DNA of 62,367 bases, filler included, from Collodictyon triciliatum (taxonomy: Eukaryota), in the NCBI GenBank assembly GCA_043381765.1. It is 7 parts of 6 records of this genome, joined end to end, with 100 filler letters (N's around TTAATTAATTAA, not from the genome) between each part and the next. Parts side by side here need not be neighbours in the genome. Positions count along the whole stretch, not along the records: positions 39,632 to 48,011 come from JBHJMP010002789.1; 6 more parts are not named here. One strand, written 5' to 3'. Below, piece after piece: positions 1 through 62,367 of the stretch. Below the pieces are notes generated by a model. The model saw only the letters and a list, made by a program, of their open reading frames with translations. It ran no database searches and had not been told where the DNA came from. Every line of letters starts with the position of its first letter. Position 1 is the first letter of the stretch. The translations under genes were made by a program, and so were the position numbers.

Positions 1-1532
1 TTCTCAATGCGGTCAGCATCGAAAAGGAGTCAGGCAAAGTCGACAGCTAATTAGTGTTAAAGTTTGGTTTCTTGACTAGAAGGAAAAAAAGAAGCTTAAA
101 CAAGTGCGAAATACTAGGCGAAATATTATTTTATATGCAAGAACAGCCAAAATAGTAAAACGGAAAAACTAAAACAAAACATGAAGGGATTACTTTGTTG
201 TGAGACAAGTCGATAGACTCTGTGTTCACCCATTCCAACACTTCACTTGTCAGACTCTTAATATGCTCGTAGGGACGAATAATTTCATAAAATTGAACAT
301 CGTCAAGATTGCTTTGTATCAAACCCGGCTCTGCTCTTAGATTCCGGTTCCTGTTTTTGAAGAAAGTCATCGTTTGAACACTGGTGTGGGCTCGCCTATA
401 CGTGGACCTAGGACATGCATAATACATCCATGCGAAACTCTGAAGCCTTTGTAATCTCGAAAAAAATCGTGGCAGTACATCAATCTGATAAAATGCCATT
501 TAAATTTATCATTTATCAATTATTTTTGTATTTATAATCACACATTATCACTTCATGTTTATGGAGACAGTTCCGAAATGAGAGGAGGAAAATGAACGGA
601 GCAAGAAGTAAAGAAAGCTGCAGTAAGAGGAGTGGATATTACGTACATTAGTTTCCGAAATGTCAAGCTGCGTCAGTTTGGACAAACGAGTAATAGAATC
701 AGGAAGAGTTCTAATTGGATTCTGATCAATACGTAACTGTCTCAGCATATTCAGTGCAAAAAACTCGTCTGGAAGCGAGGTCAAGCTACAGCTGCTAATA
801 TTCAGTACCTCGAGAGAAGAGAGGCATGATATCTGTGTGGGTATCGTGCCGCAGGGATTGGAAAGAAAGCATAAATATGTCAATTTGGTCGCATGGAAAA
901 GGCCCTCAGGTATGCACGTAAGGTTGTTATATTCTAGCGAGATTTTTCTCAGATTTGTTAGAAAAGATAGGGTATCGGGCAATCGGGTAATTCCGCTATC
1001 CGGGATACTGAGCCTAGTGCAATTGATAATGTCGCCTGGGTATTCTCCTCCGTCGTATCCTAAGTGAAATGTTTGTATGGACACAAAGTCGTACAGCACT
1101 TGCTTTTCCTTCGTTCGGACGGTCGGCTGTGACACAGAGAATAAAATAAAAAATGGTTAGGTGAAAGGGCTTAGATAGTGGCAGTGAGTTTTAGGAGAAT
1201 AATGGTAAAAGGAAAAAGAGAAAAAAGAGAAAAAGAAGAGAATAGAGAAAAACATAGAAAAACATAGAAAAACAGAGAGAAAAGAGAGAAAAGGGAAAAA
1301 AGGGAAGGGAAAAAAGGGAAGGGAAAAAAGGGAAGAGAAAAAGAGAGAAAAAGAGAGAAAAAGAGAGAAAAAGAGAGAAAAAAGAGAAAAAGAGAGAAAA
1401 AGAGAGAAAAAAAGGGGGGGAAAAGGGAAAGAGAGAAAAAGAGAAAAAGAGAAAAAAAAGGGAAGAGAAAGCACAAAAAAAAAATCTTGTCCTAACCACT
1501 TCTATTCTCGGATCATCTTCATATTGAAACAT
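1..1532 (-). CDS. Multi-exon leucine-rich-repeat protein, 3'-partial (runs off window start)
   Basis: Exons read MFQYEDDPRIEV | PTVRTKEK...LRKISLEYNNLTCIP...LEVLNISSCSLTSLP...LDISETN | IDVLPRFFSRLQRL...IDLSHNK | LSTLPDSFSMLTALR. LxxLxLxxNxLxxLP repeats; GT-AG introns, with a CTAAC branch site at 1156-1160 before the acceptor at 1127-1128. Exon boundaries inferred. Confidence 0.75.
1205..1480. repeat. Purine-rich (GA/A) low-complexity repeat inside intron 1 of the LRR gene
   Basis: Tandem AAAAAGAGAG / AAAAAAGGGAAGGG-type units; accounts for the F/S/L-only ORFs at 1157-1547. Confidence 0.9.
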
Positions 1533-1891
1533 GTTCTCCCGAGTCACCCGGTATTCCTCAGTGTTCTTAGCTACGAGGGAAAAAAAATGAGTTCTTGATG
1601 ATTGTGATTCGCACCTTCCCGCACCTCTGAACTTGCCACAAAAGCAGGCGACTCACCTCGTTGCTGCCTTCTGAGCTGGAGTCCGTTGATTGTTATGCGT
1701 TTGTTGTTGGCAGGTTTTCTCGGCTTCTGGGAAAATAAATATGCGTTGCACAAGAGTCTTTCTTTTCTTCCTTTTACCAATTCCGCAGTAATTCTCTGAA
1801 GATTCGTTAGAATTATTCCTATTTGGATGCGGTTTCACTTATATTCCATGAAATATTGTTCTAATTGGTATGACTACTTTATATCATGTAT

Positions 1892-1955
1892 AGATAATTA
1901 TGCATGTAGCTACACTTTGAATCGAATAAAGGAAAAAAAAGATAATTATGCATGT
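1892..1955 (+). mobile_element. Ultra-short retroposed insert (32 bp, 3' end of a LINE/SINE) with 16-bp target-site duplication
   Basis: AGATAATTATGCATGT (1892-1907 and 1940-1955) flanks AGCTACACTTTGAATCGAATAAAGGAAAAAAA; same core at 5067-5089, 26111-26135 (minus) and 52636-52661. Confidence 0.75.
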
Positions 1956-2829
1956 CATAATTCATAACTTAATACGTTAAAAGTGGATAAATAGGAGAGT
2001 ATGATCTTCATATTAATATATTCCGCTTTTGTATGTATCCGCTCTGTTCCTTCTCTGAATCAGACAAGCCGGCACAAACGGATTGTTGATCAGGTCGGCG
2101 AGAAGTGTTTGTGTGAGCACCACTTTTCTGAGCCAATGTGTTTTATTGGGAGTCTTCTGCGTATCCTGATGGATTGTGATTCTTTTTCCTAATACAACTT
2201 TCATTATTATATTGCTTTCTGAATAGAACAAAGGATTGTATCGCCCAACCGCGACTGGTTCGCACGCAGATCGCTTTTCTTCGATACATGGCCAGGTGGG
2301 TTTGGAGGGTTTTTTTTTATAGGGACTTTTTTCTGCTGTTGCAAAATGATCCATAGCAAAAGTATTTGAATGATTTCCGTTGGACACGATTGTACCATAA
2401 AAACATAAAAACAAAAACAGTATCAAAAACCATAAAAACTATAACAGTGCACAAATAAATAAATAAATAAAAAAAAGATAAACAAAAGCAACAAAAGCAA
2501 GAGTAAAAAAGCAATAACTGAAAATAACAACTAGTAAAATAACATATAGAGTAAGTAGAATAGTCTTTGAACATGAACTAATAGCTCTAATGTTAATTTT
2601 TAACTCCTTCCATTCTCTTAACAACCCTAAAGTAACTCTCATACATACGAACAACGTCTCCTTGCGTTATTACCAGGTCTCATCATTAATTCAATTTTAT
2701 CTGATGTCCTTTCACCGCCCCTATCTCATATAGATATCAAAATCGAGAGTTTTCACCCATTTACCTATTTACCGTTTTCATGAGAACATGTGACCAATCT
2801 TCACTGATCTGTGTGGCTTACCTGCATAA

Positions 2830-4578
2830 TTATGAAGATACGCTGAATGAATATATTCGCTTATAAAATCTATGCTAGGTGTTCCTCATGAAGCACTTAT
2901 GGAATCTCCTTTGTACGGTCTGACAGAAAAGTATCTTGTGGAGCTGCAAAAAAAGGGCCTCCTCAAAATGATGTGCACCCCTCGCCAATCCACACCCAAA
3001 GCCCGCGGAATCATCATACCAATTTTTGAAGATGAATCTCAACTTCACACAGCCCAACAACCAATCCCTCCTTCTATCATAGCAGATCCATCGATTTCTC
3101 ATGATTTCCCAGCTCCATCCTCCGCGCCTGAAGAAAGTCAGCATATCATCCGCTCAAGCTCGTCTGTCTCACGTGAAAAAATGAAAGGATCATCTGCACT
3201 CTAATGGAATTAGAAATGAATCAGATCTAGCATCAGTACCCTCTGATATACCGAATTCGTCTCAAAACCCGGATAACTCAGGGCCGCTTGGACACACTTC
3301 ACTGCTATCACTCACAAACCCACCCACAATAAACGCAGTTAGTGCAGTACAACCATCCAAAAGCTTTAATACAGGAAACCTACTCGTGACATCAAAACAA
3401 CCAATGGTGAATACACTCCCGGCAAATCCATTCAGCTCCTCACCACCAACGGCGATTGCACCCTCAGCTAATCCATTCGGCTCCTCGCAACCAACAGTGA
3501 GCGCACTCCCAGCAAACCCTTTTAGCTCCTCGCAACCAATGGTGAATACACACCCAACAAATCCATTCTGCTCCTCACTACCAACAGTGATTGCACACCA
3601 GGTAAATCCATTCGGCTCCTCGCAACCAACAGTGAGTGCACTCCCAGCAGACCCTTTGAGCTCCTCGCAACCAATGACGGCCCCAACTGTAACAAACCTA
3701 TTTGGTGTGCCGCAACCGATGGCGATTGCACCCTCAGCTAATCCATTCGGCTCCTCACAACCAATGGTGAATACACACCCAGCAAATCCATTCGGCTCCT
3801 CGCAACCAATTATGAATTCACACCCGGCAAATCCATTCGGCTCCTCGCAACCAACAGTGAGTGCACTCCCAGCAAATCCATTCGGCTCCTCGCAACCAAT
3901 GGTGAATACACACCCAACAAATCCATTCGGCTCCTTGCAACCAATGACGACTCCAAGAAGCCTATTTGGTGTACCACATCCGATGAACTCAACTGTATCA
4001 AGAATGTTTGGACGGCCGCAGTCATTGACCAACAGAGGTATGATAAATCAATAAATACTCTGGCTATATTTAAGCACTCTACAAATGCACAAACGCTCTT
4101 TTTTTTATATATCTAATTTCGAAGTCGTGTATCCATAGACTTACTTAGCGACTCATCCAATCAAGATGCTGCTGATAAGTCTGATACTTCAAACGAGGGA
4201 ATTCCTCCAAGTGCAGTTACATCTCAAAATGCAGTGGTAGGGCTCAAGGTACGAAGAGGAAGGGATTGGAATCATGGAAACGAAGATGGAGGGGCGGATA
4301 AAACCGGAGTCCTCATTAGGCAAAATACTCTCTCACAAACATGGGTCGTTCGTTGGGAGAATGACGAATCAGAACGCCACTATAGCATTGGTCACGACAA
4401 CATTTACCCCCTTGATGTTGTAGACGGTCCCATAGAACCCGAAGATACTGAGACACAGGTTTACTTTTTAACTTTTTTTTTTCACAACTCTGCCAAAAAG
4501 GGGCGTTTTCCTAAAATTCCTCGTGGTTTTTTCAACTAAAAAATAATGTAATTTGTCAAGTTTTTATTTTAGGAATAA
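2830..4578 (+). pseudogene. NPF-repeat + MIB/HERC2-domain gene, apparently frameshifted
   Basis: Tandem ANPFGSSQP repeats (about 3400-3960). Intron 4038-4138 joins in frame to VVGLKVRRGRDWNHGNEDGG (MIB/HERC2 signature). Last exon GAA TAA at 4573-4578. Frame breaks near 2862 and 3185; 5' end not resolved. Confidence 0.55.
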
Positions 4579-5356
4579 GGGGCGAAAACTAGATAATAGT
4601 GTAACTTAAAAGCGAAAACAAACGAAAAACAACAATAATTTTTTTTTAAAAAAAAAACTCACTAAACAAACCGTTTACGTATTCTTTCTTTTACTTTATT
4701 CTGGACTGGCATGGCTCGGTGGATATGGAAATAGTCTGACACTGTACTTTCCGAGGTGAAATATTTCATGAGCAATATTATCCATATCCCACTTACGAAT
4801 TCTATGCAAATTTAAAGCTACCTTTGCTCTATCTTTATTTCACATTACGGATGTATACTCTTATTTATCAAGGGAGAATCATTTGTAATAGATACTTGGC
4901 CGTATGGAAAGAAGTTTTGGGGTCTAAGCTGCACCTCACACCGAAGTCATCACAATTCGAAGCCAGAAGAATAAATGACACATTACCAATATTATTGATA
5001 ATCGCCCACCTTCGTACATGGGCACCTACTCTAATAATATAATGTCCTCTTAAAAAAAACTAATCCCTTGAATCGAACAAAGGAAAAAATAATAACCTCC
5101 CCAACCCTTACAAAATTCTCTGTATAATTCTTCAGAAAACTAGGATGATGAATGATTGTGCCATGCAAGGGAATGATGACGACGTTTTTCGTTGCGATAT
5201 CACCTTCAAAACTAAATTGGCCCTTTCAATCAGACAATTGCTTTGTAAAAAAAGAAAAGAAACAAAAAAAAAAATTACAAATGGCGCAAGGATAAAGAAA
5301 AGAAAGGGCAATTATTCAACCTGAATCGCTCCCCCTCTGTTGTTGTATAGGGAACC

Positions 5357-6124
5357 ATGGGAAACAAGCTGACCTATGAACAGAATGAACTCCTGGAGGA
5401 CATTGAGCATCTTGGAACTGCCTGGTCACCAAAGTCGCTCCTGCAAAGTACATGGATAAACTTGTCGTGGAAAAATATGTCCTCGCGTCCCTCTGGAGTT
5501 ACGCTTCTGACAAAGCTGAATGAACTGCACCTCTTTCACAGCCAAATCACCACGCTTCCAAGGGGTATCAGCGCTGGAGAACTTGAATGTACTTAGCCTG
5601 AGCAATAATCAAATCGAAACCATACCCCCCGAAGTATCCCTGCTTACCAGACTGACATACATGGACTTGTACGGAAATCCTGTGAGCGATAGCAAGCTGC
5701 CTCGTTGTTTCTTTTCTATCCTACATCCCTAATGAGTGCAATTTGAAAGCTTTTTTTTTATTCTTCCTTTTAATTTTGTGCAGGGTGGTGGAGATGTTGG
5801 CTTTGGTTTGCAGTTTGAAAGCTTAGAAATAATGAAAAGCGCATCTTTTTCTATCTCATGAAACTGTATCATCTTCATGTCTAAATGCATTCCCTTCTGT
5901 TTACAGATACAAGAACTTCCCCTCTGGTTTACGTCGCTGCGATTAATGAGAGTCCTCAAGATTGAACACAAAGGGGTGATAGGAATAAGACAGGCGCCTC
6001 GTGGAATTACTGAGCTGCCTGTTGGTCGTGCAAGGAGCATTTAACCGACTGCGCTCTGACAATATCTGATGCATTGCATGATTTACATCTTATCGGCCAT
6101 GCCTCCTTTAAGATTAAGGAATAA
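5357..6124 (+). pseudogene. Two-exon LRR cassette pseudogene, paralogous to the LRR region of the Roco gene
   Basis: MGNKLT...LEDIEHLGTAW...LTKLNELHLFHSQITTLPRG / frameshift ~5568 / SALENLNVLSLSNNQIETIP...YGNP | intron 5682-5906 | IQELPLWFTSLRLMRVLKIEHKGVIGIRQAPRGITELP / frameshift ~6021 / WSCKEHLTDCALTISDALHDLHL. Confidence 0.75.
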
Positions 6125-6403
6125 TCATCAAAAATATCCAACAGCCTAATATAAAACTTGCCGCGTTTTCCTTTGGTATAAGATTGTTTCGACTTTTTTC
6201 TCCCTGTCATCTTTGTTTTTATCATATTTAAGATATTTCAAATAATCGGTATCAAATGAAAGCAATGATAAAAATAAAAAAAATTGGACAGCAAACAACA
6301 ATTTCAGCCAATTCAGTTCCATGAACTATTCTCTTCCCTTCCTTTATCTTGTATTCTGCTTTAGAGGAAAATATCTCTGTTGCGTTGTTCTTGCAGGAAA
6401 TGG

Positions 6404-9400
6404 CTAATTAAACGCATCAATGTCGAGTAAATCCTTGAAGCTTGGACGATTCTTTGGCTCTGCATGCCAACACTTTTGCATCACGGAGACCCACGATTGA
6501 TTCATGCCGCCTCTTATTTCAGGTCGCAACCCATTCATCACGTTGCGCTGCAGAGTCATCGCATCCATCCCGTGGTATGGAGAATCTCTTGCTTCAATTT
6601 CCCACAAAATTATTGCGAAGCTGTAAACATCGGCTTTTTCATCGTATCGTTTTCCTTGCATGACCTTGGCATAAAAAAAATACATGTAAATAAATTACGA
6701 ATAATCGAACATTTTCCTTTTCTCCTTCATGAATTGCAACATAAATCATCTGTTGCAAGTAATTTTGTACATACCTCTGGCGCTATATATGACAAAGAAC
6801 CGCACTTTGTCATCGTTCGGTTATTCGCTTTGACTCGAGCAAACCCAAAGTCACATATCTTAGCCTCGAAATCAGCAGTTACCTTTTTAATTTACAATAA
6901 AAGTAATTAATTCAAATATACCTCTCCTTCATGAATAAGCCTTGATCTTATAATTTTGAGTACAATCAGATGGCGAATACATACCAATATATTCGCAGCC
7001 TTCAGATCCCTATGTAGAATGATTGGTGACGATGAATGGAGATAGCACATTCCCTCCACGATTCCTTTGGTGAGTCGTTTCCTGCAAGTAATCATTCGTT
7101 AATTATTTAATATGATAAATAAGAATTTCAATATTGCCATACTTTTCTGAAGGCCCAATCTGAATTGAAGTATTTCTGAGTATCTGAAATAAATTTCCAA
7201 AGTCAACTAGTTCCATGATAATAGCGAGGTTTGGTATGTCTGTGCACGCCGCGATGAAGCGAACGATGTTTTTGTGCTCTAATTTCCTAGGTTATTTTGA
7301 ATATTTATTTGTGTATACGCATTTTTGTTAAGTAATCACACCATCAATTATTTTATTACAAATTTATCGATGACGTTGTGAAAACCTTATCAAAGTCACT
7401 TCTGATAAAAGTAAAACAAGATTTTCATCTCTTTGGTTCATTATTTTTTTTACAGCCACCTGCATCCCCTGATAATGTTTATATTATCAATATCTTAAAA
7501 AGGGATTTATTTAGTGTAAGTAGTGTCCAAAAATCATATATGTATTTTTCTGATGAAATTAATAACGTTAACCTTGTATTTACCAGTAAACACTGAACCA
7601 TAAGAACCTGTTCCGATTGCTTTTTTTTCCATGACTATTTCGCTTAAATCTATCTCCCAGCCCATTCGTTCTCTAAGTCGTTTATTCCTTATGGTATCCA
7701 TATCCATTTTATCTTCATTTTCATCTATTCCAGTTTCATGTGGATTAGAAAGACCCTTCTGCATGTCATGCACCAGGGATATGTCAGTAACTGTGTCTTC
7801 GTCTATGAAAGCGACCACCTACAGTCACATGATTTTCATTTTGCTTAAATCTAACGCTCAATTTTGATAACTGAACCGCATAAAATTAAGGTCATCTCTA
7901 AATTCATTATAATAGGTTATTAGATTATCTATGAACCGCTCACAGATTTATTTCTCGAGGACATAGTGTGCCTGACTTCTTTCGAAAAAAAGTCGCCTCT
8001 TTTCTCTAGTTTCTTGGGATACACCTAGAAATTGGTTATCAGGACTCATAAATCGAGATAGTAGACTAAATTTAAACTGGATGAACACCATACTGGTGTG
8101 AAAGACTACCTCATACAGATGACTTTGAGCATCTATAAAGCTTCTGTTCGATAAAAGCCGAATAATATTCTGTATTTCTAGAATACGCAATCTATCCTCT
8201 AGTTCCTGATAATATAAAAAGGACATTCGAAAACAAAAGTTTGGAGTAAAGTGAAATTAGCGTTTTAACTAAGATTGTATATTATTGTGGGGTGGATAAT
8301 TTTAATATTTGTTTGAATCACTTGGAAATGTATAAAATAAAATTGATTAATCAAGACAATCGCAACCTTAATTGTGTTGTCGGTGATAATAATTTGGCCT
8401 CCGTGAGCAAATTTTCTAAGTTTGATTGCACTCGATAAAATCTAGATGTCAATTGTCTCTTCTTAACTATACAAAATGGTGTCGATAACTTTATCTAAAC
8501 ATGAATAATAAATTGTTATAAATATGTGATTTTGAACAAACTTTCCCGTGATAAATTCTTCGAGAAGTGTAGTCATCATATTTTGATTCACAAATGCCAT
8601 AGTCAACCCCCTATTTCAGCTGTTAGAATTCTCAAATATTAAACAAAACAAGTATCCTTTTTTTTTTAAAAAAAATTCTACCATTTGAACCCGAACTCCT
8701 TTCAAATCACCACATGCAGCAGTTTCAGTATACTTATTTGTCAGGAGTTCTGGTGGCCATTCTGCTTCATTCAAGAGGGTTTGTGAATCGCAACAAAATC
8801 TAGTAGAATTTTTTTTCAAAAAAGAAAAATTTTATTTCAAAAATAAAAAATAAAATATAAGTAAAAAAGATTATGGAATGAATTACTATCATGATGTATT
8901 ATGGAATTCATATTATACTTTAATGCCTGGAAAGCTTCTTGAAAAACTATCACAAAATATTCTCCATCATTCTGACTGATGTATCCGTGATACCTTGTAG
9001 ACATCTAATAGGATTTAATTTTAGAAACTCCTCTCACAAACGATTACGTTTGAATTAAAATTCATGATAGAATTTCAGTTACATCTTTAATTATAGAGTT
9101 GTGTATCATCACGGCATCTCCCATGGACTCTGGGATATTCTCCCACATGCTTTCAGATCCGTATATACGAGTGCAAACAATAGCGACACTACCTTCTGGA
9201 TATTCATCATGTTCTCCATCCAAAATTCTCTGAAGACATATACATGATTCACATTAAATTTTGAAAACTTTTATCATCATTTTGTGTATAACTTATACGT
9301 GGAATGACGATTTTGAGGACATGCGAGACGTTTCGATCAGAGCCTAAGTGGTGCATCAGAATAATGTTATTCATAATGTTTTATAATACCATTTTATGTA

Positions 9401-10134
9401 TATTTCTTTTATTCAAAGACTCACGCTTATTTTCTTTGATGCCCCCATAAATGTGATTCTATCTTTTGGGTCTTGGGCCCACAATGAATGTATCAAAGAT
9501 TTTACATCCTCTGGTGTGTTTGTAGGCATTTCTGGTCGAAGTTTTTGTTCTTTGACCAAAAAGGTAACGGCAAGGACGTTTTGAATTTCATAATAGGGGT
9601 CTTTCCTTGAAATTATTTCCCAAGCAATTATGCCGAAGCTGTACACGTCTGACTTCAGGGTATATTCTTCTCCGCCAATTACCTCTGGTGCAAGCCACAG
9701 CAAACTCCCAATATGCTCTTCTATGTTTTCAGCTCCTTGAATTGTTGTCAACCCAAAGTCGCTTTATATTAAACCATTTAGTTAGGTATTTGAAAAAACC
9801 TTTCAGAGTTATTGTAAACAAAATTCAAGAAATAGCTTTACCTAACTTTTAGTTTGTTTCTATCATCCACCTTATATCAGGACAAAAATATTATTTAGTA
9901 TTTACAGCAAATAACCCAAAATTCAATCTTCAAAGAAAAATTTATGTTCCTCACCAAAATGTTTAAACTCTTAAGGTCTCTATGGACAATAGGCGGGTTC
10001 GACATATGAAGATATTTCATTCCTAGGATTTTTTTTAACTTTAAAAAAAGTAGGAGACTGCTTCAAGTTTATGAAATAAAAAAAAGCCCACCTTTGGCAA
10101 TATCAGACATGAATTGGAGTCTCTGGAAAAACGG
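6404..10134 (-). CDS. Dual TKL kinase with intervening degenerate class III nucleotide cyclase domain (kinase-cyclase-kinase), 5'-partial, many introns
   Basis: Kinase 1: VHRDLKSLNIL, DFG, LLWLAPE, KSDVYSFG. Cyclase-like: PEGSVAIVCTRIYGSESMWE..HN, WPPELL, KGVRVQM, AHGGQII. Kinase 2: IGTGSYGSVF, LHRDLKAANIL, CDFGFAR, YIAPE, KADVYSF. Stop at 6404. Confidence 0.88.
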
Positions 10135-10234
10135 NNNNNNNNNNNNNNNNNNNNNNNNNNNNNNNNNNNNNNNNNNNNTTAATTAATTAANNNNNNNNNN
10201 NNNNNNNNNNNNNNNNNNNNNNNNNNNNNNNNNN
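10135..10234. other. Artificial contig spacer (N44-TTAATTAATTAA-N44); repeated at 20360-20459, 30586-30685, 39532-39631, 48012-48111, 58232-58331
   Basis: Identical 100-nt spacer with a six-frame stop linker; neighbouring genes are truncated at it and many contig ends are microsatellites. Confidence 0.98.
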
Positions 10235-10362
10235 AAAATAAAATAAAATAAAATAAAATAAAATAAAATAAAATAAAATAAAATAAAATAAAATAAAATA
10301 AAATAAAATAAAATAAAATAAAATAAAATAAAAGCATATTGTATTATGAAGGGTGATAATTT

Positions 10363-13300
10363 TACTTGATTGTGGAGCCTCCTGCCCTTTTTTCAAAGAC
10401 GGCCTTCTCCTGTGTAAACAGTTTAGGTACGTGCTTGCCATGGCGAAGCATGGAGTCTGGGAACGGTCCTGTGATGTAAAGGCATATCGACAAAAGATTT
10501 AGAACTAATTCTGCAATCGCCACACATACGACATATAAGTCTATGAACAAAAAGATGTCCGCTTTTCAATAATATTAAGAGCCGTCAATCGAGGTTAATA
10601 TACTGTTTTCGTCTCTTGGGCACAGAAATAATGCCATTAAAATGGTACCAAAGATTGAAATCATGCGTGCGAGCAAAGCTTGAATGGAGTTATTTTGGAG
10701 AAGCACATTTCCAGTGAAGAGCTCAGGAATAATGCAACCAAGGGACCACAAGTCTATCTTCCGTCCATACGGACACCCAAGAATAACCTGGAAAGAATGA
10801 CCGCGGCAAGACAACGAATAAAGTCAGCTAAATCGCATGCGCATGAGTCTAGTCAGATGATGGCCTTCCTGTCTCCCATACGTAGAGTTGGCATCCCATT
10901 TTCAAGAGAGAGGGAAATAAAATACCTCCGGTGCTCGATACGATCGTGATTGGACATATGATGTGTGGTGGTCGTTGAGGAAGCAGCTCGAGCCGAAATC
11001 AATCAGCTTCACTTGGCAACTGGAATGCAAATTTTAAATGATATATCTCGTAATGGCACGTATATATATATATATTTGGAACAGGTAAAAGGAAAAATCA
11101 ACGATGATAAAGAAAATAATAATGCGACTGACCGGCTGACGCTTCGTATTAGAATATTCTCTGGCTTTAAATCGCAATGGATGAGGCGGTGATTGTGGAC
11201 GAATGCGAGGGAACGAAGGATTTGTCTTTGTATGAATGTTTTTTTTTTGTTGAAAATGAAAGAAACAGTTTAGTAGGGCGTAAGTTCTCCCGACGGCTTC
11301 GTTTCTCGTTAAAAATAGCAATAAAATTTCTCCATTCAACTATAATTGAGCCGTTGTTCATGTGCAAGAATAGAATAACCTTGTAATGCGTCGAAGTCGA
11401 GGTTCAGTAAAGTAATTGGGAAATCCGTTTTCATAGTTGTACTTGAAAAATTCATACAGGTTCAATTTAAGCAACTCCAACACCAAAAACATATGCTCCT
11501 TGAAGTAGAAGAAATCTGTATGCGGCAAACATATTTATAAAATAAGAAACACAATAATTGTATATTCCCTGATTTTTTTCATCTAGAAAAAAGCATGATT
11601 TCAGTATACATTCCTGAACGGATTCCCGCTATCTGAATTTAAAAACTTGTGCACCCCATTTAGCTTAATCAAAACTTTACCAAGCAGGCGTACCACACCG
11701 TATGCATCATCCGGGTCATTCGCATTCAGCATGGTAAGAAGTTTGACTTCATCAAAGCTTTGATCAATAAAGCTCTTTTTGTTGCGGATAATCTTGAGAC
11801 AGACCTTTTCATGATTTTTTAATTAAGTCATTTTTACTCAATTCTGCTGAACCTACTATTTTATGAAGCGGAGAATGCGTTTTTACTTATGAAAATAACC
11901 ATCTTTGCGATATGGATAAATGCAATAGTTGAAAGGGTAAAATAAAAACCCAGGCTCCAGTCTTCAGATCCAAACAACGCACGGCCTTGGAAAAAGCAGC
12001 CGAGCCCAGATATTCCAATATTTGATATCTTCCGGCTACTATATCGCCCATCACAATCTGGAAGTCCTCACTAGCCTCAAAACCAGTTTTCTCCTTTTCA
12101 TAGACAATCTACAAAGCATGGATAATACAATAAATAGATATATATATATATATAATTACTTTGTTAAATAAATGTGCGAATGAACACTTAAAAATAATAA
12201 ACAGCGTGACGATATAATTTGATAAAGTAATAACCCGAAGCGGGAAATAGCTATGGTTCTGCTGATAAAGCTTTTGAACTCGGCTTCTATCCTCTTGCTC
12301 TGCATCGACAAGGTTAACAGACGTGGCGACAGAGTAGAGCTTTTCCTTCAGATAGAATCTATCTTCAATCTCCTTCTCGCTGATGTCTGCACATGGAACG
12401 CCAGAGTCGAAGGACATTTCCTCTGTGGCATGCCCGGGTCCCTTTTCCTCCTCCTCATCGTTGTCATCGCTTTCCACGCCGATGATGTCGTCCATGGAAA
12501 GGCTCTGTAGGCCCGTTGCCCCGGCTGATTCAAACATTTGCAGCACGAGTGAATGTTACAATAAACTATATTTTGGAAGGACAAACTGGAAGTACATCAA
12601 TTGATACAAAAAGTATCTATCGGTAGAGATAGTAGAATCAATTACGATTTCCGTTGAAGCGAATGACACGATATCCAGAGTCTGCATCACTTTTCCATTC
12701 GTTGATATCTTTTGAGATTTTACAGATAATTCAATTTTGTTGACTTTTGAAAACATATTTTACAGATGAGAGGATAGATACAACTAAAGGATTGATCAAA
12801 GAAAAGGAGGACGTGTTCCTTGGAGTGCCAGATAGAATTCTCGATGAGATCACAATATTAATGAATATTCTACCGTATTCCTCAGGCGGGATGTAAAACG
12901 GGAGGTCCGCTGTATAAGAATGAAACATGAAATTGTAAAAATTGAAAAATTGAAAAAATGGTTGGCAACTGTAAAGATAGCTCAGAAAGCAATAATGGCC
13001 ATATTTGAAAGCTAAATCATAGTGATTAATAGAGCTCTTGACATGTACCTGGGGATACCCTATGAATTTGAAGCCGGGATTGTTAATCAGTCACAGCATG
13101 TTAAAAAAAATTTTTTTTTTGGGCTCTGAATAGGTCTAAAAAAACTCTACAAGAATAAGAAAAAAAAGAATGATTCAAATTTGACGTTCAGCGGAATTCT
13201 TTTTCGTTTCAATAATATACAAACTTGGTGGGAGGCACGGATGGTGCAGTGGCACTGTCGACCTCTCCTACAGCAGAAACGTAAAAGCAAAATTAAAACG

Positions 13301-26600: not shown

Positions 26601-28703
26601 TAATTAGCTTACAATGAGACCTCGTATTGGTTTGGTTGGTTGGATTATTTCTATTGAATTTTACACCAAAATAAGAGCACAGGAAGAGGGAAGCAAGAAA
26701 AATGGCGTATTCTAGAGTTATCTTGTTGATAGAAAATTTTGCTCGGATGGGTCAATATAAAAATATGATAACCTGTTCGCTTGTTTCCTCAGTATCTGAC
26801 TCCTATTTACATAACGGAAGAGAAAGAGAGAGAAAGCCATAATAACGTCAGAATTGGCTGTTGGATTGCTGTGCTTTGTGTGATGAAGATAATTTGTTTT
26901 CGTCTTGTAGGAGTTAATAGTATTCATAAATTTTGGAGATGAATTTAAAGAAAGGTTTGGTAGCGCTGGAATACCGGTGAGGCTGTTTCAATAAAGTGTA
27001 TATGATAAAAAGCCAAGCAGCTCGGCGGTATTGTAAAAAGGTTATAGTGCACGAAGAGAAAGAACCTCCGCAACAGGCCCAGTTGGACGTCTACTCGCAA
27101 ACATGTCAGCCTGTTGATCTCCAACGTGTTTAGGGGGGCGACCTATGATTGAGTCATCTTCCACAACTTCTGATGTTTCACTAGCCTCTTCATCGCTTTC
27201 TTCTTCATCCTCGTCGTCGTGCTCGCCGTCCGAATGCTGGTATTGAGTAGTTGGGTCTTCTATATCGGACGACTCTTCGACAGCTTCTTCGCTGGATTCC
27301 TCTTCCGCCTCTGAAGGTTATATTTGGTGAGTGGATGTGCATTATTAACTGAATATGGGCGATATCTAAAGAGTGCTTGTAGCATTATGTTACCCATTTC
27401 ATACAGCCCGACGTAGTCATCATCCAGAAAGTCTTGGGTTCCGATGATGTAAGGGAGAGGTGATTTGGAAAATCGGTTCTATAGGAACCAGAATTAGGAA
27501 AATGCTAGCAATTCAATGCATCTTTCGACTTAGTAGGGATGGTGGGTATCAAAACATGTTCGTATGGTATAATATGGCACAACCGATGTAGAGAACATGA
27601 TATTAATAGTAAGTACCTCTTGTTCGTCTATCTGGAGACTGATATCATCAACCGCACCGGCCTATTGATGTTGTCCATTTGGAAAACACGATTCTTATGT
27701 TAGACAAAAAAAAAAAGGCTGCTTCAAGTATGTAAGTAAATTCAAGTGAAAAAAGGAACAGATATCAACTTCAAGAGAAAAATATGTAGGGATCATATGG
27801 TAGTCATGTGTGAAGATATAAACCAACCTCTGTGGGATTTTCTACTGTGAACTTTTGAAGCAAGTCCATACCTCTTTCCATGGCCTTTTGGTACTTTGTA
27901 ATGATAACTCCCTCGACATTTTCGGCCGGTTTATCACCATCACCTTCTGTAGGCACTTCGGTTGGCACTTCAATGTCTTCTACTCGCTTTTGTGCGAAGG
28001 CGTAAGCGTTTAGTACATGATTTGTTTAATTATTATTTACAAACTCATAAACCTTTAGACAAGAAAATTCATACTGCTGTATAACCGTATCTAGCTCTAT
28101 TTGTTCAGATTGCAAAGACAACATAGATAGAAAAAAGTGAGGAAAAAAGGCGATACTGTGAAATTCATTCTTACATTTTCAATGAACTGAGTATTTGCCA
28201 GCATCAAAAACTGGTTGAAGGTGTTGTGGATTTTGACGTCCATCGACTTTGATTCGTAGACAAGGTTATCGACATTTTTTTCGAGGTCGCGGGTGCGTTG
28301 AATCAGGCGCTGCGAGAAGTCTTTCAGGTAGAAAAGGAGCTATATAGTTGAGTGAAGGTTTAACCAAACATTTGGCTAAATTCCATATAATTAAATTATA
28401 TCATATCATATCATATCATATCATATCATATCATATCATATCATATCATATCATATCATATCATATCATATCATATCATATCATATCATATCATATCAAA
28501 CATACCCCGGAATCAGCCGCCAAGGTCCATTCGCCTTTAGATGCGGCCGTGCGCATTTCTTCAACAGACCAAACACGCTCATAAGGAGCAGCTCCAGCAG
28601 TCGGCCCCCATATCACAGAGTTTGCCGGGCCGCCCATGATAGAGGCAGCAGGGCCTCCGTATTCCGAAGCCGGTGGGGCCGGAAAGTTTTCGCCGGAAGT
28701 CAT
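20656..28703 (-). CDS. WASHC2: WASH complex subunit 2 / FAM21
   Basis: Conserved head WSVEEMR...EWTLAADSG|LLFYLKDFSQRL...KIHNTFNQFLMLANTQFIEN|RV, then PLPYIIGTQDF. Long tail with many (L/I)F+acidic (LFa) motifs and the CapZ-interaction motif LEHVTATRAKSSGRRLPTR. Large last exon ends TAA at 20656. Confidence 0.93.
26094..26152 (-). mobile_element. Ultra-short retroposed insert (25 bp) with perfect 17-bp TSD, in a FAM21 intron
   Basis: AGGAGGGATTATATTAT at 26094-26110 and 26136-26152 flanks the reverse complement of ACTTTGAATCGAATTAAGGAAAAAA. Confidence 0.75.
28398..28497. repeat. (ATATC)n intronic microsatellite (other intronic FAM21 repeats: 12-mer at ~24160-24310, 8-mer at ~25051-25108)
   Basis: Perfect pentamer array between FAM21 exons 1 and 2. 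Confidence 0.95.
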
Positions 28704-31249
28704 CCGCAGGTTTTCAATACCGGAAATCTGCATTATTAAAAAGTGTGTGGTGCGAGAAAAGGTCTGAGTGATGATACTTTGTATGGGCTGTCTCTCGGTA
28801 TTCCTCTGAGACGAAGGAAAAGAGACTCGGTGAATAAGAAACTTGGCCGTGAAAAGTGCGCTTTTTGGAGTAGGTAATAGCAATAACAATAATAATAATA
28901 TTAATAATAATAATAGTAATAAAAAATAGTAACAGTAATAACAATAACATAATGATGATAATAATAATTTTTCCTTTCATAATAAAATGGTAATGGCAAT
29001 AGTAATAGTAATAATAATGGTAATACTGTGATCGTAATGAAGGGAAAGCGACATGACAAATGAGAAAGGGCTTTTATATTTTCATTTTATTTTTGCCTCG
29101 CAGCGAGGGGCAGATCAAGTTGCTTCATGCTAATGAAAAAATAAAATAAAAATACAAGCCTAGATTCTGTATAACATCTTAGTTGAGACCCTTCCCAAGC
29201 AAAGGCACGGGAATAAAGTGGTTTTTCTCTGCCAAGTTTTGACAAGTCTCGTCTTCAATTGCGTTGCAAACAAAGATGAAAGAGTCAGCGCCACCAAAGA
29301 GATCACACATTGCCGTGAAGAAAAGAGAGTTTCGTTTGACTGGTGGAAGGTTCGACCCAAAAAGAAAAAAGAAAGGCTATGTTCGCTACATCTATGCTAA
29401 TAATAGCGTGCGTAGCGATATTATTAATCTGGAATATATTTTATAAGTATCATATATCAACACAATATTCGAATATTTGTTATAATAAACTTATAAATCA
29501 GTAATAAATTATATATATACAATATTGATTTACTTTCTTGGTGATTACCTTGAATTAGCTTTGCATTCGCCTAATTTTACAGGAAAGGGAAAAATGGTGC
29601 CGCGGGAAGCCGTTGATTGCGTCATCCACCGATGTTGTTCTTCACGGAAATGGCTAAGGGAGTCTATATTAAGAGATGGCTCGAGAACTGGGAATCCTTT
29701 CCAACCCGCGTGAAATGGTACCAAATTTGTAATTATGCAGGATTGGAGTTCATAGGCTGGCAGAGGCGCGGGATTTGTTGTGCAAGCCGTTACTTGCACC
29801 AATTTTTGGCGGGAAAATACAAATGGCGCGCAAATGTGTCTTGTGGTGCACAACGCATATCATCCAGAAATGGGATATCGACATACGGACAGCCCGTTCT
29901 GTGGGTAGAATCAAAAGCTCTTTATTTCCGCGCACCTGCTCTTTATCATTTGTGATTGATATTTTGCGAGCGAAGACCAACGACAAACAAGCTTTGGTGT
30001 TTGTTCTCTTTGGAATATGAAAAAATAACATACAAAAATTAAAAAAAAGAAACATGACCGAAAATAATTACAAAAAAAAAAAAAACTAAAAAAAATATTA
30101 AAAAAAATCCCGTGAATTGGCGGGAATATGTGAATTTTCCTTCAAACAAGCGCCATTCTTCCTTCTCCCAGGCGCCCGCTCTCCCTCACACGCATCTACC
30201 TGTTCAACCAGCTTTTGACGAGATACAGCGCCGTGCCTTTCACCCCAACACGCCTCGATTAACAGCGCCTGTGCAGTGAATATATGTATATATATATATA
30301 TACGCACGCTATTCATTATTCGCTATTCACTCCTGCTCTTTCAAAGTGTTTCGTTGTCCAATTTCAAAAAGCATAATGGCCTCACAACAAAATTGCCGTA
30401 TCAGTCGGAATTCCCGTGTGTATATCAATCCCTTTCCCTCGCCACCCAAAACCCACACACAGCCAAGTAAGTCACAGACAAGAGAACAACACGAAGAAAA
30501 AGAGAAAAAAAGAGAAAAAAGAGAAAAAAGAGAAAAAAGAGAAAAAAGAGAAAAAAGAGAAAAAAGAGAAAAAAAGAGAAAAAAANNNNNNNNNNNNNNN
30601 NNNNNNNNNNNNNNNNNNNNNNNNNNNNNTTAATTAATTAANNNNNNNNNNNNNNNNNNNNNNNNNNNNNNNNNNNNNNNNNNNNAAAAGAAAGAATAAA
30701 AAAGAAAGAATAAAAAAGAAAGAATAAAAAAGAAAGAATAAAAAAGAAAGAATAAAAAAGAAAGAATAAAAAAGAAAGAATAAAATGAACAAAAATGAAT
30801 AAAAAAGAATGGAGCCATAAGTAATCTTAAACAGCTAGATATATGAAGGAAGGATATAGAATATTTCGATCGAAAATAATTTTGAAAGGATAAATATAGT
30901 TTTTAAATGCTGCTATCATGGCCATGATTTAAGTTGCTTATTTCGTTCTGTGATATATATCTCTAATAAACGTCCATGTTAACACAAAAACCAAATTCAA
31001 AAGCTTCAGCTTCTTTTCACATTTTATTCGATTTCTCCATAACATCTCGATAGTAAATCTTTTGTTATCTTGTTACTATCAGGTCCATTTCTCTTAAAAC
31101 TTAAACGCCTGTATATGATACATTTGACAAAATTATCAGATATTTATCCATTAGAGTATGCATTAATAACAAGAGAAAAAAATCATTTAAATATGAAGCG
31201 TATAAATATTACTTTGAAGAAATTCATGAATGAGATTCAAACCCAAAAA

Positions 31250-34200
31250 TCAAAGTGGCGAGTCATTTATATCTTTTGGATTTGAAATATGACACATCTC
31301 CTTATCTTCGTATGGTTTTTTTTTGAAAAACTTTGCCTTTGCATAAAAATAAAAGCAAATCTTGCCCATCAAGGCCCACATTAAAAGGACCATAGAATAA
31401 GCGTTTCTTAAAATCATTTTCACAACAACAGGACCTGCTTTTGAAAGAAATATAGCACCTATTCCACCATTTAGTGTAACGACTGATAATAGTAAGAATG
31501 TTTCAGTATTTTGATTTGGATTATTGTACCGGAATATTAAACTCATCATTAGAGTGAAGTAAAGAACCAAAAGGGATTGAATTTGCGACTTCCTTAATAC
31601 ATTTGATATAAACGGCTTGAAATAGATGGTTGAAGCTATCATCAAAAAGAGCAACCACAAACCAAAGTAAATCTGAAGCGAAGCTGAAAAAAATGTGCTT
31701 ATCATTACAATTAAAAGCTTTTGCATCATCATCAAAACTTCCCAATATTGGCATTTTTCGGTATATCCATCCACCAGAAATCTTAAAAGTTCATATGATT
31801 TTGAAGTTGGATTACACAAAGCCCTTCTCTTTTTAACAATTCTGACTAGTATAAGCAAAGGACCTCCAATACAATATGTAATCAAGAAAGAAGACGAAAT
31901 ATTTCTCCATAGTTTGTAAGTAACATCATCACAAAAAATAGACATGTCAGATTTCAAGTAATTTTCTTGTCCTAGTTTTTGACAAGGAAATATTTCGGAA
32001 ATTGTTGAAGTAATAGAAGGATGCACAAAAAATAGCATGACCAGCGATGAGTAGAAAAATTCTTTTTTGAATTGAATAAATGTCATTTCATCCACGGTAA
32101 TCAATTTCTTATACAATAGCCAACCTTTTTTCAAAATTATGAAAAATATTACCACTATCATAAGTATAATCGGAGTCATAATGGAATACAAAATCCTATC
32201 GTAAACAGTAAATTTAAATTGACATTCCATCGGTAAGCTCTCCATAGAAAATGAAAATGAAAACAAAGCAGGTATTTTCATTACTGAAACTATAACCGCA
32301 CTCCAGTTTACATCAAAATTGGCTAAGTATGATAGAACTTGGTAATGCGTGGAAAGAGACTTAAGTATTAAAATGTTCCCAGTTTTTGGCTGCCTTGATT
32401 GTTCTATCATGAAGAAGGTAAAAGCGAGTGGAATGCATATGCTCAGAAAAAATAATAGCAAATTGGCCCCTTTAGATGGACATTTTATACATATGGATCC
32501 CATCTTCCCGTAGCCTCTTTCACAAACACTACATAAAGCTCCGCTATATCCATCGGCACAGCTATTATTGCCTCCATTACATGCTTCTTGATTAAAGCAT
32601 TTAAATGCGATGTATTCTCCACTCGAACTCTGGGCCTGCCAATATCCGGGTGCGACATTAAGGTTATTGCTTCCATCGCATATGAAGCCTTCTGGACAAG
32701 GTTTGCATATCTTATCTCTAGAGTCGAAATATGTATTTGTAAAACACTTACAATCACTTACAGAAGCGGCGCCTGTTATATTAGTAAAAGAATTAAAGGG
32801 ACAGTCCTTGCACAAAGTTTGACCATAATTTTCGTTGAAAGTACCTGGGGGGCATTTGAAACATTCTTCCTGCTTTTCATACCATCCTGGTTGGCACTGA
32901 CACGTAGAGTTTATCAAATCAAAGCCAATTTTGCAAATACAATCGACCGGATTCATAGACCCATTATTACGTGTGGTAAATTTGCTGGCACACTGAAGAC
33001 AAAAATTTGTTCCATGTGTAGACTTGTAATAACCAACCTGACATGGAACACATTTGCCATCACTTTCGAATTTACCGGTTGGGCAGGTGCAAAGTCCATC
33101 AATGAAAACATATGATCGAACACATTTACAGTCAGTGATCAATTTGGACTCTTCAACTATGGTGGTTGAGCGCGTCGGACAAGTATTACAAGAGGGGCTC
33201 CTTTCTTGGCTGTAGCTCCCCTTCTCGCATGCAATACACAATGATCGACTAAATGAGCCAGTTCTGTTATTGAATGTACCAGCTGGACATGATGTGCACG
33301 ATGCTTGACCATCTCTATCATTCCAAGTGCCTTGTGGACATTCAATGCATGATATATTTCCATATGAGGCAGAGTTTGAATTGTATGTGCCTTTTGGACA
33401 AGCATAGCATGAATTTGAGTCTTTTGTGATTCCTTCTTTTTGATAGAATCCCGATGAGCATAAGCTGCATGATGCACTTCCAAAAGAGCTGTAGCTTCCG
33501 TTTGGACATGAAATGCATGATAATTGATTGAATGAGCCAGTTTTGTTGTTGAATGTACCAGATGGACACGATTTGCATGTTGCCTGACCATCTCTATCAT
33601 TCCAAGTACCTTGTGGACATTCAATGCATGACTTGTTTCCATGAGAGCCAGAGTTTGAGTTGAATCTGCCATTTGGACAAGCATAGCATGATTGTGAGTC
33701 TTTTGCGACATTTTCTTGTTGGTAGAATCCTGATAAGCATAAGCTGCATGATGAGCTTCTCTCTGAGCTGTAGCTTCCATTTAGACACGAAATGCATGAT
33801 GATTGATTGATTGAGCCAGTTTTATTGTTGAAAGTACCCGCTGGACATGATGTGCATGACGCTTGACCATCTCTATCATTCCATGTGCCTTGTGGACATT
33901 CAATGCATGACTTGTTTCCATGAGAGCCAGAGTTTGAGTTGAATCTGCCATTCGGACAAGCGTAGCATGATTTCGAGTCTTTTATTACTCCTTCCTTTTG
34001 GTAGAATCCTGATGAGCATAAGCTACATGAAGAGCTTCCAGCTGAGCTGTAGCTTCCATCTGGACATGGAATGCATGATGATTGATTGAATGAGCCAGTT
34101 TGATTGTTGAAAGTACCCGCTGGACATGATGTGCATGACGCCTGACCATCTCTATCATTCCATGTGCCTTGTGGACATTCAATGCATGATTTGTATCCAT

Positions 34201-37200
34201 ATGAGCCAGAGTTAGTGTTGAATGTGCCATTCGGACAAGCGTAGCATGATTTTGAGTCTTTTATTACTCCTTCCTTTTGGTAGAATCCTGATGAGCATGG
34301 GCTGCATGATGCACTCCCAACTGAGCTGTAGCTTCCGTTTGGACATGAAATACATGATGATTGATTGAATGAGCCCGTTTTGTTGATAAATGTACCAGCT
34401 GGACATGATGTGCATGACGCCTGACCATCTCTATCATTCCAAGTACCTTGTGGACATTCAATACACGATTTGTTTCCATATGAATCGAAGTTTGAGTTGA
34501 ATGTGCCTTTCGGGCAAGAGTAACATGATTTTGAGTCTTTTGTGATTCCTTCTTTTTGATAGAATCCAGATGAACATGAGATACACGATGCGCTTCTTTC
34601 TGAGCTGTAGCTTCCATTTGGACATGATATGCACGATGATTCATCAAATGAGCCAGTTTCATTGTTGAATGTACCAGGCGGACATGATGTGCATGATGCC
34701 TGACCATCTCTATCATTCCAAGTACCTTGTGGACATTCAATGCATGACTTGTTTCCATGTGAGCCGGAGTTTGAGTTGAATGTGCCTTTTGAACAAGCAT
34801 AGCATGATTCTGAGTCTTTTGCGATTCCTTCTTTCTGATAGAATCCTGATAAACATGATGTGCATGAAACGCTTCTCTCGGAGCTGTAGCTTCCATCTGG
34901 ACATGAAATGCAAGATAATAGATTGAATGAGCCACTTTTATTGTTAAATGTACCAGCTGGACATGATGTGCATGATGCTTGACCCTCTCTATCATTCCAA
35001 GTACCTTGTGGACATTCAATACATGATGTATTTCCATATGAGCCGGAGTTTGAGTTGAATGAGCCTTTTGGACAAGGGTAGCATGATTTTGAGTCTTTTA
35101 TTACTCCTTCCTTTTGGTAGAATCCTGATAGGCACAAGCTGCATGATGAGCTTCTTTCGGAGCTGTAGCTTCCATTTGGACATGAAATACAAGATGATTG
35201 ATTAAATGAGCCAGCCTTATCGTTGAATGTACCAGCGGGACACGATATGCATGATGCTTGACCCTCTCTATCATTCCAAGTGCCTTGTGGACATTGTATA
35301 CATGATGTGTTTCCATATGAGCCAGATTTTGAGTTGAATGTAACTTTTGGACAAGCATAACATGATTTCGAATCTTTCATTATTTCTTCTTTTTGATAGT
35401 ATCCTGATAAGCATAAGATACACGATGCGCTTCTTTCTGAACTGTAGCTTCCATTTGGACATGAAATGCATGATGACTGATTGAATGAGCCAGTTTTGTT
35501 GTTGAATGTCCCATCTCGACATGATGTGCATGATGCTTGACCATCTCTATCATTCCAAGTGCCTTGTGGACATTCGATACATGATTTGTTTCCATGTGAG
35601 CCAGAGTTTGAGTTGAATGTGCCTTTTGGGCAAGCATAGCATGATTTCGAGTCTTTTTTGACTCCCTCTTTTTGATAGTATCCTGATGAGCATAAGCTGC
35701 ATGATGAGCTTCCAGCTGAGCTGTAGCTTCCATTTGGACATGAAACACATGATGATTGATCGAACGAGCCAGTTTTGTTGTTGTATGTACCAGCTGGACA
35801 TGATGTGCATGATGCTTGACCATCTCTATCATTCCAAGTACCTTGTGGACATTCGATACATGATATGTTTCCATGTGAGCCGGAGTTTGAGTTGAATGTG
35901 CCTTTTGGGCAAGCGTAGCATGATTGCGAGTCTTTTATGATTCCTTCTTTTTGATAGTATCCTGATGAGCATAAGCTGCATGATGAGCTTCCAGCTGAGT
36001 TGTAGCTTCCATTTGGACATGAAATACAAGATGATTGATTGAATGAGCCTGTTTTATTGTTGAATGTACCAGCTGGACATGATGTGCATGAAACTTGACC
36101 ATCTCTATCATTCCAAGTACCTTGTGGACATTCAATGCATGATTTGTTTCCATGTGAGCCGGAGTTAGTGTTGAATGTGCCTTTTGGACAAGAATAGCAT
36201 GATTGCGAGTCTTTTATGATTCCTTCTTTTTGATAGAATCCTGATGAGCATAAACTGCATGATGTGCTTCTTTCCGAGCTATAGCTTCCATTTTGACATG
36301 AAATGCATGATGATACACCAAATGAACCAGTTTTATTGTTGAATGTACCAGCTGGACATGATGTGCATGATGCTTGACCCTCTCTATCATTCCAAGTACC
36401 TTGTGGACATTTAATACACGATTTATTCTCATATGAGCCAGAGTTTGAGTTGAATGTGCCTTTTGGACAAGAATAGCATGATTGCGAGTCTTTTATAATT
36501 TCTTCCTTTTGATAGAATCCTGATAAACACAAACTGCATGATGAGCTTCTCTCTGAGCTGTAGCTTCCATTCGGACATGAAATACACGATGATTGATTTG
36601 ATAAGCCAGTTTTATTGTTGAATGTACCAGCGGGACATGATGTGCATGATGCTTGACCCTCTCTATCATTCCAAGTACCTTGTGGACATTTAATACACGA
36701 TGAGTTTCCATATGAGCCAGAGTACGAGTTGAATGTACCTTTTGGACAAGAATGGCATGATTTGGAGTCCTTTTTAATTCCTTCTTTTTGATAGAATCCT
36801 GATGAGCACAAGCTGCATGACGAGCTTCTTTCTGAACTATAGCTCCCATTTGGACATGTGATGCATGATGATACATCAAATGAGCCAGTTTTATTGTTGA
36901 ATGTTCCGGATGTGCATGGAATACAATCATTTCTATCAAAATTAACGTATGTTCCGAATGGACACTCAATACAAGATGATTCATCGCTACCTCCGAAATT
37001 GGGATTATATTTTCCAAGACTACATTTTTTGCATATAGTCTGTCCTATTTGGTCAGCATACGTTCCTGATGTGCAAAAAGAGCATACGATCGAAGCTGTT
37101 TCGGAGGAAAAGCTTCCTATTGGACATGGCTTACAGTCTAAAGCACTCTTAGAGGCTGGAGTGGAGTTAAAAGTACCTGAAGGGCACTTTTGGCATATAT

Positions 37201-38776
37201 TCGACTCTGTATAGTTCGAGAATGTTCCGGGCAAGCAAGGAGAACAGAAAGCTTTACCAGTTTCATTATTGAAAAATCCACGGTCGCAAGCGATACAAAA
37301 TTCTTGTCCGATGGAGGGATTATAGGTTCCAACTTTGCATGAGGTACAATTGTCGATATTTGGTGAACCTATGTTTGGATTGAAAGTCCCAACAGGACAT
37401 GAAATGCATAAAGGCTGACCAGGTAAGGGATTATATGTACCCGATTTACAAGGAATACATGAACTATTACTGGATGCACCTATTAACGGACCGTAAGAAC
37501 CAGGAGGACATCTTATGCATGAATTTATACTAATTGATCCTACTTCTGAGTTATATGTGCCAGTAGGACATGAGGCACATAAAGATTGACCACTTTTTGG
37601 ATTGAAAGTACCAGGTGCACATAAAAGGCAAGAACTTATACTAGTCGACCCTAAAGATGGATTATAGCTTCCAGGAGGACACAACGTACAGTTTAAACTT
37701 CCGATTGCTGCATAACTTCCTATTGAGCACTTAACACAGGCTTTTGATTCAGAGTCATAATAAAAGCCTCCAGAACATATACCCCATATTTTGATTAACC
37801 TATCATAACTACCGGAGACAATTTTTGAGTTATCAGGAGTAATAACGACGCTCCAAACACTGCCACCATGGCCATCATAGGAACGAATCAGGCTTCCATC
37901 ATACATATTCCAAAGTTTTATCGAAAAATCATCACTCCCAGATACAATTTTTGACCCATCAAGAGATATACTCACGAACTGAACCCCATACGTATGACCG
38001 TTTAAAGTTAGAATCAATTGACCATCTAAGATGTTCCAAATTTTAATTGTTGTATCCATGCTGGCAGAAATAATTTTTGAACCATCAGGAGAGACAACAA
38101 CACCTAAAACCCAGTGAGTATGACCATTTAAAGTGAGAATCAGTTTCCCATCAGAAAGCTTCCAAATTTTGATGGTCTTGTCATCACTCGCAGAAATAAT
38201 TTTTGAACCGTCCGGAGAAACAAAAACCTCATTAACATCACTCATATGTCCCATCAAAGTGCGAATCAGATTTCCATCTAAAATATTCCAAACTTTGATA
38301 GTGTTGTCCCAGCTTCCAGATACAATTTTAGATCCATCTGGTGTACTTGTAACACTGAATACAAGGTCTTTGTGGTCATTAAAGGTTCGAATAAGTATAC
38401 CATCATTAGCATTCCATAGTCTTATGCGATTATCATTACTACCAGATATAATTTTTGAGCCATCGGGAGTTAAAGCAACAGTTTCAACCATAGTGCCACG
38501 TACAGTCATAGTGTTAATTAATGCACCAGTTGAAAAATTCCAAACCCTAACCTCCTCATAATTCCCAGAAACAATTTTTGATCCATCTGGGGTAACTTTT
38601 ACACTAGAAACTGCGCTAGCACGCACTACTAATGTATTTATTGAGTAATCTTGTCCTTGTGTCCTGTGTAATAGACAGCAAAGGATTACACCTATACATA
38701 TGATCGTCAATAATTGCTCATCAAAATTAGAATAAATATTTTTACCTAGTAAATAGACACATTTCAGTGAATCCAT
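31250..38776 (-). CDS. 2508-aa intronless surface receptor-like protein: signal peptide, 7 WD40 repeats, long GCC2/GCC3 (ephrin-receptor-like) Cys-rich array, C-terminal multipass membrane domain
   Basis: Hydrophobic LLTIICIGVILCCLL then TQG/QD; repeats of SPDGSKIVSGSxDxTIKIW; CxxCPxGTF repeats; CADGYSGALCSVC..GY juxtamembrane motif; about 8-9 hydrophobic segments at the C-terminus. Confidence 0.9.
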   Translation of the reverse strand: MDSLKCVYLLGKNIYSNFDEQLLTIICIGVILCCLLHRTQGQDYSINTLVVRASAVSSVKVTPDGSKIVSGNYEEVRVWNFSTGALINTMTVRGTMVETVALTPDGSKIISGSNDNRIRLWNANDGILIRTFNDHKDLVFSVTSTPDGSKIVSGSWDNTIKVWNILDGNLIRTLMGHMSDVNEVFVSPDGSKIISASDDKTIKIWKLSDGKLILTLNGHTHWVLGVVVSPDGSKIISASMDTTIKIWNILDGQLILTLNGHTYGVQFVSISLDGSKIVSGSDDFSIKLWNMYDGSLIRSYDGHGGSVWSVVITPDNSKIVSGSYDRLIKIWGICSGGFYYDSESKACVKCSIGSYAAIGSLNCTLCPPGSYNPSLGSTSISSCLLCAPGTFNPKSGQSLCASCPTGTYNSEVGSISINSCIRCPPGSYGPLIGASSNSSCIPCKSGTYNPLPGQPLCISCPVGTFNPNIGSPNIDNCTSCKVGTYNPSIGQEFCIACDRGFFNNETGKAFCSPCLPGTFSNYTESNICQKCPSGTFNSTPASKSALDCKPCPIGSFSSETASIVCSFCTSGTYADQIGQTICKKCSLGKYNPNFGGSDESSCIECPFGTYVNFDRNDCIPCTSGTFNNKTGSFDVSSCITCPNGSYSSERSSSCSLCSSGFYQKEGIKKDSKSCHSCPKGTFNSYSGSYGNSSCIKCPQGTWNDREGQASCTSCPAGTFNNKTGLSNQSSCISCPNGSYSSERSSSCSLCLSGFYQKEEIIKDSQSCYSCPKGTFNSNSGSYENKSCIKCPQGTWNDREGQASCTSCPAGTFNNKTGSFGVSSCISCQNGSYSSERSTSCSLCSSGFYQKEGIIKDSQSCYSCPKGTFNTNSGSHGNKSCIECPQGTWNDRDGQVSCTSCPAGTFNNKTGSFNQSSCISCPNGSYNSAGSSSCSLCSSGYYQKEGIIKDSQSCYACPKGTFNSNSGSHGNISCIECPQGTWNDRDGQASCTSCPAGTYNNKTGSFDQSSCVSCPNGSYSSAGSSSCSLCSSGYYQKEGVKKDSKSCYACPKGTFNSNSGSHGNKSCIECPQGTWNDRDGQASCTSCRDGTFNNKTGSFNQSSCISCPNGSYSSERSASCILCLSGYYQKEEIMKDSKSCYACPKVTFNSKSGSYGNTSCIQCPQGTWNDREGQASCISCPAGTFNDKAGSFNQSSCISCPNGSYSSERSSSCSLCLSGFYQKEGVIKDSKSCYPCPKGSFNSNSGSYGNTSCIECPQGTWNDREGQASCTSCPAGTFNNKSGSFNLLSCISCPDGSYSSERSVSCTSCLSGFYQKEGIAKDSESCYACSKGTFNSNSGSHGNKSCIECPQGTWNDRDGQASCTSCPPGTFNNETGSFDESSCISCPNGSYSSERSASCISCSSGFYQKEGITKDSKSCYSCPKGTFNSNFDSYGNKSCIECPQGTWNDRDGQASCTSCPAGTFINKTGSFNQSSCISCPNGSYSSVGSASCSPCSSGFYQKEGVIKDSKSCYACPNGTFNTNSGSYGYKSCIECPQGTWNDRDGQASCTSCPAGTFNNQTGSFNQSSCIPCPDGSYSSAGSSSCSLCSSGFYQKEGVIKDSKSCYACPNGRFNSNSGSHGNKSCIECPQGTWNDRDGQASCTSCPAGTFNNKTGSINQSSCISCLNGSYSSERSSSCSLCLSGFYQQENVAKDSQSCYACPNGRFNSNSGSHGNKSCIECPQGTWNDRDGQATCKSCPSGTFNNKTGSFNQLSCISCPNGSYSSFGSASCSLCSSGFYQKEGITKDSNSCYACPKGTYNSNSASYGNISCIECPQGTWNDRDGQASCTSCPAGTFNNRTGSFSRSLCIACEKGSYSQERSPSCNTCPTRSTTIVEESKLITDCKCVRSYVFIDGLCTCPTGKFESDGKCVPCQVGYYKSTHGTNFCLQCASKFTTRNNGSMNPVDCICKIGFDLINSTCQCQPGWYEKQEECFKCPPGTFNENYGQTLCKDCPFNSFTNITGAASVSDCKCFTNTYFDSRDKICKPCPEGFICDGSNNLNVAPGYWQAQSSSGEYIAFKCFNQEACNGGNNSCADGYSGALCSVCERGYGKMGSICIKCPSKGANLLLFFLSICIPLAFTFFMIEQSRQPKTGNILILKSLSTHYQVLSYLANFDVNWSAVIVSVMKIPALFSFSFSMESLPMECQFKFTVYDRILYSIMTPIILMIVVIFFIILKKGWLLYKKLITVDEMTFIQFKKEFFYSSLVMLFFVHPSITSTISEIFPCQKLGQENYLKSDMSIFCDDVTYKLWRNISSSFLITYCIGGPLLILVRIVKKRRALCNPTSKSYELLRFLVDGYTEKCQYWEVLMMMQKLLIVMISTFFSASLQIYFGLWLLFLMIASTIYFKPFISNVLRKSQIQSLLVLYFTLMMSLIFRYNNPNQNTETFLLLSVVTLNGGIGAIFLSKAGPVVVKMILRNAYSMVLLMWALMGKICFYFYAKAKFFKKKPYEDKEMCHISNPKDINDSPL
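33200..36930 (-). repeat. Coding tandem repeat, 13 units of 279 bp (93 aa)
   Basis: CPQGTWNDR(D/E)GQ occurs 13 times; nucleotide landmarks recur every 279 bp (e.g. near 35173, 35452, 35731, 36010). Confidence 0.9.
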
Positions 38777-39436
38777 TTGATATTTCTTCGACCTATCAGG
38801 TTTAAATTATGTAAGTGAGGGATAAATTCAAAGGCAAATACCAAATTATTTAAAGGGTTAATAGAAAAGAATAGCGCAAATGAGTATATTAATTTGACAT
38901 GTTTTCTTTATTTGTTCAATATCATAATTTAAAACAGTCCTTTTTTTCTTCCTAACATATGTGCAGAATGAATTATTTGGAACCCAATTTATATATCTTT
39001 TAATATTTGAAAATTATTATTATGCGATTATATTAAATACATCAGGAGAATGCTCCAATTCAATCTCTGGTCAACTTTCAGTTTAAGTAAATTATGGTTC
39101 TTATGATTTACGAATTATAATATTGAAATATCATCAATATTTTTTTGAAAAAGGAAATCACCAGTAAAAAAATAATGATAACGTCTTGTAATCACAATAT
39201 AATCGACTATATAATATGTGAATATTTAATAGGTCATCAATGTGCACAAAGAAAGTGTAGTTATAAATGATATGTGAAGGTCAGCCTGAACTTTCAGGTG
39301 AAGTTTGAATTTGAAGGGGTTCTGATAAATATTGTTAAAGTTAGCATGACAGCTAAAGAATCTACATGCATTTTTCTTCATACTGTCAAATTCACGGCAG
39401 ACATGAAATTAAGATGAATTGAAAGGCTCGAATTTA

Positions 39437-39476
<40 letters not shown>

Positions 39477-39480
39477 AAAT

Positions 39481-39531
<51 letters not shown>

Positions 39532-39631
39532 NNNNNNNNNNNNNNNNNNNNNNNNNNNNNNNNNNNNNNNNNNNNTTAATTAATTAANNNNNNNNNNNNN
39601 NNNNNNNNNNNNNNNNNNNNNNNNNNNNNNN

Positions 39632-41152
39632 TCTTCATTAAATTTTTTTGTGGGGACGCCTGGAACTACTGCTGGTGATACTTTGGGTCGTTTTTTAGCA
39701 GAACGATTGACTGTTGCGAGCACTGTCACCACAGTCCGAAATACTTTGAATTGTATTGGAATGAATGGAACTGGTGGGTCAGCAACTGATCCGGCGATTA
39801 TTTTTGGGGACAATACAAATTTACCGGCTGCGAGTCGTAGCGGTATTTATGGTTCAGCAGATAATTCAGTGGCAATAAGTACAAACGGAGTTCAAAGATT
39901 TACGGTAAACGATAATGGCGTAAATTCTGAATCTCGTTTTATAGCCTCTAGAGGTGTCGCAATTAGTAACGGATACAGTTTCAACGGCACGGACATTTCA
40001 GGGCTATATGCGAGTAGTACTGACAGAACAATGCATTTAATTAGTAATTCTGTCCCTGTTTTGAGTGTGTTAAACACGGGTGGAACTGGAGGCACTGGTG
40101 GGACTAGCACAGTGACAGTCAACGGAACTATTAATACGACTGGGTTAAGAACTCCTATTACGTCTCGAAGTCATACTAGTATTCTTATAGGTGCAACAAG
40201 TCCTATGATGATACGAGTGTTGATATCTGACAATGTACCAAATACATTTGATTTACCTAATTTAGGAGCAACATTAACTGGCCAAACTCACGTTATTATT
40301 CCCTATAAAGATGCAGCCAGTACAGGCACGTTAAATATGTGGACTGGTGGCGGAACGGGACACGCAATTCACGTTATGCATAATTCAACAAAAACTGTTG
40401 TTACAGGTAGCAGCATATATCCATTAATAGAGGGTGGGGTATACACTTGTGTGTGGCATCATTTAACTACAACTGCAGGCCAACTTCAAGGAATCTGGTA
40501 TGTATGGATTGATGGGGTGGCAACGACAACTGTGTCCGAACCGTTCGTAGTTAATACAAATATAGATTTTAGTGTATCAAATAGTGGTGCTAGAATACAA
40601 GGGGTAAACTCAGGAGCAGCCTCTAGTGTGGGTATGGTTCTTAATGGGAACTTAGCTACTAGATTTACCCAAGACGATACCGAAATTCAAAACTCTCTAC
40701 GATTGTTTAAGGTGCCATTATCTGATTTTCTCGTTGTAGACTTTGAAACGTATAATGTAGACCGAAACAGTCCTAAAACACTTATTTTAACCAAACAACC
40801 ATCAGGAAGTTTGACTACTAATATAATTTTCCCTGATCCTACTGCTGTACCTACTGGTCTAGAAATCGAAGTAATTGTGTGGAATCTGCCAAGTAAAAAC
40901 GGCACGGGATATAAACGAATCAGATTCACCACTACGAGCGCGTTTGTAATAGGCGCATCAAATCAAAATATGATGGCAGTACATAGTACAAATTACGAGG
41001 TAGCGGAAGGAACTTGGTTTAAGGCAATTAATATGAGAACATCAAACAATACTGTTCCACAAAATATAAATCGCTGGTTTTTGCGTGCTAGACAATGGGT
41101 CGTTCCTGTTGGAGGTACGGCTTTAACCATAGTAGCAAATGCCGACACATAA
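39632..41152 (+). CDS. Fibre/spike-like virion protein, 5'-partial
   Basis: Frame is open from the contig edge. G/T/S/N-rich; shaft-like repeats (IIFGDNT..SGIYGSADNSVAISTNGVQRFTVNDNG; YSFNGTDISGLYASSTDRTMHLISNSVPVLSV) and two related beta-rich domains (FDLPNLGATLTGQTHVII..GIWYV; IIFPDPTAVPTGLEIEVI..RWFL). Confidence 0.65.
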   Translation, partial: SSLNFFVGTPGTTAGDTLGRFLAERLTVASTVTTVRNTLNCIGMNGTGGSATDPAIIFGDNTNLPAASRSGIYGSADNSVAISTNGVQRFTVNDNGVNSESRFIASRGVAISNGYSFNGTDISGLYASSTDRTMHLISNSVPVLSVLNTGGTGGTGGTSTVTVNGTINTTGLRTPITSRSHTSILIGATSPMMIRVLISDNVPNTFDLPNLGATLTGQTHVIIPYKDAASTGTLNMWTGGGTGHAIHVMHNSTKTVVTGSSIYPLIEGGVYTCVWHHLTTTAGQLQGIWYVWIDGVATTTVSEPFVVNTNIDFSVSNSGARIQGVNSGAASSVGMVLNGNLATRFTQDDTEIQNSLRLFKVPLSDFLVVDFETYNVDRNSPKTLILTKQPSGSLTTNIIFPDPTAVPTGLEIEVIVWNLPSKNGTGYKRIRFTTTSAFVIGASNQNMMAVHSTNYEVAEGTWFKAINMRTSNNTVPQNINRWFLRARQWVVPVGGTALTIVANADT

Positions 41153-41182
41153 ACAATTTTTATGAATAATAAGAATTGTTTA
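41150..41182. terminator. AT-rich 14-bp stem / 5-nt loop hairpin filling the gap between two convergent viral genes
   Basis: TAAACAATTTTTAT-GAATA-ATAAGAATTGTTTA: 13 Watson-Crick pairs plus one T:G. The two stop codons form the base of the stem. Confidence 0.75.
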
Positions 41183-44100
41183 ATAAATAGCCTGTGAAAG
41201 ATTCTTAATAGGTGTTCCAAAGACACGCTCTGTGACAGGCCCGTAAGATTTGCGGCCAAATGCACCGGAGCTGACAAAGAACTGGGCGTCTCTGGCCGAG
41301 CCGAATGCGCGCTTCTGGCCCCCGCCGTGGACGACGTAATTGAGCCCCTCTCGTCGGATGGTGTAATTTGATTGGCCCGGAATAATGATGGTACCGAGGT
41401 CAGAGTTGACGACCCTGCCCAGGTTTTGCTGGGGGAGAAAAGCGACGTTTCTCAGTTTCTGGTCAGTCGTGTCTCCGTATTTCGGCTTGTACTTGAGAGG
41501 CCATGACCCTTCTTTACGGTATGTTTTTATTGCCCTGCTTAAATTTGGTATATCGCCAGCAAAAAACATGCCCAGTATATCAATAAGTGCACTAGTGTCA
41601 GAAGTTAAATCGACATATTCAATGCCCATTTTTCTTAGAACTTCATCAAAACTTTCTTGAGAATTTATACCATATTCATTAGCTCCTGCTGGATTAGCTC
41701 CTTCAATCCATCTTGATATTTTTCTAGCAAAGCGTGACTGATTGCCATATTCACGGCTGTCCGACACTTGAGGGCGCATAGTGTTAAATATTGCCATTTG
41801 ACTACCGCGTCCACCTCCACCGCCAGGAGGGCCGCCACCAGGGGGGCCGCCAAATACAGGAGGAGGACCTCCGCCAGGACCAAACATTGGAACTGCCCCT
41901 ATAATAGGACTAGCAGTAGCTGCTTGCATTGATTGTCTTCTATTTGCTGCCATATTATTACCGGGAAAAATATTTCTTTGTACCGCATCGTTTGCAGCTT
42001 GGAAAATGCCAGCGCCGGCGCCAGCTGCAGCTTGAACTATGCCAGCACCAGCATTAAAAACAGCCCCAGCAAGTGCTCGTGCTGTAGCCAATCTTCCAGT
42101 AACAATCGGAGACAAAGGTGGCAATCCCCTCGCTGGACTTTGAAAAGGAATTATTTGTTGAGCTGCAGGACTGGCTTGAGCTGGCCCTATTGCTAAGGAA
42201 GTTGGAGGACGAGGAGTTGTGGGAGGCCGGCGGCCACGAGGAGCAGGAGGAGGGCTAAATGGCGCAAGTTGTTGAATATTAGGATTTTGTTGTCCGGGCG
42301 CGGGTAGTGGCAAAAATTGGTCCGCTGGCAACCAAGGCCCAGCTGCAATAATATGGGGACTAGGTGCATTAAATCTAGGGTTTGGAGAACGTCGTGCCAA
42401 AAGTGTTGTTTCCTGTTGAGCAAGTGGTGGGGTTGCTTGTCTAATAACTAATTGTCCTCCAGGAGACTGGCCAGGTGTTGAGCCACTAGCTGCTGATGAA
42501 AAACTACTGTCTGGAATTTTAGGAAACGCAACTTCATAGTAAAATCCAGCTGTATCTGCAATTTGGTCCCGTTGATTTTTTAATTCATTCGCCAAGTTTC
42601 TTAAACCCTCTATTGTTTCAGCTTGTTCAATCTCCATAGGATTTTGTAAGTTTAATAAATCATTTAAGTCTCTTATTTGTTCTTGTAATTCCTCTAATTC
42701 AAAACCACTAGTACTGGGTGCCTCTTGCAATGCAAGTAATGTTTGAACCTGATTTTCTAAATCAGCAATTCTGTTTAATTTAATTTGTGACATTAGTGCA
42801 TATCTATCATTATATTGTTTTGTAAATAATTTTTCAAGCGATGACAGTCGTGCTGTGGAATTCTCTTTTGATCCAGGAACAGGCCTTCTTTTTATTTCAG
42901 GTGTTGCTGTTTTATTAACTGAAGATTCAACTGATATATTTGTTGTATTAAATTCTGGTTTAGGTAATATAGCAAGAACCATACGTTGTTCCTTTATACG
43001 GTTCTGTTCTGCCTGAAGATTTATTTGAGCTTTAGCTTCTTGTAATTGTTTTAGATACAGTTCTTTGTCTTGCATTAAACCATTAGCCAAATTAGAAGCA
43101 GTGTTAATAGTCTGTTGAAGTTCGTCTATGTATTTGTTTTGCTCAGACAAAGCAGCATTCAAAATATCTATTTGTTGTAATCCGGCATCTACTTTTTTTT
43201 GAAGAAAATCTGCATGTGTGGCCAATTTTAATTGATCAGTACGCGTATTCTCACCACCAGTTTTTAACATTACAGCATTTATATAAGCTCTTGTAGTTAC
43301 TGTTGTATTAGCATTTTGTGCTTTGTCTATTTCATTTTGTTCTTGTATTTGTTGCATTCTAGTGCTCATATTGGCTAATTTTTCCGTAATATTACTTAAA
43401 CTAGGACTGCTGCTTACATCTGGCACTTTTGATCTGTTTGGTGTATCTTGAAAAGATATTGCTCTTTTTGCACTAGAGGATGATTTGTCTCCTATAACTG
43501 ATGTACCAAATTTACTTTGTGATTGAGTATATGATGGGGATTGGGCTACACTTGATGCTTGACCAAAACTCAGATTTGCAATATCTGTTATACCAGACAT
43601 ATCCGATACATTCATTCCTTCGGCTACAATAGTCGATTCATCAGACATATTGTCAGTTGGTGCCATTGTTAGTGATATTCCTGATTGATTAAGCTGCTCT
43701 AAGCTTTGATCTAAAATAGAACGTGCAGGAGTCATAAGTTGCGACCCAAGCATGCTCATAGTCAGAGTTGTCTGGTCAGGGTCAAATTGTGTTCTATTAA
43801 CAACAGATGCCTCACCCAGAACTTGGGACCCAAACAAAGAGCGCATTGCAGTTGCCGCATTCCCGGCATAATTTGCACTGTTAAATACTTGAGATCGTTC
43901 AAATGAAGTAAGAATGACTTGCATTGAACGCGATAATGACGCACGTGAAATTGCAGCACTCGATTGTACCATAGAAACAAGTGATTGTGCTAACATTCGA
44001 CTGATTTCTAAATTATCAAACTGGTTTAACATTACATCAAGTGAATCATTTAATATTTGATTAATATCTGTTTCTTGCCTTTCTATCAAAAATTTATATT

Positions 44101-45874
44101 CCTCATTAAGAATATCTGCTACAGTTAAGGCTCGTAATTCAGATTGAACAACTGTTGATCTTGCTTGTTGTAGTTCAAAAATTCGCTGTCTAAACTTATT
44201 AATATCTTCAATTACCTGTTTTTTTATTGGGTCCATTTGGTTGTAAAATGCTTGATATCCAGCATCGGTTTGTTCTGGTGCATTTTCAATAATAAACTGT
44301 CTAATTTCCAATTGCATATTTTTGGCCATTTGAGCAGCAGCTTCCAGTAATACTCCTTGGTTTGTAGCCTGAACGATTTGATTGATAAACTGTTGTCCCT
44401 CTTGCTCACTAACTACACCAAAAGTTACGTCTAATTGGTTTGGTGGAACAAACATTGCTGTTGTCGCATCGTCGATTTTGGCTGCAGTTTTTTCATCCAC
44501 TGTTTGATCTGTAAGATCTTCTGGAAGTCTACCAATATACTTTCTATGATATTCTTGTAGAATTTCTTTGTGTAGTTGAAGGCGTTTGGGTAATTGGGAT
44601 CTTTGGTAGTCTTGTATAAACTTTTGTTCTGCCAGTCTTTTTTTTTCAATTGCCTCTTGTCTTTTAATTTCTTTTTCTTCTGCAATTCGTTTAAATTCTG
44701 CTTCTCTCTTGGCATTAAATGCTTCAAGTCTTTCCCTACGTTTTTCGTCTTCAGCCTGTTTTTCTTTTTCTTTTTCTAACTCAGCTATAAACCGATAGTA
44801 CGCACAGTTCCAACATATATCATCAAAAGCTTCATTTTCATTTTCACCTTTAAAATCTTGGTTGTTTCGTAATTCGTATATATAATTTACAGTCTCTTGT
44901 TCAAACTCATTGTCTAATAATATTAAAAATTCAAATACTTTAGGATCATCATCGCCGCTAGGGACATCTTTAACATAATTAAAGTTTCTATGTTTCCGCC
45001 ATTCTTTCAAACAAAGATTTAACGCAGTGTAAATTTTAGTTGCTACAGGTTGTCCACGGTTATTGACCTTTTGCAAATATGGAGCATCTAAATACGACCT
45101 TCTATTGCCAATTTCTTGTTTGACTCTATTAGATATTAATTCCCATCTTTTGAATCCTTCTTCAGATGTCATGTCTTTTTTGAACTGACGGAAATATTCT
45201 TCTAATCTACCAAATGTAGTGTCTAGGTCTAATTCTTCTTCTGATTCTTCTTCTTCTTCTTCTTCTTCTTCTTCTTCTTCTTCTTCTTCTTCTTCTTCTT
45301 GTACTGGTGCTTCTTCTATTGCTCCTTCTTCATCTTCATCTTTTTCATCTTCATCATCAATTACAAAAAGAGGGGTTGCCTTAGTTGGCACAGCTGAAGC
45401 TTTTGAGCCTCCAGGCTTACCTAAACTTTCGGGTGGCTCGTCTAAGGGGTCAGTTGACTTAACAAATTTAAATGTAGGACCATACATCTCTCGCATCAAA
45501 TCTTCTACTGATGAAGACTTTGATGACTCAGCAGGCTCTGATTTCTTAGGTTCTTTCACAGGTTCTTTCCTAGTTTCAAAAACTCCATACTTAAATTTTG
45601 GATTTGGATGATTTTTAATAATTTCAGGTGCAGTTGGAAAAAATTCTTTATATTTTTCCCACGCATATTTGAACCTTTCTATATAACCAACTTTTTCATT
45701 TATTACAGTCTTTGTTCTTGTAGGTAAATCGTAATTAATCATAGCTTGTAAATAATCTATAAGGTCACTTCTTGTCATTCCTGTTCTATTAACATCGTCT
45801 GCAGTTGCCAATTCAGGACTCGCATTTTCCATATAATATATAAATTCTTGTCGAGTAAATTGCCGAAAGCTCAT
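41180..45874 (-). CDS. Large orphan viral protein (~1564 aa; acidic tract, coiled coils, Ser/Gln-rich and Pro/Gly-rich segments)
   Basis: Uninterrupted ORF. The ATG at 45874 (MSFRQFTRQEF) avoids overlap with the divergent gene. No polymerase, Walker A, integrase or protease motif recognised. Confidence 0.85.
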   Translation of the reverse strand: MSFRQFTRQEFIYYMENASPELATADDVNRTGMTRSDLIDYLQAMINYDLPTRTKTVINEKVGYIERFKYAWEKYKEFFPTAPEIIKNHPNPKFKYGVFETRKEPVKEPKKSEPAESSKSSSVEDLMREMYGPTFKFVKSTDPLDEPPESLGKPGGSKASAVPTKATPLFVIDDEDEKDEDEEGAIEEAPVQEEEEEEEEEEEEEEEEEESEEELDLDTTFGRLEEYFRQFKKDMTSEEGFKRWELISNRVKQEIGNRRSYLDAPYLQKVNNRGQPVATKIYTALNLCLKEWRKHRNFNYVKDVPSGDDDPKVFEFLILLDNEFEQETVNYIYELRNNQDFKGENENEAFDDICWNCAYYRFIAELEKEKEKQAEDEKRRERLEAFNAKREAEFKRIAEEKEIKRQEAIEKKRLAEQKFIQDYQRSQLPKRLQLHKEILQEYHRKYIGRLPEDLTDQTVDEKTAAKIDDATTAMFVPPNQLDVTFGVVSEQEGQQFINQIVQATNQGVLLEAAAQMAKNMQLEIRQFIIENAPEQTDAGYQAFYNQMDPIKKQVIEDINKFRQRIFELQQARSTVVQSELRALTVADILNEEYKFLIERQETDINQILNDSLDVMLNQFDNLEISRMLAQSLVSMVQSSAAISRASLSRSMQVILTSFERSQVFNSANYAGNAATAMRSLFGSQVLGEASVVNRTQFDPDQTTLTMSMLGSQLMTPARSILDQSLEQLNQSGISLTMAPTDNMSDESTIVAEGMNVSDMSGITDIANLSFGQASSVAQSPSYTQSQSKFGTSVIGDKSSSSAKRAISFQDTPNRSKVPDVSSSPSLSNITEKLANMSTRMQQIQEQNEIDKAQNANTTVTTRAYINAVMLKTGGENTRTDQLKLATHADFLQKKVDAGLQQIDILNAALSEQNKYIDELQQTINTASNLANGLMQDKELYLKQLQEAKAQINLQAEQNRIKEQRMVLAILPKPEFNTTNISVESSVNKTATPEIKRRPVPGSKENSTARLSSLEKLFTKQYNDRYALMSQIKLNRIADLENQVQTLLALQEAPSTSGFELEELQEQIRDLNDLLNLQNPMEIEQAETIEGLRNLANELKNQRDQIADTAGFYYEVAFPKIPDSSFSSAASGSTPGQSPGGQLVIRQATPPLAQQETTLLARRSPNPRFNAPSPHIIAAGPWLPADQFLPLPAPGQQNPNIQQLAPFSPPPAPRGRRPPTTPRPPTSLAIGPAQASPAAQQIIPFQSPARGLPPLSPIVTGRLATARALAGAVFNAGAGIVQAAAGAGAGIFQAANDAVQRNIFPGNNMAANRRQSMQAATASPIIGAVPMFGPGGGPPPVFGGPPGGGPPGGGGGRGSQMAIFNTMRPQVSDSREYGNQSRFARKISRWIEGANPAGANEYGINSQESFDEVLRKMGIEYVDLTSDTSALIDILGMFFAGDIPNLSRAIKTYRKEGSWPLKYKPKYGDTTDQKLRNVAFLPQQNLGRVVNSDLGTIIIPGQSNYTIRREGLNYVVHGGGQKRAFGSARDAQFFVSSGAFGRKSYGPVTERVFGTPIKNLSQAIY

Positions 45875-45907
45875 ATTATAACCTATATAAAATTTCTTGG
45901 CTAAGGT
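45875..45907. promoter_or_regulatory. 33-bp divergent promoter region of the viral element
   Basis: Lies between two back-to-back ATGs. Contains TATATAAAA and TTTCTTGGCTAAGGT directly before ATG 45908, matching TTTCTTTGTTAATGT before the capsid ATG at 12/15 positions. Confidence 0.55.
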
Positions 45908-46267
45908 ATGATTGTTGATGTTAGAAAAGCAAGCAGAGGTGTTGGTCGCTTTCTTACCCGGCACACGGACAACGCACTAAACAAACTGCAACGATTAGAC
46001 AAAGCCTACTCGGATTTGAATCGGGCAAGCGGTGGGCTGGTCGAGTTGGGGCTGCAGGGAACAGGAATCAAACCTGCATTCCAGACAATTGCCAACCCGC
46101 TGGTGAGCACAATCACCGCCGCGAATTTCCTGGGGAAAGGCCTGACAACCCTGGGAAATACCGACTGGAAACTTAAAAACGCGTCGGCCATCGGCTCAGG
46201 AATTCAGGACCTCGGCCAGGCCTACGTGCTCGCCTCGACAGGGCGCGGATTTCGTCCAATGACATAA
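45908..46267 (+). CDS. Small basic amphipathic protein (119 aa) upstream of the capsid gene; candidate core/membrane-active virion protein
   Basis: Tight spacing on both sides, shared upstream motif with the MCP, five GxG motifs (GVG, GTG, GKG, GSG, GRG). Confidence 0.7.
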   Translation: MIVDVRKASRGVGRFLTRHTDNALNKLQRLDKAYSDLNRASGGLVELGLQGTGIKPAFQTIANPLVSTITAANFLGKGLTTLGNTDWKLKNASAIGSGIQDLGQAYVLASTGRGFRPMT

Positions 46268-46288
46268 TTTTTTTTTCTTTGTTAATGT

Positions 46289-47959
46289 ATGGCTGAATTT
46301 CCCTCTGAAGCAAAATACATGCGCGTCAAGAACTACAACGACAAAGTGCTTGCGCGACACACTACCCGAATTAGTCCTTTTAACGGTTCAATCTTTGGGC
46401 CAACTTCAATTGACCGAATACTTTTTAACATACCTTCCGAAACTGGAATGGAGATTGACATGGATACGCTTATGCTACATTTTTCGGCGCGAATTCAAGT
46501 TTCTACTCCTGTGGCTGGTGTTTTTGATGCAGCTTTTTGTAATAGCATTGAGTCTGTAATCGGAAATCTCCGCATTAGGAAAGGGTCATCTTTTCTCTTG
46601 GAAGACATACAAAGATACAACTACCTTGAGTCTATGTTTATGAACTACTTGTCAAGAGATTACAATGATTGTGTAGGCCAAGCTGTGTTGGGTATAGGTC
46701 CTTATCACACAAGAGTGCAACGAATAACATCAGCCGCAGCTCCAGAAGGATTTACAAATTATCGAAAGTATTGTGTTCCGTTTAGATTGTCTGGTATTTC
46801 AAACTACTCGGGTCTCATATCAACTTCACTAATCGATACAGTTTCGGCTTTTCAGATTGAGATTGAATTGGCGCCTGCTTTCGACGCGTGTCAAATTAAT
46901 AATTCAACTAATGGGGCTCCTGCTACCACAGCTACATACGAAATTAGTACATGTTATCTTACATATGATGTTGTTCGTATGGCTCCAGAATATCATCAGC
47001 AATTACAGTCAAGTATTCAACGAGGAATTCCCCTGCAAATTCCGTACAAGACATGGAGAACCAGTATGTACAGCTTACCATCTGGGGCACAAACGCTGCA
47101 TGTTTTTAATATCAACGATACAGTTAAATCACTGAATGCTGTGTATGTTGCGTTTTTCAAGCAGCGAGAGCAAGGCAAATTTATGGTTCCTGGCAAAGAT
47201 AGAAAGCACAAACCCCCAACACTTGTTGACGCCCAACTTCAACTCGGCTCATTCTATTACCCCTTGCAGCCGATGGACTGTGAAGGAGCTGCACCCCAAG
47301 CATTCCTGGAGCTGCAAAAGGCGCTGGGTCTTACTCACGTGAGAAGTGAATACAATGGGCCGTTCGGGTTTGATGGTCAACAATTTATTGGAAACAATTT
47401 AAATAGTAGACAAAATTTGGAGACTGGAATTAGGGTTACTGTACCTGCACAAACTCCTGGTGCAGCTGGTGGTGCTGCTGCTCCAGCGGTAACTGTTCTT
47501 GGTCCACCTCTTGCTTATAATGATAATGGTGTTGCACTAAATGCTCAAATCGTACAGGGAGCAAAAACAGAAGTTGCTGCTGGTGGTGCTGCTAATGCTG
47601 CAGTTAGTGGGGGTGTATTTACAGATGCAGCTCATACGACTTTACTATTATCAGGTGCTTCTCAAAATGCAACTTTTACGATGACTTCCAATGGTATTTA
47701 TAGTTTTTATGGAGGCGTTTGCCAGGGCCCAGCTAGTGAATTTATGATTGGCTTCAATCTCCGCAAAGTCCTCGATGCGGTCGAAGGGGAGATCGTGGGA
47801 ACAGACATTCAGTCATCCGGTAGCGGCTTGATGTCATTAAGATTAAACTTCAATGCTGCTATTGGTGACACTGACGGGCCGTACAATATCATTGTTGCAT
47901 CGCTATATGACGCTGTCCTCGAAATTCAATCCAACCAGCAGACTTTCCGCGTAGAATAA
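46289..47959 (+). CDS. Major capsid protein, double jelly-roll, PLV type
   Basis: ISPFNGSIFGP..RILFNIP..IDMDTLMLHF; SIESVIGNLRI..LLEDIQRYNYL; YCVPF; IEIELA; YEISTCYLTYDVV; IPYKTW; KSLNAVYVAF; QLQLGSFYYPLQP; AFLELQKALG; FMIGFNL..GTDI; YDAVLEI. Order and spacing follow the PLV MCP pattern as I recognise it. Confidence 0.85.
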   Translation: MAEFPSEAKYMRVKNYNDKVLARHTTRISPFNGSIFGPTSIDRILFNIPSETGMEIDMDTLMLHFSARIQVSTPVAGVFDAAFCNSIESVIGNLRIRKGSSFLLEDIQRYNYLESMFMNYLSRDYNDCVGQAVLGIGPYHTRVQRITSAAAPEGFTNYRKYCVPFRLSGISNYSGLISTSLIDTVSAFQIEIELAPAFDACQINNSTNGAPATTATYEISTCYLTYDVVRMAPEYHQQLQSSIQRGIPLQIPYKTWRTSMYSLPSGAQTLHVFNINDTVKSLNAVYVAFFKQREQGKFMVPGKDRKHKPPTLVDAQLQLGSFYYPLQPMDCEGAAPQAFLELQKALGLTHVRSEYNGPFGFDGQQFIGNNLNSRQNLETGIRVTVPAQTPGAAGGAAAPAVTVLGPPLAYNDNGVALNAQIVQGAKTEVAAGGAANAAVSGGVFTDAAHTTLLLSGASQNATFTMTSNGIYSFYGGVCQGPASEFMIGFNLRKVLDAVEGEIVGTDIQSSGSGLMSLRLNFNAAIGDTDGPYNIIVASLYDAVLEIQSNQQTFRVE

Positions 47960-47975
47960 AATATTTATATAAGTA

Positions 47976-48011
47976 ATGGAACCGATTACAATAATCTCAT
48001 TACTTATGACT
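47976..48011 (+). CDS. Start of next viral gene (MEPITIISLLMT...), cut by contig end
   Basis: ATG 16 bp after the MCP stop, preceded by TTTATATAAGTA; frame open to the spacer; hydrophobic start. Confidence 0.5.
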
Positions 48012-48299
48012 NNNNNNNNNNNNNNNNNNNNNNNNNNNNNNNNNNNNNNNNNNNNTTAATTAATTAANNNNNNNNNNNNNNNNNNNNNNNNNNNNNNNNN
48101 NNNNNNNNNNNAAATTTTTTCACTTTCAAAAAAAAAAAAAAAAAGGACCAAAATAGCACATTTACATAATGTATTCTCATTAACAAACATTCCCAGAAAA
48201 ATGTAAAATTATATCAAAAATATGTTAATCGGCTAGTATAATCTATCCAATTATAAGCGGAAATAAGCTTATCAAAAAAATTTGAACCAACCACAGCTG

Positions 48300-50502
48300 C
48301 AATTCCAGGCCCAGCGAGAGTGTCAGCAACATCATCGATTTTCAACAGAGTCTTTATCTTTGTAGCATGGAAGCAAATATAGCCAGATGCACAGGAAAAC
48401 GCCAAAGATGAAGCAGGTTGAACAAATCCAGATGCTGGAGTGATGCACACCAATCCAGCAAGTGCACCTGCTCAAACAAATACAGAGATAAGTGTCAGAC
48501 AGATCACAAAGGATAATGTAACGTGTAAATTAACATCCAGCCACCTGCACAAAAACCAACCGTGGTGAACTTTCTTGTTTGTCTATATTCAACTGATGCC
48601 CACACCAAGGCGCCCGAGGATGCAGCGAGTAGAGTGAGCAAACATGCGTTCCCAGCTCTTGCATTTGCCCCAAGAGCAGAACCTCCTGGCAAAAAAAAAA
48701 AAAAAAGTGATATCGTATCGAATATGTAATTACACAATTTTTCGCTTAAGTGTTCAAAAGAGTAGAGGGGGACCCTCATTTTGCTGTGGTAAGAAGCTTT
48801 TAAAACAAATGTCCCTGATGACGATGAATTATTATTCAATATTATGCAAAAGGAAAAGTAGAAATTGCCTCAGAAATATAAATTCTTTTTCTTATGCTAC
48901 TATATCTTTCAATTTTTGGGACAAAATTTTTTTTTCTCGAAAGAGGAATTACCGTTGAATCCAAACCAGCCAAACCACATTATCACGGTTCCAAAGATGA
49001 CAAAAGTGATGTTGTGAGGCTTTGTGTATGCTTTTCTGTGTCCGACAAAGCTTGCAAATACAATACCAGAAAATCCTGATGTAATGTGGACAGGCGTCCC
49101 TCCAGCGTAGTCGAGGGCTCCCATATCTGAAAGGAGTCATCGTATAGGTAAAGAACAACTCAGTAGGATACAAATAATAACTCGTAAAGTTTATATGATG
49201 TTAAGAGCCCACTTCGAAACCAGCCGCCGGGGCCGAGTGTCCAGTATGCAACGACGTCGTATACCAAAGTTGACCAAATGAATATAAAAACACAGAACGG
49301 TACGTATCGAACTCGTTCCATGCCTCCCCCAAAAGCTGTGGCTGCATTACCAGTTGCAAAGACACTAGCAGTATTAGAACGATTTTTTAAAACTCAACCA
49401 TAAGGATGTCAAATCATTACATGTGCCCGAATGTTAGAAATAAAGAGGGAAATAAGTATATATCTTCACTCAAAAAAATTAATAAACCATTGGTACAACA
49501 TGAATACAACATGTGGTATATGTGGCGCAATAGGATGTGGAGGGCTTTCCACCACATCGTTCAATCCGGCCCATTCTACACAGTGTAAGATGAATGATGA
49601 TGATGCTCACAGAGTGGTGATTCTGTGCTATCTTGAATTAGCAAACGTGATTTATGTCCCATTTTGATGATGTATTAGCTTAGAGTCACTAGATAAGAAC
49701 TTGCGTAGGTCGCCGAAAAAACGGCCTCCAGAGGTTGAAAATGAAAGAGAGTACCCGCATATGAACCACTTGTTGATATTTTTATATTTGGTATGGGTTT
49801 ACTAATTCATTACTTTTTTTTTTAGTTTATTCCTCTTCTTCTTTTTTATGCAAGTTGAAAAAGGAATTCATCTGAGAAGTTGCTGGAACTCCATACTTGA
49901 ATGCTTATGACGCACACGCTCAGCAGGGAGCCAAGTAAGACAGATAGAACATTTTTTTCTCCGGCAAGACCACCATAAAAGAATCCCACCCCCGGAGCCT
50001 ATTAAGTCAGATTAATCCGTCAATCTGCCGATTGGTAGATAAATAACAAATCAACAGCATATTAGCTATATGGTAGACATATCAATAAAATGAAGATAAA
50101 TAAATAAAGATGAAGAGGGGCTACAATCATCTTTTCATATGTGCTCTATGTTATTAAATGCCTCTAATATTATTCGCCGTTCAGAATACTTTCATCTATT
50201 TATCTTCAAGGCAACATATTCACGCACACAAAAATACATAAGAGGTTATTCCACTAAATTGAGTATTAAAAAAAAAAAAAGGCTAACCATTATCATCACC
50301 AGTGCGGTGGAAGTCTGCACCAACGTGAAAAAGGGAGAGAAAGAGATAGGCAGGTTAATAGCGATAATAGAACAAAAAAAAATGTATAATTAGCGTATTT
50401 TAAGAGACAGAACACAAAGACAGAAAGCTGCCTTGGCTTGGGAGTAGGGCGCATCAAACTTACCAACACCCACGCAGTATCTCCAGAGTCGATCGCGTCC
50501 AT
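48300..50502 (-). CDS. amt: Ammonium transporter (Amt/Mep family), multi-exon, 3'-partial
   Basis: MDAIDSGDTAWVL, PGVGFFYGGL..KNVL, GYSLSF, ERVRY..IWSTLVYD, GALDYAGGTPVHITSG, PHN..WFGWFGFNG|GSA, AGLVCITPASGFV, KIDD. Confidence 0.93.
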
Positions 50503-51080
50503 CCCGGCGTTTATGCTTTTGGCTACCTTTTTGTCTTCGCAGGTAAAGAAGAAAAGCAAAAGTTCTTACTGTTGCTTCGTTTTGTTCACAGAGGCCCAAA
50601 CACGCGAGTGGCTTCGAGGCTTCTCTTGGGGCGGGCAATAACAGCAGCACTGGTGTTCAATAAATGCTCTGTCCAGTGCGAAATGGAGGAAAGAAACTCA
50701 GCGTTGACACCCCACAAGCCTGCGATTCACGCCCACGAGAGGGAAGCACGAGGCAGACATCTTCGCGAGAGTCCGTGTTGTGGTTGTGGGTCGTATGATA
50801 CTCAGTCAAGCGTCTCTCTTTTCGCCTCGAGTGGCGGCGGTATTGTGGTTTCCTAGCCAAATAACTTTTTCCTGTTTTGTTTTGTTTTGTTTTGTTTTGT
50901 TTTGTTTTGTTTTGTTTTGTTTTTGGTTCGTTTTATTCTGGTTTTTCTCGGGCATCGGGGGTGTGCAGGGTTTTTTTTATAAAAAAGAAAAACTTTTTCC
51001 ATTGTTTTTCTCGTTTTTTTTTTATTATCCATTTTCTCTCTTTTTGATGCCGAGTTATCGATTCAACTCTTGGGCTTTAA

Positions 51081-54000
51081 TTAAGATGATGAATGGCATC
51101 TCAATAAGTCCAATGCTTGTTTCTCCTGCAGTATGCGAAATGCCCTTTCGATTTCAGTCAATGAGACATTACACCTTTCGAGCGTGGCTGGTTGGTCGAG
51201 CAAAGACAAGGTTTTCCCGTCCAACCTCATCGATCTCACCTTCTTCAATATCAATTGGGACTGTTGGTCACTTTGCGAAGTCAAATACTCTTGGATTCTT
51301 CCTGTCGTTGACTCCAGAAGTTGTGCACATTTGGGGCTTCTCATCAATGCTGACAACATCTCTGCTTCGCTGTGGCTGATATGATAGTGGTATGTGATGC
51401 CGTTAATGTCGAGTCTGTCCTGAATTTCACAAACTCTTTCCCAACTTTCCGTTTCCATTTTCTTCGCCAAGTTTTTGCAATCATGGTCCACAAGAAACTC
51501 GATGAATTCACCGTGGAACATGTCACCTAATTGTGAATATTGGATAGGTAGTTCTTCTGTAGCCTCTAAAAACTTTGAGGGACGCGTCGCTATGTTTCTC
51601 AAGCCCTGAAAGATTTTTGTTGCAGAATCGTACAAACCCTGAGTTGGTGCTCTACGCACTTGTTGGGTAATAAAGCTTTCAATTCTTTTCAAATCAGGCC
51701 TCAATTTATAGTTCTGCCTCCAGCTGGCTTTGATAAGGTGTTGCATTTCGGGTGGCGTTGAAGGCGGTATATCAGGCCTCAGTCCCCGTATGACAAAACT
51801 CTGAGGATATGCCTCATTTAGAAACGGTTCTTTTCTTGAGTACATGTACCAAACAAGTAATCCGAATGCATAGACAGTGCTAGGTTCTCCTCTGTGCCCG
51901 ATGTTAACTTCATCGTCTCCATACATACTGTAATCATCATCATAGTGGGGTTTGCAGGCAACAGCGACAATTTCTGGAGCCTGCCAATTCTTTGTGCCCC
52001 CATGTTTTAATTCTCCAAATCGTGTGGGTAAGTTACTCCCGACCTTCTCCTTACTACGCTTGCTAGCAATCCCAAAGTCCACAATTTTTGCAACCCCCTT
52101 CACAATCATTATGTTTTCCGCCTTTAAGTCTTCGTGGTATATATCTTTTGTTTGAAGATAAAAGAGACCGCGACAAAGCTGAAGAGAATATTGGAGTATT
52201 TGCATGTTGGTTGGCTTCTCTGAATGCTCAGTTTCCATTATTTTCTTGAGAGAAGTACCAGCAAACTCCATCACCATGTAGAAACTGCAATCTCTTCTAT
52301 ACACACCAAAGAGAGAAACAACATTCTCACATTCCTTGCATTCAGATAACAGCTTGCTCTCGATTATAAGGGAATCAATTAATTCTTCGATAGTCACTTG
52401 ACTGGTTGTTTTGATTTTTTGTATCTTAACAACAGCTTCTCTTCCCTGAATATTTTGTGTTTTGTAGACTCTTCCAAAAGCTCCACAAGCGAGGTACTTT
52501 TGAAGCTCGATTGCCTCTGTCATCCAAATATCCTGCAATTTGGTGTCGATGTCTTCCATTTTAATTCCTGGGATAATCGTAAGTGAATAATTTAAGAAAT
52601 GGTAGTACTTTCCGCTTAAAATTTTACAGTTTTAATTTGAATCGAATACAGGAGAAAAAAATTTTTTTTACAATATTTAATTGTAAATACCTTTGAGCTG
52701 GTGAGAATGCGCTCTTTTCTTGATTTTGTGAGATGAAAATATTGCAAGAATTAATTTTTAACTATTTTAAACAATCCTAATAAAAATTCATGTAATATCC
52801 CAAAATAATTTGAATTTGACCATTTACCTTTGTTTTACGATTAGATCCGATAAAATCCTCGTACTTTGTGGCTATATCTGGTAAATTACCATGTTTATTG
52901 TAAGCGAAAATTCGCATGGGTCATCCAAATGTTTATAATTAAAAAAAATATTGGTTTTCTTTTCTTTTACATGTTGAATAATTACCTTCGTCGCGAATTA
53001 TAACTCTTCCTTTGCGTAAATCGTCGATGTCTATTCTATCCTTCTCAGATGTGGATTTGTTAAACAAGCCAACTGATTGTATTGAAATTCTGGACGATTT
53101 AATCTTAGATGGTAACGGCATTGTAGTGTGTATTTCGCTTATGAGTTCAGGGCGAAATCCAAATATTTTGTCCACAATCTCGTTGAAAATATCCACATAA
53201 TTAACTTTCACATTTTCGTCCCCGAGGTAGCTCCTAAGACCAATAAGTACTTTATTGTCTTCTAAAAACTGTACTAGAAGACGAATTTGGTCTCCAACAT
53301 TAAACACGGTGCTCCCTTTTCGCATATTTATCGTAAACTTTATCACCACAAAACCATCTGAAATATCAATATACTCAAGCAAATTTTCCAGCTCATCAAA
53401 TTTTAAGATTATATTAATCGTGTTTGTTATAATGAAACTTTTGTCTTGTGGAAGAAGCTCTTTACCAAAATGAATTTGAGATGAGAATTCGGAGACACAA
53501 TGACTTTCTGCTTCAGGATTCCATACCGCATCCAATGAAACTTTGCTTGCCTTTCCGGTTAAGGAGATGCATTCTTCATTAAAATTGCAACAAAGTCCAA
53601 ACCTTGCTAGCATTTCGATAAGAAAGTCAAAGTTTTCTTTAGAGTAAATCTCATCGTGATATATCTTCAGTTCTGGTCCTGGTGATTTGGATTTAGGAGC
53701 AGAGAAGTTAACTTCAAGCTCTCTATTTAAATATTCCTGTACTTTTGACTTTAGAAATATTTCCGTACAATTTTCTACTTCCTCCTGATTGGTTTCATAT
53801 CTTGACAAAAATCTAAACGAGTCTATTAGAATGTTTGGGTGTAATATAATTTTACTTGAGATTTTTTCGTCATTAAACCAAAACACGTCTCCTAAACTAT
53901 GTAAAATTCCTAGTTCTAATTCCAAAACCCATCTTTCCAACTTTGTATCGGAAGCAAGAAGAGACATTGGGTAAATCATGTTTTCCTTACGTGCTTTGTT

Positions 54001-57000
54001 GATGGCAGCACACACTTTCTCATGTAATAGAGAAAAACATTTCTTGCATATATCTAAGCTCAGTAAAGAATCAGCCACAGTTTTCTTTAATTTTGAAACT
54101 CCTTTTTTCGAAATGTTGCTGATGACCATGCTTTCCTTGTACGTAAATGCATCAGGATATTTGCTCAAGCAGTCATTAATCATTTTTTCAAAGTCTTTTT
54201 CTTTTGCAGGAGGTAGCTCATCTCCGCGCGTTCCAATAACAATCACAGCCGTGTCTTTTGCAAAGTTGCCAATAATTTTAATGTATGACTGAACATTGTG
54301 AAACCAATTACTATCAGTCGCATCATAGATTACTAGGTACAAAACACTCTCAGACAGAAATATAGGGTAGCATGACTGCACTTCTACTTCTCCCGGAAGG
54401 TCCCAGACTTTCGCTATAACCTTTCTCTCCGTAAAATTAGTCTCCAAAACATATTCTTTGATGTATTTTGAAAACAGTGAAGAATGCGAAATTCCTTTCT
54501 CATCAGGCTTCAATTCTATGTGCTCTTCAGAGCCGAATATCGAATGGCAAGTAGTTGTCTTTCCTGAATTTGGTACCCCAAGCAATATTACTCTCCCAGA
54601 ATCTAAGGGTTTTCCCTTCAAGCCGGCTATACTGGCTAGATTAAGCGCTCCTTTCGAAAGAGGGGTAGGTGAAATTTCAATCAAAGTTTTTGCGTAACCC
54701 ACAAGTTTGTCGTACTGGTCACTCAAAACTTTTGGGATAACACTTGCCAAAGGGTTTCCCTTGATATTGATCTTGATTCTCGGGTTTTTTCCTTTTGATC
54801 TGATATTTTCGTGTGTAAGGTCTGATATCTATTGTTCAAGTCATATCGAAATTAAAAGATATACCACAAATTTTTAATGAGTTGAATGTTAAATCTGCAA
54901 GGGGTTTTTTTTAACATTTTTTTTTTTTACATTTCCATCTTCGAACGATATGTAAGAGAGATTTTCCATATCGGACAGCCACTCAGGAATTGATGTAACC
55001 TTTTCGCATTGAAGAGTTAGATTTATGCTTGTCTATATAAAACTTTACACTCTGCTCTTGAAATATTTTGATATGTAGATAATATATTACTGGGTTTTTT
55101 GATACATCTATTTCACTCAGGCTAGGGATAGTTTCGAGTACATTGGGAATGCTCTTGAACTAAGTGGATAGCATATTTACTTCCTCAATTTATCATTTTA
55201 TCTCAAATAAAAAGGTTAAAAGCGTGCATTGGTCAAACCTGATTCTCACTGATATCCAAATTGTGCAAGTGCTTCAGCTCCTGCATTTCGGTGGGGAGTC
55301 TTGAAAACTATGATTTAAGGAAAAGATAATTTAGCTTTCGCTTACAAAATATTTGTGATATGTTTTGAGTGGTTTGTTCTGGTGATTACTTTGTTTTTCT
55401 TCAAGTTCAATCCAACCAAGTTCGTGATTCGTCTTATGGGAATAGTCAACATATCGAGAGCCTTTCCCGAACACACAACGTCTTTAAGGCTAAATAATTG
55501 ACTTGCATGATCAAGTTTCTTGCCTGATATGAACTCCACACCCGCACTTTTGACGAAAGCTACATTTATGGTCATAAATCTTGTAACCAATTTTATTTTA
55601 ACAAATACCACTGCAGTCGATATGAAGAGTATGATTTGTATTTGGAATGTTAAGAGGCCTTACTGGGATCTTTTGCGATGTTTTTCTCGAAATCTTTCGT
55701 CATAACATCATACTTTTTCTGATTTTGTGGAGTTAGATTTGAATTATATTTGTAAATTTTGTACAGTGTTCTTTCTAATTATCGAATGAAATAGTGGCCA
55801 AGGCGAATATTATAGAAGTTTACATCGTATTCCTTTTGCTGCTGTGCTTCATCTTCGCGGCTCTTTTCGTCTACCTGAGTTAAGATTTCGTCTATCAGTT
55901 GTTGTTTTTTTTTGGGATATGATAAAAAGATGTGAAACTTATCCGAGCATATATTATTGACTTACGTCTTCAAAGAGTCTAATTTTTCCGTTCCATCTAC
56001 TTTTCCAGAAAGGCATGGTTGTAATGCTTTTGAAAGCAGATTCTACTGTAATTTGTCCTCCTTTTTCGAGATTTAGAGAATTCATTCCTCTCATGTTTGT
56101 AATATCTTCAGGCAGGGTGCTTATCTGGTGAAAATTTGAGGAGTTTTGGGTTTAAAATTATCCATGAAAAATGGTGCCTCTAACGTTTTCTTGGTATTAT
56201 TACTCTAACCGCTTATATTATGATGTTACAACATGTGTGGGTGTACTATGTAAATAACATTTCTACTTACAGGATTGTCCCCTATATTCAATGTGGCTAT
56301 CCCAACCATGTTTAGCAGTACGTCGGGAAAAATATTCAATTTGTTTCCTTCCAGATGTAAATCTCGGAGTCCGTGAGCACTATTGAGACTGCCCGCCAAA
56401 CTGGCAATATAATTTTGGTCCAGTTTCAAACATGAAATGTTTTTGAGTGCAGCAATGTCCGACGGAATCGATTGGATTTTGTTTTTTTCAAATAAGACGT
56501 TTTTGAGTTTTGTTAATTTGAACATCTCATATGGGAAGGTCTTGAAATTATTCTGAGAGCAATTAAGAGTCTCTAATTTTGAAAGAAGTGACATCCCTGA
56601 CGTGAGAGATTCAAGGTTGTTATTAGAGATATCTAGTTCCAAAATCTTGGTCAATAGTGAAATTTGGGGTGAAAGGGAGCTCATATTTCTCCCTGCCATT
56701 TTAAGGTATGTGCATTCTATAAGGAGGTCGCCCTCTGGTCTCCAAGTTGGATTCAAGGCTTCGATATCTTCGAGTCCCTTTTCGAAATATTACAGTCAAA
56801 GGATTAATTCTTACTTTCAATACTTTTGGTTATATTAGCGGGGGAATAGGTTATGGAAATGGTCATTCTCTTACAGGTTCAAAAAGTGTCAATCGGCGCA
56901 GAGCTGAGCTGATATCAAGAGACATTCCATTAACATTTTCAGGCTTTCCGTTGAAATTCCAGCAAGGTAGCTTTATGATTCCTCTGTAACAAGTCTTTAT

Positions 57001-57774
57001 TCGTATTCTTCCTTCGTGCTCAACCTTGAGAGCCTTCAGGTATCTCAGTCTTGTTATTAATGGAGGAATAAGCTCGATCTGAACGTATGAGTCTGAATTA
57101 GTCATATTTGAAGGGGAAAATGCGTAATGGCATTGAGAAATCAAAGACACTTACGGGATTTTCTGCAATAGTCAGCAGACGCAGGTTATCCAGGTTGAAT
57201 AGCACCGTGGGAAACGATGTGAGTTGATTTATACTCAAAAAAAGACACTCAAGGCCAGTTAGTGCGGAGAATCCTTGCGGGAGTTCTCTTATTTGATTGC
57301 TATTGAGGTCTAATTTCTTCAAATATTGTAGAAGAAATACCCCACGTGGCACGGACTATAGCCCTTTTCCGCCCAAATAGAGTTCAGAGCAGAGAACTAG
57401 CGACGTATTCTCAGGAACAACTTTGGGACCAAGCCTCTTGATTTCTTGGATGGCTTCATCAGACATGTCTGGGGCTTCAGGGGCTTCAGGGGCTTCTAGG
57501 GTGGCTTTCGTGAGGTTGCTTTTTTTTTTTCGATCCTCTCCTGCTCTGTTGGAACGGTATGGTCACTTTTCGGTGTGTTTGGGATCTTTTTGGCTTCTGT
57601 GCGAGGGATACCATCTTCTGTGAAAATTGTCTCTCTTGCAGAGCCAAGTGTTTTATGCGAAGCTTTCAGGGTTCTATTTCCACGGTACTTTATATGTGGT
57701 CTATCTATGATAAAATGAGCATTCCTTTTCCACGGTACTTTTGGCTTCGTTGCAGAACTTACATATTTATGCAA
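51081..57774 (-). CDS. Roco protein: LRR-Roc GTPase-COR-TKL kinase-SAM-like, multi-exon; 5' part carries a frameshift and an in-frame TAG
   Basis: LRR exons ~54900-57470; Roc motifs GVPNSGKTT, WDLPG, IGTRGD; COR-like LHSLGDVFWF..IILHP; in-frame splice path via 52828-52877 and 52691-52718 into the kinase (GAFGRVYK, VVK, HEDLKAEN, DFG, APE); C-terminal RLDGKTLSLL SAM-like segment. Confidence 0.72.
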
Positions 57775-58581
57775 ATAATCATATAATAATTTATTCGTAT
57801 AAATTTAGATATTAATACATAATCGGATAAAGATGAATTTAATATACAATACTATATATTCCACAATTAGATTTGTAATGTTTTGGACGGCTTCGTGCAA
57901 ACGGTATTACCGTTCCCTTTTTTTTTTTACTGATTAATGTATGATTAATTTATATATTGTTTCTTTTCAACAATTTATTGAGAGAAAACAAAGGCCGAGG
58001 AAACCGCCTTCGCCTCTAGGACAAAAATGAGACGTGGACGAGACAGTGGAAAGCCCCGATTGTGTGGTTATGGTTTTTGTGTTTTGGAAAGAAAGAGAAA
58101 GAAAAGAAAAGGAAGAAGAAAAGGAAAAATATAAAGGAGAGAAAGTGTTCTCACACGCAGACTATTCTACCCGAGGTGAATCAGCTCCAACGCGATTTCT
58201 GGTTGTATTCGAGACTGACAGAAGAGCGGATNNNNNNNNNNNNNNNNNNNNNNNNNNNNNNNNNNNNNNNNNNNNTTAATTAATTAANNNNNNNNNNNNN
58301 NNNNNNNNNNNNNNNNNNNNNNNNNNNNNNNTTTTGTTTTTTTGTTTTTTTGTTTTTTTGTTTTTTTGTTTTTTTGTTTTTTTGTTTTTTTGTTTTAATT
58401 GTTCGTATGAGTATTATGGGCTTATGGCGTTAATCGAAAAAAAGAGAAGTTTGTCATTATTTTACATTTATTGAATCACCAAAGGGACAATAAGTAATAC
58501 CGCTTTTTCATCAGCTATTATCCATCCCTTCATTCAACCCAATCTCAAACGAAAGAGTCCAGTACATTTGCTGATGAATGA

Positions 58582-59544
58582 ATGATCGTAGAGCACCTCG
58601 CAAGAAAGACTGTTCGCAGCTTTTTGGATCCAAGTTTGATGGATACATCATTTCATGCGAAGGTGGTGTGTCCTGTTTGTTGGAGTCGCTTTGTCAACGC
58701 AGTTGTGCTCATGTGCGGTCATAGTTACTGCTCGAAATGCATTCCTCCTGATATGAGAGAATGTCCACAATGTCGCACTAGGATAAGTTTTCCTCGGACA
58801 ATCCCAAACTTCCAATTGCATGAGGCTGTTGAAACATTGCAAGAAACCGAAGGACTGTTAGATGAGAAGACGAAGTTGATCAGGCAACAGGAAGGCGACT
58901 TTGCTGTTAAGATGGAAAGACTGAGCGAACAACATCGGAATGAGGTCAAGCAACTCGTTGAGAAACACAATCAAGAGGTGAATACTTTTAGAAACAAGAT
59001 TCGAACAGAGGAGACTGAGAAGAGGAGAATGCTTAGTGACATGGAGGGCCTTTATACAAGTGAGAAAAAACTCACACAAGTCCTCGATGAGAAATCCACC
59101 GAAGTTCGCCTATTAAGAGAGGAACTCACATCACAAAAAAAATCTATCAACGAAAAAGATACAATAATTAACCGTCTAAAAAATGAAAATCATGAGAAAG
59201 ATGCAAGTATGCATAAACTTAGACATGACTCCGAGCTATTAATAAGTGACCTCTCTGAAGAAGTTGCAACTTCGGCCGATACGATTGCATCTCAGAGGCA
59301 GTCCATGGAATCAAAAAGATTAGAAATATCTGGCCTGAAAAGAATGTTATTTGAAAACAACCAGAAGATGGAAAAGGAACGCCTGTTTATGGAAAAGACT
59401 CTAAGAGATGAAAAGGATAATTCGACCACTCTCCAAGAAAAAGTCAAGCGTTTAAGATTAGTGATATTTGCTCTGGCTGGTCTTTTGATAATACTCTTAT
59501 TCATGAGTTATACGGAGACCGTCGAGATGGTCACATATAACTAA
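58582..59544 (+). CDS. C3HC4 RING finger + coiled coil + C-terminal transmembrane anchor (putative E3 ligase), intronless
   Basis: CPVC-x11-CGHSYCSKC-x7-CPQC; long EK-rich heptads; LVIFALAGLLIILLFM near the C-terminus. Confidence 0.88.
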   Translation: MIVEHLARKTVRSFLDPSLMDTSFHAKVVCPVCWSRFVNAVVLMCGHSYCSKCIPPDMRECPQCRTRISFPRTIPNFQLHEAVETLQETEGLLDEKTKLIRQQEGDFAVKMERLSEQHRNEVKQLVEKHNQEVNTFRNKIRTEETEKRRMLSDMEGLYTSEKKLTQVLDEKSTEVRLLREELTSQKKSINEKDTIINRLKNENHEKDASMHKLRHDSELLISDLSEEVATSADTIASQRQSMESKRLEISGLKRMLFENNQKMEKERLFMEKTLRDEKDNSTTLQEKVKRLRLVIFALAGLLIILLFMSYTETVEMVTYN

Positions 59545-59877
59545 ATGATGACGGAAGTTTGATATTACTTGGAGAGGTAAAAGGCACATGACATAAATCT
59601 AACCGGCCTAATGGCTGTCCAATGCGCCGTTCACTCCAGCCAGTATGAAACGATCATTACGTCTCAGTTTACGATCACCTAAAGAATATTTAAACTAAAA
59701 AAATAAATAAATGGAAGAAAATAGTAGCTTGGAAGTGCGATTAAATGACGGTGAGCCAGTCATTTGTAATGCGGCAACTTTAGCTGCGTGACTTCTTCTA
59801 AAAGCTATTCGCATGCGAGGTGAAAGTATTTAACCCTTGAAGAGAGAAAGATAGAAATATGAGGAAGAAATTATTTA

Positions 59878-59879
<2 letters not shown>

Positions 59880-59975
<96 letters not shown>

Positions 59976-60174
59976 NNNNNNNNNNNNNNNNNNNNNNNNN
60001 NNNNNNNNNNNNNNNNNNNNNNNNNNNNNNNNNNNNNNNNNNNNNNNNNNNNNNNNNNNNNNNNNNNNNNNNNNNNNNNNNNNNNNNNNNNNNNNNNNNN
60101 NNNNNNNNNNNNNNNNNNNNNNNNNNNNNNNNNNNNNNNNNNNNNNNNNNNNNNNNNNNNNNNNNNNNNNNNNN

Positions 60175-60270
<96 letters not shown>
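59880..60270. repeat. (TTA)n microsatellite spanning a scaffold gap (N 59976-60174)
   Basis: Perfect trinucleotide array on both sides of the gap. Confidence 0.95.
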
Positions 60271-60271
<1 letters not shown>

Positions 60272-60790
60272 CTCTCGATCATTCTATGATGATGGAGATG
60301 TTGGCTTTGTTTTGCTAGCCATCGTTTGCATGGACTTTATTTGGTGGCCGGTTGGCGGAGAAGTAATCAGTTATCAGGTATTGCATCTTGCACTTTGGCC
60401 TGTAGCCTGGGTCTTGTGCTTGCATGAGAGATACAAGGCGAGGTTGAATATCTTTCTCGCTTCTTTCCACATGTCTCTCCTCACAGGGTCTGAGTAATAA
60501 AGAACGTGCAGGTGGCGAAGAAAGCTGTCGAGGAAAGAGATTTGTATGATGTTATCCAGCCTGTTATCAGGAATGGGTGGCTGATTGTTGAATCTTGCTT
60601 TGCGTGGGTATATGCGCGCTATCCACATAGTCCATAGCAAATGGCCTCGCGCCACTGCCCAGAATGTTTTTGCCTCTGGATGCAGCTGTTGCAGAGGCCC
60701 AAATATCGCCTGGGTTGGGCCAACAGCCGAAGCCGTCTTGAATGTCAGCCGAATAGTATCCCTAAATGGTATTACTTGCCAAGCTCTTCA
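60270..60790 (-). mobile_element. 5'-truncated non-LTR retrotransposon fragment (L1/Tx1-like ORF2 C-terminus) ending at an (AAT)n tract
   Basis: Frame reads RAWQVI..QAIFG..FWAVARGHLLWTMWIAR..RFNN, the W..IFG..LWxxWxxR..F pattern that follows the zf-RVT finger in L1-clade ORF2. No ATG; GC-richer than flanks. Confidence 0.55.
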
Positions 60791-60904
60791 TCGGTTTTAT
60801 AACGAGAAAAATAATGTGCTTGTGTTTACAATACGATACTATAATCTGTGCTTGTGCCTGAAATATGAAGTCTATATTGCACAAATTCCCTTCAGAGGCA
60901 ACAA

Positions 60905-60985
60905 GACACTGTGGCCGAGTGGTTAAGGCGATAGACTTGAAATCTATTGGGATATCCCGCACAGGTTCGAACCCTGTCAGTGTCG
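60905..60985 (+). tRNA. trnS-UGA: tRNA-Ser (anticodon UGA)
   Basis: Acceptor GACACTG/CAGTGTC+G; A-box TGGCCGAGTGG; anticodon arm ATAGA-CTTGAAA-TCTAT; long variable arm GGGATATCCC; B-box GGTTCGAACCC; T5 terminator at 60995-60999. Confidence 0.97.
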
Positions 60986-61811
60986 TAGATTAACTTTTTC
61001 CACTGTGCGAATCAAATGATGCTACTTAAAACGGCGTTGCTGGCTGTTTATTGATTCCACATTTCAACCGCGCATCCTGAACGGGAAAAACGGTTGACTC
61101 TCACATCCAAACCCAGAAGTCTGTTGCGCGCTTCGTTGCCAACACAAAGTAACAGTCGCGTGGGAGCGGAGAAGCAAAGTTCGAACCTGCGGATGTTTAG
61201 CCTTGCGCTACTTCGCCCAACTCTTTTTTTTTTTGATTTTATATTTGATTCTTATTTTTCTTTTTGCCTCTTGGCTTGTAAAGCACTCCCAGTCATTAAA
61301 ACTAAGATATATTGATCAGTGAGAAAGTTGAATCGAGGTGAGTAATATTGCAAACTTGGGATTGTCGGTTGTTCGCAAACCTTCCTTGATTTGAATTATA
61401 CGCAAAAGCCGGCGACTGAACGGGCTAATCGACACGCTTAAAGTTTTCCAGCATGCGACGATTGATTCTTTGCTGCCTCTTAATTCTGCCCGTCCTTGCT
61501 CGTGTTGCTCATGGCAAGAGTTGCGCCTCGGCTCGCCAGCACGCTGCAGAGGAAAGGTATGCCAAAGCGGGCCTCCGTACCATGAATTGGCCCTGTGCAT
61601 GTCAAATGCGATCCGTGTAACAGATTTTCAGACCTAAAACTGCCTACTGGGTGCCCTTCTTTAACACCCTACAGTTCTGCCACTCTGTATATGACGTACT
61701 CTTCTTTCGTTTGCCTCTTTCTTATTTTATTTTATTTTTAAGTAGAGCTCCGACTTCGGGGTTTCCGCTGAGTCTTACAAAATTATTTTATACCCATGCA
61801 CCAGTATCGTG

Positions 61812-62240
61812 ATGGATGCATTCAATAGATTCTGCTCCTTGGATATAGAGGAAATCATGAAGCTATCACACGAAAATGCCTTGCGCCTACTGGCAGATTT
61901 GCACCGTCCTTGTAGTGAACCCGCAGAAAGAATGCACATGTCCTCTGATAGCGATCCTCGTACGGAATCGAAGCAGCCAAAATCTCTTAATTATTTACGC
62001 AGGGGAGATGGGGAACTTCAAGAACACAGTATAAAAGAGGTAGAAAATCATGAGAAGGTTAGGCACGATATTTCTGCGAGATCAAACCCAACGCCCGCAC
62101 CTTATTCTGCATTGATGGGAATTTATGCTGGAGCCGATGGGCCAAACTGGAAAAGGCGTGACAATTGGGGCAACTCATCAGTCTGCTACTGCGAATGGTA
62201 CGGTATCACTTGTGCCCCCTGCAACCCAGGATATTGCCAG
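61812..62240 (+). CDS. Exon ending in an LRR N-terminal cap motif; gene continues beyond window
   Basis: SALMGIYAGADGPNWKRRDNWGNSSVCYCEWYGITC fits the AL..LY...G..W....W.....C.W.G+.C LRR cap; donor CAG|GTTTAT at ~62240. Confidence 0.6.
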
Positions 62241-62320
62241 GTTTATATTTATACAAAATAATAATAAAAAAAGTCAGTTGACATTTCGCACATCTTTGAT
62301 AACTTGTATACATATAAAAC

Positions 62321-62351
<31 letters not shown>

Positions 62352-62367
62352 CGCCAATTTTTTAAAA

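Follow-up and report, generated by a model that had tools for sequence, protein, structure and literature searches.

Does a short palindrome between two convergent viral genes in the genome of Collodictyon triciliatum end the mRNAs of both genes and, if so, which machinery reads it? We analyzed a window of 62,367 nucleotides, consisting of contigs chained by artificial N-TTAATTAATTAA-N linkers. The viral piece, bounded by such linkers, occupies window positions 39632–48011 (8.4 kb; G000:C2789:1-8380). An AT-rich hairpin at 41150–41182, assigned to neither strand, extends in it from stop to stop and is common to the two convergent genes; it was considered as a candidate two-way mRNA 3'-end signal.

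The viral piece and its element family

The piece opens with a fibre-like gene (39632–41152, + strand), the 5' end of which is cut by the contig edge; the first ATG in the piece lies at 39761, and the TAA stop occupies 41150–41152. The label "fibre-like" was inferred from the position of the gene behind a penton-like gene and from mosaic C-termini in other copies; there was no family match. Opposite to it, a gene on the − strand (41180–45874, TAA stop at 41182–41180) encodes a 1564-aa protein of unassigned function with a conserved C-terminus and a variable N-terminal part. They are followed by a conserved 119-aa gene (45908–46267, +), present in 31 of the contigs compared, the gene of a 556-aa double jelly-roll major capsid protein of Polinton-like virus (PLV) type (46289–47959, +), and the start of a conserved hydrophobic gene of about 52 aa (47976–48011, +), which is cut by the contig edge. 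The capsid gene ends here without a hairpin, with AATAAA over its stop codon (47955–47960, +). An inverted repeat behind this stop (from about 47969) was rejected as a terminator; it lies inside the 52-aa reading frame. Neither Pfam nor PHROGs gave a match for the fibre, the large ORF, the 119-aa protein, or the capsid.

The structural model of the capsid was a double jelly-roll (pLDDT 77) matching capsids of this fold with E values of 1e-13 to 1e-18, among them those of iridovirus, chlorovirus, Sputnik, and mavirus at 7–12% identity. No virophage-type capsid was matched in Pfam at E ≤ 1, and identity to the Sputnik and mavirus capsids in the fold searches was 7–11%, so the original prediction of a PLV rather than a virophage capsid was borne out. 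Searches of the 75-Mb genome, the genes of which bear introns, yielded 99 matches to the capsid, 35 to the end of the large ORF, and 27 to the fibre end; these are matches and not copy numbers. Sister copies encode an rve integrase, a DUF5906 SF3 helicase, an A32 ATPase (Pox_A32, 2e-8), and a DUF5901 penton-like gene (7.7e-5); DUF5901 was also present on 13–14% of the members among atlas look-alikes. In Polintons/Mavericks, a protein-primed DNA polymerase B stands beside the rve integrase, whereas no pPolB was found in the gene maps of the compared contigs and the SF3 helicase occupies this slot. The distance between matching tips was 15.5 kb on the gapped scaffold C1334, and relatives were found on contigs of 16.9–17.2 kb.

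The family thus combines a double jelly-roll capsid, a predicted penton, and an A32-type ATPase with a size of about 15–20 kb, terminal inverted repeats, and a variable replication/integration module, as in PLVs. As for virophages (Maveriviricetes), the capsid of their type was missing, and a cysteine maturation protease was absent from the 48 proteins scanned, except for an Ulp1-type gene on C1157, which belongs to another element. Several copies pass ungapped into unrelated flanking DNA at a terminal palindrome of 42–44 nt, and on C26 a catalase-like host gene (identified by eye) shares an ungapped stretch with the element. An N gap separates the window copy from the host genes to which it is linked, and no target-site duplication was readable at the one scaffold with both tips. 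The viral piece is a fragment from a family of endogenous Polinton-like viruses, and the genome contains dozens of relatives.

Elsewhere in the window, an intronless host-type ORF of 2508 aa (31250–38776, −) encodes WD40-like repeats and a multi-pass membrane C-terminus; it contains 13 tandem cysteine-rich units of 93 aa (279-nt period). The stretch at 20460–24600 has a G+C content of 55–58%, compared to 35–40% elsewhere in the window, and encodes a proline/alanine-rich protein with acidic DDDLF-type repeats.

Folding and conservation of the hairpin

The 33 nucleotides at 41150–41182 comprise the entire intergenic gap and both stop codons. The + strand formed a stem of 14 pairs, one of them U.G, closed by a 5-nt loop at −10.8 kcal/mol (z = −8.0), and none of 200 dinucleotide shuffles folded as well. 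The − strand has a C.A mismatch in place of the wobble, which leaves 9 + 4 pairs at −5.6 kcal/mol (z = −5.6); with flanks, z was −1.7 and 13 of 200 shuffles were as good. The 14-bp AT-rich stem with one T:G, the 5-nt loop, and the inclusion of both stops, all proposed originally, were therefore confirmed by folding and ORF ends. The further claim that the hairpin is usable from either strand held insofar as both strands fold, but the two are unequal because of the U.G that turns into C.A, the − strand being the weaker.

The hairpin threshold of Byrne 2009 is said to be about 13 or more pairs, a loop of up to 5 nt, and at most one mismatch. This value of about 13 pairs is reached on the + strand with 14 pairs and a 5-nt loop and on the − strand with 13 pairs and one mismatch; the palindrome stands at a gene 3' end, as in the hairpin rule, and begins at the stop codon on both strands. 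When the stops were kept and the 27-nt gap was shuffled, at least 13 pairs arose in 11 of 5000 cases, and no other stem of at least 13 pairs exists in the 8.4-kb viral piece. The hairpin is real and not a product of chance: the concern that AT-rich DNA might form it accidentally is disfavoured by these shuffles and by its retention in relatives.

From genome matches to the end of the large ORF, 30 loci were collected, 24 of which included that end. A hairpin ending on the large-ORF stop was present at 19 of the 24, i.e., in the window copy and in 18 of 23 others; among the remaining loci, two had a hairpin at the fibre stop with extra DNA between, one had a partial stem, and two (L036 and L038) had lost it. 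Its position was unchanged behind at least five different fibre C-termini. In close copies, the outer nine pairs were nearly invariant, pair 10 was U.G, a mismatch, or U-A (mostly mismatched), and the other changes were one-sided G.U wobbles on the fibre strand (variant pairs 8, 10, and 14). The search for compensatory changes in relatives gave a mixed result: no both-sided compensation occurred among the close genomic copies, while in a lake-metagenome contig (L131, capsid 51% identical) a stem of 14 pairs lies between the same two stops, and at least four of its first nine pairs differ on both sides. The latter may reflect stepwise compensation or replacement.

Searches of IMG/VR with capsid queries and an alignment found no relatives. 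The arm sequence was rejected as a general motif: a pattern scan of IMG/VR gave 121 stretches, and of 80 loci analyzed, 18 passed the filter, 4 of these with the match near a stop. The scan does detect hairpin-rich genomes, such as those at IMG/VR loci L170 (hairpins at 8 of 13 ORFs) and L200 (5 of 10). T5NT is a poxvirus-like signal; it occurs in the + arm of the window, but was dismissed, as copies carrying C or A at position 10 lack it.

The fibre genes themselves are mosaic (window 39761–41152, L031–L085), having one N-terminus and at least five C-termini, all of which end at the same hairpin. In L045 and L047, a few bases of another fibre end remain between stop and hairpin. Such leftovers and the mosaic C-termini suggest that the fibre genes undergo module exchange.

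Gene ends and promoters across the family

Distinct 70-nt windows at junctions with gaps of up to 70 nt, taken from 94 contigs or loci (669 kb), were scanned for stems of at least 13 pairs (G.U allowed, one mismatch, loop of 3–9). Of the convergent windows, 33 of 56 had stems, compared to 6 of 103 for tandem and 3 of 50 for divergent junctions (32, 5, and 1, respectively, in a stricter scan) at an AT content of 0.70–0.72 in each class; these counts overstate independence because the copies are related. Host windows, for which some loci overlap, had stems in 11 of 3089 cases: 4 of 768 at 65–75% AT and 6 of 301 above, that is, 10 of 1069 at AT ≥ 65%. When each junction type was counted once, stems were found at 5 of 9 convergent types versus 2 of 26 others (loop 3–5, Fisher p = 0.006) or, with loops of 3–9, 5 of 9 versus 3 of 26 (p = 0.015); two of the five stem-bearing convergent types may be distantly homologous. 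Convergent junctions are enriched in hairpins relative to tandem, divergent, and host controls, and the hairpin rule does not apply throughout the family.

Including terminal palindromes, 106 of 128 stems lay in the 13% of bases that are non-coding. The fibre end, the helicase end, the capsid ends of two divergent groups, and the stretch following the 52-aa gene have hairpins of unrelated sequence, which settled at the family level the earlier worry that only one hairpin was visible. When arms were half-swapped between junction types, 130 of 3448 combinations still paired, compared to 30 of 37 unswapped; therefore, a structure is kept and not a common linear motif. In 26 hand-picked hairpins, the length was 31–40 nt (median 34), and 17 non-Watson–Crick positions fall 5–6 pairs from the loop. 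The two divergent groups (C962, C786, C1809, C4052, C4810 and C2074, C3916, C4366, all G000), with capsids about 26% and 39% identical, differ in gene order; stop-to-stop hairpins were present at convergent capsid or fibre ends in both.

Hairpins lie mainly at the ends of gene runs and are rare after most tandem genes. On the sense strand, stems were frequent for the fibre (19/23), the helicase (13/24), the large ORF (where just 9 of 20 copies reach 13 pairs, which speaks against a strict rule), and the 52-aa gene (7/23, against an expectation of 0.5; a convergent junction accounts for 2 of the 7). They were rare for the capsid (4/27), the 119-aa gene (1/26), the ATPase (1/25), the penton-like gene (0/18), the integrase (1/17), and its partner (3/17); among internal tandem genes, the values were 0/18, 0/16, 1/25, and 1/26. 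The latter genes could share a downstream end, yet the integrase junction has no stem, nor does the capsid run of the closest relatives: in the copies closest to the window, no hairpin follows the 52-aa gene closing this run. A convergent pair of small genes (98 and 143 aa) had a stem at 0 of 15 ends (0/8 and 0/7). The original expectation of hairpins at other genes and in relatives accordingly stood for the homologous junction, kept in 18 of 23 other copies, and for some other gene ends, and failed at many.

Regarding promoters, an AT-run followed by TCT near −13 was found in 120 of 292 distinct upstream regions, compared to 4.7 in shuffles (maximum 11), with TCT exactly at −13 in 104 of the 120. 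This late-promoter-like motif mostly precedes structural genes; two examples are in the window, upstream of the 119-aa gene (45889–45897, +) and of the capsid gene (46270–46278, +), and a variant with TAT at −13 precedes the 1564-aa gene (45885–45893, −). None of 20 host starts had the AT-run with TCT (17 usable of 20 loci plus 3 long window ORFs, mostly GC-rich). The motif AAAATTGA occurred 13 times versus 1.2 expected and only before non-structural genes: there were none in 179 structural/late regions, and all 13 were in the other 113. According to the available portions of PMC5294985 and PMC13196603, AAAATTGA is the early motif in Mimiviridae, the late motif of Mimivirus is bipartite and AT-rich, and that of CroV is TCTA in AT-rich flanks. 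As AAAATTGA is common in pacmanvirus too (PMC11788076, in part), it does not single out Mimiviridae. A further motif, YGCGT at −55 to −25, was present in 57 of 292 regions versus 7, part of this count falling inside upstream coding sequence; its resemblance to TGCG, given as the late motif of Bodo saltans virus in the accessible text of PMC5871332, is a lead only. The giant-virus-like promoter motifs suggest, independently, the same direction as the hairpins.

In G000:C26:32030-32063, C5176:2014-2046, and C2053 near 3270, the AAAATTGA motif upstream of the 143-aa gene sits within the arm of the hairpin following the 52-aa gene or directly beside it; therefore, terminator and next promoter overlap there.

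Possible readers of the signal

The fold, its pinning to the stops, its conserved place, and hairpins of the same size and unrelated sequence closing other gene runs all support a 3'-end signal. We consider it somewhat more probable than the alternatives taken together (about 55%) that the 33-mer serves as a two-way mRNA 3'-end signal, belongs to the Mimivirus hairpin-rule type, and is read by a helper giant virus. In Mimivirus, as described in the available text of PMC4402537, the signal is a structural one; nicking of the 3' hairpin falls to a tandem RNase III protein and tailing to a viral poly(A) polymerase. By analogy, both convergent mRNAs would form the stem just past their own stops, a double-strand-specific RNase III-like enzyme would nick it, and a poly(A) polymerase would tail the cut end, as Mimivirus R343/R341 do (PMC4402537, in part). 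Tandem genes upstream that have no hairpin would be read through to a common end or would use AATAAA. The element has no RNase III or poly(A) polymerase genes and possesses giant-virus-like early and late promoters, so the signal would most likely be read by the transcription machinery of a hairpin-rule giant virus (Mimiviridae-like) infecting the same cell, which would imply a virophage-like lifestyle with a non-virophage capsid. The recurrent mismatch 5–6 pairs from the loop may set the cut site.

A different reader is possible though rather unlikely: host machinery in the nucleus could use the hairpin as a 3'-end or termination signal of an autonomous element, either through Pol II with AATAAA-type processing or through a host RNase III serving as a fail-safe against convergent read-through. 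AATAAA lay over the stop at 78 of 336 gene ends (roughly below 10% expected by our own estimate), concentrated in the capsid, helicase, penton-like, and 174-aa genes, which fits host-type processing; a host actin gene likewise has this hexamer past its stop, the elements are integrated in host DNA, and three RNase III-domain matches on two contigs suggest host genes of this kind. NCLDV capsid and VLTF3 were not found in the G000 assembly, which would also favour host reading, but weakly, since the controls were silent. By gene, however, AATAAA overlay 19 of 28 capsid and 15 of 24 helicase stops but 0 of 23 fibre and 0 of 21 large-ORF stops. Nor do host genes show the hairpin or the upstream motif in a small, GC-rich sample: at 12 host stops checked by eye, mostly of GC-rich genes, no stop-anchored AT-rich stem was seen. 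The placement of AAAATTGA before non-structural genes and the TCT at fixed spacing also match giant-virus promoters, as far as the accessible text of PMC5294985 and of the Gezel-14T preprint goes.

It is also conceivable, with low probability, that the palindrome is a functionless by-product of head-to-head stops in compact AT-rich DNA and template-switch mutation, or of chance. TAA...TTA and head-to-head AATAAA do give 3–7 free pairs at convergent junctions, and at the helicase junction the latter accounts for part of the outer stem but not for the varying inner stems; 4 of 9 convergent types have no stems, and some copies (L036, L038) have lost theirs. Against these points stand the shuffles with fixed stops, the half-swap control, the near-background values of tandem, divergent, and host controls with matching AT content, the hairpins that follow a non-convergent gene, and the narrow length range, and this explanation is largely disfavoured. 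About as little can be said for a role of the palindrome as DNA, whether as a site for an element-encoded protein or as a cruciform blocking converging polymerases or bounding fibre-module exchange, which we regard as improbable as well. Its outer arms are nearly invariant among genomic copies while at least five fibre C-termini abut them, and DNA palindromes are used at the element tips. However, hairpins of the same size at other junctions are unrelated in sequence, the distant relative retained shape and not sequence, and the variant pairs 8, 10, and 14 are often G.U wobbles on the fibre strand, holding only in RNA.

Helper-read hairpins, the reading we prefer, would have close parallels. 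Sputnik and transpovirons bear the same signals (PMC6723459, PMC7031253, both in part), and hairpin use was reported for Marseilleviridae, pithovirus, iridoviruses, and Bodo saltans virus (available text of PMC5413956, PMC11814242, and PMC5871332); in hairpin-rule viruses, the signal is highly prevalent at gene ends (PMC6163669). As in the Mimivirus/Megavirus signal described in part of PMC4402537, the palindromes of the present family are AT-rich, stand directly past stops, are not conserved in sequence between genes, and are enriched outside coding DNA. Unlike there, they belong to an integrated PLV of 15–17 kb lacking RNase III and poly(A) polymerase and mainly close gene runs. The family resembles virophages in being a small dsDNA element with a giant-virus-like late promoter, 3' hairpins, packaging ATPase, and SF3 helicase, but has no virophage-family capsid match, no maturation protease seen, an rve integrase, and dozens of endogenous copies.

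Gezel-14T (PgVV-14T), a PLV of virophage lifestyle, shares the PLV capsid module and AAAATTGA before non-structural genes (accessible part of bioRxiv 10.1101/2022.07.28.501842). It differs in having a tyrosine recombinase and TVpol, and in that text only an early promoter is given and hairpins are not mentioned (10.1101/2022.07.28.501842). Its helper dependence was demonstrated by experiment, whereas here it is inferred from cis-signals. Endogenous protist PLVs (PMC10120064) and those of Halocafeteria seosinensis (10.64898/2026.07.28.741278), as far as the available text of both extends, likewise have many diverged integrated copies, rve with a non-pPolB helicase, and tip palindromes; 3'-end hairpins are not described in that text. 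A full-text literature search, viewed as titles and starts of abstracts and covering few subscription papers, returned no report of 3'-end hairpins in PLVs. Within this literature, the hairpin signal, helper-dependent PLVs, and tip palindromes are known, and no description of the signal in this kind of family was found.

According to the accessible part of 10.64898/2026.07.28.741278, it is unknown how expression works in most Polinton-like viruses, and Gezel-14T was tied to its helper by the promoter (10.1101/2022.07.28.501842, in part). If the preferred reading is true, a Mimivirus-type 3'-end signal would be a second, independent sequence marker of PLV helper dependence, and candidate helpers would be narrowed to hairpin-rule viruses. 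Somewhat more tentatively, and with slightly more doubt than confidence, we propose that this integrated family bears the full cis-grammar of a hairpin-rule giant virus (early AAAATTGA, late AT-run with TCT at −13, 3' hairpins of 33–35 nt) and would form a reservoir of elements with non-virophage capsids that depend on a helper and may be protective; such signals could serve to predict, from sequence alone, PLV helper dependence and helper group. The antiviral defence raised originally would be a further step beyond this. The 33-nt hairpin RNA suits the published in vitro assay directly, and the recurrent stem geometry could bear on what sets the cleavage position, an open point in the available text of PMC4402537.

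The element tips have palindromes of 42–44 nt, which form a class of their own and were kept out of the 3'-signal counts. They were located at G000:C2416:969-1015, C3401:4612-4658, C5471:3328-3372, C2008:10653-10695, C1334:18853-18902, C6381:2279-2320, C846:35774-35821, and C4089:9951-10000. Their centres are asymmetric and occur in both orientations, with five flip/flop pairs among 18 tips and three arm types, as would be expected for covalently closed hairpin ends opened before integration; the available text of 10.64898/2026.07.28.741278, which describes such tip palindromes, does not contain the word "flip". At G000:C8561:123-164 and C9664:372-417, palindromes like those of the tips break up the large ORF and the capsid gene, which suggests that one element is nested inside another. 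Beside fragments of the present family, G000:C1157:5000-22106 holds another element, possibly a virophage-like virus, the genes of which include one for a SET plus Ulp1-type protease, an ATPase, and a helicase.
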